A stretch of 64,000 bases of DNA, from NCBI GenBank assembly GCA_963708295.1, contig CAVPSJ010000020.1:83431-147430 (forward strand). Direction: 5' to 3'. Every line of letters starts with the position of its first letter. The first letter of the stretch is position 1. Below, one piece after another: positions 1-64,000 of the stretch. The notes below the pieces were generated by a model. It was given only the letters and a program-made list of their open reading frames with translations, made no database searches and was not told the DNA's origin. The position numbers and the translations under genes are program-made. The DNA comes from an uncultured delta proteobacterium (lineage in GTDB: Bacteria > Desulfobacterota > BSN033 > UBA1163).

Positions 1-228
1 TGATAGGATCGATTTCAGCTCTTCCATTGAAATGTTTTGAGGAGGGGCAATTTTTGCAACCGGGACAGGGTCAAGAGGGATAACTTTAGTGGGTATGGCT
101 AAGGCCACTTCCGCTTCCAAAGGGGTGAAGTTTACTTTGAGGATCTCCAGAAGCTCTTCTTTCTCCGGATACCCCATGCCCAAAGAAGACAGGTGCCTCG
201 CCAATCGCTTGTAAATTTCATCGGCCAT
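1..228 (-). CDS. N-terminal part of a probable 4Fe-4S-binding protein with N-terminal helical/wHTH region (continues beyond window start)
   Basis: Manual translation MADEIYKRLARHLSSLGMGYPEKEELLEILKVNFTPLEAEVAL..., with GGAGG SD upstream of ATG at 228. This N-terminus is typical of deltaproteobacterial 4Fe-4S proteins; the Fe-S motifs would lie outside the window. Confidence 0.6.
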   Translation of the reverse strand, partial: MADEIYKRLARHLSSLGMGYPEKEELLEILKVNFTPLEAEVALAIPTKVIPLDPVPVAKIAPPQNISMEELKSILS

Positions 229-239
229 ACAGCCTCCGT

Positions 240-442
240 AGAACCTGGGATGATGGAGTATTGGAGTACTGGAGTAATGGAAAAAGCAACCTCCAGATTC
301 GAATAAGAAATAACATTGTTTTAGTCATTACTCCATCCATAGAACCTGGAGTATTGGAGTAATGGAGTGCCTGAGGAACTAAACAGAAAATAACATTGTT
401 TTTATTCATTACCCCATCACTCCACCACTCCATTATTCCATT
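240..442. repeat. Two tandem ~100-bp units built from 8-bp-period GGAGTA(T/C/A)T arrays and complementary CCAxxACT arrays (hairpin-forming intergenic repeat)
   Basis: AGAACCTGG...GGAGTATTGGAGTACTGGAGTAATGG...AAATAACATTGTTTTTAxTCATTACxCCATC occurs twice. Confidence 0.75.
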
Positions 443-454
443 TTTAACTTATCT

Positions 455-3012
455 TCATTCCATCCTCAACGATTCCACCATGTTCATTCTGGCAGCCCGC
501 CGGGACGGGATGAGCCCGGCACCGATCGACGTGACCATAACCACCAGCCAGGACTCGATCAAACTCCAGATGGGAACGGAGAACTGGATGGTCCATCCAA
601 AGGACTGTTTGTTAATGACATAAACGAGAAGGACGGAAAGGAGAAACCCGCAGACGAGGCCGAAAATATGGCTGAAAAAGCCAATCATCCCTGCTTCGAT
701 CAGCGTGGTTTTCTCGATCTGTCTGCGGAAGGCACCCACTGCCCGGATGATCCCGATATCCCGCTGCCTTTCGATGATCAGCGCATTCAAGGAGTTAATA
801 ATTCCAAGAATGGCCACGATCATAGCGATAAATTCCAGCGCATAGGTAATCGCAAAGGTCTGGTCAAAGATCTTCAGAACCTCTTTCCGCAACTCCCGGT
901 GGGAAACCACAAAGAGACGATAAGGTTTGGAGTATCTTTCCCGGATCATCTCCTTGAAGGCCTCCTGGGAGACCCCTTCTTGGAGATAGATTCCGGCGCT
1001 GTGAAGCGTCTCATCGTTCCACAGCGATTGAAAGATTTTTTTCTCCAGCAGGATCATTCCCCAATCTGAAGAATAATCGTAGAAGACTCCGGAGATCAGA
1101 AACTCTTTTTCCCCTTGGGGGGTGTTGACCTTTATCCGGTCTCCGGCCTTCACGTGATGCCTGAGTGAGAAACTCTCGGTGACGAGAATGGCCCGGCCGG
1201 CGGCAAACTGCCGGAGAATGGCCCGAGGATTCCCTTGTGTGAAGCGGATCACCTTCAAGTTGAGAAATACCTCTCCATCGACAGATGCGATCAGGGCGGG
1301 CTGGCCTTGATATTCGACTTCCAATGCCCTGAAGGGATCAACAGCCTTCACTCCGGGAAGAGAAGGCAAGGCCCTGGAGACCTCCAGGGGGAGGAGGGCG
1401 GAGTACCCTGTGATGGAGTAGGAGCCCGGGAAGATGAACACGTCCCCGTTGATCGATTGTTCCACCCAGAGATCCACCGTCTTCCGGAAGCTCAGGATCA
1501 TGATCGAGATGCTGATCAGCATCGAGAGGGCGGTCATCAATGCGGCAATCGTGATCACGGTCCTGGCCATCGAATCATGGATATATCGACTCGCCAGTTT
1601 TCCTTCGGGACCAAAGAGGAAACGGAGAGCCGGAGCCATCAGACGGTTCAGGAGATGGGTGGCAGAAGGGATCAGGAAGGAGACCCCTACGACAATGAGA
1701 AGTGCAGCCATGAAGCCCAAGATGGGCCGGTGAGCGATGGGTTTCTGGAGGGCAAAAATGAGCGAAAGGATGAGAAGACCCATCCCGATGAGATTGAAAC
1801 GCCCGGTACGAGTTTTTACTTTCTTTTCGAGGGTTCCCAGCGCCAGGGCCTCCGTGGGGGCGATCCCTGAGGCTTCCCTGGCGGGGCCGATCGAGGAGAG
1901 AACCGAAGCAAGCACTCCCATTCCAAAGCCTGCCATTAACACGGACGGAGAGATCAAGAGATGTTCTGCCTTGACCAGAATATAGAGAGCCGTAATCGTT
2001 CTTGAGACGAGATAAAGCATGGCCTTTGCCAACCCTATCCCGATTCCTATCCCGAACAGACTTCCCAAACATCCGATCCATGCCGCTTCACTGATGAAAA
2101 GACCGAGGACCTGGGGTCGGGTCAGACCGATGCTTCGAAGAATTCCAACCTCCCGCCTCCTCTGAATGATCGAGATGGAGATGGCGTTATAGATCAAGAA
2201 CATTCCCACAATGAGAGAGATAAAGCTGAGGGCAGTCAGGTTGAGGTGAAAAGCCGAAACCATTTTTTCGATTTGACCGCTCCGGGTATCGGACCGGCGA
2301 ATCTCGACTCCGGGAGGGATTACTTTTTTCAGGTCTCTCTCGATCGTGTCCGCCGCCATGGATTTGTCTACCATCAGGTCAATCCGGTCGATGAGGCCGA
2401 CCTTCTCCAGGGCTTCCTGAGCGGAGGCGATGTCGATGAGGCCGAAATTTCCTTCCAGCGATTTGGCAGGCCCCTCCATCTTTAGAAGATGGGTGATGGT
2501 AAAGGGTACCTTTTTTGATCCTACGATGAGATGGATTGGCCCTCCTTTTTCAACCCGTGCCGGCTGGCCAGTTTTTCGGTGATGGCAATGGAATTTGGCG
2601 TTTTCAAAAAGAGGAGGTCCGACGCATCCGTTTCGTAGAATTGATATTCCCTGAAGGGCCGATCACTAAAGACGTCAACGCCGAGGAGATAGAGGGGTTC
2701 TCCGATGGGCTCATCGATTTTGGAGACATATTGAATGACGGGTGTGGCGGCCTTGACTCCGCGAACGCTTTTTACCTTGAGGTAGACGTCTTCAGAAAAG
2801 CCCCTCCCAAAGGAGGTAACCTGGAAATTGGCTTTCCCCGAGACATGATCGACGGAGGCGTTGAAGGATTCGATGGCCGTGTAAATGGCCGTCTGGACAC
2901 TGACGAAAACAGCCACTCCCAGGGCGATTCCTATTATGGACAGGAGGGTTCTGCCTTTATGGTGACGGAGATGGCGGAGAGTGATATTCTTGAGGAGGTG
3001 AAAGAGGACCAT
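455..3012 (-). CDS. ABC transporter permease, FtsX/MacB-like, two permease repeats (frameshift near 2480-2550)
   Basis: ORFs 2521..3012 (RTLLSIIGIALGVAVFV) and 455..2479 (QRRREVGILRSIG, ERQRDIGIIRAVG) are two parts of one permease. Confidence 0.85.
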
Positions 3013-3018
3013 ATAGAA

Positions 3019-3190
3019 AAATCCGAAATACGAATATCTAAATCCGAAACAAATCCAAATTCTCAAATTTCCAATGTTCTAAACTTTTTTCAGCGATCTG
3101 TTTTAAGTTTTGAATCTTGGTCATTCGGTATTGTTTCTAATTGATCGCTAATGCGATGCTTCGCCCGGATTTCGTGCTTCGATATTCATA
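3019..3190. repeat. 7-bp-period imperfect palindromic intergenic element (AAATCCG/AAATxCG array), copy 1
   Basis: AAATCCGAAATACGAATATCTAAATCCGAAACAAA...ATTGTTTC...GGATTTCGTGCTTCG; a related copy lies at 29095-29212. Confidence 0.75.
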
Positions 3191-3199
3191 AAGTTGTGG

Positions 3200-3886
3200 T
3201 TACTCCGTCAGAAGTTTGCCGTCGCGCATTTGGATCACCCGATCGGCCGCGGACGCTCCTTCCAGGCTGTGAGTGACGAGGACAATCGTCTTTCCACGCT
3301 CGTCCCGCAATCGCGCCAGAATCTCCAAAACCTGCTTTCCCGAGGCCGAATCGAGATTCCCCGTGGGCTCATCCGCGAGGATCATTTCGGGATCGTTGAT
3401 TAAGGCCCGGCAGATGGCCACCCGTTGCATCTCTCCGCCGGAGAGTTCGTGGGGATGATGATAGCGTCTGTCCGAAAGGCCGATTTCTTCAAGGAGGCGT
3501 TCCATTTGAGCCGGCGGAGGGTTGGAGCCTTCCCGCAGCAGATAGGGGAGGGCGATGTTCTCTTCGAGGTTCAGAATGGGCAGGAGGTTGAAGAATTGGA
3601 AGATGATCCCTACGCGGTCCCGCCGAAACAGAGTCAGCTTCCGGTCGTCCATCCGGGAGATGTCCTCCCCTTGGATCATCACGGAGCCTTGGTCCGGGGA
3701 ATCGAGCCCTCCAAGGATATTAATCAGGGTGGACTTCCCGCACCCGCTTTTGCCTGTAATGGCTATAAATCCTCCTTTGGGGAGGTTTAAGTTGACATGG
3801 TCCAGGGCAATCACCGGGTTTTCCCCCGGGTGATAAATCTTTGTGACCTCCCTCAATTCGATGAAATGATCTTCTGCCATGATCAA
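3200..3886 (-). CDS. ABC transporter ATP-binding protein, LolD/MacB-like
   Basis: Walker A GKSGCGKST, LSGGEMQR, ILADEPTGNLD, VTH. Confidence 0.95.
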   Translation of the reverse strand: MIMAEDHFIELREVTKIYHPGENPVIALDHVNLNLPKGGFIAITGKSGCGKSTLINILGGLDSPDQGSVMIQGEDISRMDDRKLTLFRRDRVGIIFQFFNLLPILNLEENIALPYLLREGSNPPPAQMERLLEEIGLSDRRYHHPHELSGGEMQRVAICRALINDPEMILADEPTGNLDSASGKQVLEILARLRDERGKTIVLVTHSLEGASAADRVIQMRDGKLLTE

Positions 3887-3920
3887 GAAGAACAGAGATT
3901 AAATTCTCTCCGACCCTTTC

Positions 3921-3950
3921 TATATATCGGGGGGAATAATAAATTGTCAA
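3921..3950 (-). promoter_or_regulatory. sigma70-like promoter for the ABC operon
   Basis: TTGACA-N18-TATATA on the minus strand upstream of the ATPase. Confidence 0.5.
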
Positions 3951-4038
3951 CTCATCAGCGGGATTTCGCCCGCCGTCGATCGATAAAGATGGGACCCATA
4001 ACTAATTCGCATTGACGACCGATCGAGGGAGGGGTGAG

Positions 4039-4950
4039 TCAATCTTCAAAGCAGGCTTTCGGCACGCTGGAGAGGTCTAATCCATCGTAGAATCTTTCAA
4101 TTTCGATTGAAAGTTCCTTGATCTTTCTTAATAAGGGTTCGGGAATGAGAAGAGTTGCTTGAGCCACCTCCTCTTCATAGAGGTTGTGTCTGAGATATTC
4201 GGGTTCGCTCTTGCCGAACCATATCTCTGCCTCCCACGATTTTTGATTGAAAAATTCGGTCTTGAAATGCTTCTCACTCAGCCCGAACGGGCTCCCGGGG
4301 GAGATAAAGGTCAGTACTCCGTGATTGGACGCGGGCCTGGCAGCGAGATTGGCATACATGCACATAAATTCTCCTCCGAAGGCAACCGAGCGAACTGACA
4401 GACTCCGTCCGTTGATTTTGCTTTCGACATATTCTTGAAGAAGGTAAGGGTTCGATGCAAGATTCAATTTCCAAACAGAGGAAGGCTCGTTGACGATCTG
4501 CAAATCCCTTCCTCCTCTTCCTACCCGCCGCTTCAAAATCACCTTCTGCTTTCTTCCGATGAAACGGCCAACCCCGGCCGTATCTTCCGGGTTAAAGATC
4601 ATCGTCTCCGGCATGGGGGCAATGGCCTTAAGCAACTGGTATTGATTCCACTTGTCCTCCAACCTCAATCCAGGATGAAAGGTGTTCGGGAAGGGTCCCA
4701 TACCGTCCATCCAGATCTTGAAAGGTTTTAGGCTGCTGATAAAGGGAAGGGAATGAAGGTAGTCTTTGAAGGTCTTTCCATAAACTTTTTGAGAAGTCGA
4801 TTCGATTCGCTGGAAGATATCCGAGGGTTTCCCAAAATGGACCGCATGGGTAAGATGATATTCATGAGCCCCGCCGGGAAGGCCGACATTCACCTCCGCC
4901 AGGTAGAGCATCAACTCAGGAGTGATCAGAAAGTCAATTCCGAGATACAT
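4039..4950 (-). CDS. ATP-grasp-fold protein (RimK-like), apparently circularly permuted
   Basis: EDKWNQYQLL..PMPET, VILKRRVGRGGRD and LLQEYVE motifs; GIDFL..YLAEVN..PG lies at the extreme N-terminus. Confidence 0.7.
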   Translation of the reverse strand: MYLGIDFLITPELMLYLAEVNVGLPGGAHEYHLTHAVHFGKPSDIFQRIESTSQKVYGKTFKDYLHSLPFISSLKPFKIWMDGMGPFPNTFHPGLRLEDKWNQYQLLKAIAPMPETMIFNPEDTAGVGRFIGRKQKVILKRRVGRGGRDLQIVNEPSSVWKLNLASNPYLLQEYVESKINGRSLSVRSVAFGGEFMCMYANLAARPASNHGVLTFISPGSPFGLSEKHFKTEFFNQKSWEAEIWFGKSEPEYLRHNLYEEEVAQATLLIPEPLLRKIKELSIEIERFYDGLDLSSVPKACFED

Positions 4951-4957
4951 GCCACAC

Positions 4958-4995
4958 AAAAAAAACAGGTCATCGATTCACCCGACCTGTTCTCT
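4958..4995 (-). terminator. Intrinsic terminator
   Basis: AACAGGTC/GACCTGTT stem followed by a T8 run on the minus strand. Confidence 0.7.
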
Positions 4996-5005
4996 TGAGT
5001 TAAGG

Positions 5006-5098
5006 TCATTGCGAGGAGTAAAACGACGAAGCAATCTCATCGCTTAGCGGGTGAGATTGCCGCGCTCTCCCGCTCAGGCGGGATCGCTCGCAATGACA
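5006..5098. repeat. GTCATTGCGAG...CTCGCAATGAC palindromic element with a nested TCCCGC...GCGGGA mini-hairpin
   Basis: Terminal inverted repeat GTCATTGCGAG/CTCGCAATGAC; internal GCAATCTC/GAGATTGC. Confidence 0.8.
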
Positions 5099-5137
5099 AC
5101 CTGGACCCATTGGATGCATTTTTCCCATAGGGCAAGA

Positions 5138-5167
5138 GGGGCCCCCTCCCTTCCTGGGAAGGGGCCC
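5138..5167 (-). terminator. GC-rich hairpin just downstream of the peptide gene (terminator or mRNA stabiliser)
   Basis: GGGCCCCCTCCC-ttcct-GGGAAGGGGCCC, a 12-bp stem with one mismatch. Confidence 0.55.
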
Positions 5168-5177
5168 GATGAATGAC

Positions 5178-5240
5178 TTAACAAGATGCTTTGCATTTGC
5201 AAAGGCCGGAGAACTTCTTGGCCACCTTCTTGATGGTCAT
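5178..5240 (-). CDS. 20-aa Lys/Cys-rich peptide MTIKKVAKKFSGLCKCKASC, putative RiPP precursor (below the ORF-track cutoff)
   Basis: Strong SD AAGGGAGGTGA embedded in the last codons of the rSAM gene; ATG 1 nt after the rSAM stop; TAA at 5178; hairpin downstream. Confidence 0.75.
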   Translation of the reverse strand: MTIKKVAKKFSGLCKCKASC

Positions 5241-5241
5241 A

Positions 5242-6408
5242 TCATTCACCTCCCTTCAGAACCCCTCTCGCAAAACATTGAAAGAGATCGGGTTGCAAAA
5301 GATTGCTTTCAACTTTGGCCCTATAGCGGCACCCCCCTCTGCACTCTTCAATCACGTCGCATTTGCAGACAAGGTCTTTTAATGAGATGCGAAGGATGCG
5401 GACCCAACAAGTTCGAAGTCCTTCTTCGATAGATCCCGTCGGTTCTTGACTAAAGAGACCACACTTACAGACGGCTCCGTTCGCCATTATAGCACAAAGG
5501 TGAGCGCCGCAAGTAGAATTTCTTGTTGAACCGTGAAATCCGCCTCCAAACCCGTAAGCAAGAAAATGGCCGGCTTCAGAAGGAGACACGTGAAGGTCCT
5601 GGTTTTCTTTCAGTCTTCCCTCAACACAGGGAACATCCACATTCCATTCCTCAATTCGTTTTGATTGAAGAAGGGAGGCCAGCCGGTCGAACTCCGACAG
5701 ATTTCGCCGGTGAATCATCGTCGCCACGGAAACCCGTATGTTGGCTTCTTGCAGATGGTTAACGGCGGTGATGGCTTTTTCGAAGGTTCCTCTTCCTCGC
5801 AGCGAATCGTGACCTTCTTTCATACCATCGAGACTGATCTGGACCTCATGAACACGGAGCTTTTTGGCGACTTCTCTGGAGATCAATGTGCCGTTGGAGA
5901 GGAGAACCGATCGAAATGGATAGTCTCGAAGAATCTCGTTTAATTGCCAAAAATGAGGGTGAAGCAAAGGCTCCCCTCCGGACAGAAGGAGTCTCAGCCC
6001 TTGGATCTCTTCAAATTGGTCCAATACTTTTTCGATCTGTTTCCTTGAGAGATCCTGATGAGAACCTTCCCCGATGTAACAGTGGCGGCACCGGAGGTTA
6101 CACCGGTTGGTGATCTGGAGCTCAAGATACCGTAAGGAAGGAGCCGGGGAAGGATTCGAAACGATCTTTCTTTGGGAAGGGGCTTCCGAGAAGGCGATTA
6201 AGTTTTCGTCGAGGCAAAATCGGATGAATTCTTCATCTTCCTGCCGTACAGGAGGACTTTCACCCCGGCAGATGCGGAGAAGAAATTGATACCCATCCTC
6301 GTTCAGTTCATAAAGTTCGTCTTTTTCGATATCGTAGAGGTAGCGTTCTTCGAGATTTTTAAGAACAGCGTGAGGGGAAAGGGTGATGACCCTATTCTCG
6401 AAGGGCAT
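5242..6408 (-). CDS. Radical SAM/SPASM protein with N-terminal PqqD/RRE-like domain (putative peptide maturase)
   Basis: CNLRCRHC, SGGEPLLH, QISLDG; SPASM cysteines (CGA..CKC..CKC..CRGGC..C); N-terminal YLYDIEKDELYELNEDGYQFL, a beta-beta-beta-helix RRE pattern. Confidence 0.9.
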   Translation of the reverse strand: MPFENRVITLSPHAVLKNLEERYLYDIEKDELYELNEDGYQFLLRICRGESPPVRQEDEEFIRFCLDENLIAFSEAPSQRKIVSNPSPAPSLRYLELQITNRCNLRCRHCYIGEGSHQDLSRKQIEKVLDQFEEIQGLRLLLSGGEPLLHPHFWQLNEILRDYPFRSVLLSNGTLISREVAKKLRVHEVQISLDGMKEGHDSLRGRGTFEKAITAVNHLQEANIRVSVATMIHRRNLSEFDRLASLLQSKRIEEWNVDVPCVEGRLKENQDLHVSPSEAGHFLAYGFGGGFHGSTRNSTCGAHLCAIMANGAVCKCGLFSQEPTGSIEEGLRTCWVRILRISLKDLVCKCDVIEECRGGCRYRAKVESNLLQPDLFQCFARGVLKGGE

Positions 6409-6574
6409 CGGAGATCTCCTCGGAGGTGAGGATCTTCTTTTCTAAAAGCCGCTTGAGAATTTTGTAGGCGCCGCATTCCAGGTCCTTGTCGGACTCTTTA
6501 TAAAAATCGCAATGCTTACAGATCAATTCGGTCAAAGACTCTTTATCTAATTTCACGAGATTTCCTTTCGCCAA
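6392..6574 (-). CDS. Small CxxC-x11-C hypothetical protein overlapping the rSAM start
   Basis: ICKHCDFYKESDKDLEC; 17-nt overlap with the rSAM gene. Confidence 0.7.
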   Translation of the reverse strand: MAKGNLVKLDKESLTELICKHCDFYKESDKDLECGAYKILKRLLEKKILTSEEISDALRE

Positions 6575-6657
6575 AATAGTAATCTAAAATGTGCGAGGAT
6601 TCAACTTGTTTCAGTTTTCCTTCCCTTTGCTCCGAGGTTTGACCTTCAAAAAAAGAC

Positions 6658-6708
6658 TTGACAAGGTGTATCTGATTTATTATATTGATCAGTAAAATCT
6701 GATTTATT
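6658..6708 (+). promoter_or_regulatory. sigma70 promoter with repeated operator for the AbrB-like/arsM operon
   Basis: TTGACA(6658)-N17-TATATT(6681); ATCTGATTTATT at 6670 and 6697; palindrome ATCAG-N6-CTGAT at 6688-6703. Confidence 0.7.
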
Positions 6709-6752
6709 TGAACATTTAAAATTAATGGAAAATCATTCAGGAGGCGAGAAAA

Positions 6753-7031
6753 ATGGTCAAAAAACCTGAAAAAGGAGCCTGCGCCGAACCTGCCTGCGGG
6801 AAAGTGAGTTGTTGCAGGGTGGATGCACTGATCGGCGTCGACGAACGTGGGCAGATGGTCCTTCCCAAAGAAGTCAGGGATAAAGCCGGTATCCGCACAG
6901 GAGACAAGTTGGCGCTTGTGAGCTGGGAGAAGGACGGAAAAGTGTGCTGCTTGACTCTGATTAAGGCCGATGAATTCGAAGGGATGGTGAAGGGGCTCCT
7001 GGGTCCGATGATGAAGGAAGTGATGGGATAG
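6753..7031 (+). CDS. Cys-rich AbrB/MazE/SpoVT-fold protein, HgcAB-associated HgcC-like
   Basis: VDERGQMVLPKEVRDKAGI..GDKL AbrB motif; two CC pairs plus two further Cys; GGAGG SD. Confidence 0.8.
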   Translation: MVKKPEKGACAEPACGKVSCCRVDALIGVDERGQMVLPKEVRDKAGIRTGDKLALVSWEKDGKVCCLTLIKADEFEGMVKGLLGPMMKEVMG

Positions 7032-7061
7032 TGCTGCTAAATAATGCGGAGGTGGCCGAAC

Positions 7062-7898
7062 ATGGAAAAGGAAGAAATAAGAAAAGTCGTAAGAGAGGGC
7101 TACGGCAAAATCGCGAAACAAGACAGCTCGTGCTGTGCTCCTGAAAAATCCTGTTGCGGGAGCGCAACGTCAGCGCAGGATATTGGCAGAAAGATAGGAT
7201 ACAGCGAAGCAGAATTGAAAACCGTTCCCGAGGGAGCAAATTTGGGCCTTGGATGCGGCAACCCTATCGCTCTCGCATTATTAAAAGAAGGGGAAGTGGT
7301 TCTCGATCTGGGGTCAGGCGCGGGTTTTGACTGTTTTCTCGCTGCCAACCAGGTGGGTAAGACGGGGAGAGTCATCGGGGTGGACATGACGGCGGAGATG
7401 CTCGACCGGGCAAGAGAGAATGCCCGGAAAGGCAATTATGCCAATGTGGAATTCAGACTGGGAGAGATCGAGAACTTACCCGTGGCAGACCATCAGGTGG
7501 ACGTCATTATCTCCAATTGCGTGATCAATCTTTCCCCGAACAAGAAAAGAGTTTTCCGGGAAGCCTTCCGTGTGCTCAGGCCGGGTGGAAAGTTAATGGT
7601 CTCTGACATTGTGCTTCTCAAAGAGCTACCCGCCGAGGTCAAAGATTCCGTGGCCGCCTGCATCGGCTGCGTGGCGGGAGCCGTGACCAAGAAGGAGTAC
7701 CTGGAGGCGGTTCAGGCTGCAGGATTTGAGGAGACCAAGATTGTGGGCGAAGCGGCTTTTTCCACGGAGCTCCTGGTCAGTGATCCGGTAGCCAGAGAGA
7801 TTGCTAAGAATCTGAACCTGTCCCCGGAAAGAGCCGAGGATCTGGCGAGCTCAGTCGTGAGTATCAAGGTCTCGGCAACCAAGCCGGCCGTGAGTTAG
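7062..7898 (+). CDS. arsM: Arsenite S-adenosylmethionine methyltransferase
   Basis: N-terminal SCC/SCC, LGLGCGNP, VLDLGSGAGFD, IISNCVINL, GCVAGA. Confidence 0.93.
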   Translation: MEKEEIRKVVREGYGKIAKQDSSCCAPEKSCCGSATSAQDIGRKIGYSEAELKTVPEGANLGLGCGNPIALALLKEGEVVLDLGSGAGFDCFLAANQVGKTGRVIGVDMTAEMLDRARENARKGNYANVEFRLGEIENLPVADHQVDVIISNCVINLSPNKKRVFREAFRVLRPGGKLMVSDIVLLKELPAEVKDSVAACIGCVAGAVTKKEYLEAVQAAGFEETKIVGEAAFSTELLVSDPVAREIAKNLNLSPERAEDLASSVVSIKVSATKPAVS

Positions 7899-7951
7899 GT
7901 CCGTAGCTTTCTTTTGCCTAACGCGCCCCGCCCTGCCTCTCCCCCCCCGAA

Positions 7952-8193
7952 GAGACTGTGTCGTAATCATGAAGGAGGGTGGGCTCACGCGGGACAGGCG
8001 GTCAGGTTCCTCAGCTTTAGAATGCGGGTCGTTTACGGTTACAGGTCATCGGCCTTCTATGTGACGAAATCTTTTCAAGGATTTGGAAGCGTGAAGCTGA
8101 TCCATAAGAGGTTTCCGCTCTAAAGCTTCGTCACCCGATCGCCTATCCCGCGTGGCGGAAGAAATAGCCTCTTGTTCATTACGACACAGTCTC
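7952..8193. mobile_element. MITE with perfect 16-bp terminal inverted repeats and 3-bp target duplication (GAA)
   Basis: GAGACTGTGTCGTAAT ... ATTACGACACAGTCTC, flanked by GAA on both sides. Confidence 0.8.
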
Positions 8194-8322
8194 GAAAGGG
8201 GGAAATCGCTGTCCTCCTTTTCTTGAAAGGGACGGGGTCGCTATCCTCGTCTTCCCGAAGAGGATGACGATAGGGGACGGACTCTTTTGCACTTATGGAC
8301 CGACTCATGATTTAGAAAAAGG

Positions 8323-8352
8323 TTGACGGTGCGCAGGGGTTAAATTTATAAT
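8323..8352 (+). promoter_or_regulatory. sigma70-like promoter of nifUS
   Basis: TTGACG-N18-TATAAT. Confidence 0.55.
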
Positions 8353-8382
8353 TACTTATTACAAAGAATTTGGGGGGCTTCT

Positions 8383-9225
8383 ATGTGGGACTATACAGAA
8401 AAGGTAAAAGACCATTTTCTTAATCCAAGAAATGTAGGAGAGATTGAGAATCCGGACGGAGCGGGTGAGGTCGGGTCGCTGGCCTGCGGCGATGCCCTGA
8501 GGCTCTCGTTCAAGCTGGATGAGAAAAAACGGATTAAAGACGCAAAATTTAAAACCTTCGGATGTGCGAGTGCCATCGCTTCCTCTTCCGCGCTGACGGA
8601 GATCATCAAGGGGAAGACGCTTGAGGAAGCCGCCCGGGTGACCAATCAGGATATCGCCGACTACCTGGGAGGGCTTCCCGAGGAAAAGATGCACTGCTCG
8701 GTGATGGGAAGAGAAGCTCTCGAGGCGGCAATTGCCAGCTATCGCGGGGAGAAAGTAAAAAAAGAAGATTTCGAAGTGATCTGCAACTGCTTCGGTGTGA
8801 CAGATCGCGAGATCATCAAGGCAGTCCGTGAGAATAATCTGAAAACGGTGGAACAGGTAACCTACTATACGAAGGCCGGGGGAGGATGCGGCCAGTGCCA
8901 TCCCAAGATCGAGGCCATCATCGAAAAAGTGAGAAAGGAAATGGAAAAGGAGGCCCCTCCTCCCAAACCTGAGAAAAGGAAGCTGACGAACATCCAGAAG
9001 ATCAAATTGATCGAGGAGACATTGGGGAGGGAGATCATTCCGGCGTTGAAGGCGGATGGAGGGGATCTGGATTTAGTCGATATCGAAGGCAATAAAGTCC
9101 TGGTCGCCCTGAGGGGAAAATGCTCCTTCTGCCCCAGTTCCGAATTTACGTTGAAACAGTATGTCGAATCGAAATTGAGAGAGTTTGTCAGCGACGATAT
9201 TGAAGTGGAGGAGGTCAGGCCGTGA
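8383..9225 (+). CDS. nifU: Fe-S cluster assembly scaffold NifU (three-domain)
   Basis: MWDYTEKVKDHF, GSLACGD, FKTFGCASA, KMHCSV; central CNC..GGGCGQC; C-terminal Nfu-type CSFC. Confidence 0.95.
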   Translation: MWDYTEKVKDHFLNPRNVGEIENPDGAGEVGSLACGDALRLSFKLDEKKRIKDAKFKTFGCASAIASSSALTEIIKGKTLEEAARVTNQDIADYLGGLPEEKMHCSVMGREALEAAIASYRGEKVKKEDFEVICNCFGVTDREIIKAVRENNLKTVEQVTYYTKAGGGCGQCHPKIEAIIEKVRKEMEKEAPPPKPEKRKLTNIQKIKLIEETLGREIIPALKADGGDLDLVDIEGNKVLVALRGKCSFCPSSEFTLKQYVESKLREFVSDDIEVEEVRP

Positions 9226-10403
9226 AGACCGTCTATGTGGATAATAATGCGACGACAAGAGTAGCCCCGGAAGTCCTGGAGGTGATGCAGCCTTATTTTT
9301 CTGAGTACTATGGTAATCCTTCAAGCATGCATTTTTTCGGAGGTCAGGTCCAGAAGAAGGTGGATGAGGCAAGGGCAAGGGTGGCGGAATTCTTGGGGGC
9401 AGAGCCTTCGGAGATTGTCTTCACGAGCTGCGGGACAGAGAGCGACAACGCCGCGATCCTGGGGACACTCGATTCTTATCCTGAGAAGCGGCATATCATC
9501 ACAACCCGGGTTGAGCATCCTGCGGTGGGGAATGTGTCTACCTATTTAGGCCGAAAGGGCTATCGCGTCACCGAACTTTCCGTCGATCGAGAGGGACGGT
9601 TGGATCTGGATGAGCTGAGAGAGTCCCTGACCGACGGGACCGCCGTGGTCACCATCATGTATGCCAACAATGAAACGGGCGTGATCTTTCCGATCGAAGA
9701 GATTGGCGAAATTGTCAAGGCCAAAGGGATTCCTTTTCACACCGATGCAGTTCAGGCGGCAGGGAAGATCCCCCTCAGCATGAAAAAATCGAAGCTGGAT
9801 ATGCTCTCTATCTCCGGTCACAAACTCCATGCACCCAAAGGAATCGGGATCCTCTACATCCGGAAGGGGACGAAGTTTTCTCCCTTCCTGATCGGTGGCC
9901 ATCAGGAGAAGGGTAGAAGAGGGGGGACGGAGAATGTTCCTTACATCATCGGGCTGGGGAAGGCCTGTGAGATGGCCCAAAAACATCTGAATGAAGAGAA
10001 CACGAGGGTCAGATCTCTAAGAGATTATCTCGAGGCGAAGCTTCTGGAAAAGATTCCGAATACGTTAGTGAATGGAGACCGAAAAAACCGGCTTCCCAAC
10101 ACGACGAGCCTGAGCTTCGAATATGTCGAAGGAGAATCAATTCTCCTTCTTCTTTCCGATCTCGGTATCTGCGCTTCGTCGGGATCGGCCTGTACTTCGG
10201 GTTCTCTGGAGCCTTCGCATGTCCTCAGGGCCATGGGGGTTCCTTTTACCGCGGCACACGGGTCGATCCGTTTCAGCCTCTCCATCTATAGTACGAAAGA
10301 AGAGATGGACTATATCATCGAGCATCTCCCGCCCATCATCCAGAGACTGAGAGACATCTCGCCTTTCTGGAAAGATTATCTGAAGGCCCAGGGGAGAGTC
10401 TAA
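9222..10403 (+). CDS. nifS: Cysteine desulfurase NifS
   Basis: YVDNNATT, HTDAVQ, SGHKLH, SSGSACTSGSLEPSHVL. Confidence 0.95.
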   Translation: MKTVYVDNNATTRVAPEVLEVMQPYFSEYYGNPSSMHFFGGQVQKKVDEARARVAEFLGAEPSEIVFTSCGTESDNAAILGTLDSYPEKRHIITTRVEHPAVGNVSTYLGRKGYRVTELSVDREGRLDLDELRESLTDGTAVVTIMYANNETGVIFPIEEIGEIVKAKGIPFHTDAVQAAGKIPLSMKKSKLDMLSISGHKLHAPKGIGILYIRKGTKFSPFLIGGHQEKGRRGGTENVPYIIGLGKACEMAQKHLNEENTRVRSLRDYLEAKLLEKIPNTLVNGDRKNRLPNTTSLSFEYVEGESILLLLSDLGICASSGSACTSGSLEPSHVLRAMGVPFTAAHGSIRFSLSIYSTKEEMDYIIEHLPPIIQRLRDISPFWKDYLKAQGRV

Positions 10404-10405
10404 CC

Positions 10406-10665
10406 GGTTGCTGAAAAACACCCATCTGCGGTGCAGTCCGGCTCGCTCATCGTCTCACGGGCGTGCCAATAGTTGCTCCTTACCCGTCGCAACGGCATCC
10501 CTCATCCCTTCCCCGTGTCAAGCACGGGGAAGGCTTGTTGCGGCGTACGTCACCGTAGGGAATGGTATAAACCGTTTCCTACAAAGGATGGCCTGCCTGA
10601 ACGGCAGGTGAAAGGCTCGTGGGAGCCTCGTCCCGCCCTTGGCGGGAGGCACTTTTTGAGCAGCC
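10406..10665. mobile_element. MITE-like element (GGxTGCTxAAAAA termini) carrying nested palindromes
   Basis: GGTTGCTGAAAAA ... TTTTTGAGCAGCC; nested hairpins at 10507-10533, 10555-10582 (GTAG-type REP) and 10631-10647. Confidence 0.65.
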
Positions 10666-10781
10666 TTGAAAAGGGATTTTTGGCTCACTTTGAATAAGTC
10701 ATTCATGCGAATTTTTGCTTGTCAAAATATCTGACTCTTCCGTCCAATACCCTGAATACCCTGTCTGGTCGAAAATTCTTA

Positions 10782-10848
10782 TTGACAGACGTATTTCCTT
10801 ATATTAGTATTTAAAGTACTAATTATTAGTATTTAAAGTACTAATTAT
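10782..10848 (+). promoter_or_regulatory. Promoter overlapped by two tandem 22-bp palindromic operators
   Basis: TTGACA-N17-TAGTAT; TATTAGTATTTAAAGTACTAAT twice (10802-10845), directly before the ATG. Confidence 0.8.
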
Positions 10849-11445
10849 ATGAATCTGATAGCCCCGGATACTATCAACGATATCCTCGAAGCGCTTGATC
10901 GTCAGATGGAAGTGCATGGGGGAGTGCCGTTAGGCCTTGTCGTATGCGGAGGGACAGCGCTGTCAGCACTTGGTCTGGTGATGCGAACTACAAGAGATAT
11001 GGATGTTTTGGGGTCAGCTTCAGAAACTCAGAATGGGGTGTCCGTTCAATCTTTGAAGAAGTTTCCAGAATGGCTCATGGAGGCGGCAGATAGAGTGGGC
11101 CGGGATTTCGATTTACCGGAGAAATGGCTTAATCTTGGACCGGCTTCACAGGTGGAGTCTGGATTGCCAGAGGGATTTGAGAACAGATTGGTAAAGAAGG
11201 TTTATGGGCAATATCTCGCTGTTTATTTTATCAGCCGGGTTGATCAGATCCATTTTAAACTTTATGCGGCGGTAGATCAGGACGGCTACCACGTACAGGA
11301 TCTGTTTGCTCTTAAGCCCGCGGAACATGAAATGGAAATGGCTGCAAAGTGGGTCGTTACTCAGGATGTTTCAGAGGTGTTTAGAGCCTTGTTAAAGGAC
11401 TTTCTGAAGATACACAACTATGGAGATACGGCTAACAGAATTTAA
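10849..11445 (+). CDS. Nucleotidyltransferase, DUF6036/AbiEii-like
   Basis: LVVCGGTAL...RTTRDMD motif, WLNLGP, KLYA. Confidence 0.8.
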   Translation: MNLIAPDTINDILEALDRQMEVHGGVPLGLVVCGGTALSALGLVMRTTRDMDVLGSASETQNGVSVQSLKKFPEWLMEAADRVGRDFDLPEKWLNLGPASQVESGLPEGFENRLVKKVYGQYLAVYFISRVDQIHFKLYAAVDQDGYHVQDLFALKPAEHEMEMAAKWVVTQDVSEVFRALLKDFLKIHNYGDTANRI

Positions 11446-12407
11446 GAAGGGATTTGTCGATAAACTCATTGAAATCCATTGGAGACACTGGACTACCTTA
11501 GGTGTTGCGTCCCATGTGAAACCTGAGAAAACGTGGGTAGTAGATCTTGAGCCGCTGATTATTTCTACCCTTGCGATAGGTTTACATGATAAACGTCTTT
11601 TATCCTCATCGTTTGAGTGGTTGACGTAAGAACGGGGAATGGGTAAACCAATCGCGCCTGAAAAGGATTGTTAAAGTTTTTTCAGAGCCACTGCCGGAAT
11701 TAAAAACCCTGGTCCTTTATCCTGAAATATTGGAGTTATTTGTCGATACTTATAATAGAAATGCCCGTTATAAAATCAAATATCCAAGGATCGATTTATA
11801 CAAAGCGGAAGGAAACGTAGTCAATGAGTACAGGACTTTCTTTAATGACTTCAAGATAAGAGATGTCACAACGGAGCCCAAGCTTCAGCTTCCATCCATG
11901 ATCCAACTTCTTTTAAGAAATATTTTTGGGGTCGATGCCCGCACCGAAATTCTTATTTATCTCTTGTCCCATGAGGGCGGAAACTCGAATTCGATTGCTA
12001 AAGAGGTTTCTTATAATCAGAAGAATATCTACACCATCCTTGAGAAGTGGTCACGTGTACAGATGGTAGCAAAAATATCTGGGGAGAAAATACCGCGCTA
12101 TTCTCTAACCAGGAAAAAAGGGCTGCTTCTTGCAATCGGACTAAGAGAAATGCCAAATTACTTAAATTGGACCAAGACTTTCCTGTTGTTAGACCGACTG
12201 GCAAAAGCGATCTCCATCTCTCCGTGGTCTGACGACGAATATCTGTTGTCTTCTCTTTTTAGAGATTCCTTCAATGAAACCAAATCAATCGGGAGATTGC
12301 TCCGTATCAATATCCCTGAACCGAGTCATTACCCGGGCAAACAGTTCTTTTCCCCATTTGCATTTGGTGTTCTCGGTATTCTTAATAGACTTGGAAAAGA
12401 AGGCTGA
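11420..12407 (+). CDS. Hypothetical protein with internal HTH-like region, partner of the NTase (+1 frameshift at ~11627)
   Basis: Removing one T after ...EWLT restores KNGEWVNQSRLKR and joins ORF 11730..12407 (FGVDARTEILIYLL..NSIAKEVSYNQKNIYTIL); overlaps the NTase stop. Confidence 0.65.
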
Positions 12408-12598
12408 CATGATTTGGCTCCTGCCCTTTAATTTTCAGCCGTATGAAGGCTTTCCGGTCTTGATTTACTTCTTCCTCTTCCCCAAAGGTTGAAAAAAGCG
12501 TATATTGCAATCACAAATGAACAATGCGGATGGTGGGTTAAGGTTTAGTAAAATATCGAGAAACTCAAAAACAAGTTTGGGAGTTATAAGGAGAAACT

Positions 12599-13243
12599 AT
12601 GCCTATCAACGCTTCTCGATTCAAGGCTATCTGGCCGTGGCTTGCCGAGGTGCGATATGCCTGGTATTCTGCGGCAGTCATTGGGGTTGCCCTGATCATA
12701 TCCCTCCTCCTGTATCCGACCGAACCCGTTCTCCGTCTCACTGGTCTTGCTCTTCAACTACTCGGTATCGGCACTGTTATTTGGGGTATATCTGAGACGA
12801 GAGCCCTCTTCGGGCAGCCATCATTTGCAAGCAAGGCAAAAGGGTGGCTTAGCAGGTTTCCTCTTTTACCCCGAAAGGTTGGGATTGTAGTAGGCAGCGC
12901 CACACTCACACTCGGCGTCGGAAAGGTTAGAGCGCACGGGACAAATGGGCCAGGAGCTAATTCTACCATTGAGGCTCGTGTCGACGCCCTTGAAAAAAAT
13001 GTGACCTCAATCCATAAACGCATCTCTCAGATACAGGAAGAAATGGATGGGGAGGTTCACAAGGTAGCTGATGCAGTAAAGCGCGAAGAACAGTTGCGGC
13101 AAGCGGAGGACAATACAATTCGAGCGAAGTTGGAGGCGACAGGAACAGGCGGCGTTCATATTTCTGCCATTGGAGCATCGTGGCTTTTCGCGGGAATCAT
13201 TCTCAGCACAGCCGCCACAGAGATCGCTGCCCTACTCAAATGA
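12599..13243 (+). CDS. Hypothetical membrane protein with a coiled-coil segment
   Basis: Hydrophobic N- and C-terminal segments; AAGGAG SD. Confidence 0.65.
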   Translation: MPINASRFKAIWPWLAEVRYAWYSAAVIGVALIISLLLYPTEPVLRLTGLALQLLGIGTVIWGISETRALFGQPSFASKAKGWLSRFPLLPRKVGIVVGSATLTLGVGKVRAHGTNGPGANSTIEARVDALEKNVTSIHKRISQIQEEMDGEVHKVADAVKREEQLRQAEDNTIRAKLEATGTGGVHISAIGASWLFAGIILSTAATEIAALLK

Positions 13244-13297
13244 CGCCCAATCCATCCTTTCACTACAAAGTATCGCCCTGGCCGCTGAGGAGGTTGT

Positions 13298-13807
13298 ATG
13301 ATCGATCTTAGAACCGTCTATGGCAACAAGATATTTAATCGCAAGGCATCTTACAAAAATACACGATGCATCCCGTTTATGGCTAATCTCCTTCTCGATT
13401 TCATCCTTGCCTGGGCCATTGTATATATCTTTCACGTTGACTGGAATTATGGTTTTGTCAAAGTGTACGCTATTCTGCTGTTATATGGGGTCTTGAAGTA
13501 TGCATTCACATCTACGGTTGACGCCCTAAACTACCGACTTGCCGTGAAGGACGCCATGGCCGCAGAAATGAAGCATTATCTTTCCGTTTTTGACCGGAAC
13601 GTTAACTGGCACGAGGTAGGTACATACGACGAATTCTTGTTGGAGGCGGCTTTCAATCAAGCTTTGCCCACCGATCTCAGGGTTCTAGCTGGCATTAACT
13701 ACGGCACTGTGGTGGACACAATGGCTTTGAGTCCACGTTTTGAAAGCAGATTCCACCGTCTGTTCAATCAGATTGCCCCGGACTATGTAGAAAAAGTTGA
13801 GAAGTAA
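13298..13807 (+). CDS. Hypothetical membrane protein
   Basis: GAGGAGG SD; two hydrophobic segments. Confidence 0.6.
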   Translation: MIDLRTVYGNKIFNRKASYKNTRCIPFMANLLLDFILAWAIVYIFHVDWNYGFVKVYAILLLYGVLKYAFTSTVDALNYRLAVKDAMAAEMKHYLSVFDRNVNWHEVGTYDEFLLEAAFNQALPTDLRVLAGINYGTVVDTMALSPRFESRFHRLFNQIAPDYVEKVEK

Positions 13808-13873
13808 CAATACGAAAATGATTATGTCAACCAATAAATACATGCACCGGATCACCCAAACTGGATAAGATAA

Positions 13874-14131
13874 ATGACCATTCTCTTGGTATTCTACGTA
13901 ATCGGTGGCGTAATTGGGGTTTTGATCAATCTACGCTTTCTCTTGCCAGTGGCGTATTTTGATGTGAGGAATGCCTTTGGATTGATTATGGCATTGCAGA
14001 CTGTTGGCTATCAGTTGATACGAGTCTTAATATTGAGCTGTGTTGCCTTCTTTCTTTCGTGGATTTCTGTCGGCTATTTAGTCATTCACTACGAAGACTT
14101 CAAAAGTGAGCTCGAAAGAATGAAATTGTAA
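13874..14131 (+). CDS. Small hypothetical membrane protein
   Basis: Strongly hydrophobic 85-aa ORF. Confidence 0.5.
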   Translation: MTILLVFYVIGGVIGVLINLRFLLPVAYFDVRNAFGLIMALQTVGYQLIRVLILSCVAFFLSWISVGYLVIHYEDFKSELERMKL

Positions 14132-14277
14132 TCTCTTTCTAACGGAAATCATCAGCCTCTAATGTAGACTACTCCTCACCCTTTGTAGGTGAAATCGCCG
14201 GAGAAAAGCCAGTCTGACGATATTGTGCAAATCAAGTTGAGACTTTATACTTCAGCAATCAGGAGGAAATGAGAAGT

Positions 14278-15933
14278 ATGACAAAGCTGTTGGATGGTTT
14301 TACTCCCTACCGAGCAGAGGATGCTGAAAGATACAAGAGGCTGGGGTGGTGGGGGGGCCTGACCTTCGGGGATATCCTCGATAGGGCCGCAGATCGTTAT
14401 CCTGACAAGGAAGCATTTGTCGACGGGACCACTCGCCTGACCTTTGCCCAGGCAAGAGACAAGGTCAACCGGCTGGCGATCGGCCTGATCAATTTGGGGA
14501 TAGAGCCCACCGAGCGCGTCCTGGTGCAACTGCCGAACTGGAACGAGTTTGTTTACGTCTATTTCGCACTTCAAAAAATAGGCGCCGTCGATGTCCTGCT
14601 GATCGACCGGTATCGCCCGTATGAGATCAATTATCTCATCCGCTTAACGGGAGCCACCGCCTGGGTCCTGCCCTGGAAATACAAAAAGACGGATTATCTG
14701 CCCATCCTCAAAGAGGTGCTGAAAGAGAGCCCTCAAATGAAAAACGTCATCCTCGCAAGAGGACGAGATCAAAAGGACGATCTTAGCCTGGAAGCGATCA
14801 TGGAGGGCGCAGAGCTGACGGAGAAGAATATGACCGCACTGGCTCAGAGGCGGCCGGATCCGATGCAGGTGGCTCACATGGGTCCCACCGGAGGGACCAC
14901 GGGGTTACCGAAGGTTGTTCCCCGCACCCATAATGACTTGATCTGTAGTTCGCAATATGCCGCCGCGGCCTGGGAAATGGATGCAAGGGATATATGCCTC
15001 CTGGTCGGTCCAATCGGTCACGACCTGACGTTCACCAAGGGTTTTTTGGGCAGTGTTTTAACGTATGGAAAAACCATTTTCTTGGATTCGACGGATCTTG
15101 ACGATATATGCAGAACGATCGAGAAGGAAAAGGTTACTGCGCTGGTTTGGGTTCCCACGCTAGCCAGGCGGTTGGTAGGTTTTGAGGGCTTGGGCAACTA
15201 TGACCTGAGCACGTTGAAAAAGATGCACTGCGGCGGTGGGGCCAGCCTTCCCGACCTCATCAAGGATGTCAGAGGAAAGCTTGGGTGTACCTTTTTTAAC
15301 GGCTATGGCGGAACCGAGGGCATGACCACCTTGACCAGATCCGGCGACGACCTCGAAACCCTTTATACCACGGTCGGGAAACCCACCTGTCCATACGATT
15401 CCTATAAACTGGTTGACCGGGATGGAAAAGAACTCCCGGCGAACACCCCGGGAGAGCTCCTGATCAAAGGCCCGGGGATCTTTACCGGTTATTATCGAAA
15501 CCCCGAAGAGAATGAAAAGATGTTTGACAAAGACGGTTACTTTAAGACGGGCGACGTGGCGAAGATTGATCCGAATGGAAATGTGGCGCTGGTTGGAAGG
15601 ATCAAGGAAATGATTAACCGGGGAGGGGAAAGCATCAGTGCGGTGGAGGTCGAGAAACTGATCACGGATCATCCTGACGTCGCGTTTGTCGCCGCCGTTC
15701 CCATGCCGGACCCGGAGATGGGAGAAAGGGTCTGTGCCTATATCCAGCCCAGGCCGGGGGCCAGGTTGCAATTTAAGGATATCCTTTCCTTTCTAAGAGG
15801 CAGGAAGGCCTCTGTTCTTCATTTTCCTGAAAGAATCGAATTTATCGATGCCATGCCTTTCACGAAGGCGGAGAAGATCGATAAAATGGCTTTGGTAAAA
15901 GATATCAAGGAAAAAATAGAAAGCAAAAGGTAA
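14278..15933 (+). CDS. AMP-dependent acyl/aryl-CoA ligase (EntE/DhbE-like adenylation family)
   Basis: PTGGTTGLPK, YGGTEG, YFKTGD, GRIKEMINRGGE, EKIDK. Confidence 0.9.
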   Translation: MTKLLDGFTPYRAEDAERYKRLGWWGGLTFGDILDRAADRYPDKEAFVDGTTRLTFAQARDKVNRLAIGLINLGIEPTERVLVQLPNWNEFVYVYFALQKIGAVDVLLIDRYRPYEINYLIRLTGATAWVLPWKYKKTDYLPILKEVLKESPQMKNVILARGRDQKDDLSLEAIMEGAELTEKNMTALAQRRPDPMQVAHMGPTGGTTGLPKVVPRTHNDLICSSQYAAAAWEMDARDICLLVGPIGHDLTFTKGFLGSVLTYGKTIFLDSTDLDDICRTIEKEKVTALVWVPTLARRLVGFEGLGNYDLSTLKKMHCGGGASLPDLIKDVRGKLGCTFFNGYGGTEGMTTLTRSGDDLETLYTTVGKPTCPYDSYKLVDRDGKELPANTPGELLIKGPGIFTGYYRNPEENEKMFDKDGYFKTGDVAKIDPNGNVALVGRIKEMINRGGESISAVEVEKLITDHPDVAFVAAVPMPDPEMGERVCAYIQPRPGARLQFKDILSFLRGRKASVLHFPERIEFIDAMPFTKAEKIDKMALVKDIKEKIESKR

Positions 15934-16077
15934 GCAGCGATCTAAGATCCAAAGGTGCGAATACAGCCTTCGGACATTGCTTTTCGTCTTGACACCCATT
16001 CGACTTCTTATATAATTCAATAGATAGGGTGCACCATTCAAAGGGGTTAAATACTGAAAGGTGGGAGGAGAAGAACT

Positions 16078-17199
16078 ATGAGAAAAGGGTACGTGGGATT
16101 GTTGGTGTTGGTGCTTTGTTTTGTCGTTGTGGGATTCGCCGCGGCTCAAAACCAAATGGCCGAATGGCAGAAAAGCAAGCACGCGGATAGGAAGTTGGCC
16201 GCCGATGATGCCGCAACCTGGGAGATGCGGAAAGAGACGACGGCGCACTGCGCCCGCTGTCACAGCGAGCAGGGATTCAAGGCGTGGGTGCCGCAGCTCT
16301 TGAAGGGTGATCCCGGCTTCTTAAAGAAACCCGATGGTTCAAAAGCGGATGAAGCTTTCATCAAAGGCCTGGGACTGACGAAGGAGAAGGTTCAACCGAT
16401 CACGTGCGAGGCGTGTCACAGCGGTCCCCCTGCGCTGCGCATAAAGGATAATATACCCCTGCTGCCGAATGGAATTCCCGTGAAGGCGGTCGGCAAGGGT
16501 GCCCTGTGCATGGCCTGCCACAATACACGAAACGGTCGTATTACCTGGGACAGCCCTGATCCGACGATAAAGTACACCCAGCCCCACGAGGCCGCTCAAA
16601 CGGATGTTATTCTTGGCAAGAATGTCTATTTCTATAATGACACGGGGGATACCGCATCCCCCCATGCTCTTTTTACGGGCGACGCCTGTGTGGCCTGCCA
16701 CAAAATGCTGAGTAAAGGGGGCCATACCTTTAAGGCCGGTGAATGCGAGACCTGTCATGGCGAGAAGATGAAGGAATCCTTTGTTCAGACCGGCACAGAG
16801 GTGTTGCACAAGCAGCTGGCCGCATTGATCGCGAAAAGAATTTTGGCATCCAAGGAAAAGATCGCTTGCGTGACTTCATGGGATGAGAAAACCGATAAAG
16901 ATACTCCTAACACGCCAATCGATGGCAAACAGATCAAGGCCGTTGAAATCCCCATGGGTATCCACGGACAGATCTCCTTGAAGTTTGTCATGCAGGATGG
17001 CAAGGCGGTCTATAGTCAGATGGGAAACATCAAGGATGCCTGCGGAGAGCAGGGGAAACCTGTTTTCGCAACGTCCGATCCGGTCGTCCGCGCCCTGCAT
17101 AATTACTTGTTATTCTGGTACGACGGCAGCAAGGGCGTCCATAACCCGAGGTTCACACGAAACGTCTTGATCGCCACCATCAACGAGATGTCCAAGTAA
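16078..17199 (+). CDS. Periplasmic pentaheme c-type cytochrome (cytochrome c552/NrfA-like C-terminus)
   Basis: Signal peptide; CARCH, CEACH, CMACH, CVACH, CETCH; DGSKGVHNP. Confidence 0.9.
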   Translation: MRKGYVGLLVLVLCFVVVGFAAAQNQMAEWQKSKHADRKLAADDAATWEMRKETTAHCARCHSEQGFKAWVPQLLKGDPGFLKKPDGSKADEAFIKGLGLTKEKVQPITCEACHSGPPALRIKDNIPLLPNGIPVKAVGKGALCMACHNTRNGRITWDSPDPTIKYTQPHEAAQTDVILGKNVYFYNDTGDTASPHALFTGDACVACHKMLSKGGHTFKAGECETCHGEKMKESFVQTGTEVLHKQLAALIAKRILASKEKIACVTSWDEKTDKDTPNTPIDGKQIKAVEIPMGIHGQISLKFVMQDGKAVYSQMGNIKDACGEQGKPVFATSDPVVRALHNYLLFWYDGSKGVHNPRFTRNVLIATINEMSK

Positions 17200-17219
17200 G
17201 AATTCTCGCGTCATGCCAA

Positions 17220-17250
17220 GGGGGCCCTGGGGACTCATCCCAGGGCCCCT
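17220..17250 (+). terminator. Hairpin after the cytochrome gene
   Basis: GGGGCCCTGGG/CCCAGGGCCCC. Confidence 0.55.
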
Positions 17251-17414
17251 CGAGATTCTCGGAAACACGCAAAAGCAATCGCCAAACATCAGCCACCGCT
17301 GACGGTACAAACGATTATCCTCCCCCTTGTTCAACTCCCTTGAATTCTTTCGTCGTTCACCCTAAAATGAGAACTTCATAAGAAGGCATCTATTTCTTTA
17401 CTCGGGGATTTAAC

Positions 17415-18587
17415 GTGAACCTTAAGATTATTCTAATACTCAGCCTCAGCCATCTTATTACTGATTTGACCGGGTCTGCTCTCCCGGCCATGATGCCGTT
17501 TCTCAAGAACGCTCTTCAACTGAGCTATACGGCGGTGGGGGCCGTCATCATGGTTTCGAACATGACATCATCGATTATTCAGCCCTTGTTCGGTTATCTT
17601 TCCGATAAAATGGAGATGAAGTGGTTGCTGCCTGTCTCAGTCATCCTGACTTATATTGGTTTTTCCTTTCTGGGACTGTCTTCCTCGCTACTCGTTTTAT
17701 TCATTCTTGTGATCGTCAATGGATTGGGGATAGCCATCTATCACCCGGAAGGCACGAAGATCATGCATTTTTTTACCGGGTCAAGGGTGGCCACCGGGAT
17801 GTCTTTTTTCCAGGTAGGAGGCAATCTCGGAATGGCGTTGGGCCCCCTTTTCGTCACCTATGCGATCGCATGGGTCGGTCTCTCAGGGACCCTTTCTTAC
17901 CTCCTCCTGGGAATTCCGATGCTCATGATTCTTCTTCTGTTTTCAAAAGAGCTGGCCCTTCCCATGCGGGGTGAAAGGAGTGATTTGCGAGAGAAGAAGG
18001 GAAGTTCCCCTTCGATGGCGGCGAACAAGGGCTGGATCTCCATGTCACTTCTTGTCTTTGCAGTCTCCATCCGTTCCTGGGCGCATATGGGACTGATTAC
18101 TTTTGTGCCTTTTTACTATATTCATGTCCTAAGAGGGGATGCCATCACGGCAGGGAGATTGGTTTTCGTCTTTCTCATGGGAGGAGTGGTGGGCACCCTG
18201 ATCGGCGCGGCCATCGCGGATAGGATCGGACATAAGCTCTATTTTTGTCTCTCCATGATGTTTTCTGTTCCGTTGCTCTTCCTCTTCCTGGAAGTTAGTG
18301 GAATCTGGGTCTTTATCATTCTTTTCCTGGTCGGGTTGCTGTTGATCTCAAGTTTTTCTGTCACGATTGTGATGGGACAAAGAATTCTCAGAAATCGAAT
18401 AGGGATGGCCTCGGGTTTGACAGTGGGTTTCGTTATTGGAATGGGAGGAGTCGGAGCAGGATTGCTTGGAATGGTCGCAGATTCCTGGGGAGTGATGACA
18501 GTCCTAAAGCTCATTGCGTATATGCCAGCGGTTGGGTTTATCCCCGCCCTGTTGATCCCGTACGATTTCAAAACGCCGAAAGGGTAG
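17415..18587 (+). CDS. MFS transporter, Fsr-like
   Basis: SHLITD, QPLFGYLSD, YHPEG, FQVGGNLGMALGP. Confidence 0.9.
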   Translation: MNLKIILILSLSHLITDLTGSALPAMMPFLKNALQLSYTAVGAVIMVSNMTSSIIQPLFGYLSDKMEMKWLLPVSVILTYIGFSFLGLSSSLLVLFILVIVNGLGIAIYHPEGTKIMHFFTGSRVATGMSFFQVGGNLGMALGPLFVTYAIAWVGLSGTLSYLLLGIPMLMILLLFSKELALPMRGERSDLREKKGSSPSMAANKGWISMSLLVFAVSIRSWAHMGLITFVPFYYIHVLRGDAITAGRLVFVFLMGGVVGTLIGAAIADRIGHKLYFCLSMMFSVPLLFLFLEVSGIWVFIILFLVGLLLISSFSVTIVMGQRILRNRIGMASGLTVGFVIGMGGVGAGLLGMVADSWGVMTVLKLIAYMPAVGFIPALLIPYDFKTPKG

Positions 18588-18927
18588 ATTTCTTTGTTTG
18601 CCCATGAACGGGGTAGATCCCCTCTGAGGCTTCCGAAGGCCCACGCTGAAGGCAAACAGGATGAACCTGCCCAAGTCTTGAGGCACGGTTTTCCTTTGCA
18701 ACCCGTGCAGCCAAACGCTAAAAAGGTTGAGCCGATGAAGCCTCCTCAGGGACCCACCCCGTTCGGGCAATCGTCCCGTGGGTTCCGTTCCAAACTTGGT
18801 CATCGCTGTGAGGTCCCGTTGCCTTGGTCCGGATCTTTTTGCTTGACAATCAAGCTTGCAATCTTTTATCCGTAAAGGGAAAATTGGAAAACCGTATTCA
18901 TCGATGTCAAAAGACAGGAGGCATGTT

Positions 18928-19477
18928 ATGGAACTTTATGCGGCCATTGAAAAAAGGAGAACCATTCGTAATTTCAAGGAATGGAGCGACGGAAGAGCAA
19001 TTGCGCAAGATACTCCTTGCAGGCAGTAAAGCACCCTCCGCGGGAAACCGCCAGTCATGGGAGTTCGTTACGATCGACGACCCGAAAATCATCGAACAGA
19101 TTGGAGAGGTCAAGCTTAAGTTGAATAGGAAATTTACTCCGGGGCCGGGTGAAACACAGAAGGATGTCGAGGACCGGGCTCTCGGTCAGAAGAAAGGGTT
19201 TCAGAATTCGACCGTCGTCGCTGTCTGTACGCGGTCGGGGGACGCCGGCACGGGGTGGCTTGCTGTCGAGAACATGTCTCTGGCTGCCGTCGCAGAGGGA
19301 CTGGGCAGTAACATCATCTCTTACTGGGACGAAGGGAAAAAAGAAGTGGAAAAAATTCTCGGTCTTCCCGGAGATTATGAGCTTACGTGCGTCCTGAAGT
19401 TCGGCGTGCCGGGAGCGGAGGCGATGCCACCCAAGAAAAGACCTGAATTTAGCTGGCTCCATAAAAATAAGTTCTGA
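18928..19477 (+). CDS. Nitroreductase family protein (frameshift near 18978)
   Basis: GGAGG + MELYAAIEKRRTIRNFK in one frame, continuing as APSAGNRQSWEF...AVENMSLAA..GLGS in another. Confidence 0.8.
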
Positions 19478-19520
19478 GGCTGTTGAAAAACGCCCCTGCC
19501 TGCCGGCAGGCAGGCATCTG
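19478..19520. mobile_element. Left end of a GGCTGTTGAAAAA-type MITE interrupted by a 20-bp perfect palindrome
   Basis: GGCTGTTGAAAAACGCC[CCTGCCTGCCGGCAGGCAGG]CATCTG, versus the uninterrupted copy at 10406. Confidence 0.65.
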
Positions 19521-19715
19521 CCGCGAACAATGGTTCCCCATACTTAATAGACCCGCGTTCGAAAGCTTTGGAACCCGGCTGCCGCTCCCCTCAACCGGTC
19601 CTTTGCAACACAATTCACGACGGGGGAGGATTAAGGTACGGTGGACGGGGTATGCCCCCTCGCCCCGCCCTCTCCGCAAGGGGAGAGGGAGATCGGAAAC
19701 TGGAGGTCGATCGAG

Positions 19716-20621
19716 ATGCCTCAGCAACTCTATTGTTACTTAAACGGTAAGGTGATGAAGGAGGGCGAGGCCGTCCTTTCCCCCTTTGACAGAGGCTTTC
19801 TATGGGGGGATGGCGTGTATGAGGTCACCCCCTGTTTCAACCGGTGCCTCTACCGTTTGAAGGAGCACCTGGATCGTCTTTACCGCTCCCTTCGCTACGT
19901 TCGAATGGATTTAGGCATGAGTCAGGAGGAGCTGGAGAGACTGACCCTTGACCTGCAGGCGATGAACTCGCCCCATCTCGGTGAAAAGAGTGTCTATCGA
20001 GTCGGGCACTGGGTCACGCGGGGCATGGATACACCGAGTATGGCAGCCCGGGCCGCGGGGCCCCCGACCTTATTCATTTTCTGGCGCCCTGTGGCCCTGG
20101 ATGCCGTCGAACGAAATTTGACAGAAGGGGTCAGGTTGGCGATTGTTCCCACTCGAAGAGTCCCCCCTCCGTGTCTTGAAGCACGGGCGAAGGTGACGAG
20201 CAAGATGAACCAAATCCTGGCAGAACTCGAGGCGGACGCCGTGAACAGTCTCTCTCTCATGCTGGACATCGATGGAAATGTGGCGGAGAATTCGGTCGCC
20301 AATTTCTTCATGGTCAAGAGAGGCGTCCTCTGGACCCCGACTGCCCAGAACGTCCTCGAAGGGATTACTCGAAGTGTCGTCTTCGAGTTGTCGTCGCGGC
20401 TGAAGATATTCTTTGAGGAGCGACACGTCAGTCTTTACGATCTGGCTCAATCCGAGGAATTTTTCATCACCTCCAGCGTGACCTGCGTCACACCCGTTCG
20501 AGAAATAAGCGGAATCCGACCGTCCTCTTCAGTGCCTGGACCCGTGACGAAACGATTGATGAAAGCCTTTGCAGAAGAGACGGGTTTTGACCCATTCGGC
20601 GGCGCCAAGCCTGCCTTTTAA
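19716..20621 (+). CDS. Aminotransferase class IV (BCAT/D-amino-acid aminotransferase-like)
   Basis: DRGFLWGDGVYE, HLDRL, LEGITR, EEFFITSS; GGAGG SD. Confidence 0.88.
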   Translation: MPQQLYCYLNGKVMKEGEAVLSPFDRGFLWGDGVYEVTPCFNRCLYRLKEHLDRLYRSLRYVRMDLGMSQEELERLTLDLQAMNSPHLGEKSVYRVGHWVTRGMDTPSMAARAAGPPTLFIFWRPVALDAVERNLTEGVRLAIVPTRRVPPPCLEARAKVTSKMNQILAELEADAVNSLSLMLDIDGNVAENSVANFFMVKRGVLWTPTAQNVLEGITRSVVFELSSRLKIFFEERHVSLYDLAQSEEFFITSSVTCVTPVREISGIRPSSSVPGPVTKRLMKAFAEETGFDPFGGAKPAF

Positions 20622-20654
20622 GGCGGGGCATCGCCAAGCCTTTCGGCAGGCTCA

Positions 20655-20703
20655 AGGCCCTGAATCTACCGAAGGGCTCACCATCCGGAGTGAAGTCGAG
20701 GGA
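20655..20703. repeat. Dispersed intergenic repeat (CTACCGAAGGGCTC..CATCCxGAGxGAAGTCGAGGGA), copy 1
   Basis: Near-identical copy at ~47236-47280. Confidence 0.7.
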
Positions 20704-20845
20704 CAGGCCGGGAGGTCGAAGGGTTGACTTATTCAAGCCGTGCGGTTCGAAGAAATAAGACGATCCTCCGATAGCGAGAGAGACGGCTCCCCGCGTCCGG
20801 GCGATCAGAGGAGTCGTGGATTCGCACTTCCCGTCAGGGTGCATC

Positions 20846-21595
20846 ATGGATTTTTCAGGCCTATCGATCATTTTCTTTACCAGCATCCTTGGAGCCTCGT
20901 TTGGAACCCTGGTGGGGGGGACCAGTCTCCTCACCATCCCTGTCCTGATCTTCCTGGGTTTGCCCCCGCACACCGCCATCGGCACGGACAGGCTAGGGAT
21001 TGCCGGCTTGACCACCGTCGGATGGTACAAGTTTCATCAAAAAGGCTTGATCAACTATCCCATTTCCCTGTGGATGGGTGTTGCCGCCGTCATCGGCTCC
21101 TTTCTGGGGGCGAGCCTGGTTTTCGAGATTTCCATGGGTCTTTTAAGAAAGATCATCGCCATCGCGACGGTGGGGATTCTCGTCATTGTGATCGCCCAGC
21201 CGGGACTCGGGCTGGGAAAAAAAGGCCGAGTGATCCAGGGACACACCTATGGAACGGGCATTTTCATCACTTTCCTCATCGGGGTCTACGGCGGGTTTTA
21301 TGGCGCTATGGCCGGAACCTTCCTGTTGTATGTCCTGCTCTTCGTCTTTGACCAGACCTTCTTAGAAGGCACGGCGACTCTGAAACTCACCTCCCTCATG
21401 ATGACCACGATGGCAGCAGTAATTTTTGCCGGCAGGGGAGCGGTCGATTATCCCATGGCGGCGGCGATGTTTTTGGGGTGTGCGATTGGCTCGTACATCG
21501 GCGCTCACTATTCCGACCGGATTGGGAACGTCTGGATCAAGAGATTGTTTATTCTCATCGTCCTGATCATGGTCGTCAAATTACTCATCCCGTGA
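20846..21595 (+). CDS. TSUP/TauE-SafE family permease
   Basis: GGTSLLTIPVL..GLPPHTAIGT, GVYGGFYG; multiple TM helices. Confidence 0.88.
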   Translation: MDFSGLSIIFFTSILGASFGTLVGGTSLLTIPVLIFLGLPPHTAIGTDRLGIAGLTTVGWYKFHQKGLINYPISLWMGVAAVIGSFLGASLVFEISMGLLRKIIAIATVGILVIVIAQPGLGLGKKGRVIQGHTYGTGIFITFLIGVYGGFYGAMAGTFLLYVLLFVFDQTFLEGTATLKLTSLMMTTMAAVIFAGRGAVDYPMAAAMFLGCAIGSYIGAHYSDRIGNVWIKRLFILIVLIMVVKLLIP

Positions 21596-21732
21596 TCAAG
21601 AAGATAGGTTTTTCTTACGTTGCCATGACCGGGGTAGATCCCTTCGGAGGCTTCATAAGGCCCGCTCTGAGCGCAATCCGGATGAAACTGGGGAGAGAGA
21701 AAAGTCTGGGAGGACCAACGCTTCGTTTTTCC

Positions 21733-21762
21733 TTGACAGGAAGGGTGGAGAATACTTAGAAT
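21733..21762 (+). promoter_or_regulatory. sigma70-like promoter of the mini-gene
   Basis: TTGACA-N18-TAGAAT. Confidence 0.6.
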
Positions 21763-21788
21763 ATATATAAGAAAAGGAGGTGAGGTCC

Positions 21789-21851
21789 ATGAGATGGATG
21801 TTTCCACATGCAACTCATTGTTCGACCTGCGGTTCCTTGCGTTGGTCCTGA
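21789..21851 (+). CDS. Putative 20-aa small protein MRWMFPHATHCSTCGSLRWS
   Basis: Perfect SD AAAGGAGGTGA upstream, with its own promoter and terminator. Confidence 0.5.
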   Translation: MRWMFPHATHCSTCGSLRWS

Positions 21852-21901
21852 GCAGGACGTTAAACGGCTCATCAGAACGTAAGAAAGACAATTAAGATTT
21901 C

Positions 21902-21938
21902 AAAAGGCCGGCAAATTCCTTCCGGCCTTTTCTTTGTT
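21902..21938 (+). terminator. Intrinsic terminator
   Basis: AAAAGGCCGG-loop-CCGGCCTTTT followed by CTTTGTT. Confidence 0.8.
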
Positions 21939-21972
21939 CAAACGTTTTGGCGGCGAGTGCCCCGCCCGCGGA

Positions 21973-22198
21973 GAGGATGTGTCGTCATAACAAAAACTGG
22001 TTCCAGACAAGACGGAAGAGAGGGTCGGGTGGAAGAGTCTTAGGGCGGCCACATTTTACAACTGAGATTCACATGTCCGTGCCCTTGAGATCACTTCATT
22101 TTCCGCAAGCGACGATTAGCCATTCCTAAAAGACCGCATCCTAAAACTTTGGAACCCGATTGTCTCTTCCGCCATGGCCGCGATGATAACACAGTCTC
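21973..22198. mobile_element. Degenerate second MITE with 7952-type termini and 3-bp target duplication (GGA)
   Basis: GAGGATGTGTCGTCAT ... ATGATAACACAGTCTC, flanked by GGA. Confidence 0.65.
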
Positions 22199-22235
22199 GG
22201 AAACGTAAAGCGGTTGAGGGTTAGAGATTGCACAG

Positions 22236-23429
22236 ATGAAATCACAGGGTGTAGATCCGTCAGCGAAGGCAGAACTATCCTCTTTCCGTTCTCGGATGGT
22301 GCCCCTTCTCTCCCTCACAGGGATTTTCCTGTTGAACTTTCTTTCCAGAATCATTCTGGCCCCTCTGTTGCCTACGGTCGAAAAAGACCTGAACATAGGA
22401 CACGGAGAAGCAGGGTCCCTCTTTCTCATCATTTCACTGGGGTATTGTCCGATGCTTCTGGGATCCGGCTTTGTTTCTTCTCGACTCAATCATAGGAAAA
22501 CCATCATCCTCTCCTCGCTGGCCGTGGGAGCGGCTTTTCTGTTTGTCGGCGTCAGTCGCTCTCTCTGGGGAGTTCGGTTGGGGCTCCTTATTTTGGGGAT
22601 GGCTGCGGGACTTTATCTCCCTTCCGGTATTCTTACCATTATCGGATTGGTGAGGTCTAAAGACTTGGGAAAAGCGATTGCCATTCATGAGCTGGCGCCC
22701 AACCTGGGGTTTCTGATTGCTCCTTTTCTGGCAGAGGTTCTCCTGGGATGGCTTTCCTGGCGGGGGGTCCTGGGTTTCGTCGGAATCGCATCCTTGATCG
22801 GAGGCGGGGTCTTTGCTTTTTGGGGGAAAGGTGGATCCACGTACGGTGAAGCGCCAAATCTCAGAATGATGCGGAGCCTCTTGGTTGACCCTTCCGTCCT
22901 CATTTTAATCGCGCTCTTCTCTTTGGCCCTTGGAATGAGCGCTGGAGTATATTCGATGATGCCCCTGTACCTTGTTTCAGAGAGAGGGATGGATCGGACT
23001 TGGGCCAACGCCTTGCTCGGACTTTCCCGGGTTGCGACTCTGGGTACCGTCCTCGTTTCAGGGTGGATGACCGATCGGCTTGGTGTGGAAAAGAACTTGA
23101 AAGCGGTCTTTCTGGCGGGCGGTTTACTCACTTGCCTGCTCGGGATAGCCCCCGGATCCTGGGTCATCCCGATGGTCTTCGCTCAAGGGGTGCTCTCCAC
23201 CAGCTTTTTCCCTATAGGTTTCGCGGCCCTCTCCAGGATAGGCTCCCCGATTGAAAAAAATCTCGTCCTCTCTCTTACCCTCCCGGTAACCTCTCTCCTG
23301 GGAGGAGCCATCCCGGTTGGAATCGGACTCATGGGGGAAATGGGATTCTTTTCTCTCGGGTTTACTCTTTTGGGAGGACTCGTTCTCGGGGGCCTCCTCC
23401 TCATCCGTTATCTGAAATTGAACGACTAG
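22236..23429 (+). CDS. MFS transporter
   Basis: NFLSRIILAPLLP, GLYLPSG, IHELAPN, GWMTDRLG. Confidence 0.88.
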   Translation: MKSQGVDPSAKAELSSFRSRMVPLLSLTGIFLLNFLSRIILAPLLPTVEKDLNIGHGEAGSLFLIISLGYCPMLLGSGFVSSRLNHRKTIILSSLAVGAAFLFVGVSRSLWGVRLGLLILGMAAGLYLPSGILTIIGLVRSKDLGKAIAIHELAPNLGFLIAPFLAEVLLGWLSWRGVLGFVGIASLIGGGVFAFWGKGGSTYGEAPNLRMMRSLLVDPSVLILIALFSLALGMSAGVYSMMPLYLVSERGMDRTWANALLGLSRVATLGTVLVSGWMTDRLGVEKNLKAVFLAGGLLTCLLGIAPGSWVIPMVFAQGVLSTSFFPIGFAALSRIGSPIEKNLVLSLTLPVTSLLGGAIPVGIGLMGEMGFFSLGFTLLGGLVLGGLLLIRYLKLND

Positions 23430-23672
23430 CTTCGGTCAGCAAGATGACTGGATAGAGGCAAAGAGAGAGCGGTATGCCTCGCGGTTGCCACAGGCACGAT
23501 GTTTCCCAGTCTCAAGAGTTCTTCCAATCGATTCCGGGAGGAGGCGGTAAAAGAGGCCCTGTCCTTTAAAATGTCTTGACAAAAGGGTGACGGCACGATA
23601 ACAGTATAGGGCCAAAGAGAATCGTTCTTCTCGGATACAGCTCGCGCCAAGGTTCAAAACAAGGGGAGTTTT

Positions 23673-25081
23673 ATGCCTTATAGAGATCTGAGGGATTTCT
23701 TAGTTAGATTGGAATCGGAAGGACAGCTGCTGAGGGTTGAGAAAGAAGTCCTTCCAGAACCGGACATAAGTGCTGCAGCCTATGCTGCCGGAGAAATTCC
23801 GAACGGGCCGGCTATTCTTTTTGAAAAAGTAAGAGGCTATGACCAAAAAAGGTGGTGATGAATGTTCATGGGTCCTGGAGGAATTATGCACTGATGCTGG
23901 ATCTTCCCATCGACACTCCTCTACGTCAACTGTTTCATGAACTGGTCAAGAGATCCGACCGCTTCCCCATTCCCCCGAAGGTCGTGGGTCGGGCTCCTTT
24001 GAAGGAAACGATCCTTACAAAGAATATTAATATCTTTGAAATCCTCCCTGCTTTCCGGGTCAATGACTTCGACGGGGGACCGTATCTGTCAAAAGCGGTG
24101 GTGGTCAGTAAAGACCCCGAGGATCCCAAGAACCAGAATCTGGGAATTTATCGGCTTCAAGTGAAGGATAAAGACCGGCTTGGCATTCAGACGTCTCCTC
24201 AACACGATATTGCGGTCAATCTCAGGAGGGCAGAAGAATTGAATCAACCGCTCCCTGTGGCCATTGCCGTGGGAAACGATCCAGTCCTCGCCCTGGCAGC
24301 GGGGATGCCCCTGCAATATGATGAGGATGAGTACGAAATGGCTGGAGCGTTGCGAGGGGAGGCTGTGGAGATCATCCGAGCAGAAACAGTTGATCTGATG
24401 GTGCCTGCTGGCGCTGAAGTCGTGCTGGAAGGTGAGATTGTTCCCAGAAAAAGGACGATCGAAGGACCGTTTGGAGAATATCCCGGCTTTTATTCTCCCA
24501 CGATGAAACAAGCAGAAATAAAAATTAAGGCAATCACTCTAAGGAAAGATCCCATTATCTTTGAAAATTTGTATATTGGGAAACCCTGGAGTGAGCATGA
24601 TTACCTGATTGGCCCCATCACAAGCGTGACCCTCTATCGACAATTGAAAGCGATGGCCCCTGAAGTCGTCTCAGTGAACGCCATGTATTGTCATGGGTAT
24701 GGCACCATTGTGTCAACGAAACTAAGGATGGCCGGTTACGCGAAGATTGTGGCAGCAAAACTTTTGGCGACCCCCCATGGATTAGTCTATCCCAAATTTA
24801 TCGTGATTGTGGACGAGGATATCGATCCCTTCAATTTGAATGAAGTCATGTGGGCCTTGACAACCCGATTCAGACCGGACAGAGATCTCATCCTCATCCC
24901 GAATGCCCCGGGATCGACTTTGGATCCTACGGGCCTCCCGCGAGGCTTGGTGACCCGGATGATATTGGATGCGACGAACCCTGTTCCGCCGGATCTTCCG
25001 CTCGAAGGACTCTCATTACTGACACCCCCGAAGGAAGCGCCTGAATGGGCTGAGTTGCTTAGCCTGTTGATGGGAAAATAA
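23673..25081 (+). CDS. UbiD-family non-oxidative hydroxyarylic acid decarboxylase subunit C (BsdC/VdcC-like; frameshift at A-run ~23850)
   Basis: YRDLRDFL, DGGPYLSKA, NLGIYRLQV, EGPFGEYPG, VDEDIDPFN..VMWAL. Confidence 0.88.
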
Positions 25082-25091
25082 GGAGGCACAT

Positions 25092-25328
25092 GTGTTTTGT
25101 CCGAGATGTGATCAGGATGAAGGAATCAAGTTCTATGAAGCCCCCGTGGACGGATCATGGGAACTGTACCGGTGTCAACATTGTGATTTCGTATGGAGAA
25201 ACACGGAGAAGGAAGAGATTAGAAACAGGAATCTCTATCCTCTTGAATTTAAACTGAATGAGGATCGGATGACTAAGATGACCGTGAAACCGATGATCCC
25301 ACCCCTACGGAAACCAGGGAAACCCTAA
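25092..25328 (+). CDS. Hydroxyarylic acid decarboxylase subunit D (BsdD/VdcD-like)
   Basis: CPRC..PVDGSWELYRCQHCDFVWRNTE, directly after subunit C, with AGGAGG SD. Confidence 0.85.
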   Translation: MFCPRCDQDEGIKFYEAPVDGSWELYRCQHCDFVWRNTEKEEIRNRNLYPLEFKLNEDRMTKMTVKPMIPPLRKPGKP

Positions 25329-25371
25329 CCCCTTATGAAGAATCTCATAGGAGTAACGACTTTGATTTATA

Positions 25372-25511
25372 AAATCCCTCCTCCCTCCCTTTGCCTGCCT
25401 TCGGCAAGTGAAAAGCGTCCCCTCAGGGAGGAATTACCCCTCTTTGCAAAAGAGGGGCGACCTGCCTGCGCGAAGCCCCGCCCTGCGGGGCGAAGGCAGG
25501 GGGGAGATTTT
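25372..25511. repeat. Composite REP-like palindrome with nested insertions
   Basis: AAATCCCTCC..CCTCCCT/AGGGAGG..CCCCTCTTT/AAAGAGGGG..GGAGATTT with an inserted CCTGCC...GGCAGG hairpin. Confidence 0.65.
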
Positions 25512-25657
25512 CCAACGGTTATGTCGGTTCTATTTCGAGACCATGAATAGAAATCTCATTTCCGATCTGAAAAACCACGATCAAAAATACCTTCTCCGGC
25601 TGAGCAGGTCGCCTCAGTCCGCCAATTCATTCTTTTAACCTGTTTGATTCCTCTTCG

Positions 25658-26632
25658 TCATTTGCTTAAACCCAATTTTAAAGCGAGCCCACGGGCAGTC
25701 TCGTAATCGCTCATCATGCTCTTCTTAAGTTCCTCAGGAGATCTATAATCCACAATCAGTCCGAGTTTCTCAATTTTTTGGACCAATTCAGGGATCCTTG
25801 TGGTTTTCTCAATAGCCGGGATGAGAGTCTTCTTCGCCTCCTCGGATACTCCGACAGGAGCAAACCATCCAAACCACGCCGAAAGGAGATTCTGGCTGTA
25901 TCCCACATCCGTAATCATTGGAACATTTGGATAGTCGCGCATCTTACTCGTGAGGAGGAGCATTCTTAATTTGCCTGCGTTCACATGGGGAGCTGCCAGA
26001 CTGTTGACAATGACGGTCGCATCCACATGGCCGCCCAACAAAGCGGTTGTCGTCGCAGCGGTTCCTTTGAACGGAATGACGGTGAACTGGGCTCCCGTCC
26101 ATGCCTTGATCAGCTCCAGGTTAAAGTGATCGATCGTCCCCTGGCCGTGAATTCCAAAACGGACGCTTCCCGGGTTTTTCTTCGCATAGTCAATCATCTC
26201 GTTAAAGGTTTTCCAGGGAGCGTCTGCTCGGACGGTAACGGTCAGTGTTAAGAGGCAGTGTAACCCTAAAGGGTCGAGATCCTTGGCGGGATCATAGGGT
26301 ACGGTTTCAGGATTAGAGGCCCTTGCATAGACAACCGCTGAAGTGTTTGCATAGAGAATCGTGTAACCGTCCTTCTTGCTCTTTACCACAAAATCTGTCC
26401 CCAAGGTAGAGGATGCACCGGGTTTATTCAAAACGACTACCGGTCCTTTCAGTGTCTTGCTCAGCTCTTCGGAAAAGGCCCTCGCGGCCATGTCTCCCGC
26501 TGATCCGGGGTCGTTGGGGACAACGACCTGGATGGGATGATTGGGATAGGGCTGGGCTTGAGGCGTTGTCGCTCCGATGCTTAAGCCGTAGACCACCAAA
26601 CATACACCGAAAATGGAGATGAAATACTTCAT
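25658..26632 (-). CDS. Tripartite tricarboxylate transporter substrate-binding protein (Bug/TctC)
   Basis: YPNHPIQVVVP, NKPGAS, DGYTIL, PFKGTA..ALLGGHVD. Confidence 0.9.
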   Translation of the reverse strand: MKYFISIFGVCLVVYGLSIGATTPQAQPYPNHPIQVVVPNDPGSAGDMAARAFSEELSKTLKGPVVVLNKPGASSTLGTDFVVKSKKDGYTILYANTSAVVYARASNPETVPYDPAKDLDPLGLHCLLTLTVTVRADAPWKTFNEMIDYAKKNPGSVRFGIHGQGTIDHFNLELIKAWTGAQFTVIPFKGTAATTTALLGGHVDATVIVNSLAAPHVNAGKLRMLLLTSKMRDYPNVPMITDVGYSQNLLSAWFGWFAPVGVSEEAKKTLIPAIEKTTRIPELVQKIEKLGLIVDYRSPEELKKSMMSDYETARGLALKLGLSK

Positions 26633-26753
26633 GGCTTCCTCCTCTGAAATAATTTTGGTTTGAAGATCTCAGCAAGAATGGCTCACTTCGCAGAAAAGTC
26701 TTGAGAAAATCTCCCTTCCCCTGAGAGGAAGGGAGACTTTGTGTTGCAATTTT

Positions 26754-28997
26754 GCAGACTTTGTAGATCTTGCAGAGCATGGATTTGTAAGGACCACCCC
26801 CAAAACCTGACCTACTCTGGTATCCCATCGGGATGAGCTGGTTGATGTTGATATCCCATACTCCATAGAGATGATCCGCCCCTTCCTTTTCAGGGAACCA
26901 CCATCCGTGGGGGACCATGACCATTTGCCGGTGAACGATCGGAGTGAGTTTGGCCTTTCTCTTTGCCCGACCGCGCCTTCCCTCGATCCACACCCAGTTT
27001 CCATCCTCTATCCCAAGGGTTCGGGCCGTTTCCGGATGGATTTCCACAATGGGGTCAGGATCGATTTCGCGCAGCCAGGGAATCTGACGATGTTCGCTGT
27101 GGAATAAGACCGGGGAACGTCTTCCGGTCATCATAATGAGGGGAAACTCCTTCCATAATTCCGGAGTCCGTAAAGGACTTTCCGGAGGTTCCTCGAAATA
27201 GGGAAGGGGGTCAAGTCCATAAGATTCCAAAGTTGTGGAGTAGACCTCGACTTTGCCGGTAGGGGTTCGGAACCCGGGCTTTTTGTCCGGACGCAACAGA
27301 CCTTCTTCGTACCTTCGGTAAGGAGCGGTTCCAGAGGGATGCCCCTTGGGGGGCAAGGCCCACACCTGTTTGCGGAGTTCATCAAAAGTGAGTCCGGAGG
27401 GATGGATTCTTTCGGAGAACATTTCTCTCACATTCTTCCAATGAACGATCTCTGGGTTGAATCGCTTGGCTAACTCGAAGTTGATTTCCCAGTCAGATTT
27501 ACATTCTTCCACCTCCACCACTTTTTGTATAGCGTTGAGGGGAATCCCGGTGGAAAAGACGGAATCTTTTTCGGGAAAGGTCGCCGCGGGAAGAACGATA
27601 TCCGCTACGGCCTGGGCCGTTGGGGTCATGAAGAGGTCAACCACGACATTGAAATCGAGCTTTCGAATGGCTTCGTAGTGACGCCGTGGTTCTCCAGCGG
27701 CGCAGGCGAGGAAATTGTTGGTCTGGATCCACATCCCCTTGACAGGATAAGGTTTGCCCGTCTCCATCTGTTCGAGGACGGTATCGGATAAGGCCCATCC
27801 TCTGAAATTTTTTACCAGGGGATACCGGTCCGCTCCGATCCGTTTCTCCGAAAGCTTCTGGACAAAGGCTTTTCCGTAAATCGCGGTGAGTTCTTCGGAA
27901 GAGTAGGGGTAAATCGAGACTCCGAAAGGGCCCCTGCAGATCACATTTCCTCCGGGAATATCAAGATTTCCCGTAACGCACCAGAGCGAAGTAATGGCCT
28001 GGATCACCGAGGTCGCCTCAGCATTCATATCGACGGGGACACCCCACTGGATCGCCGCAGGCTTGCTCCGGGCATAGAGCCTAGCGGCTTCTATAATTTT
28101 TTCTTTAGGAATCCAGGTGATGTAGGAGACCCGGTCCGGCGGATACTCTTGAACCCTTCTCTTCAGTTCTTCAAAGCCATGGACCCACTTTTCAACGAAG
28201 GGCTTATCGTAAAGCCCTTCGTTAATGATTATATTCAGCATCCCCAGCGCCAGAGCCCCGTCCGTTGCAGGGCGTATTTGGAGCCAGAGGTCGGCCCTGG
28301 AAGCGATCCAGGTGCACCTTGGGTCGACAGCAATGATCTTTGTTCCACGTTTCATGCAGTCAATCATCCAGTGGCCTGTGGCGTAATGGTCAGAGCATCC
28401 TCCCACGGGTTCTCTTCCCCAGACAATCAAACATTTCGGGGGAGTCCACTCTGGATCCTGATATCGAAGGGGGGAGAACTGAGCTGCGTCCATAAAGGTA
28501 AAATCCCCCTCCGTAACATACATTGCGGCTAACCTCGGAGTGAAACAGGAAATACCGGAAAGCCCCAAAAGAGTCCAGTTCGGACTTCCGTAAGCATAGG
28601 CCAGCAGTAAGATAGGCCCCCCTGCATCCCTCCCTGTACCTTGTCCGAAAACCATGGCCTCTGGGCCATATTTCTCCTTGATCTCGGTCATCCGAGCGAA
28701 AATGGTGTCATAAGCCTCTTTCCAAGAGATGCGTGCCCATTTCCCTTCCCCCCGTTGTCCTATTCTCTTCTGGGGGTACTTCAGACGATCCGGGTGATAC
28801 ATCACCTGAGTCGTGGCCAAAACTCGGGGGCAGGCTCTTCCCTGCAAAAAAGGATGGTCAGGGTCTCCTTCCACTTTAATGACTCGACCCTCCTTGATAT
28901 AAACTTCAACTCCACATCCCCCATGACAGCCCGGTCCTCCAGACCAGGCGCCCATCTTTACGATTTGCACTTTTTGGCCTTCTTTACTCTCGTTCAT
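26754..28997 (-). CDS. Mo/W-bisPGD oxidoreductase, acetylene-hydratase/catechol-dehydroxylase-like clade, paralog 1 (stop apparently lost at ~26754)
   Basis: WSGGPGCHGGCG..ACPR, SCFTPR, DIVLPAATFPE, HSEHRQ, VPHGWW; no Tat signal. Confidence 0.88.
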
Positions 28998-29094
28998 TTC
29001 CGCCTTACCTCTCCCCTTCTCCAAAATGTCACTCACTTTGAAATGAAATTACCGGCTGAATGGGAACAGAACTATTCTTGGCCGGACCAATTCT

Positions 29095-29212
29095 AAATCC
29101 GAAGCACGAAATCCGAAATTCGAAACAATCCCAAATGATCAAATCTCAAATGTTCAAAACAAGAAAAGTTTAAGATATTTGAATTTTGAAAATTCGAATT
29201 TGTTTCGGATTT
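29095..29212. repeat. 7-bp-period palindromic intergenic element, copy 2
   Basis: AAATCCGAAGCACGAAATCCGAAATTCGAAACAA...TTTGTTTCGGATTT. Confidence 0.75.
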
Positions 29213-29231
29213 ACATACCTCTCAACCCCTG

Positions 29232-30269
29232 TTATTTTTTGAGCATCTCAAGGGTCGCGTTGAGGATTTGTTGAGCTTCGGCATACCCTTTACCCTCCAT
29301 TTTCTTTACCCATTCCTTCCAGATCGGCATACCTGCCACTTTGGTCCATCTTTCGACCTCCTCCGGAGGAACGGTATACTTGACCATGGTATACCCGCCC
29401 TTTTTCACCGTGTTATCAACGGCTCCCTCGACCCGGTCAAAGAAATTGCGACCCCAAAATCTGGCACCTTCTAAGCCGCTGACGCTCGTGATTCCATCCT
29501 GAATGTCCTTGGGGAGGCTTTCCCATTTCTGCTTATTGATGGGCATCGAGAAATAGACTGCGGAAAGGGGTACCACCGTGTAATATTTTGCAACCTCGTA
29601 AAGCCTGTGCGCGAGGATCGGTTCCCAAGGGGCTCCCATGCCATCGATGACTCCCTTGTCCAGGGCGAGATAGGTGTCGGGCATGGGCATGAGAACGGGG
29701 ACTGCTCCGAGTGCCCTCATCTGCTCCGTGGGAGGTCCGCCCGTCACTCTAATCTTCAGGCCCTTTATGTCCTCCAGGGTTTTCACCTGTTTCTTCGTGG
29801 TGATTAAAATATAGGGATGGCTGGTCCAGAGCATGAGGACATGAACGTCTTTGAAATGATTTTGAATGGACGGGTACTTTTCATAAAGCTTCCAGAGTAC
29901 CTCGCTGCCCTTCTCCGCGCTCTTGATTGGCAGGGAGGGGAGGGTGATCACATCCGCCAAAGGCGTCATGTCGGGCCAATATCCATGGAAACACCAGCCC
30001 ATATCTGCAACGCCCGTCTTTACGGCATTCCAGATATCTGGTGCTTTTGCCAATGTCTGGGAGTAGTAGACGTCTATCTTTACTTTGCCTTTTGTGGCTT
30101 CTTCGACATTCTTGACCCACGGCTGAAGGGCCTCGACCCCACCCCATCCCGTTTGAGGGTTTTGGTCAGCCAAAGTGAGCTTGATACCCTGAGCGGCTGC
30201 TGGACTCACAAGAAGGGTGATCAGGCAAGCCGCTCCCGCTAGGATCAATAATCCTCGCTTTTTTTCCAT
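29232..30269 (-). CDS. TRAP transporter substrate-binding protein DctP
   Basis: Signal peptide; KTLEDIKGLKIR, MPDTYLALDKGVIDG, NKQKWESLPKD. Confidence 0.92.
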   Translation of the reverse strand: MEKKRGLLILAGAACLITLLVSPAAAQGIKLTLADQNPQTGWGGVEALQPWVKNVEEATKGKVKIDVYYSQTLAKAPDIWNAVKTGVADMGWCFHGYWPDMTPLADVITLPSLPIKSAEKGSEVLWKLYEKYPSIQNHFKDVHVLMLWTSHPYILITTKKQVKTLEDIKGLKIRVTGGPPTEQMRALGAVPVLMPMPDTYLALDKGVIDGMGAPWEPILAHRLYEVAKYYTVVPLSAVYFSMPINKQKWESLPKDIQDGITSVSGLEGARFWGRNFFDRVEGAVDNTVKKGGYTMVKYTVPPEEVERWTKVAGMPIWKEWVKKMEGKGYAEAQQILNATLEMLKK

Positions 30270-30561
30270 TCCCAGTCTCCTTTCTCCTTCAGGCTAGGCA
30301 TAACTCAACCCTCCTCAAGCCATTTCTCATGCTTCCAGGTTTTTGTAGAAACTCAGAGAATGAGTAAAAATGGTTAAGCTGAACACAAAAAGGCCCGAAG
30401 ACCTTGACCGAGTCTTTCGGCTTTCAATTCTGCTGGAAAAATTCTGAAGAACAATTCAATGGACTTACCAGTTGCTGTGGTCTTACCTTTGGTGGACCCT
30501 TTCCTCTTTCCTCGGAAAAAACAGAAAATCCCCGCCAAATGAGAGGAAAAGTTCTGTGCAG

Positions 30562-30891
30562 TTATTTAGGTGCAAAGAGAACCGTCTTGGGTTTCTTATC
30601 CATCACCTTGGCCAATTCCTTCACGGGCCCGTACATCATGCAGCCCGCTTGGCAATGCTTCACACACGCCGGCGGTGTCCCTTCCTTCGTCCTCTCCGCG
30701 CATAAATTACAAAGATCCGTCGGAAATGGAATATAGTCGATGGCAATCTTCTCGAAGGTTTCCAGAACGATTTCGTTCACCTTGATGCCCCATTTTCCGA
30801 CAGGGTAGTTGTGCTCCTGTTTACAGGCCACCTCACAGGTGTGGCATCCTGTACAGTATTCATAGTCAATGAGCAATCCTTGTCTGGCCAT
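30562..30891 (-). CDS. 4Fe-4S dicluster electron-transfer subunit of the Mo enzyme
   Basis: LIDYEYCTGCHTCEVAC; CNLC..PACVKHC. Confidence 0.9.
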   Translation of the reverse strand: MARQGLLIDYEYCTGCHTCEVACKQEHNYPVGKWGIKVNEIVLETFEKIAIDYIPFPTDLCNLCAERTKEGTPPACVKHCQAGCMMYGPVKELAKVMDKKPKTVLFAPK

Positions 30892-30951
30892 TTCTCCTAC
30901 CTCTCTTTCAGGTCCCGTGTCGAATACGGGACATGCTTATTCTGCTTACCT

Positions 30952-31065
30952 TGTAGGGAACGGTTTCAAACCGTTCCCTATATAAGAGGTAACTCCCCCC
31001 GCCCCCTCTTAAGCTAAGAGGGGATATTCCTCCCCTTAAGATAAGGGGAGGATAGGAGGGGTTAT
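30952..31065. repeat. GTAG-type REP followed by a composite CCCCT..AGGGG palindrome
   Basis: GTAGGGAACGGTTTCAAACCGTTCCCTA; TAACTCCCC..CCCCTCTTAAGCTAAGAGGGG..CCTCCCCTTA/TAAGGGGAGG..GGGGTTA. Confidence 0.7.
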
Positions 31066-31105
31066 GAGTCGTTGTCTTGATACCTTTCACCGCCTCGTTG
31101 CAGGC

Positions 31106-33340
31106 TTATTTTTCTATCTTGCGCACCCGGCAGAGCGTCGTCTTGTATGCCCCTCCGCCGAATCCGGAGCGCCCCTGGGTCCCGGTGGGGATGAGCTGAT
31201 TAACGTTGAGATCCCAGATGCCGAAAAGATTCGGCTCCCGGCCGTCGGTCTCCGGCAACCACCATCCGTGAGGAACCATGACGACTTTGGGATGGATCGT
31301 TGGTGTCACCACGGCCTTCCTCTTAATCCTCCCTCTCCGGTTTTCGATATAGACCCATTCCCCGTTTTCAATCCCCAGCTCGGCGGCTGTCTTCGTGTTG
31401 ATCTCGATGATCGGGTAGGGATCAATCTCTCTCATCCACGGGATCATTCGATGTTCGGCATGGAAGTAAACCGACGACCTTCTCCCGGTGGCCATCACCA
31501 ACGGATATTCCTTGAAGAGTTCAGGCGTTCTCACTTCACTCTCCGGAGGTTCCTCATAATAAGGAAGGGGGTCCAGATTCCACTCTTCAAACCTCTTCGA
31601 CCAGAATTCCACTTTTCCTGTAGGCGTATTGAACCCGGGTTTTCCATCCGCACGGAGCAATCCCTTCTCATACCGCCTGTAGGGTTTTGAGGAATGGCCT
31701 TCCGGCGGCATCCTCCAGCTCCCCTCGGCAGCCAGTTCATCAAAAGTCACTCCCGCGGGCTTGAGCCGATCGTCAATCAATTCTTTCACGGTCTGATACT
31801 TGATCGCTCCGGGATTGAAGCGGCGGGCCAGTTCCAGGTTGATCTCCCAATCGGATTTGCATTCTCCCACCTTGATCGCCGGAACCACCACACTCAAAGG
31901 AGCCCACCAGGATCGGAAGCTCTCTTTTTCAGGAAAGCTTGCCGCCGGGAGGACGATATCCGCCACCGCCATACTCGTGGGGTTGTGGAAGGTGTCCACC
32001 ACCACGTTGAATTCGAGTTTCTTCAACGCCTGATAGTGTTTTCGAGTGTCGGCTGCCTGTCCGCCCAGCATGTTGGTGGTCTGGATCCATGCTGCCTTAA
32101 TCGGATAAGGGTCCTCCGTTAAGATCTGATCCACCGCCATATCGGGCTGTGCCCAACCCCTGAAGTTAGCCACCATCGGGTAAACACTGGCTCCGATCCT
32201 TTTGCCCGTCAACTTCTTTACGAATTCCGCGCCATAAAGGCTGGTGAGCTCGTGAGAGGAAAAAGGATACGTGGTGACTCCGAAGGCAGGTCGCGCAATG
32301 ACCTCGCCGCCGGGGACATCGAGATTTCCGGTCAAACACCAGAGATGGGCGATGGCCTGGGCCACGGTTGTTCCCTCAGGAGCCTGGTCAACGGGAAGAC
32401 CCCAGTGAATCGCGGCGGGTTTGCTTGTCGCGTAGAGTCGAGCTGCCTTGATGATCGCTTCTTTGGGCGCCCAGGTAATGCTGGCGGCTCTTTCCGGAGT
32501 ATATTCCTGGACCCGCTGCTTCAATTCTTCAAAACCATAGGTCCAGTTCTCTACAAAGGTCTTGTCGTAAAGTTTTTCGTTGATAATGACATGGGCCATG
32601 GCCAGAGCCAAAGCGCCATCCGTTCCCGGCCGGATCTGGAGATGGATTTGAGACCTTGAAGCCATCCAGGTCGTGCGGGTATCGACGGTGATCACCTTGG
32701 AGCCCCGTTTCATGCATTCGATGATCCAGTGGCCATGAAAAGCATCCGGGCAGGTGGGAACGGGGTTGTTTGCCCAAACAATGATGCATTTCGGCGGAGT
32801 CCATTCCGGAGCGTCATATCGTTTCTCATAAAATTGCCCCGCGTCTAATACGGCGTAATCTCCCATCGTCGAAAACATAGCGCCCAGCCGGGGCGTATAA
32901 CACGATTGCCCTGCCAGTCCGAGCTGGACCCAGTTCGGACTTCCGTAGGCATAGGCCAAAAAGGAGATCGGGCCGCCGATGTCTCTTCCCGTTCCCTGGC
33001 AGAAGAGGACGGATTCGGCGCCGTATTGATCTCGAATCTCCTTGAGTTTTTTCTCAATTGTGTCAAACGCCTCATCCCATGAGATTCGGGTCCATTTCCC
33101 TTCTCCCCTCTCTCCAGCACGTTTCATCGGATAGAGGAGTCGGTCCGGGTGATAGACATACTGGGTCAAAGCCAAAACCCGGGGACAGAGTCTTCCCTGG
33201 TTCCAGGGATGATTTTCATCCCCCTCGACTTTGACCAGTCTTCCGTTCTTCACATGGAGCTTGACGCCGCATCCACCATGGCAGCCGGCTCCAGGAGACC
33301 AGACCGTGGTCCGGACAACTTTTTCACCTTCGTTGCTCAT
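31106..33340 (-). CDS. Mo/W-bisPGD oxidoreductase, same clade, paralog 2
   Basis: RTTVWSPGAGCHGGCG..GRLCPR, SCYTPR, DIVLPAASFPE, HAEHR, VPHGWW. Confidence 0.9.
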   Translation of the reverse strand: MSNEGEKVVRTTVWSPGAGCHGGCGVKLHVKNGRLVKVEGDENHPWNQGRLCPRVLALTQYVYHPDRLLYPMKRAGERGEGKWTRISWDEAFDTIEKKLKEIRDQYGAESVLFCQGTGRDIGGPISFLAYAYGSPNWVQLGLAGQSCYTPRLGAMFSTMGDYAVLDAGQFYEKRYDAPEWTPPKCIIVWANNPVPTCPDAFHGHWIIECMKRGSKVITVDTRTTWMASRSQIHLQIRPGTDGALALAMAHVIINEKLYDKTFVENWTYGFEELKQRVQEYTPERAASITWAPKEAIIKAARLYATSKPAAIHWGLPVDQAPEGTTVAQAIAHLWCLTGNLDVPGGEVIARPAFGVTTYPFSSHELTSLYGAEFVKKLTGKRIGASVYPMVANFRGWAQPDMAVDQILTEDPYPIKAAWIQTTNMLGGQAADTRKHYQALKKLEFNVVVDTFHNPTSMAVADIVLPAASFPEKESFRSWWAPLSVVVPAIKVGECKSDWEINLELARRFNPGAIKYQTVKELIDDRLKPAGVTFDELAAEGSWRMPPEGHSSKPYRRYEKGLLRADGKPGFNTPTGKVEFWSKRFEEWNLDPLPYYEEPPESEVRTPELFKEYPLVMATGRRSSVYFHAEHRMIPWMREIDPYPIIEINTKTAAELGIENGEWVYIENRRGRIKRKAVVTPTIHPKVVMVPHGWWLPETDGREPNLFGIWDLNVNQLIPTGTQGRSGFGGGAYKTTLCRVRKIEK

Positions 33341-33443
33341 TCTTTTCTCCTTATCAATCAGTCTATAGACTTCTTTGTAGCCTATTTTTCAACCGACTTC
33401 AAGTTTCATCGGTCAGGATAATTTTATCAGTATCGTACAATAA

Positions 33444-33473
33444 CGGGCCTCGTCTTCTGAGGACGAGGCCCGT
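33444..33473 (-). terminator. Hairpin between dctP2 and Mo enzyme 2
   Basis: ACGGGCCTCGTC/GACGAGGCCCGT. Confidence 0.55.
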
Positions 33474-33568
33474 CGTTTGTGACATGAGGCAATCCCGTCA
33501 CCCTCTGGAAGGAGTGATTCATCTGTAAAAAGGCGAAGAGGATGCGAGGAGAAAGCAATGAGCCGAAA

Positions 33569-34641
33569 CTACTTGGCCATTTTCGGAATCAACTCCTCGA
33601 TTCTCTTCAGAATCTTGGCGGCATCAGGCCTGCCGGCGGCGGTCATCTTCTTGACCCATTCCTCGCGCAGAGGCTTGCTGACATCATTTAGCTTCTTCAG
33701 CTCCGGATTCGGGCAGGGTATAGGGTTCCACCTTACCCTTGGCAAGCTGGAGGAAGTCCTGCATCGCATCTTCTTCCCAGTCGCGGCTGAGTATTCTGGC
33801 ATTCTCAAGGTTATTGACCTTGGTGATCGCCTCCTGGATATCCTTGGGCAGGCTATCCCACTTGGCTTTGTTCATGGAATAGGTGAAGTGGAAAAAGGTC
33901 CAGGGGCCAACGCCATGTACTTCGACACCTCGATGGAGCTTGAAGGACAATTGCGGCCTCGAAGGGGGCTGTCATCCCATCGATGACCCCTTTCTCCAGA
34001 GACAGGTAGGCGTCCGGCATGGGGAACGTGACCGGGGTGGCACCCAGAGCGGTCATCATGTTGGTGAGGTTTGCCCCGGTAGCCCTCATCTTTAAGGCCC
34101 TTCAAGTCCTCCAGGGTCTTTATCTGTTTGGACCGGGTGAGAGCGACCTGATGGCCATCACACCACGTCGTCAGTACATGCACGTCCTTGAACTCGGCCT
34201 GTATGGATGGAAACTCCTGATAGATCTGGTACATCACGGCGCTCGGCATGCTCGGTGTCTTTGAAACGAAGACCCGGGCAGGCTGATGGCGTTGGCCAGC
34301 TCCGTCATGCCAGGCCAGTAGTTGTGAAAGCACCAACCCGCATCCACCACGCCCGTTTTGACGGCATTCCAGATGTCGGGACCTTTGACCAGCGTCTGAC
34401 TCCAGTAAGGTCTCGAACTTGATCCTGTTCCCGGTGGCTTGCTTCCAGCCTTTTCAGGTAAGGATTTTCAGAGTACTTCGGTCCGTAGCCCTGTTCGTTA
34501 GTTCTGCTCCGCCCAGGTGATCTTAATCACCTGACCAGGCTTGTCGGCGGCCGCAAGGCTCTGAGAGGGTGACCCGAACCCGATAAGGACAAAACCAGCT
34601 ACCAATAAAATTCCTAACGAGACAAACAATGACTTTTTCAT
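33569..34641 (-). CDS. TRAP DctP paralog 2 (multiple frameshifts)
   Basis: Fragments KTLEDLKGLK, MPDAYLSLEKGVIDG and MNKAKWDSLPKD in different frames. Confidence 0.75.
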
Positions 34642-34753
34642 ACTTTCCCTCCTTCATTTGTTATATTTCTTTCTCTGTTTGCCCCGCACTCGGGGGCGAT
34701 GTTTCCAGACTTTCTCCTACCAGCCCTTCGGAAGTGTCCAGGCCACCGGCGAC

Positions 34754-36045
34754 TTAGCGCATCGTTGCAGGAAGCCAGAGGACGATTTGGGGAAAGATCA
34801 TGATCAGAATGGTCGTTAGGACGATCGCAATCATCAAGATGCTTGTCCCCGTGTAGACCTTGACCAGATCGACATTCGCCGTTGCGCTGACGACAAAGGC
34901 GATCATGCCCACGGGTGGGAAAACGAGTCCCATGGAGACCATCATCATGGAGAGGACGCCAAACCAGATGGGATCGAATCCAAGGTTGTGATCAGCGGGA
35001 AGGTCAACTGTAAGGTGAGAAGAAGGAGCGGAATCTCATCCATGAACATGCTGACGACGAAGTAGCAACGACGATGCCGATGATGACGACCCAGCGGTTG
35101 AGGTTCATCTCGGTGACGACGGCGACCACCTGCTGAGGCACCCGGCTCAAGGCCATATAGGAGCCGAAGATGGTCGCGCCGATCAGAATCATGAAGATCA
35201 TGGCGCTTGTGCGGATGGTCAACTTTAAGGCTTCGATTGCGCCTGCCCATCGTGAGACGGCCGAAGGCGACGCCGATCAGCCGCTGCCATAAAGGCACCG
35301 ATGGCGCCGACTTCGGTCGGGGTGACAATACCGGTGTAGAGAAGAACTAATAACGATGAAGATCAACAAAAGGCTTGGCCAGATGCGGCGAACACTCGCC
35401 CAGCGTTCTGCAGCAGATACCCGATACGTCTCAGGGGCATCGGGAGGCCTGACGCGAACCCAGATAAAAATGGCCAGAGCCAGGAAGATGCCCACGATGA
35501 TGCCCGGGACCGACCCCTGCAATCAGCAATTTGGCGATGGACGTCTGGGTCGCAATGCCGTAAATGACCATGGCAACGCTCGGTGGGATGAGAATGTCGA
35601 GGGTTGCTCCCAATCCCAACGGTACCGGCTGCCAGTTCTTCGGAATAGCCGTGGCGACGCATTTCCGGATAGGCGATCGTTGACATGACGGAGGCCGCTG
35701 CAACGCTCGCTCCGGACATGGCCCCGAAGATCGCGCAGGCGAAGACCGTTGCGACCCCGAGGCCGCCCCTTGATATGGGATAGCCAGTTCGCCCCGGCCG
35801 TGAAGAGGTCGCGGGCAAGACCGCTCGATGCCGAAAAGTAGGCCATGAGGATGAACATGGGTATGGTGGTCAGGGCATAGTCGGCAACCGTCGTGAAAGG
35901 CGCCATCCCCAAGATACCCAAGCACCATGTTCCAGTTCCCGGTGACGAGATAGATGCCCAGAATGCCGGCACCGGCAAGAGAAAACGCAATGGGGAACCC
36001 CAGAAGAAGTGCGATGACCATGGCAAGAAAAGGCAGAAAGACCAT
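34754..36045 (-). CDS. TRAP large permease DctM (multiple frameshifts)
   Basis: GFPIAFSL, IPMFILM, FGAMSGAS, ILIPPS, PPVGM, FPQIVLWLP fragments. Confidence 0.8.
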
Positions 36046-36049
36046 CTTT

Positions 36050-36588
36050 CTGTCCTCCGTTTTCGAAATCTACAGTTTGCAGGGCGATTCCTCCTGAACA
36101 GAGGAGACTTTCCCTTTCCTCACCTTTCCGTAGGTCAATCGAGCATCATCAAGGGACGTGAAAAAGAGTCCCACCGGGACCATGCACATAAGCAGGGCCC
36201 ATGGGGAATCGAAATCGAGACTGCTCAGCGTCGTGTGCGGTTCAAAGGTGCGGAGGGCCTGCTTGAACGTGGCGATGACGAGCGCCACACCAGTAGAGCA
36301 TGGAGACAATCTGGACCAGGTGGTTCACGACGAGCTTCACCTTTCGGCGGCAGACGATCCACCAGGAAAGTGACGCGGATGTAGGCGCCTCCGCGGTAGC
36401 CGTAAGCCATGGCCAGAAAGACGGCAGCGATCATCAGGTAGTTGGTCGTGATCTCATAGGCCCCGGTGATCGGCCGGTTAAAAAGATATCGTCCCCCGCA
36501 TCAGCCGTTGTCAGCAGCATCAGGACAAAGGTGGCAAAAACAGCGCGTAGGTTAAGACCTTCTCACAAGCGTCGAGCAATCGTTGCAT
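36050..36588 (-). CDS. TRAP small permease DctQ (frameshifted; 3' end approximate)
   Basis: YLMIAAVFLAMAYGYRGGAYIRVTFLVDRLP. Confidence 0.7.
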
Positions 36589-36767
36589 CGATTTGAATCC
36601 TCCTTATCCCCCATCCTGTTTACCCCGTTAGAATCGATGCCCCGCTGACTGCAGCGGGGTTATCTGTTAAACAATTCCGGCGGGGTTTAATGCCCCCCGC
36701 CGGAATTGTCAATGGGGCGGATCCTCTTGTTGCAAAAACTTTAGGGCCGAGCGTGCGTTGGATGATC

Positions 36768-37804
36768 CTACTTCAACAATCGGAGAGTTGTCGTCCAGTA
36801 CCTGCTGAGCGTCGGGACGTCCTTTGCTCTCCATCTTTTTCACCCACTCCTTCCAGAGAGGTTCGCCCGCCACTTTCTGCCATCGCTCAAGTTCTTCGGG
36901 CGGCGGCACGTATTTCACCATCTGATGGTTTCCCTCTTTGACACGCTCCATCACCCCTTGCTCCGCGGTGTCGAACCAGTTCTTTCCCCAGAACTTGGCG
37001 GCCTCAAGACCGCTCACGCTCGTGATGGCCTGCTGAATATCTTTGGGCAGGCTCTCCCATTTCTGCTTGTTCATCGACATGGAAAAGTAGACGGCAGAGA
37101 GAGGCACAATGGTGTAATACTTTACGACTTCATAAAGTCTGAAGCCGTGAATGGCCTCCCAGGGTGCTCCCATGCCGTCGATCACCCCTTTGTCCATGGC
37201 CAGGTAGGTATCCGGCATGGGCATGAGGCGTGGGAACGGCTCCAAGAGCCTTCATCTGTTCGGTTGGAGGTCCTCCCGACGACCCTGATCTTCAGCCCTT
37301 TCATATCTTCCATCGTCTTGACCTGCTTCTTCGTCGTGATCAAGAAATACGGGTGGCTTGCCCAGAGCTGAAAGACATGAACGTCTTTGTATTCTCCTTG
37401 AATGGAAGGAAATTTCTCATAGAGTTTCCAGAGCACTTCACTTCCCTTTTCCGCTGTTTTAAACGGCAGACCGGGCAGCGTGATGACATCGGAGAGAGGG
37501 GTCATATCCGGCCCAGTAGCCGTGAAAACACCAGCCCATATCGGCAACACCGGTCTTGACCGCGTTCCAGATGTCCGGCCCCTTGGCTAAGGTCTGGGCA
37601 TAAAAGATATCGATCTTCACCCTGTCCTTTGGTCGCCTCTTCAACCTTCTTTACCCAGGGCTGCAGTGCGTGCACCGGCCCCCAGCCCATTTCCGCATTC
37701 TGGTCAGCCAGGGTCAGCTTGATCACCTGGGCCAGGGACGGCGCGGCCAAAATGAAGACAAGACAAATACTGCAAACCAACATCAAGCATCCTCTCTTTT
37801 TCAT
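36768..37804 (-). CDS. TRAP DctP paralog 3 (frameshifted), close paralog of 29232..30269
   Basis: IKLTLADQN, LAKGPDIWNAVKTGVADMGWCFHGYW, MPDTYLAMDKGVIDG. Confidence 0.8.
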
Positions 37805-37891
37805 CTTTCTCCTCCTTTGCGATGTTTAGCTCGCACAAAAAACGGTGAACCTTATTTAAGGATATCACGAATTTCCCAACGGACTCAAACC

Positions 37892-38650
37892 TTAAAGATC
37901 AAGTCCTTCGATCGCAACGACCCGAATCATCGAACCGTCTCCATGGATCCACCGCAAAGGGAAGGCGGCAATCGTCACGCGCTTGCCCGTGACCTGGTCC
38001 ACGTCACCGCCTACGTTTTCGATCCCTGGAATAAGGTTTCCGAGCAAGAGGTAGTGAGCCGGTTCATAGATGGGCCATTTCTTCTCCGGATCCTCACCCG
38101 TTTCTCTTTTGTATTCCGCGTCGAGCCAGGGCATGATCTTGGACAGGGGTGCATGGGCAAGGGGGCTGTCTAGGGCGCCGCCGGTGATGCCGAACCCTTT
38201 GATCCCTTTCTTCACCAGCCATTCCCCGCCTTCCTTGTAGAGGCCGGGGAAGTGGTTGATGTAAACATAATGATCGTCCCACTTGTGGTGCCAACCGGTA
38301 TTGACAATCACCCAGTCGCCCTTTTCGACCTTCGGGGTCGCTTTCTCGAAGTCCTCCGGGCCGATGATGTCCCATTTCTTCTTGTTCCGCATATCGAGCA
38401 CCACCCCTGTGCCGAAACAACTGGATAAAGGTACTTCGTCAATCCCCTTGCCCGTGCCGATGACGTGAAACGGTGCATCCATGTGGGTGGAGGTGTGCAT
38501 TTTGCAGTGAAACACCGCAGACTGCTTGCCGTCGCGTTCATGGTAGAGCATCCGCTCAATGACCAGGTCCTGCATCTGTCCTACCCAAGGCCAAATAGGG
38601 ATCCCCATCTCAAGGGGTTGTGACAGGTTATAGAATTTTAGCTGCTTCAT
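37892..38650 (-). CDS. Cyclase family metal-dependent hydrolase (kynurenine formamidase/isatin hydrolase-like)
   Basis: HTSTHMDAPFH, VNTGW, AHYLLLG..GIENVG, GDGSMIRVVA. Confidence 0.88.
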   Translation of the reverse strand: MKQLKFYNLSQPLEMGIPIWPWVGQMQDLVIERMLYHERDGKQSAVFHCKMHTSTHMDAPFHVIGTGKGIDEVPLSSCFGTGVVLDMRNKKKWDIIGPEDFEKATPKVEKGDWVIVNTGWHHKWDDHYVYINHFPGLYKEGGEWLVKKGIKGFGITGGALDSPLAHAPLSKIMPWLDAEYKRETGEDPEKKWPIYEPAHYLLLGNLIPGIENVGGDVDQVTGKRVTIAAFPLRWIHGDGSMIRVVAIEGLDL

Positions 38651-39087
38651 GGTCCTCTCCTTTTTTGATGCTGATTTTTTCAAGCCTTTGCCTCTGCGAG
38701 GTTTGGTCGAATGTTCATGGGGGGTGTTACGTTTTTTAACTGACAAGCCGGGGGAACGAAACCTTGGTTAAATATCACAGAGCCTTATTCCGCTTTAGAA
38801 TTCAAGGGATTCAAGAACGTTCGGATGATGTCATATCATAATATCTTTTGGGATGTCAAGCACTAATTTGATGCTCGCCCAGCCCCAGTTTTTCTTCAGT
38901 ACACAGAATGGTTATCGACCCGGAGGGCCTTTGGAATGCGGCCATGATTGGATATTGGGGGGAGCTCGTCGGTATCAACCCTCAAGGCTTGGTATGGGTC
39001 TGGGACTCCTTCCCGAGATTGCTCGAGAGGTGGCCGCCCCAAAAGCTTCTCCAACCCGCCCGCTGGGTCCTGATGATGGGAGACCCT

Positions 39088-39136
39088 TAACTCCCCTTCA
39101 TCCCCCCTTAATTAAGGGGGGCACAGAGGGGGGTTA
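39088..39136. repeat. REP-like TAAC..CCCCCTT/AAGGGGG..GTTA palindrome
   Basis: Related copies at ~51985-52073 and 57189-57232. Confidence 0.65.
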
Positions 39137-39283
39137 GTTAAGGTTCCTAGCAGCGATAGTAGAATTTAAATATCATTGCGGGTCTGATATCACGGCGCCT
39201 CGGGGACAGAAAGTCGAAGGGTTGATTTTTTGGCACGAGTGGAATATAAGTAAGTCTATCCGAAGAAAGAAAGGGGAGGCAGG

Positions 39284-40271
39284 ATGAAAATTGATTTTCA
39301 CAACCATTTCTATCCACCCGGGTACCTGGAGAAGTTTGAACAATGGGGGCGGCGTCGTTTTGAATTTGTGCCGGGCAAAGACGGATTGAAGATCGTGAAG
39401 CAGAAAGGAGCCCGTTTCCTGGCGATCACTCCTCAGCACGTGAGCGTGGATCAGCGACTTGAGGATATGGATCGCCTTGGAATCGACATGGAGGTTCTCA
39501 CGTTAACGTCGCCCAGTGTCTACTTTTCCACGAGGAGAAGGAACCAGTACCTTGCTAAAATGTCGAACGATTTTTTTGCTGATCTCTGCCAAAAGTATCC
39601 CCGCCGGTTTTCTGCTTTTGCGAGCGTTCCGCTCGCCCATCCGGACGACGCTGTTGAGGAGCTGTCATCGGGCCGTCAACGACTTGGGGATGAAAGGGGT
39701 CGTCCTGGGTTCAAACATTGGCGGGAAACACCTTCACTTGAAAGAATTCTGGCCTTTCTACAAAGAGGTGGACCGAATGAACCTGCCCATTTTCATCCAT
39801 CCCATGGTGCCGGCTCATCCGGAATCGTTTGCGGAGTTTGTTCTCGTCCCATTGGTGGGATTTTGCATGGATACCACCGTGACGGTGGCGAAGATGGTCT
39901 TTTCAGGTCTTTTCGAGAAATACCCAAATCTCACCCTGATCCTCCCCCATTTGGGAGGAACCCTTCCGTTTCTGTTTGAAAGGATCGATGCCGGATACAA
40001 GTCTTATGTGGAGTGCCAACCGCATATTACGAAGCCCCCCAGTGATTATCTCAAGAAGTTCTATTATGATACGGTTTCCTTCTATACCCCGGCCCTGATG
40101 TGCACTTACCTGGCAGTGGGGGCAGATCACATGGTCATGGGAAGCGATTATCCCCATGTGATCGGCGACATCACTCGCTCCGTCTCTTCCATCCTGGATT
40201 TGGACATTTCTCAGGAAGAGAAAGAGAAGATTCTCGGAGAAAACGCGAAAAAGATCCTGAAGCTATCGTGA
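39284..40271 (+). CDS. Amidohydrolase_2 family (ACMSD/LigW-like decarboxylase; frameshift ~39665)
   Basis: KIDFHNH, IFIHP, PHLGG, YYDT, MGSDYPH. Confidence 0.85.
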
Positions 40272-40533
40272 AGGAGAATGCAGAAAGACAAAAGGAGAAG
40301 TCGTCTTGCCCAGGATGAGAAGCTCACAGGAGTTGTCCGCCTCGAACGGGCGGACAAACCTCGGCGACCGGTGAAATACGTCTTCAGGCAGGTTTCCCCT
40401 CACCCCGTGATGACGGGGAATGCATCTTTTTGGGCTGGGTGCTCGTGAAGAATCAGAAGGTTTTTCTTAAATGCTCCATTGAAAAATTCCCCTTCCATGA
40501 TATCCCGGAAACGATCTTTCGCAGAGTGCTTGA

Positions 40534-41265
40534 TCAAGGTCTTTTTTGAGATTTTCTTAGGGGGCGCCCCGTAGCCATGGACCATTTTTCCCACCACCTT
40601 TCTTTGAGTTTATCCTTTCTCCCATTCGTGTCTTCTTCGCCTAGGTCAGGCCGTGCATATCGTATCTCCAAGCCATGAGCACTTGCGTAATCCCTGGCAA
40701 TGTTCAGTAATGCTTCGTAGGCCTCTGGAGGAGTCCAATCATGGTGGAAGGCTAGGAGCATCTGAAGCCAGGTGACTGGCGATACACCCCTCTCGAGAAG
40801 GCGCTGAACGGCAGTCTGATGGGCTCCAAGGCTTACGTCCCCGCATGCGTCCACGACCATAAAGACTTCATATCCGAGCTGTCGGGCCTGCTCGACGCTG
40901 GGGACGACGCCGAAATCCGTCCATAAACCGGCGATCACCAGCTTATTGCGGCCGATCTTCTCCATTGCGGTGAGAAACCGGGTGTCTTCAAAGGGGCTTA
41001 AGGTGGTTCGGTCGATGGGATTCTGGTCGGGAAAGATTTCCTGAAGTTCTGGAAAGACGGGGCCGCCGAGGTTCGATTCTCCGATCGTCGTCAGCAGAGT
41101 GGGGATGTTAAAGATCCTCGCAATCTTTGCAAGGTTGATCGCATTGCGAACAAGGATATCTTTATTGATGGAACCGATGGTTAAGGCATACCGGGGTTGA
41201 TAGTCCATCAGGATCACAGTGCAGTTATTTGGGGCGAGTCGGCCATCGATAGGTTGTAAAATCAT
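40534..41265 (-). CDS. Isochorismatase-like hydrolase, YcaC-related
   Basis: ILMDYQP, IPTLLTT, LVIAGLWTD, VVDACGD; the position of the usual nucleophile Cys reads FG. Confidence 0.8.
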   Translation of the reverse strand: MILQPIDGRLAPNNCTVILMDYQPRYALTIGSINKDILVRNAINLAKIARIFNIPTLLTTIGESNLGGPVFPELQEIFPDQNPIDRTTLSPFEDTRFLTAMEKIGRNKLVIAGLWTDFGVVPSVEQARQLGYEVFMVVDACGDVSLGAHQTAVQRLLERGVSPVTWLQMLLAFHHDWTPPEAYEALLNIARDYASAHGLEIRYARPDLGEEDTNGRKDKLKERWWEKWSMATGRPLRKSQKRP

Positions 41266-41429
41266 AGGATCCTTTTAGACTTTTTATATTGGTCCTGAGT
41301 ATAGTATTGAAGAAGTCGGACTTGCCATTTCAGGATTCGAATCTTGATCTTCGTAACCATCTTATGTCTCTCCTTATCGAATCAATGCATCTCCGCCGGG
41401 GCTTGCTTGTTCGGAGCGGTTCGCTCGCG

Positions 41430-41786
41430 CTATTCGAGGATGGTGTTTTGGGGTGGGGTGATCTCCGCTTCTTCATCCGCCGCGAAGGATCTGCCTAAAC
41501 ACGCATCCACCATTCCAATAAGCCGAGTGGCGCTGGAGAGGAGGTCCTCCATTCGATTTGCCACCTCCTCATCCATATTTCCATAGTATCCCCGGGTCAG
41601 GAGCTTAAGCGTCGCCAGCATGGAAAGAAGCGAGCCTCGGATGTCCTGCGACATCATCTCCAGGAGATTCAAAAGGGTTTCTTCTGAGCCCGATGCTAAT
41701 CCTTCCGGAGCATGATCCTGGAGGAGTCTCGAGTCGTGGAGGCTTCGGGAATCGCTGCCTCCCGACGAAATGACAGGGTGGATCAT
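41430..41786 (-). CDS. Stand-alone HisKA-like helical protein lacking the phospho-His
   Basis: MMSQDIRGSLLSM (H>Q) ..LLTRGYYG; GGAGG SD. Confidence 0.6.
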   Translation of the reverse strand: MIHPVISSGGSDSRSLHDSRLLQDHAPEGLASGSEETLLNLLEMMSQDIRGSLLSMLATLKLLTRGYYGNMDEEVANRMEDLLSSATRLIGMVDACLGRSFAADEEAEITPPQNTILE

Positions 41787-41838
41787 CGGGTTACCTCCTC
41801 ATTCCTTCATCCCCTTTTCAGGAAGGAGAGACTGCGAT

Positions 41839-42210
41839 TCAGCGGTCTCTCAGAATGGACTCCACTAATACCAAAATCCCTTCGCGGCTTGAAGAACCTT
41901 TCGCAAGAAAATGGTTCGCTCTGGCTTTCACCGCCGCCTCCCGATATTCCGGGGTATCGTAACTCGTCAGAACAACAACCACCACCTGAGGGTATTCGGC
42001 TTTTATTTTGGCGGTGAGATCCAGGCCGTTTTCCCCGGGGAGTTTGATGTCCATGAAGATCAGGTCGGGGTGATGGGCCGTCACTTGTCGCTTCGCTTCC
42101 TCCCCATCTGCCGCTTCAAAAACCTCCATCGACGGGAATCGAGATTGCAGAGTTTCTTTGAGCAATGTTCGGAAGATCGTGCTGTCCTCTACAATTAATA
42201 CTCTGGGCAC
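41839..42210 (-). CDS. Single-domain response regulator
   Basis: VLIVEDS, DLIFMDIKLP, LTS, FLAK. Confidence 0.88.
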   Translation of the reverse strand: MPRVLIVEDSTIFRTLLKETLQSRFPSMEVFEAADGEEAKRQVTAHHPDLIFMDIKLPGENGLDLTAKIKAEYPQVVVVVLTSYDTPEYREAAVKARANHFLAKGSSSREGILVLVESILRDR

Positions 42211-42226
42211 GTGGATCTGGCCTCCT

Positions 42227-42622
42227 CTAGGGTGAACCGTTTGGATTTGAATCATCTTGTTCCAGTTGCGGATGGGATGAAATGGAATTGATCAATTTAA
42301 GAAAGGAGTCCTTTGAGATAAAATGATCAGCTCCAGATTGGAACGCCGCCTCCCGGTATTCGGGTAAATCATAATTTGTGATGATGACGACAATGGTGTC
42401 AGGATATTGGGCCTTTATTTTTTGTGTGAGTTCAAGGCCGTTTGCCCCGGGCAATCGAAGGTCCGTAAAGATGGTATCGGGCAAGAAGGTTTCCATTCTC
42501 ATCAACGCTTCCTCCCCGTTCTTTGCATCGAGAATATCAAGCGAAGGCAGTCGGGCGTGAAGGGTTTCTTTAAGAAATTGCAGGAAATAGACGTTGTCCT
42601 CAACAAGGAGTATGCGTTTCAT
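42227..42622 (-). CDS. Single-domain response regulator
   Basis: ILLVEDN, DTIFTDLRLP, ITN, FISK. Confidence 0.88.
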   Translation of the reverse strand: MKRILLVEDNVYFLQFLKETLHARLPSLDILDAKNGEEALMRMETFLPDTIFTDLRLPGANGLELTQKIKAQYPDTIVVIITNYDLPEYREAAFQSGADHFISKDSFLKLINSISSHPQLEQDDSNPNGSP

Positions 42623-42871
42623 ATTTGGCCGGATTGATTCTTTTCCCCTGTCCGTCACCCCAACACTTTACTATTGTCTGCAAACATGGTAAATAGGGTG
42701 TACACTGTAGATTGTGAGCTTTCGTACCGTATTTTCACTTTTCCCCTTCTCCCAGAGGGGAAAAAACAGAGGCAAATCAGGGGGGATGGGACCAAGAACA
42801 ACCTCGTTTGTATCAGGAAAGAATGTCTGCCGGCAGGAAGAGACAGCAAAAAACGGAGGTGGGTTGAAATC

Positions 42872-43531
42872 ATGAGCCAAAAAATTCGAATCGTTGTCGC
42901 TGAAGACCATACCATTCTCAGGGAGGGATTACGGTCACTCCTTTGTTCCAATCCAGGTTTCGAGGTTGTGGCGGAGGCAGAAAACGGCCGGGAAGCCATC
43001 AAGTGCGTTTCGAAATTCAAACCCGACCTCATCCTGACGGATCTCTCTATGCCAAAGTTGAATGGGATGGAGGCGATCAAGGAGATCAAGAGGGAATCCC
43101 CCGAGACGAAGATTCTGGTCTTGACGGTTCACAGGGCTGAAGAATACATTTTTGCTACCTTCCGGGCCGGAGCGGATGGGTATATCTTGAAAGATTCCAC
43201 GCATGCCGAGTTGGCGATGGCCGTCAAGAAGGTCTTAAGCGGGAAACACTATATTAGCCCTGAAATCTCCGAAAAGGTGATTGAGGGGTATTTGGAAGGA
43301 AAGAAAACGTTAAAAGTCCGTACATCCTGGGAAAACCTGACTCAACGCGAGAGAGAAATCCTGAAGTTGATTGCCGAGGGGTACAAGAACAAAGAGATTG
43401 CAGAGGACCTTTGCATCAGCGTGAAGACGGTGGAGAAACATCGGGCCAACCTCATGGAGAAATTGGACCTTCACAACATCCAGGCGCTGACCACCTTTGC
43501 CATCGAAAAAGGAATCGTCAGTAGAGAATGA
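42872..43531 (+). CDS. NarL/FixJ family response regulator
   Basis: REC domain plus LuxR HTH (LTQREREILKL..ISVKTVEKHRANLMEKL). Confidence 0.93.
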   Translation: MSQKIRIVVAEDHTILREGLRSLLCSNPGFEVVAEAENGREAIKCVSKFKPDLILTDLSMPKLNGMEAIKEIKRESPETKILVLTVHRAEEYIFATFRAGADGYILKDSTHAELAMAVKKVLSGKHYISPEISEKVIEGYLEGKKTLKVRTSWENLTQREREILKLIAEGYKNKEIAEDLCISVKTVEKHRANLMEKLDLHNIQALTTFAIEKGIVSRE

Positions 43532-43572
43532 GAGAGAGATGTCCCCGCGTCACTCTATCTCCCTGTCAGATT

Positions 43573-46500
43573 CTACAATGTCCAGCTTGCTCTGACGGTG
43601 GTCCCTTTTCCTTGGGTCGATTCAATTGCAAAAGTCCCTCCCGAAAGTTCCGCTCGTTCTTTCATGCTGCCAAGCCCCAATCCCCTCTTCGACCGTTCCG
43701 AAGAGAGAACGTATTCTAAGTCGAATCCCATCCCGTTATCTTCAATGCTCCACTCTATTTTGTTCTCCTGCTTTTTGAGCGAAAGACGAACGAGGTCGGC
43801 CTGGCTGTGTTTGGCGATGTTGTTCATGGCTTCCTGCGTCAGTCGGTAGAGCACCACCTTCAGGGGGATAGAGACTTCACTTTCCTCGAGGGAGATCTCT
43901 TTTTCGATACGAATGCGAGAGTAGATTCTCTGATATTCCCGGCAGAACCACCCGAGGGTGGCCAGGACCCCCAGGTCATCCAGGGTGGAGGGGCGCAAAT
44001 CCATCTGCATCCTTCGTACTTCTTCAATAGTCTCCTTAATCATTGGAATAATCGCTTCCAGTGATTTGCCTTTCGCTCCGACCTTCCCTTTCCCCATCTC
44101 TTGAACGGTATTCTCCACTTTGAATTTGATCGCTGTCAACATCTGTCCGATGCCGTCATGGAGTTCCAAAGCAATCCGCTTTCTTTCACTTTCCTGGGCG
44201 GTCAAGAGCTGGGAGGAGAGAGCGCGAAGTCGAACTTCCGATTCCTTTAATGCCTCCTCGGCTCTTTTCCGCTCCGTGATATCCCGCGCGGCTGCGAAAA
44301 CTCCTTGAATTTCACCGGCTTCATTCCGGTAAATGGTGGCGTTGTATAAAACGTCGGTGATCATCCCCGACCTGTGTCGAATGGCAAGGGGATAATCCCG
44401 GGCCGTCCCTTTCAAGAAGGCGGTCTGGTAGCCCTCTCTCGCCTTGTCGGGGTCGGCGAAGTAATTCGAGAAGTCGCTTCCGATCAGCTGTTCACGGGTG
44501 ACGCCGGTCGCCAGTTCCGTAGCGCTGTTTACGTCCGTTACTTTTCCTTCAGAGTTAATGGTGAGGAGAGGATCAAGGCTTGCCTCGATCAGACTCCGGT
44601 TGTATTGGTGGGCGGCCCTTAGAGCCTCTTCGGCTCGCTTCCGTTCGGTAATGTCGATGCCCATCTCCAGGACGCTGACGGATCCGTCCGTGTCCGTAAA
44701 AGGAAAGTCTGAGACATCGTAAATGCGGCCGTCCGGGCCGGTCCACTCCCAGTGGTGGGGCGCGATGGTTTTCAGAACCGTGTAGGTTTCGCAAATCTCG
44801 CAGGGCTCGCTGCGGTTGAATAGATACTCGAAGCAGCGATTGCCGTGGGATTCACCGAAACGTTCCCGGAAGAAGCGGTTGGCAAAGGGCACGTGATAAT
44901 CCGGCGTCAACAGGACCAGGTAAGCAGGCAGCATTTCCAGGACGTCATAGAACCGCTGCCGTTCTCTTTTGATGGCTTCGTCGGCTTGCTTGCGCTTGGT
45001 CACGTCCTCCAGGGAGAACACGAGATACTCTACCTCACCCGTATCATCTAATATGGGAGTTAGGGTCCAGTCCCAATAACTTGTCCCCCACTCCGGATGA
45101 TCGGGAAAGCTGAAAGGTCTCGCAGCGGCCAGATAAGGCTTTTTGGTCTGGACAACCTGATCGAATTTGACCTTGGCGTCAGAGGGGTAGAATTCAAAAT
45201 GGTTATGCCCGGGGAATTCTGACACTGCCCTGTGACAGGCATTGGCATACGCTTCGTTCACACGTATAAAATTAAAATCTCTGTCGAGAATGACAAAAGG
45301 AGTGATGCTGAATTTGAAGAAGAAATCTAAAACTCTTGACTGCTCTCTTGCTTTCTTCGTTCTTTCCTGAACCCGTACCTCTAGCTCATCACGGGATTTG
45401 CGGAGTTCCTCCTCCATCTGCTTTCGCTCGGTGATGTCCTGCATAAAGCCTACCAACTGGCCTTCTCCAATATCCAGCCAGGTGGAATTGACCTCCACGT
45501 CAATGATGGAGCCGTCCTTCCGGCGATGTCGAGAAACAAAACAGTCGGACTGTTTTTGTCGAAGGGCCAGGATGTGGTTCTGCACATTCGCCGGATTCTC
45601 ATCCGCTTCCACATCCGCAATCGATAGAGTTAGGAGTTCCTTACGGGTATAGCCAAGCATTCGGCAGAGGGCGTCATTGACCTCGAGGAGCTTGCCCTGC
45701 ACGTCCGTGATCCAGAATCCGCTGAGTGTGGTGGCGAGGATCTTCGAGTATTTCATCTCAGCTTCCCGGTTCGCGCTGATGTCTTGGATGGCGACTGCGC
45801 TCCCGATGATCTGGCCGTGACCGTCGAGAATAGGGGCGGCACTGTTCAGGACAAAGCCGCGTGTGCCATCGAACCGCTCGATTTGCATCAACTGCCCAAC
45901 TACAGTTTCTTTTTTCTGCACGGCGCGTGCCGAGGCCCATTCTTCTGGCTTGACCGGTTTGCCTGTTTCCTCCCACCACGCTTTGTAGGCGGCGTAATCG
46001 CTGACGGACACTGTCGTCGGCCGCGGACTGCCCCAGATCTGTTCAAAGGTATGGTTTGACCGGATATGGGCACCCTGGGGATCGGTGATGGAAACACCCA
46101 CCGGCAGAGCTTCCATCATTGCCTCTAGGCGGTACCTCTCATTCTCTGCCTCCACGCGCAATCTCTCACTCTCCTCCTCCGCCCGTTTGCGCTCGGTGAT
46201 GTCAAAGCAGTAGATCCGTAATCGGGTTCCTTCCATAACAGAATGTATGGTTTGTTGGTACCAGCGGTCCCCGACTCTTAACTCGCGGACATATGTTTCT
46301 ATCACCCCGGTTTTCAACGTTTCGCTTATTTTCTCCAAATCCATCAGCCATGGGTGATTCAATCCGGCCTTCTTTAGGTCGGGAAATAACCGTTCCGCAG
46401 CAGAATTAGAATATTCAACATGTCCGGCCCGATCAACTTCGACAACAGGGTTTGGGTTCAGTTGAGGGAAGGACGCAAGTCGAGTAAGCTCTGCCTCCAT

Positions 46501-46977
46501 CTGCTTGCGCTCGGTGATATCCGTCAACGTCACCACACAACCATAAATCCTTCCATGCCGGTTCGTGAGGGGTCTTGCACTGAGTAGAAAATGGAAACCT
46601 TCGCCGTCCCTTTGTAAAATAACCTCTTCCCTTCTAAAGATGTTGCCACTCAGAACGTTTGAAACAGAGAAGTCTTTATTTCGTAGAGGGTTCGGGGAAG
46701 AAAAACGGAGTTTCACGATCTCATCAAAGGGGCTTAGCAGGAAATTTCCTCCGATGTAACGATGCGTCCCTTCGCTTGCCAGGGAAACCCTCCCATATTC
46801 GTCGCACACGATAGTCATATCGGTTGCCTGGTCGAGGATGGAACGTGCTGTTATCTCAGAAGATTGGGCCTGTTCTCCAGGAATTGTGCAGAGCTTCTTC
46901 TCCGTTTCTTTAAGTTCGGCCCGGAGTTGATCGATCTCTTTCATCAGTTCTGCCTTTGTTTGGGTGGAAGCTTTCAT
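43573..46977 (-). CDS. Cytoplasmic multi-PAS sensor histidine kinase, HisKA_3 type
   Basis: Repeated DITERK PAS-PAC junctions; ERKRIALELHDGIGQ; QEAMNNIAKH, DNGMGF, GLGLGSMKER. Confidence 0.93.
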   Translation of the reverse strand: MKASTQTKAELMKEIDQLRAELKETEKKLCTIPGEQAQSSEITARSILDQATDMTIVCDEYGRVSLASEGTHRYIGGNFLLSPFDEIVKLRFSSPNPLRNKDFSVSNVLSGNIFRREEVILQRDGEGFHFLLSARPLTNRHGRIYGCVVTLTDITERKQMEAELTRLASFPQLNPNPVVEVDRAGHVEYSNSAAERLFPDLKKAGLNHPWLMDLEKISETLKTGVIETYVRELRVGDRWYQQTIHSVMEGTRLRIYCFDITERKRAEEESERLRVEAENERYRLEAMMEALPVGVSITDPQGAHIRSNHTFEQIWGSPRPTTVSVSDYAAYKAWWEETGKPVKPEEWASARAVQKKETVVGQLMQIERFDGTRGFVLNSAAPILDGHGQIIGSAVAIQDISANREAEMKYSKILATTLSGFWITDVQGKLLEVNDALCRMLGYTRKELLTLSIADVEADENPANVQNHILALRQKQSDCFVSRHRRKDGSIIDVEVNSTWLDIGEGQLVGFMQDITERKQMEEELRKSRDELEVRVQERTKKAREQSRVLDFFFKFSITPFVILDRDFNFIRVNEAYANACHRAVSEFPGHNHFEFYPSDAKVKFDQVVQTKKPYLAAARPFSFPDHPEWGTSYWDWTLTPILDDTGEVEYLVFSLEDVTKRKQADEAIKRERQRFYDVLEMLPAYLVLLTPDYHVPFANRFFRERFGESHGNRCFEYLFNRSEPCEICETYTVLKTIAPHHWEWTGPDGRIYDVSDFPFTDTDGSVSVLEMGIDITERKRAEEALRAAHQYNRSLIEASLDPLLTINSEGKVTDVNSATELATGVTREQLIGSDFSNYFADPDKAREGYQTAFLKGTARDYPLAIRHRSGMITDVLYNATIYRNEAGEIQGVFAAARDITERKRAEEALKESEVRLRALSSQLLTAQESERKRIALELHDGIGQMLTAIKFKVENTVQEMGKGKVGAKGKSLEAIIPMIKETIEEVRRMQMDLRPSTLDDLGVLATLGWFCREYQRIYSRIRIEKEISLEESEVSIPLKVVLYRLTQEAMNNIAKHSQADLVRLSLKKQENKIEWSIEDNGMGFDLEYVLSSERSKRGLGLGSMKERAELSGGTFAIESTQGKGTTVRASWTL

Positions 46978-47535
46978 AGAAATATCCTCATCTAAAAATA
47001 GGAACACATCCCATTTTCCCTTTTCTTCCAAGATCGCCTTGCATTCCTATTATAAATTTTAGAATTCGTGTAGAGGGTTCCTTAAGGGTTGAGTAATGCT
47101 CTTCAATTCATACAAAAACCTATCAGTGAGGTCCGGATAATATCGAAGAATGAATCATTCAGCAATCGGTTTGACCCACGGGGGATGGCAGAGCAAAGTG
47201 GATATTACATCCAACTCAAAGGACAAGCCCTGGGCCATGAGTCTACCGAAGGGCTCGGCATCCCGAGCGAAGTCGAGGGATACGCGAGAGGTGGAAGGGA
47301 GCCCCAATGGATCGTCAGGGTAAAAAAAACCAACAATTTATCATATGCTTTAGGCAACGAATGTCAAGACATTTCTCAGGGTAAACACCCAGGAATGTGG
47401 GAAAATCCCCCTTGACTTTTTGTTCCTCAAGGCCTGAGAATATTTCATAGGGAAGGTCGCAACTGAACATGGTGAAGAAGGATAAGAGAAGTATAAGAAA
47501 TGTTCGGACAAGGAGAGTACCGAAAGGAGGACGAC

Positions 47536-47754
47536 ATGCGGAGCTATCGACGTTTGAGCTCTCCGGATGAGATACTGGACGCCGCATTGGCCAAGGAGCT
47601 TCAAGCCCGTACATTCTACTCCAGGCTCGCAGAGCAGTGTCAGATCGAAATGGTAAAGGAATTGCTCGAAAAACTGAAAGATGAAGAGAACAAACATGTG
47701 AAGATGGTCGAAGACATGATGGCGTCCCTGAGACTCGGACGCAGCCCGGTATGA
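47536..47754 (+). CDS. Short ferritin/rubrerythrin-like protein (half bundle)
   Basis: ALAKELQARTFY..LKDEENKH; AGGAGG SD. Confidence 0.75.
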   Translation: MRSYRRLSSPDEILDAALAKELQARTFYSRLAEQCQIEMVKELLEKLKDEENKHVKMVEDMMASLRLGRSPV

Positions 47755-48082
47755 GCGCCCATTCGGGCCATAGAAGCGCGGTTTCATAGCGTGGCAGGGG
47801 AAGCTCCTGCTATCCCGCCGGCAGGCTGGATGCCATCCGGACGGAAAACCGGCCGTTCCAAAGTGAAATCGCTAAAGAATGAGAAACATTTTTCACATTT
47901 CTTAGAAGGGATTCGGGACTTTCATGGAAGTCTCTTCTCCTTTGAATGAGAGCCAAATCAAGTCGATTAAAGGAATTGTCATTAAATCATGGGTACTTAC
48001 GACGATGAAGAGATCTTGGCATTAAATATGCTCATTGCTAAACCATCAGCTCAATTCCCTGAAAGAACAGAGGTAACAGAGC

Positions 48083-48268
48083 ATGGTGGCTTATGAATTC
48101 TACTTACACGATGACGATATGGAGGAATTTCATTTACTTGGCATTTTGCCGGAGAGGAGGAAGGACCCATTAAGAATAACCCAGGAATCAATCGTGAAGT
48201 GGGGCCATTTGGTTGCCGGCGATAGCATTGACGTTCGGAATATGTACTTTATCCAAATCGAAATATAG
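48083..48268 (+). CDS. Small hypothetical protein
   Basis: GAGG SD; MVAYEFY..LGILPERRKDP.RIT.ESI..WG. Confidence 0.65.
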   Translation: MVAYEFYLHDDDMEEFHLLGILPERRKDPLRITQESIVKWGHLVAGDSIDVRNMYFIQIEI

Positions 48269-48941
48269 GGAGGAACGCGTTCAGTTAAGACTTCTTGAAT
48301 GAAGAATGGTTGACAGAACAAAGGCAGGTCAGAAAGGACTCTGCCTTTTTTGTTTGGAAAAATTCCTGCCTGGAGATGATTTTTCAAATCCTGCAGCAAT
48401 GCTCCTGCGTTGCGCATCCCATCCTGCTTTTTTTGCTGTTGGGTCAATGAGTCTTTGTCGGATCAAGAGAAAGCCATCCTCGACTCACCTTCGAAATCGA
48501 AAAAAGTTCAAAAGTGGATCCAGCGAACAAAAATAAACATTGTTTTGTTTGTTTTGGTCATAGTATTTTTCCGGAGAGACAGGGGTAAAAATCGAAATAA
48601 TTATTTTGGATCAGCAAGTTGCAAATAAGTTTTGTAATCTGGTATGAAAAATGCTGGCTCGTATGCAAGTCCACAAGTCCAATGGATGATCGTCTATGTA
48701 ATTATAGCGATTGACCGGAATGTGCCCCGTATGCCAAAGCGGAATAGGCGGGGTCAAGTCGATCAGACCCGACCACAGGGGGGGCACACTATGAACGAAA
48801 CTTCCTTTGCTGGCATTCGGCTCCCCACTGCGTGCCCGGGAAGCTCTTCGACAACCTCAGAGCCGTGAGATCTGTCGAACGGCCCCGCCCTTTGCCGTAG
48901 GCAGGGTGGGGAACTTCACTTGCTGAACCAGGAGTTCATCG

Positions 48942-49730
48942 ATGAGGAAGGAGCAAGGAGGCCCTTTTCAGCTGAATTTCGAGTTTGCTGTTGACCATCA
49001 GGTCAGGGTTGCGGAAAGCTGCTTACTTCAGCTTACACAGTATTACTGCGCAAACTGCAGTAGACCACCGGGTAAGGGGGCCTGGTCACGGTCGGCAGAC
49101 GAAGCGAGTCTCGCCTGCCTGCTGATTTGCGAGAGTTATGCATGTTTCTTATCTGACGAGGCCATCAATGCGCTTCTTTCTTGCCGAAAGGCCATCCCCT
49201 CATCGAACAACCCTGTTCTGTGGCTGGATGTTTTGCCCTGGGACCTTGCCATTGATGCCCTGAGATCCAACCCGGGCAGAACCGAGAAACAATTGGAATT
49301 CAACTATTCCGGAAAATACTGGGTGCTGGCTCCCAGCGGCATGTCGATGAGCCCTGTTAATTTCTTGGTGGAGAATCTAACTCACCCAGACTCCTCCATC
49401 CGGTCGGTTATTCTTGAATTGGCTTGGTTTGTGAAAAAACGAGTTCCCTTCGAAAAGGCCGCGAAGGCACTGCTGAAAAATGCGGCGGACACGTTAAGCT
49501 ACTGGGAGAGGTCGCTCGGGCTCTGTTCGACTTTATTCGAAAATGAAGAACAGTTTTGGGCTTTTGCCGACGCCTTCCAACCACCCCATGATTTTATTGA
49601 GCAATATCACGACCGCCTGAAGGTGGCTCACGAGAATAAACTCCGGACGTTACGATGCCATTTTATTGAACTTGAGCTGAAGCTTCGAAGGATGATTGAT
49701 GGATGGGCCCTGAGCCTGACATTTGAGTAG
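48942..49730 (+). CDS. Hypothetical protein
   Basis: AGGAG SD; 262-aa ORF followed by a hairpin at ~49735-49768. Confidence 0.6.
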   Translation: MRKEQGGPFQLNFEFAVDHQVRVAESCLLQLTQYYCANCSRPPGKGAWSRSADEASLACLLICESYACFLSDEAINALLSCRKAIPSSNNPVLWLDVLPWDLAIDALRSNPGRTEKQLEFNYSGKYWVLAPSGMSMSPVNFLVENLTHPDSSIRSVILELAWFVKKRVPFEKAAKALLKNAADTLSYWERSLGLCSTLFENEEQFWAFADAFQPPHDFIEQYHDRLKVAHENKLRTLRCHFIELELKLRRMIDGWALSLTFE

Positions 49731-49772
49731 GAAGGCCCTGCCTCTTTGTCGTTGGAGGGCAGGGCAGGGAAT

Positions 49773-49979
49773 CTAACCGATTCTGCCTTCTCTTTCCTTG
49801 TGTAGATGTTCTACCACCACCACCCAGCCAACCAGGTCGGCTTGAGCTTGAATTTCATGTAATGTGGCCCCCAACTTAAACTCAAGTCTTCTTGTTTTTG
49901 GGCCAAGCAGAACGGCAGTACCGTCGAACCGCTGGATCAGGGTGGCCCTCGGTTTTCCATCTAGCAATCTATAATCCAT
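49773..49979 (-). CDS. Small hypothetical protein
   Basis: 68-aa ORF converging on the shared hairpin. Confidence 0.5.
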   Translation of the reverse strand: MDYRLLDGKPRATLIQRFDGTAVLLGPKTRRLEFKLGATLHEIQAQADLVGWVVVVEHLHKEREGRIG

Positions 49980-50721
49980 TTTAGTTTTCCAGTGTTACCA
50001 CTTTCCGATCGTTCCCTTATTTCTTGTCTTACGATCAATCACTCGAGCCTCCATTCAATTCTCAGTTTATCAGAAAGCCATTCCAAATAAATACTACGAA
50101 TACCGTATTTCTCGGGGGAAGATCCCGTATTTTCGGTAAGGTTCGTTCCCGTGAAACCTTTGAATCCCGGTGGGTTCCCAGAGTGCCCTGTTGAAATCGG
50201 ACAGAGCAAACACCCTCTGCAGCTTTCAATGGTGTCGAGACCTTTGTCTTGTCCGGGACTTCGCGCGATGCAGCAGTAACCCGGTTGCCGGGCGGAGGCC
50301 CGAAGCGTGTTACGAATGAGAATGCTCATTGTGGGGTATCAGCTAAGGAGGCTTGAATCGAGGACGTCTTATCTTTCCGCCTTGACATACCTCTCCTTTT
50401 TTCGTATATTCAACACGTTCAAAAAGGATTTTTATTCATTGTCATTCAGGGTCATTCGTGCCAAATACGGCAGGAGGGTGTCTCCCACCTTGAACATTAG
50501 GGTATGGCCTCTGTCGACTTCCTTCAAGCCCTTTGCGATGCCCGTTGCTGCGCATCGGGCGGCCGGGCGTTCCTGCACAAAGCTGGTAGGGTTACTTTCG
50601 GAAGCCATTCAACACAAATATGACAACAAGGAGGTGATGCAAGGTCACAGGGTAAAAAACCTGGGGCTTTCATGAGGGATGTGAAATCCAGCCTATTCAA
50701 TCAGGAAGGAGGAGGTAAAAA

Positions 50722-51967
50722 ATGAAAAAGTGCCTAATGCTTTATTTTTGATCTTGGCATGCTGCATTCTTTTATTTCCGGCAACACCCTGGCGGCCAAT
50801 CCCACCAAGATAAAGGTCGGTATCCTGCTTCCGCTCACCGGCACGTTTGCGGCGGTGGCTCAAACTCAGAGGGATGGTGCGCTGTTGGCAGTGGATGTGA
50901 TCAATAAAAAGGGCGGACTCAAAATGCCCTGGGGAAATGTAAAGGTGGAAGGGGTTGTCTACGATGATGAGACCAAACTGGATGTGGGCGTCCGGCGTTA
51001 CCGTTACATGCTTGACGAAGGGGTGAAAGGCGTTGGAGGTCAGACCTGGGCTCCGCTCGCATATGCTATCAATGCCTTGGTTCAAAAAGATCCCATGCCG
51101 TATTTCCCCGTTTGCGTCATGGCCAAGGAAGCCTTTCAAAAGGGCAAGCTGGCCGATGGCACATTTGCCGCGGCCTACAGTCCGTGGACGGTAGGATACA
51201 TGGCCGGCTCCTCTGCCATCAAAGCGCTGGGCAAGAAGCGTATTTTCTTCTTGGCTCGCGCCGACAGCTGGGGCTGGGACATCCGGGACGGTGTCTATGC
51301 GGCCGCCAAAGAAATGGGTGCTGATGTGGTCGGGTATGACGAAGTTTCACTGGGAACGGGTGACTACACGACCATTTTACAGAAAGTACGGGCAGCAAAG
51401 CCGGACGTTTTCATCGCCTCTCAATTTGCTGCGGATGCCGTGGCCCTTTTAAAACAGTGCCATGAGACGGGCCTCAACAAGGAAATGACCATTTTCAATA
51501 CCTTCATCACAAACGTGGTCGCCAAAGGCATTCCTCCCCAGGCCCTGGAGGGTGTCTACGCGGTACACTATTTTTACTATGACCTGAGCGGCTTCGAAGA
51601 CAAGGGAGTGGCAAAAACCGCCAAGGAATTTACCGAACTCTACAAGGCGAAGTACAACGCCCCTCCGGATTCTTATGCAACGATCGCCTATACTGCCTAC
51701 ATGGAAATGTTCAGGGGGTTTGAGGTGAGCAAGTCCTTTGAGCCGAAAAAGGTGTCCGCGGCGCTGATGGCCAACAACGGTGCATTCACCTCTGTGAAAG
51801 GTTCTGCCAGATGGCGCGAGGATCACGCAGCGGTGTACAAGTATGCTGGCTTTTTGGTCAAGGGAAAAGGTCCCAAGGAGCAGAAAAACCCATGGGATCT
51901 GTTTAAGGTCGTAGGCTACCAGGGCGGTGATTCGGTGATGCCGAATCTGAAGTCTCTGGGTTATTAA
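50722..51967 (+). CDS. Branched-chain-amino-acid-type ABC substrate-binding protein (frameshift in signal-peptide region)
   Basis: AGGAGGAGG SD before ATG 50722; IKVGILLPLTG, INKKGG, DYTTILQKV. Confidence 0.85.
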
Positions 51968-52168
51968 TACCATTTCAACCGATACCCCATCCCCACCCTA
52001 ACCCTCCCCTTGATGGAGAGGGGAATCCCTAGGTTCCTCCCCCTTCAAGGGGGAGACAGGAGGGGGATGGGGTCAAAGGCTTCATGTGTCTGATCAGATG
52101 TGAATGTCCTCTTGCCCCGGTGGCTTTTGGATTTTCACACCGGGGGACTTTAAGGAAAGGGGCTTGCC

Positions 52169-52987
52169 GTGAGTCCGGGACCAGGCGCAGAAATCATCAA
52201 GACCGAAAACGTTACCAAACGATTTGGCGAATTAGTCGCTGTTGACCACGTCAACTATGTCCTGCGTGAAAACGAAGTGGCCGGTATCGTCGGATCAAAT
52301 GGAGCAGGGAAGACCACGTTCTTCAACCTCATCACCGGGTATTACCTGCCCGATGAGGGAACCATTCTGTATCAGGGGAAAGACGTCACCCACGTGTCGC
52401 CGGAAAAACGTGTTGACATGGGGATGATGCGAACCTTTCAACTGACCTCCACTTTCGACAATCTCACGGTGATCGACAATTTGGTCCTGTCTTTTTACAG
52501 AGCACATAAGAGCGCGTCCTTGTTTCCTCTTTTTCTTACCACCTGCAAGCGATACCACAAAGAAGAAAAAATCGCCGAATCCCTGGAGACCTTCGAGCTT
52601 CAGAATGAGTCCCACAGACAGGTGAAGCATCTCAGCCTGGGCGAGAAGAGACGGCTGGAGATTGCCATGGCCATCCTGGCCGAACCCAAGGTCTTGCTGC
52701 TGGACGAGCCTCTGGCAGGGCTGGCTGAGTCGGAAATCAAAGAGGTCCTGGGAGTGCTGGGCAAGCGCATCGGCAAGCAAACCCTACTGATTGTAGAACA
52801 TAAGATTTCGCAGGTGGAAGATTTCCTGGAGAGACTCACCGTCATGCATGAGGGCAGAGTGATCGCCGACGGCAAGTGTGAGGAATGTCTCCGGGCCCCG
52901 GAGGTGCGGAGAAGCTACTGGCAGATCGAAACCCCTGCCGATGGAACCGAGGATGCCCGCACACACGGAGTTCATGGCGATGAATAG
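52169..52987 (+). CDS. Liv-type ABC ATP-binding protein (LivG-like)
   Basis: GSNGAGKTT, RTFQ, LSLGEKRRLE, LLDEP, VEH. Confidence 0.9.
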   Translation: MSPGPGAEIIKTENVTKRFGELVAVDHVNYVLRENEVAGIVGSNGAGKTTFFNLITGYYLPDEGTILYQGKDVTHVSPEKRVDMGMMRTFQLTSTFDNLTVIDNLVLSFYRAHKSASLFPLFLTTCKRYHKEEKIAESLETFELQNESHRQVKHLSLGEKRRLEIAMAILAEPKVLLLDEPLAGLAESEIKEVLGVLGKRIGKQTLLIVEHKISQVEDFLERLTVMHEGRVIADGKCEECLRAPEVRRSYWQIETPADGTEDARTHGVHGDE

Positions 52988-53672
52988 CGACGAAATACTG
53001 GTGGTCAGAGGTGTGAGTGTTTCTTACGGCGAATCGAAGGTTTTGTTCGATGCCAATCTCAGCGTGAAACCTGGCCAGGTGGTGGCCTGCGTTGGACGTA
53101 ACGGAGCCGGTAAAACCACACTCCTCAAGAGCATCGGCGGATTCCTGAAACCGACCTCTGGATCGATCACCTTCAATCATACCGATCTGATCGGCATGAT
53201 GCCTTACGATATCGCCAGAATGGGGCTCAAGTACATTCCCCAGGACAAGAAGGTTTTTTCGGATTTGACGGTCAGGGAAAACCTCGAATTGGGGAGCTAC
53301 GCCACAAAGGATTACGACTGGGATCAGGTCACCCGCTTGTTCCCGAAACTGAAGTCCCTGATGGATCGCAAGGGCGGGTACCTGAGCGGCGGGGAGCGTC
53401 AGATGTTGATGATCGGCAGAGCCATCCTTGGCCACCCGAAGGTGCTCCTGATTGATGAGCCCACCGAAGGACTGGCCCCCAGTATCGTTGAACAACTGAA
53501 AAACGTCTTCAAGGAACTGAGCAAGAAAACGGCGCTGGTGATCGTTGAACAGAACCTCTCCCTGGTGTGCACGATATCCCATAAGGTTTATGCCATCAAG
53601 GAGGGGCGCATCGTCACTGAAATTTCCGACGAGGAATCGATTCGGTCGAACATCTGTGAACGATATCTTTAG
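52974..53672 (+). CDS. Liv-type ABC ATP-binding protein (LivF-like)
   Basis: GRNGAGKTT, LSGGERQM, IDEPTEGLAP, VEQN. Confidence 0.9.
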   Translation: MAMNSDEILVVRGVSVSYGESKVLFDANLSVKPGQVVACVGRNGAGKTTLLKSIGGFLKPTSGSITFNHTDLIGMMPYDIARMGLKYIPQDKKVFSDLTVRENLELGSYATKDYDWDQVTRLFPKLKSLMDRKGGYLSGGERQMLMIGRAILGHPKVLLIDEPTEGLAPSIVEQLKNVFKELSKKTALVIVEQNLSLVCTISHKVYAIKEGRIVTEISDEESIRSNICERYL

Positions 53673-54068
53673 GCGGGCACATGCTGTAAGGAACGCACAT
53701 CTGCGTGCGTTGCCCTCGATTATTCGCCTGCACGTCAGATGAAGAGGGATCTCGGACGCTCTCGTAAACGGGCGCTCATTTTGTAGTGCTCGATAGACGC
53801 AAGACTCAGCCAGGATATTATCTAACAGGGAAAGTCGATTGCAGTCGTCCGACCAAGTACGCCTCACGCCTTCAGGATGGTAGGGCGCCATGCACAGGGG
53901 ATCATGGGGAGCCTAAGAAGCCTTACTTGGTTCACGCCCACCGCTCTCCTCATCTAAAACAGGGGGAGGGGATAATATTGGGGGAATTTCGAGCATTTTA
54001 GGTCAGGTTTGACACTGGAACATCGGGCGGTTTGAACAATCGGGTAACATCCGACGAGGGAATTTCCG

Positions 54069-55121
54069 ATGATGAAGATCTTCAAATGGTGGTGGGGCAT
54101 TCTTTTGGCATTTTTTCTGGTAGCCTTGGTAAGGGTATTCTTGCCCCTGCCCTTTGCGAACGAAATCATTATTTTTTCCATCTATACGATGGGCTGTAGC
54201 TTTCTCTTGGGTCGGGTGGGGTTCATTTCATTCGGCCAGCCGGCCTATTTAGCCGTAGGCGCGTATGGGACCGCTTTTTATCTCTTTTACTTTGGCACCA
54301 ACCCTTATATCGGCATCCTCCTGGGGATTCTGGCCGGATTGGTCGTGTCGGCGATCGTCGGCGCTTTTTTCGTCAGGTTGCGGAGCGACTATTTCGCCCT
54401 GGTGAACCTGGCGCTGGCGGTGATCGTATTCTATCTGATGGAGAAAGTTCTGGCGAAAATTACCCACGGCGACAACGGTCTGTGGTTCTTGGCCAATATG
54501 TCGTCCACACCCGTGCTGGATCTCGGCAAGCCCAGCCATTTCTTCGTCTTCGCTTTCCTGGTGGCCATGGCCCTCTGGGCCTTCTACAAATACTTGGACG
54601 ATACGATTTACGGTGCCTGCTGCCTGGCAACCAAGACCAACGAAGACAAATTGAAATTTCTCGGATACAGCAACTTCCGCATCCGTTGGATGGCTTTTAT
54701 CATTGCCAATGCGACGACCGCCTTGGCCGGCTCCCTGTACGCGGTCTATTTGGGTTTTGTGAGTCCTGCCATCACCCATCCCGCTCGAGCGGCCGATCCG
54801 GTCGTGGTGACGATCCTGGGAGGGGTCGGCACACTCTATGGACCCATCGTCGGAGCGATCGCTTACACCGGTATGAAAGACTTGCTCAGCGGTTTTATCA
54901 CCAACTGGGAACTTTTTATCGGCTTCGTGCTGGTATTCATCATGCTTGCCGGTGAAAAAGGCATATGGGGCACGCTGGAGCCGATTCTGAAGAAGGCCCT
55001 TGTTCGGAACATGGCACCGCAGAGTCGCAGAGAAGCGGAGAAGGTCTTTCTCCGCGCCCTCTGCGGCTCTGCGGTGAAACTTTTATTTCGGAGAAGGAGA
55101 GGATGGACACGCAACTACTGA
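54069..55121 (+). CDS. Liv-type ABC permease (LivM-like)
   Basis: GFISFGQ, RLRSDYFA, ILGGVGTLYGPIVGA. Confidence 0.88.
   Translation: MMKIFKWWWGILLAFFLVALVRVFLPLPFANEIIIFSIYTMGCSFLLGRVGFISFGQPAYLAVGAYGTAFYLFYFGTNPYIGILLGILAGLVVSAIVGAFFVRLRSDYFALVNLALAVIVFYLMEKVLAKITHGDNGLWFLANMSSTPVLDLGKPSHFFVFAFLVAMALWAFYKYLDDTIYGACCLATKTNEDKLKFLGYSNFRIRWMAFIIANATTALAGSLYAVYLGFVSPAITHPARAADPVVVTILGGVGTLYGPIVGAIAYTGMKDLLSGFITNWELFIGFVLVFIMLAGEKGIWGTLEPILKKALVRNMAPQSRREAEKVFLRALCGSAVKLLFRRRRGWTRNY
55015..55076. repeat. CACCGCAGAG...CTCTGCGGTG palindromic element, copy 1 (inside the 3' end of livM)
   Basis: Terminal inverted repeat; longer related element at 56093-56305. Confidence 0.75.
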
Positions 55122-55973
55122 TTTCCGGAGTCATTTTTGGACTGAGCATCGGCAGTATCTTTTTCCTCCTGGCCATTGGCCTTTCGCTCTGCTTCGGTCT
55201 GATGCGCATCATCAGCATGGACCAATTGCTGTATTATTCTATCGGCGCTTACATCACCTATACCATCCATGTCTGACACGGGAAACACATGGCTCGGTGT
55301 GTTCGGGGGGATGGTCGTTGCGGGCTTGGTCAGCTTCGGCGTGGAGCGATTCGTGTTTCTGCGCATTTACGAACGGGATATCACGTTCACGATGATTACC
55401 TCCTTCGGGATTCTGTTCGCCGGTGTAGGCGCCATCAAATACATCTGGGGCCTGATTCCCCGGCCGGTTCCCGTCCCGATCGACGCACAAGTCGGGATCT
55501 TGGGGACAGGGGTCCCCGTCTACCGGTTGATCGTCATCGGAATCTCGTTGCTGGTCTATCTCGGCATCTGGCTCTTTTTGAACCGGACGATCACGGGCAA
55601 GGCCATCCGGGCCGGGATTGAAGACGTCGAACATGTGGAAGGGCTCGGCGTTAACGTGTATAAACTCTTCACCGTTACCTTCATCCTCGCCGGAATCTTA
55701 TCCGGACTGGCAGGGGGCCTGCACTCATCGCTGATCATGGTGGATCCCCAGATGGGTCTCGAGGTCCTGGCCTTCGTTTTCATGGTGGTCATTATCGGCG
55801 GTCTGGGCAGCATTAAAGGAACCCTCGCCTCCGCCTTCATCGTGGGGCAGGTCGTCTCACTGGGATCTCTCGTCTACGCCCCGCTGGCGCAAATGGCGCC
55901 GTTTGCCGTCATGTTGCTGATTCTCTTGATCAAACCGACCGGTCTTTACGGCAGCAAGCTGTTGAAGCGTTAA
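55103..55973 (+). CDS. Liv-type ABC permease (LivH-like; frameshift ~55268)
   Basis: LLAIGLSLCFGLMRII, GKAIRAG, VIIGGLGS, IKPTGLYG. Confidence 0.85.
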
Positions 55974-56092
55974 CGGCAAGAAATGTGTCGTTCTGCATCA
56001 GCTTCGTGATCGATTCCCGCCAGGGCATTCGTATGTCGTCTTCCCCTCCTCGGCGGGCTTTTGGATCAATATTCGCCGCCTTCCAACCCATG

Positions 56093-56305
56093 TTTCACCG
56101 CTGAGACGCCGAGATCGCCGAGGGGAATTTTCTTCTGCTCCAATCGGGAGACGGCGATTGAAGCAGAAACTCCACCTCTTCGGAAAGAAGATAGGACTCC
56201 CTATTATTAATCCTGTTTTGAAAGTAGCAAACCTTTTTGTTTGGCGGTATCTCCCCGCCAAACAAAAGATTCCTTCTCTGCGTCCTTTGCGGCTCTGCGG
56301 TGAAA
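56093..56305. repeat. TTTCACCGC...GCGGTGAAA palindromic element, long form
   Basis: Terminal inverted repeats TTTCACCGCxGAG / CTCTGCGGTGAAA; internal hairpin TTTGTTTGGCGG/CCGCCAAACAAA. Confidence 0.7.
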
Positions 56306-56487
56306 ATGTTATTTTGGACCAAACATGATGAAGTGAATAATGTCGACGGGTTGACTTTTTTCTCAAATGATTTATCTTGCATATAGTGAACCAATCATAG
56401 GAGAGGGGAGAGGGTGCTTTTTCTTCTTAAGAAGTTCGAAAGATGAGTCACGGGTCATCAGATCCACATCCTTGACAAGGAGGTAGG

Positions 56488-57155
56488 ATGGAGCCAAAGG
56501 GGGGGACCCTCAGGGTTTTAGTTTTTGCGAGCGGCGATGACAAGGGAGGAGGGTCTGGTTTCCAAGAATTGGTCGAATTTTCGCGAACGAATCCGCCGGT
56601 CCTTGACGCTCAAATCATCGGGGTCATTTCTAACCATCCGGATGGAGGAGTGCGCAAGAAGAGCGGACGCACTTCATATTCCTTTTGAGTATTGGCCCGG
56701 ACCGTATGATGCCAAAGGTTACCGAGCCTTCGTGGAGAAATACCAGGCTGATTTTGTCATGTGCTCCGGGTGGCTGAAGTTTGTAAGAGGACTCGATCCT
56801 GCCAAAGACAGTCAATATCCACCCGGGACCCCTGCCGCGGTTTGGCGGAGCAGGGATGTACGGGCATCATGTTCACGAAGCCGTCATGGCCGCTTATCGT
56901 CGAGGCGAAATTACCCAGAGCGCGGTGACCATGCATTTTGTCGATGAGGCCGCCTATGATCATGGTCCGATTATCTTCCAAATGCCGGTGCTGATCAGAC
57001 CGGAGGATGATGCCGAGTCGCTGGCCAAGAGAGTGAACGAAAAAGAACGCGCCTGGCAAAGTCATATTTTAAACCTGGTCGTCCATCGGCATATTTACCT
57101 CAAAGATGGGCAGGTCGTTTACGAAGGCGATGCGCCTAAAAGACTCTTTTACTAG
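56488..57155 (+). CDS. purN: Phosphoribosylglycinamide formyltransferase (frameshifted)
   Basis: VFASG..GSGFQ; NIHPGPLPRFGG.GMYGHHVH; MHFVDEAAYDHGPII. Confidence 0.85.
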
Positions 57156-57361
57156 TGCCGTAGCGGAGTTATCCTCGAACCATGAAAGTAACCCCCCATT
57201 CCCCCCTTTTAAGGGGGGATGAAGGGGGGTTAACTTAAGACGGCAAAGGTGGGGGGCGCGATTTGAAAATCTAATGCGTTCGCTTTAGTATTGCCGAGGG
57301 TCTGATATTTTTTGGGCTATTTACTGACACTCACACTGACACTTTAAGAAAGGAAGAAAGG

Positions 57362-60300
57362 GTGTTACCACTTTTTCCTAGCCAAAAGTGAGAAACTGCA
57401 ATACTGCTTCAACGTAGACACCTCTGCCCCGTTGAACTCCGAATGAGCTTTCGATTTTAAAGCAGCTCTTGGCCGACGGTTTTGTATCGGAGACGCTGTC
57501 TGAGAATCCGATCCATCCCGAGGGGACGAGAGGTGGTGGAACTCGGTCCGCGGATGAATTTTGCGACCGCCTATTCGACGAATATCGTCGCCATTTGCCA
57601 GACCTGCGGGCTCGAAAAGGTGACTCGTATCGAACGTTCCCGGCGGTATCTTCTTCCGTCAGGGGTGGATAAGGGTCGCTTTATTCGGGAGCATCACGAT
57701 CGGATGACCGAATGCTTGTATGATCAGCCCTTGCAAACATTCGAGACCGGAATCCTGCCGGAACCTGTTTTTGAGATTCCTCTGCTGGAAAAGGGACCGG
57801 ACGCTCTTCTGGAGATCCCGGGGCTTGCGATGGACGAGTGGGACAGAAAACTCTACCATGAATACTTTGTCAAGGAAGAGCGAAGAAATCCGACGATCGT
57901 TGAAATAAGAGATCTGGATAACGCCAACAGCGAGCACTCACGGCACGGCTATTTCAAAGGGAAGACTGATGATCGACGGGGTCGTGATGCCGGAGACGCT
58001 GATGGATATCGTGAAATCGACTTTAAAAGCGAATCCGTCGAACAGCATCATCGCGTTCAAGGACAATTCGAGCGGGATGAAAGGATATGACTGCTGGACG
58101 ATTCTCCCGGGCCAACCCGGAAAACCGGCGCCTTTCACGAAGCAGAAGGTGCAGTACCACATCATTTTTACGGCCGAGACGCACAATTTTCCGACCGGAG
58201 TGGCTCCTTTCCCCGGTGCTGAGACCGGCACGGGCGGACGGATACGCGATGTCCAGGCAACGGGAAAAGGAGGCCTGGTGGTGGCGGGGACAGCGGCGTA
58301 CTGTGTCGCCAACTTGCTCATCCCCGGCTACGATCTGCCCTGGGAAGACAAGAGCTCCGTTTATCCGTCGAGTCTGGCTTCTCCTCTGACCATCGAAATC
58401 AGGGCGAGCGACGGAGCCAGCGATTACGGCAATAAATTTGGCGAGCCGGTGATTCTCGGTTTTACCCGTTCCTTTGACGAAAGGCTTCAAAACGGCGACC
58501 GCTGGGCCTGGATCAAACCCATTATGTTTACGGGAGGCATCGGACAAATCGACGACAGGCATATTGAAAAGGACGAAGCCCAAAAGGGGATGCTGATCGT
58601 TCAGGTGGGCGGTCCTGCCTATGGCATCGGTCTGAGCGGCGGTTCGGCCTCCAGCAAGCTTCAGGGCGAGAATGAGGAAGAGCTCGATTTTAATGCGGTC
58701 CAGCGCGGCGACGCGGAAATGGAACAGAAGATGAACCGCGTCATCCGGGCTTGCATCGAAATGGGCGATCACAATCCTATCGTCAGCGCCCACGATCAAG
58801 GCGCTGGCGGTCCTGCCAACGTTCTCAAGGAGCTGGTCGAAAAGGCCGGGGGGAGAATCGAGATCAGGCGTATCAAACTCGGCGATCCGACATTATCCGT
58901 GCTGAAAATCTGGATTGCGGAATATCAGGAACGATGCGGTTTCTTGATCCAACCCGAGAGAATGGAAGAATTCAAATCCATCTGCGAACGGGAAAAAGTC
59001 AATTGCGAAATTCTCGGAGAGGTGACGGGAGACGGCCGCTTCGTCGTCCACGATGAGAAAGACGATTCAACGCCCGTGAATCTCAATCTTGCGAAGGTCC
59101 TGGGCAATATGCCGCAGAAAACATTCAAGGATGAGCGAAGGGAAGGTTCACTCAAACCCGTCGCATTGCCGGAGGGTTTGACAGTGGAAGACGCATTGTC
59201 TCGTGTACTTCGCAACCTGGCTGTCGGCTCGAAGAGATTTCTTACAAACAAGGTGGATCGAAGCGTGACCGGGTTGATCGCGCGACAGCAATGTTGCGGC
59301 CAGCTCCAGCTCACGGTCGGCGATGTGGCGGTGATCGCCCAGAGCCATTTCGGATTGACCGGGGCAGCCACGTCGATTGGCGAGCAGCCGATTAAAATGC
59401 TGGTCGACCCAAAGGCAGGGGCCCGGATGGCGGTGGGAGAAGCCCTGACCAATATCGTGTGGGCCCAAATCAGTCGCCTGGAAGATGTCAAGTGCTCGGC
59501 CAACTGGATGTGGGCGCCCAAGCTTCCCGGTGAAGGGGCGGCCCTTTACGATGCGGCTTGCGCGATGCGGGATCTGATGGTCCAGCTGGGAATTGCGGTG
59601 GACGGCGGAAAGGACAGCCTTTCCATGGCGACTCGCGTGGGAGATGAGATTGTGAAATCTCCCAGGGAGCTTGTGATTTCTGCTTACGCGACGATGCCCG
59701 ATATTACCAAGGTGGTGACTCCGGATATCAAGAAGCCGGGGCACAGCCAGCTCATATTTATTGATATCGCTCAGAGAAAGGCCAGGCTTGGAGGCTCGGC
59801 GCTCGCTCAGGTCTACGGACAGGTCGGAAACGAATCTCCCGACGTGGACGATCCCGAAATGCTTAAGCGGGCCTTCCGGGCCATCCAAAAGTTAATCTCG
59901 GAGGATTTAATTCTCTCGGGACACGACGTCAGCGATGGGGGTCTGATCACGACGTTTCTCGAAATGGCCTTTTCCGGGAACTGCGGCTTGAGAATTAGAA
60001 TGGATGGTCCCTGGAGCCCCCTGGAAAGGCTTTTTGCGGAAGAGCTGGGAGCCCTCATCGAGTGTCATAGGGATAATGTCGGGAAGGTGTCAGAGATTCT
60101 CGATTCTTTCCATCTCCCCTCAGCCATGATCGGGGAAACGACAGAGGATGAGAGAATTTCTGTTACCTATCATTCGCAGAAGGTTCTTGAATTCGATATG
60201 CGCGTCCTTCGGGAATGGTGGGAAGAGACCTCCTATCGAATCGAGCGTCTTCAGATGAATCCCCAGTGTGCGGATGAGGAGCGAAAGAATATCTTTGACC

Positions 60301-61226
60301 GAAAAGGGCCCAGCTATCGTATCCCTTTTAAACCCAAACCGACGCCGGCGCGTCTTCTCGAAGCCAAAAACAAACCGGAAGTCGCCATTCTCCGGGAAGA
60401 GGGGAGTAATGGCGACCGCGAGATGACGTCTGCTTTCTATCAGGCGGGTTTCAGTCCCTGGGACGTCACGATGAACGATTTGATCCGCGGGCGAGTGACG
60501 CTCGACCGTTTCAGAGGGCTTGTTGCTGTCGGAGGGTTCTCTTACGCCGATGTTCCGGAAAGCGCCAAGGGGTGGGCTGCGGCGATCCGATTCAATGAAA
60601 AGTTGAAGAAGATGTTCGACGATTTCTATCGTCGGTCGGACACCTTTTCTTTAGGTGTGTGCAACGGTTGTCAGCTCTTCGCACTCCTCGGATGGGTGCC
60701 CTGGGTGGGAATCCCTGACCATCAGCAACCGAGGTTCGTTCAAAATGTATCCGGACGGTTTGAATCCCGCTGGGAGACCGTCAAGATTTTAGAAAGTCCG
60801 GCGATCATGCTCAAAGGCATGGCCGATTCAATGCTCGGGATCTGGGTCGCCCACGGCGAAGGGAGGCTCCACTTCCCCGACCCAGCACTCATGGACGAGG
60901 TGATGAATAAGAAACTCGTTTCGGTCGTCTTCGTCGACGACGAAGGCCGGAGAGATGGAAAGATTTCAAAAAGCTATCCGTTTAATCCGAATGGATCGCC
61001 TTTCGGTATCACAGGGCTTTGTACGCCGGACGGGCGACATCTAGCCATGATGCCCCACCCGGAGCGATCCTTTTTGAAATGGCAATGGCCGTGGTTACCC
61101 GATGATCTGAGGGATGGGGGCAAAGAATCCCCGTGGATTCAAATGTTCCAAAATGCCAGAGCGTGGTGCGATGGAGTAAAACAGGGGGGTAAGAAGGTAC
61201 GTCGAAAAAAGGAATCAAGGAAATAA
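57362..61226 (+). CDS. purL: Large-type phosphoribosylformylglycinamidine synthase (frameshifts in the 5' 600 bp)
   Basis: NSEHSRH, AETHNFPT, HDQGAGG, KRFLTNKVDRSV, GGKDSLSM, GVCNGCQ, AHGEG, MPHPER. Confidence 0.92.
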
Positions 61227-61620
61227 TTAGGCCTTATTCCGTGTGACACATTCCACTGATTCTCTTATCGAAACAATCTGCTTTTCTACAAGCGCCTCAT
61301 TCATCATTTCCCTCTTCGTCTCCCTTAAGATAGTTGTCACGTATACCACCTACAAGCCAACAAAAATAACATGTAATAATGTTTGATGATTATCGATTGA
61401 AAGTGAGAATAGCAGGATTACGTGAAGTGGAATAACCTCTTTCGGATCTTTCTGAGCGGGACGTTTAAACCCTCTCCTCCCTTCTTAGAGTTGCTTTGTT
61501 TCGTTGTAAGCGTATGGATGTCGTGGAGCATCAACCGCTTGGAGTCCTGATTTTCGTCGGATGAGAGGTCTCTTCGTGACGGAGACCGATCCTGCCCCCT
61601 GGAGGAAACATTTTCCAGGG

Positions 61621-63327
61621 CTATTCCTTACCCAACAAGGCCACTAGCTCATCCACATACCCCTTCATCTGTTCCGCCTGGGCGTTCATCTCCTCTGCCG
61701 CCGAAGCTGACTCCTCCGCACTGGCCGCGTTCTTTTGAACCACCTTGTCCATCTCGATTACTGCCTGGTTGATCTGTTCAACCCCGTGAGACTGCTCATT
61801 GCAAGCTACCGAGATCTTGCTCACCAATTCGCCAGCTTCTTTAGATGCTACAGCCACTCTTCCAAAGGTCTCATTGGCTTTTTCCACAATGTCCGAGCCA
61901 TTCTTAATTTTCTTGACAGTCCCCTCAATCAGGCTCGTCGTGTTCTTGGCCGCATCCGACGTGCGCATGGCAAGGTTCCTTACCTCATCTGCGACCACGG
62001 CAAATCCAGCTCCCGCCTCTCCTGCTCTCGCTGCCTCCACCGCTGCATTCAACGCCAGAAGATTAGTTTGGAAAGCAATCTCATCGATCGTTTTGATGAT
62101 CTTGGCCGCTTCTTCGCTCGCCGAAGAAATTTCTTTCATCGACTCGGTTAATTTTTTCATGGAGTGATTGGCTTCGTCGACGACTCTGCTAGTCTCGGCC
62201 ATCAGGGAATTGGCTTGGTTGGCATTTTCGGCGTTCTGCTTGGTCTGGGAGGCCATCTCTTCAACGGAGGAAGAAGTTTCTTCCAAACCGGCTTGCTGTT
62301 CAGAAGTACCTCCAGCCACCGACTGGCTGGTAGAGGAAACCTGAGAGGCAGCGGATACCACTTGCTCCGTGTTATCTGTAAGACCCTCAACGACGCGGTT
62401 GATAGGGTTGGTTATAGAACGAGCAAGATAAAAACTTGCCATAATCATTAGCAGTCCTACGACTAGCGTCGCTGCAACGACGGATAGGATAATCCTCTCA
62501 AATCCCTTGTTTATAGGCTCACGGTCTTTCCCAACAAAAAACATCCCCCCGATTTTCCCATCGGCATAAACAATGGGCCAGTAGACCGTGTTATAGTCAT
62601 TTCCAAGAATCTGATTTCTCTTATAATATCGTTGCCCTTTTTTCAGGACGGTTTCGATCACTTCGGGATTGTCCATCTTTGCCCCGGTAGCCCGCTTCCC
62701 CCCCCTCGTGATCGTTGTACAGACTGTCATGTCGTTATGAAAGACCGTGCATTCGACCCCAAATTTCTTCTTTATCCTATCCACAAAATTGTTGTCCGAG
62801 GAAAGGTCGACACCCAGTGTAACAGAACCGACAATGCCGCCATTGATCTTAACCGGACAACCTGCCAGAAGGGAAAACTTCACAACCGTGCCTTCTTCAA
62901 GCCCTACCGAGGGCTTTCCAGCCAGGGCTTTTTTGACGTTGATCTGTGTAAGAAGATTATCACCCACTTTTTCAGAGTGACCGCGGGCGACCACATTGCC
63001 ATTTTTGTCAGCGATCATGATAAGATCTATCTTACTCTTAGTGATGATCTCTTTACCCAGTTGTTGCAGAAAGAGGACATCTTTTTTCTCAATGGCTGAT
63101 GCCACATCGATTCTTAAGGCCACCTGAGAGGCCGCCGCCATTACTTTCTCTTTTATGTCCTCTAGAGACTCTTGGACCGCTTCGGCGCTAATCCCCACTT
63201 CCCTCTGTGATTGCTCATCTGAATCCTTGGATACGAAAAAGTATGTAGTACCAAATGTTGCACCACTCACGATACAAACGACCACGATAACCAAGCCGAT
63301 AATTCTTTTTGAAAGTGTTAGTTTCAT
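61621..63327 (-). CDS. Methyl-accepting chemotaxis protein with Cache sensor domains
   Basis: Two TM helices; [34 protein letters not shown]. Confidence 0.93.
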
Positions 63328-63411
63328 AGAACTCCCCAGCATCCAACTCGCACCATGAAGAACCAGAGCGCATCGATCAAATGCTAAAATAAGCCCCCAA
63401 CCACTTATCCA

Positions 63412-63591
63412 TCACTTCCTTGTTCTTTTCTCTGCCATCTCGAACAATAATTCCAAATCTGCTTTATAAAACCACATCCTATAAGGTGTATCTTCCGACT
63501 CTAAAACAATTGTATCATCTTCGATTACCTTCACCTCGTATAATTGCCCGGTTAACTTATGCTTGAATCTATCTCCTTCCACAAATGCCAT
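63412..63591 (-). CDS. 59-aa hypothetical protein (not in the ORF track)
   Basis: AAGGAG SD; MAFVEGDRFKHKLTGQLYEVKVIEDDTIVLESEDTPYRMWFYKADLELLFEMAEKRTRK. Confidence 0.6.
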   Translation of the reverse strand: MAFVEGDRFKHKLTGQLYEVKVIEDDTIVLESEDTPYRMWFYKADLELLFEMAEKRTRK

Positions 63592-63615
63592 GGAGCCTTA
63601 TCTCCTTTACTTTGC

Positions 63616-64000
63616 TTAAAACTCCGTCTCCTTATCAGGATAAACGTCATTAATTGTGTGCATCTCCTCCAAATAGTATCGGCCGCTGAGAAGAAGATCC
63701 AGTTTCCAACGATCCTTCCCTAAAACCTGAATAAATTCTAATCCATACAGATATCCTTCCCAGAACTGCTTTCCTTTCAAGTCTTCCTTTGAATAAAGCT
63801 CCTTCCGTACAATCTTCGCCACCGCTTTGAAGTTAGCCGATTCAAACCCCTTTGAGAACACGACAGTGACATTTAATTCCGTACCCACAGGGATGTCTCT
63901 GGTAGCTTCGATAAGAAAACCTCCCTTGCCTGCATTGACAACCCTTGCTCCACGCAAACAGGAGTCACCGATATCCTGATATACAAGAGGCAAATTAATA
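63616..64000 (-). CDS. PilZ-domain protein (5' end beyond window)
   Basis: VVNAGKGGFLI, AKIVRK, YGLEF PilZ beta-barrel pattern. Confidence 0.7.
   Translation of the reverse strand, partial: INLPLVYQDIGDSCLRGARVVNAGKGGFLIEATRDIPVGTELNVTVVFSKGFESANFKAVAKIVRKELYSKEDLKGKQFWEGYLYGLEFIQVLGKDRWKLDLLLSGRYYLEEMHTINDVYPDKETEF

Follow-up and report, generated by a model that had tools for sequence, protein, structure and literature searches.

A conserved tri-cysteine peptide gene and a radical SAM/SPASM enzyme point to an undescribed peptide-maturation system in two bacterial phyla

Results

Organization of the locus

The window (the entire stretch of 64,000 nucleotides analyzed here) carries, on the minus strand, the genes for a small Cys-motif protein (Cys60) and a radical SAM (rSAM)/SPASM enzyme, then an open reading frame (ORF) of 20 codons encoding MTIKKVAKKFSGLCKCKASC, and a hairpin, in this order (Table 1). 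The stop codon of Cys60 and the start of the enzyme gene overlap by 17 nt. The enzyme gene ends with ...AAG GGA GGT GAA TGA, and the ATG of the peptide follows one base on, which places GGAGG 8 nt from this ATG. The original prediction of a hidden 20-aa ORF behind the rSAM gene, with its Shine-Dalgarno sequence in the last rSAM codons and a GC hairpin after its stop, is confirmed in the sequence.

Table 1. Features of the peptide locus (positions in the window)
Feature	Position	Strand	Remarks
MTIKKVAKKFSGLCKCKASC peptide gene, 20 codons + stop	5178-5240	-	ATG at 5240, TAA at 5178-5180
Radical SAM/SPASM enzyme P0001, 388 aa	5242-6408	-	Pfam Radical_SAM, E 2e-23
RRE-like (PqqD-like) N-domain, residues ~1-85	6154-6408	-	Predicted model, SuiB superposition
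CX3CX2C cluster motif, C103/C107/C110	6079-6102	-	Invariant in 34/34 aligned sequences
SPASM region, C300-x10-G311-x4-C316...C348-x-C350-x5-C356-x3-C360...C378	5275-5511	-	Conserved cysteines, fold alignment
Shine-Dalgarno sequence GGAGGTGAA for the peptide, in the last rSAM codons (G G E)	5245-5253	-	
Cys-motif protein Cys60, 54 aa, GTG start at 6556	6395-6556	-	CxxCxF...CG[AG][FY] motif
12-bp GC hairpin, loop AGGAA, just past the peptide stop	5139-5167	-	Weak T-run
ATP-grasp enzyme P0003, likely start ATG at 4950	4039-4959	-	Pfam ATP-grasp_3, E 1.1e-5
ABC ATPase	3200-3886	-	Candidate exporter component
MacB/FtsX-type permease pieces	2521-3066, 455-2479	-	Candidate exporter component

The 196-nt stretch that includes the GC hairpin folds with z = -5.46 relative to 200 shuffles, and a matching hairpin (loop AAGAA, AGGAA or ATGAA) is present, as judged by eye, in 13 of the 14 Syntrophaceae-type loci, L017 being the exception. 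Across these loci, TGAAAGGAGGTGA is retained as the Shine-Dalgarno sequence of the peptide, and a similar sequence, GAAAGGnGGTG, precedes the peptide genes of Nitrospirota. The combination of Shine-Dalgarno sequence and hairpin was also considered as the mark of a wider regulon; this idea was dropped, as 4 of 5 genomes have CCCTATGAAAGGGAGG at the peptide gene and nowhere else. A scan for promoters and terminators between 4900 and 6800 yielded 3 promoter-like sites (1.6 expected), none of them convincing for the operon.

Of the 14 Syntrophaceae-type loci, 5 (L010, L012, L013, L014 and L020) have genes for an ABC ATPase and permeases on the downstream side, several of the others ending earlier, and none were seen in the Nitrospirota loci; the ABC ATPase and the MacB/FtsX permease are a possible, weakly linked exporter of the system. 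The neighboring HgcC/ArsM pair, which might hint at a metalloid connection, was rejected as a part of the system because it is confined to a subclade: besides the window, 4 of its 14 Syntrophaceae-type relatives have the pair, which makes 5 of 15 loci. Other neighbors include NifU/NifS genes in the window and genes for rubrerythrin-like proteins, SOD and peroxiredoxin in Nitrospirota.

The 20-codon ORF is a conserved gene

Among 36 homologous loci retrieved via the enzyme alone, an ORF of 19-20 codons adjoins the enzyme gene in 25, and other genomes carry the peptide elsewhere, in line with the expectation that a genuine partner would recur. The 55 distinct versions of the peptide, every one 19-20 residues long, share the pattern M-x-I-K/R-K-V...T-C-K-C-K-x-S-C, so that the proposed division into a Lys-rich N-terminal half and a Cys core is conserved; K15 and K17 are invariant, and the invariance of CKCKxSC is partly due to ascertainment in the pattern-found set. 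All 55 versions terminate at the last Cys, an end that is fixed by the search pattern in most of them and independently ascertained in 26 enzyme-found loci. UGA/Sec variants, anticipated in the original prediction, number zero among these 26 enzyme-ascertained peptides.

Comparison of 25 distinct ORF sequences gave pN/pS = 0.167/0.795, a ratio of 0.21 overall and of 0.07 across codons 14-20, with synonymous changes at or near saturation. The two alternative frames hold stop codons in 25/25 and 17/25 sequences, respectively, and a start codon with a properly spaced Shine-Dalgarno sequence is found in all 70 peptide copies. Thus the 20-codon ORF is a genuine conserved gene, its conservation countering a chance origin. 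It is present in a single copy in its own genome. In Nitrospirota, a promoter-like TATAAT, at a distance of 59-78 nt from the start codon, lies upstream of 37 of 56 peptide genes, and hairpins with NNGAA loops likewise lie upstream of 37 of the 56.

A 219-nt metatranscriptome contig spans 5094-5312, including the peptide gene, with 0 differences; it is the sole contig over the peptide in RNA library X1, and library X2 contains relatives at 85-95% identity across the operon, contigs from RNA libraries being no proof of transcription in either case. The 20-aa peptides were not found in a collection of 15 billion proteins, which indicates that gene callers miss them, as had been predicted; they are apparently missing from protein databases because they are too short for gene calling. 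No NCBIfam family matches the peptide at E <= 0.1, Rfam yields no match at the peptide leader at E <= 1 in 8 loci, and no Pfam, NCBIfam or Rfam family covers the system. A literature search found no description of the peptide or of its pairing with the enzyme; the lone match to a text search with the core motif was an unrelated firefly paper.

The enzyme has the predicted architecture of a RiPP maturase

In the AF2 model (pLDDT 90, pTM 0.90), the enzyme has the architecture of a RiPP maturase, that is, radical SAM and SPASM domains and a fused RRE-like domain. The closest solved structures are SkfB and SuiB (Z 25.9 each), both superposed over the full length; with SuiB, in a structure that has its precursor bound, 359 residues align (model 7..384, chain 1..439; rmsd 4.1, identity 17%), and the corresponding profile match is weak (E 1.8e-5). 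The RiPP maturases CteB and ChlB are also among the top matches; other matches of the enzyme include MftC and EpeE, and PqqE matches the model with Z 20.3.

The modeled N-domain (elements E7-10, E14-18, E22-26, E31-34, H37-47 and H56-67; block-mean pLDDT 86-94 over residues 11-80) bears out the proposed RRE-like region in that it has a strand-strand-strand-helix-helix layout and, as part of the whole-enzyme superposition, aligns with SuiB from chain residue 1. Residues E20, Y25, D30, Y33, E34, F61, C65 and E68 of this domain are invariant in the alignment. The seven SPASM cysteines (C300, C316, C348, C350, C356, C360 and C378) and G311 show little or no variation across 34 aligned sequences, and the cysteines form the pattern for two auxiliary clusters, with the first spacing being CxC rather than CxxC. 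The fold of this region aligns with those of the SuiB, CteB and anSME SPASM domains (to residue 384 on SuiB and anSME). The assignment of the RRE and SPASM domains rests on the fold and the cysteine pattern because the Pfam PqqD and SPASM models do not match the enzyme at E <= 0.1.

The enzyme reaches no NCBIfam family cut-off. The best match by E-value is WgkB (105 bits vs 650), and the scores for TIGR03962 (MftC) and TIGR03942 (anSME) are 90.2 bits vs 265 and 61.2 bits vs 349, respectively. The initial impression that the system belongs to no named family stands, and no characterized non-peptide family reaches its cut-off.

The enzyme and the peptide co-occur across genomes, linked or not

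In 301 sampled Nitrospirota genomes, 124 carry both genes, 1 the peptide only, 6 the rSAM gene only and 170 neither, so that both genes are present in 124 of the 131 carriers of either one. In the window's own class (68 genomes), 35 carry both, 33 neither and none a single gene, with patchy presence inside genera (10/15 and 5/13). These co-occurrence statistics are overstated because genomes within a phylum are not independent; control matches with the reversed pattern were obtained in 0/301, 1/68 and 1/301 genomes. One of the apparent rSAM-only Nitrospirota genomes actually carries a CTCK variant of the peptide, and in three more the rSAM gene is at or close to a contig end.

The two genes are adjacent in 100 of the 124 Nitrospirota double carriers and unlinked in the other 24, either on one contig, 24-675 kb apart (5 genomes), or on separate contigs (19 genomes). 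Genome-level co-occurrence thus recovers enzyme-peptide pairs that are not neighbors and are missed by RiPP mining based on gene neighborhoods. Besides rSAM-peptide and unlinked genes, the order rSAM-ATPgrasp-peptide (G342) was found, as well as peptide-rSAM in another Thermodesulfobacteriota family. Enzyme identity between the two phyla is only 44-50%, yet peptide adjacency is kept. Altogether, about 4 in every 10 of the Nitrospirota species genomes sampled and half of the genomes of the window's class carry the pair, which is also present in more Thermodesulfobacteriota families.

A third partner and a lineage-specific fourth one

The Cys-motif small protein is the third conserved partner of the system. 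Cys60 lies upstream of the rSAM gene in all 14 Syntrophaceae-type loci. Its homolog in Nitrospirota is the second repeat of a two-repeat protein of ~110 aa (Cys110), which adjoins the rSAM gene in all 12 peptide-linked Nitrospirota loci; the Cys protein is encoded in 119 of 130 enzyme-positive vs 2 of 171 enzyme-negative Nitrospirota genomes. The ORF at 6392-6574 is real, but coding starts at the GTG at 6556, and the exact 54-aa sequence is already on record as a 'hypothetical protein'. The conserved cysteines of Cys60 are C13, C16 and C28. Neither Cys60 nor Cys110 has any Pfam or NCBIfam match. The predicted fold of Cys60 is a small helical bundle (pLDDT 72), for which the best hit among 48,161 PDB chains (Z 4.7) is not meaningful; phmmer searches with Cys60 against the PDB and the Atlas returned unnamed clusters only.

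In the window's lineage only, there is a fourth partner, the ATP-grasp enzyme. Of the 14 Syntrophaceae-type loci, 12 have its gene on the downstream side. Within the window's class, this gene is present in 33 of 35 system genomes vs 1 of 33 others; it was found in 0 of 5 Nitrospirota system genomes. The enzyme has no sequence match in the PDB at E <= 1, and in the Atlas it matches only ATP-grasp_3 clusters, apart from a weak lead to YheCD/TTL at 0.94. With these two additional partners, the term 'minimal', which the original prediction had applied to the putative RiPP, no longer fits.

Discussion

A putative peptide-maturation module

Taken together, the gene set points to an undescribed peptide-maturation system in two bacterial phyla. 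We put at roughly 65% the probability that the precursor of 19-20 residues, the rSAM/SPASM enzyme with its RRE-like domain and the Cys-motif protein form a peptide-maturation module. The N-terminal half of the proposed precursor, M-x-I-K/R-K-V-x-K/R-K, is basic, and its C-terminal part, T-C-K-C-K-x-S-C, stops right at the final Cys. The N-terminal half might dock as a strand on the RRE-like domain, and the CKCKxSC tail would then reach into the active site, which lies between the SAM and auxiliary clusters, and be altered there by 5'-deoxyadenosyl radical chemistry. The likeliest outcome would be Cys-derived thioether crosslinks of the sactionine or ranthionine type, perhaps onto carbons of the invariant Lys or of Ser. 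Peptide and enzyme appear to be translationally coupled in the window's lineage, where the ATP-grasp ligase may contribute an additional step. Any such step must use another carboxylate, for example, that of the C-terminus, because the window's peptide has no Asp or Glu. The gene, its conserved pairing and the maturase architecture of the enzyme are established by the data above, whereas we infer how the peptide binds, how it is modified and what its product does.

The product probably stays within the cell because no protease or exporter accompanies the genes in most lineages, and it is probably a cofactor-like or a metal- or redox-active intracellular Cys peptide. The extreme conservation, the own promoter and the frequent unlinking from the enzyme are a better fit for a cofactor or housekeeping peptide than for a secreted antibiotic; conservation far above that of typical RiPP cores fits an independent small protein as well. 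Carried further, and only as a tentative proposal, the three genes might make a new PQQ/mycofactocin-like cofactor or a thiol- or metal-active factor of strict anaerobes. In this scenario, a tri-Cys peptide of 19-20 residues would be expressed strongly and independently of the enzyme, from its own promoter and via a leader RNA with one to three AUGAA-loop hairpins, one of them over the ribosome-binding site. The rSAM enzyme, aided by the Cys-motif protein, would crosslink the peptide for intracellular redox or Fe-S/oxidative-stress use. Such a precursor would be among the shortest that are modified by rSAM enzymes, and the dedicated AUGAA-loop leader is a candidate for a new cis-regulatory RNA.

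Three other explanations deserve attention. Conceivably, the true substrate is the Cys-motif protein, in its Cys60 or ~110-aa form, and the 20-aa peptide is a separate, unmodified pathway protein, such as a metal, Fe-S or thiol carrier. Cys60, with its three conserved cysteines, is translationally coupled upstream of the enzyme, which is the usual position of a precursor; the Cys protein adjoins the enzyme in every linked locus of both lineages and tracks it across Nitrospirota genomes, and the promoter-like box and frequent unlinking of the peptide gene suit a separate protein. A precedent for a Cys-protein substrate is CrpC/CrpA (PMC13692751). However, the peptide tracks the enzyme no less tightly (124/130 and 35/35), the Cys protein lacks a leader/core layout, and its model is a helical bundle of moderate confidence. 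Nor does adjacency give it an edge because, in Thermodesulfovibrio-type genomes with unlinked genes, the Cys protein, too, is encoded away from the enzyme. On balance, we consider the Cys protein an unlikely substrate in place of the peptide.

We are similarly skeptical that the peptide is modified by chemistry other than thioether formation, be it decarboxylation of the C-terminal Cys (MftC-like), epimerization (YydG/EpeE-like), a Lys C-beta C-C crosslink (SuiB/WgkB-like) or a metal-sulfur species on the three thiolates. The constant end at the last Cys, the invariance of both lysines, the ranking of SuiB (a Lys-Trp crosslinker) as top structural match and of WgkB as best NCBIfam match, the presence of MftC and EpeE among the matches, and the Fe-S and oxidative-stress genes in the neighborhood are all compatible with such chemistry; yet the peptide core has no aromatic residue for a SuiB-type link, and the family scores are all far under their cut-offs. 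Moreover, three invariant Cys within seven residues match the classic arrangement of thioether donors in sacti- and ranthipeptides. It is highly improbable that the short ORF is untranslated and that the conserved element is an RNA, such as a terminator, a leader or a small RNA, at the 3' end of the enzyme gene: the hairpins upstream of Nitrospirota peptide genes and the strong one downstream in the window would suit an RNA, but the residues are kept under synonymous saturation, every copy is 19-20 codons long and has a start codon with a properly spaced Shine-Dalgarno sequence, the other frames are closed, and Rfam is empty at the leader.

Under the preferred reading, that is, maturation of the peptide by the enzyme, the peptide would be an unusually small and conserved rSAM substrate, with three invariant Cys and two Lys in seven residues. 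SPASM chemistry could then be studied in a compact model, and sulfate reducers and syntrophs might prove to contain a new kind of intracellular peptide factor.

Comparison with known systems

In Methanococcus voltae, the rSAM/SPASM-RRE enzyme CrpC puts ranthionine links on the Cys-rich product of a neighboring gene, CrpA; unlike the proteins of the present system, CrpA is a large archaeal Cys-rich protein (PMC13692751). A CrpA-like substrate role of the Cys-motif protein, which adjoins and co-occurs with the enzyme, is conjectural. The structural likeness of the enzyme to anSME (Z 24) reflects the common SPASM fold; the TIGR03942 score is under the cut-off, and the anSME target motif, Cys/Ser-x-Pro/Ala-x-Arg, does not occur in the peptide. 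Graspetide cores have Asp/Glu side chains linked to Lys/Ser/Thr, a class to which the window's peptide does not belong, given that CKCKESC variants alone carry one such residue.

The system resembles the sacti- and ranthipeptide systems (CteB/CteA, SkfB/SkfA and SCIFF) in combining an rSAM enzyme that has CX3CX2C, a full SPASM region and an N-terminal RRE with a short Cys-rich precursor, and the enzyme's best matches in structure and sequence include SkfB and CteB. SCIFF is a highly conserved peptide with no obligatory protease or exporter, and the present peptide is likewise strongly conserved with neither alongside; it is not SCIFF, having 20 residues and 3 Cys compared to ~45 residues and six Cys. 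Unlike in these systems, the peptide has only 19-20 residues with three Cys, neither enzyme nor peptide reaches an NCBIfam model, the pair is often unlinked, the peptide gene has a promoter-like box and a structured leader, and there is an additional conserved Cys-motif protein; thioethers here are predicted only. Streptide biosynthesis (SuiB/SuiA) provides the best full-length superposition of the enzyme, N-terminal RRE included, and the radical chemistry of SuiB at a Lys carbon is a possible precedent for the invariant lysines, although enzyme identity is 17% and the peptide core has no Trp.

Mycofactocin and PQQ each derive from a very short conserved precursor, which an rSAM/SPASM enzyme modifies with the aid of an RRE; the C-terminus of the precursor is critical, and the product is used intracellularly. 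The present system is not mycofactocin: the MftC score is under the cut-off, the RRE is fused rather than a separate protein, and the peptide ends with Ser-Cys, not Val-Tyr. Unlike PqqA, the peptide has no Glu or Tyr, and, unlike in both pathways, no additional cofactor-processing genes are conserved. What the system has in common with MftA/B/C and PqqA/D/E is a very short, strongly conserved peptide combined with an rSAM/SPASM enzyme and an RRE.

A conserved short gene behind a radical SAM/SPASM enzyme

The features of the locus are listed in the table. Three elements of the original prediction, namely a perfect Shine-Dalgarno sequence formed by the last codons of the enzyme gene, a peptide start codon one nucleotide past the enzyme stop, and a GC hairpin behind the peptide, are all present.

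Features of the window
Feature	Position	Strand	Remarks
Radical SAM/SPASM enzyme ORF, 388 aa	5242-6408	-	3' end reads ...GGA GGT GAA TGA
Peptide ORF, MTIKKVAKKFSGLCKCKASC	5178-5240	-	ATG one base past the enzyme stop; own stop at 5178
GC hairpin, 12 bp	5139-5167	-	3' of the peptide ORF
Cys-motif protein, 54 aa	from GTG at 6556	-	upstream of the enzyme; 17-nt overlap with the enzyme start
96-nt element	5005-5100		terminal inverted repeats GTCATTGCGAG...CTCGCAATGAC; between the peptide hairpin and the ATP-grasp gene
Terminator-like hairpin	4958-4989		CAGGTC...GACCTG, then eight T; directly before the ATP-grasp start (ATG 4950)
MacB/FtsX-type permease	455-3066		two ORFs (181 aa and 674 aa), stop between them
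AbrB-type protein with Cys-rich N-terminus and arsenite methyltransferase	6753-7898		divergent pair

Using the enzyme alone, and not the peptide, as the query, we retrieved 36 loci from Syntrophaceae-type Thermodesulfobacteriota, the lineage of the window (67-87% identity to the window's enzyme), and Nitrospirota (41-52%). The anticipated short ORF downstream of the enzyme homologs is conserved: 25 of the 36 loci contain a 20-codon ORF just 3' of the enzyme, with the N-terminus M-[T/K/S]-I-[K/R/T]-K-[V/I] and the C-terminus CKCK[A/S]SC-stop, and 2 of the other 11 loci break off inside the enzyme gene. This enzyme-ascertained set comprises 25 distinct ORF sequences, with a mean pN/pS of 0.167/0.795 (0.07 for codons 14-20), where the absolute pS is inflated by many two-fold codons and only the ratio is used; the other two frames hold stops in 25/25 and 17/25 of these sequences. 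Altogether, 55 distinct peptides were collected, with I3 and K5 each present in >90%; although the search pattern itself fixes part of the terminal motif in the peptides found by it, conservation extends to the N-terminal 12-13 residues, which lie outside the pattern. Thus, the peptide is encoded by a translated, strongly constrained gene of 19-20 residues. In the 26 enzyme-ascertained peptides, each of the three Cys residues is encoded by TGY, and the UGA (selenocysteine) variants that had been considered were not seen. As expected for a precursor missed by standard gene callers, the four 20-aa peptides that were looked up in a collection of 15 billion proteins are absent from it.

One locus (L112, G265:C2:14800-15400) encodes a natural variant, MTIKKVVKKTALTCTCKSSC, in which Thr replaces the first invariant Lys; this variant escapes the search pattern, meaning that further carriers will surface with relaxed patterns. 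Some genomes (G347, G348, G314, G357, G025, and G034) contain two or three peptide copies, sometimes with a single enzyme gene, and one of these copies has an acidic residue (CKCKESC). In a single MAG locus (L021), the coding sequences of the enzyme and the ATP-grasp protein are split over several frames, with a degenerate peptide region; this represents either a decaying copy or poor assembly.

The enzyme has the architecture of a RiPP maturase

The only Pfam matches of the enzyme are Radical_SAM and Fer4_12. In agreement with the prediction that it lies outside named families, all NCBIfam models score far below their cut-offs, with WgkB, NirJ, ScmE, GeoRSP, and MftC highest at 90-105 bits vs cut-offs of 265-650. 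In an alignment of 34 sequences, C103, C107, and C110 are invariant, C261 and C334 are nearly so, and the predicted SPASM cysteines are retained as a seven-Cys set (C300, C316, C348, C350, C356, C360, and C378, along with G311). The AlphaFold model (pLDDT 90, pTM 0.90) lends support to the proposed RRE-like N-terminal domain: residues 7-67 are modeled as four short strands followed by two helices. The top structural matches (Foldseek, VIA-align) are SkfB and SuiB, both with Z 25.9, followed by CteB, anSME, ChlB, PqqE, and TigE, and a profile search of PDB sequences yields SkfB at E 1.8e-22. In the SuiB-precursor complex, 359 residues align, with model residues 7..384 on chain residues 1..439, so that the N-terminal domain of the enzyme overlays the peptide-binding domain of SuiB. 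In a quick tree, all 31 orthologs form one group, with three paralogs from the window's own genome outside (SH-aLRT 92), and seven peptide-unlinked enzymes are interleaved with linked ones.

Coupling of the peptide to the enzyme

Species genomes of Nitrospirota, 301 in number and evenly sampled, were searched for the peptide pattern C-K-C-K-x-[S/T/R/C/W]-C-stop, with the reversed pattern as the control, and for enzyme orthologs (E <= 1e-40). The pattern was found in 125 genomes (control, 0) and the enzyme in 130: 124 genomes carry both, 1 the peptide only, 6 the enzyme only, and 170 neither. In 100 of the 124 carriers, the two genes lie 76-329 nt apart; in 5, they are 24-675 kb apart on one contig, and in 19, on different contigs. 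Among the enzyme-only genomes, G265 carries the CTCK variant peptide outside the pattern, the enzyme of G016 and G112 lies at a contig end, and the G043 contig stops ~100 nt past the enzyme. The peptide-only genome (G159) also encodes the Cys-motif protein, so its enzyme may be merely unassembled. In the window's own class (n=68), the same 35 genomes contain both genes and 33 contain neither; the pair is patchy inside genera (10/15 and 5/13), implying that the two genes were repeatedly gained or lost together. In a sample of 301 genomes from the window's own phylum, the motif is present in 22, including 7/9 of a second family where, in the three loci fetched, the peptide is ~0.4 kb upstream of the enzyme. 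Given the relatedness among genomes, no co-occurrence p-value is to be taken at face value.

In five peptide-less Nitrospirota loci (L023, L026, L033, L035, and L039), the enzyme immediately follows gpsA and a Glx-tRNA synthetase gene, and in 4/5 of these genomes, the terminal motif occurs exactly once elsewhere, in a free-standing 20-codon gene; the reversed pattern has no match in these five genomes. Thus, the peptide is evolutionarily coupled to an enzyme with RiPP-maturase architecture. The location next to gpsA (glycerol-3-phosphate dehydrogenase), seen in Thermodesulfovibrio-type genomes, is a housekeeping context, with the peptide and the Cys-motif protein each encoded elsewhere.

Further partners and genomic neighborhood

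The 54-aa Cys-motif protein, the exact sequence of which is already recorded in databases as 'hypothetical protein', aligns to repeat two of a Nitrospirota protein of ~110 aa, with which it has the motif CxxCxF...CG[A/G][F/Y] in common; C13, C16, F18, C28, and G29 are invariant. Searches of Pfam, NCBIfam, and PDB with it gave no match, nor was there a meaningful fold match. The ~110-aa protein is encoded divergently beside the enzyme in all 12 peptide-linked Nitrospirota loci and in no unlinked locus (in Thermodesulfovibrio-type genomes, it is located behind cutA), and is present in 119/130 enzyme-positive vs 2/171 enzyme-negative Nitrospirota genomes (n=301). The small Cys-motif protein is a third coupled partner.

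Further downstream on the same strand are an ATP-grasp gene, an ABC ATPase, and the MacB/FtsX-type permease pieces. The ATP-grasp gene lies 3' of the peptide in 12/14 Syntrophaceae-type loci and, in the window's class, is present in 33/35 genomes with the system vs 1/33 others; it was found in 0/5 Nitrospirota carriers searched and thus is a lineage-specific addition. Given the terminator-like hairpin before its start, it may not be simply co-transcribed with the peptide; a similar T-rich stretch is seen in a relative (L013). The ABC/MacB genes adjoin the module in some close relatives only. The two permease pieces overlap in different frames in L010 and L012, indicating that either the split or a frameshift is conserved. 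The 96-nt element looks like a MITE: it has 16 matches in its own genome, three near full length at 79-82% identity, and metatranscriptome contigs break off at its ends.

The opposite strand encodes an HgcC-like AbrB protein (124.9 bits to the HgcAB-associated protein HgcC, cut-off 70), an arsenite methyltransferase (364.6 bits, cut-off 263), NifU, and NifS. The divergent pair occurs in 5/15 Syntrophaceae-type loci (the window and 4/14 relatives), between NifU and the Cys-motif protein gene.

Nitrospirota neighbors include cupin-like, rubrerythrin-like, and DsrC-like proteins, 2-oxoacid:ferredoxin oxidoreductase, Fe/Mn superoxide dismutase, and peroxiredoxin. In five loci (L024:1040-3967, L025, L028, L038, and L041), the two-repeat Cys protein comes first in a divergent operon with the rubrerythrin-like protein and the oxidoreductase, followed in L024 and L025 by a His-rich cupin-like protein of 114 aa; on the opposite side, convergent genes encode Fe/Mn superoxide dismutase, the DsrC-like protein, peroxiredoxin, or nitroreductase. 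The setting is one of redox and oxidative-stress functions.

Expression signals and a leader RNA motif

In the window's lineage, the peptide depends on the Shine-Dalgarno sequence within the final enzyme codons; three relatives encode an enzyme with 8 additional residues, the gene of which overlaps the start of the peptide. Among the 56 Nitrospirota peptide genes, 37 have an exact TATAAT within 90 nt 5' of the peptide (shuffled mean 3.8, maximum 10), 36 of these at 59-78 nt from the start. In 11/12 linked Nitrospirota loci (L024-L038), this promoter-like box, ~59-69 nt 5' of the peptide, and the enzyme C-terminus (...Y-D/G-I-I-stop) use the same bases.

The peptide gene also has a dedicated leader RNA motif, with one to three NNGAA-loop hairpins in 37/56 Nitrospirota genes (shuffled mean 2.55, maximum 7); ATGAA accounts for 49/68 loops. 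The distal hairpin shows compensatory changes at two stem pairs (17/35 and 11/35 sequences), and the proximal one, CCCU-AUGAA-AGGG, extends into and covers the Shine-Dalgarno sequence and, in 4/5 genomes, is found at the peptide gene only. Rfam contains no match to the motif. Leader hairpins of the C-AUGAA-G type occur in Nitrospirota and the second Thermodesulfobacteriota family (L025:5120-5184, L050:2558-2622, and 33 other loci); the window's lineage instead has an AGGAA- or AAGAA-loop hairpin after the peptide stop. From one metatranscriptome, the 1.7-kb stretch is matched by just one contig, which is 219 nt long and identical to 5094-5312; this is a weak hint at most.

Putative product and comparison with known systems

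The basic N-terminal half of the peptide would bind the RRE-like domain, leaving the CKCKxSC tail to be modified by the radical chemistry of the enzyme. The most plausible outcome is Cys thioether links, with an invariant Lys or Ser as the candidate acceptor; decarboxylation of the C-terminal Cys, epimerisation, and formation of a metal-sulfur species would be alternatives. No conserved protease or exporter is present near the module outside the window's clade and, together with the extreme conservation and the separate, strong-looking promoter in Nitrospirota, this argues for an intracellular, probably cofactor-like product rather than a secreted antibiotic.

In the literature and family-model libraries searched, we found no paper and no model describing the system; the pair is previously undescribed there, with the peptide modification itself putative. 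Although the system falls outside the respective family definitions, in its working it resembles the maturation of sacti- and ranthipeptides, streptide, mycofactocin, and PQQ.
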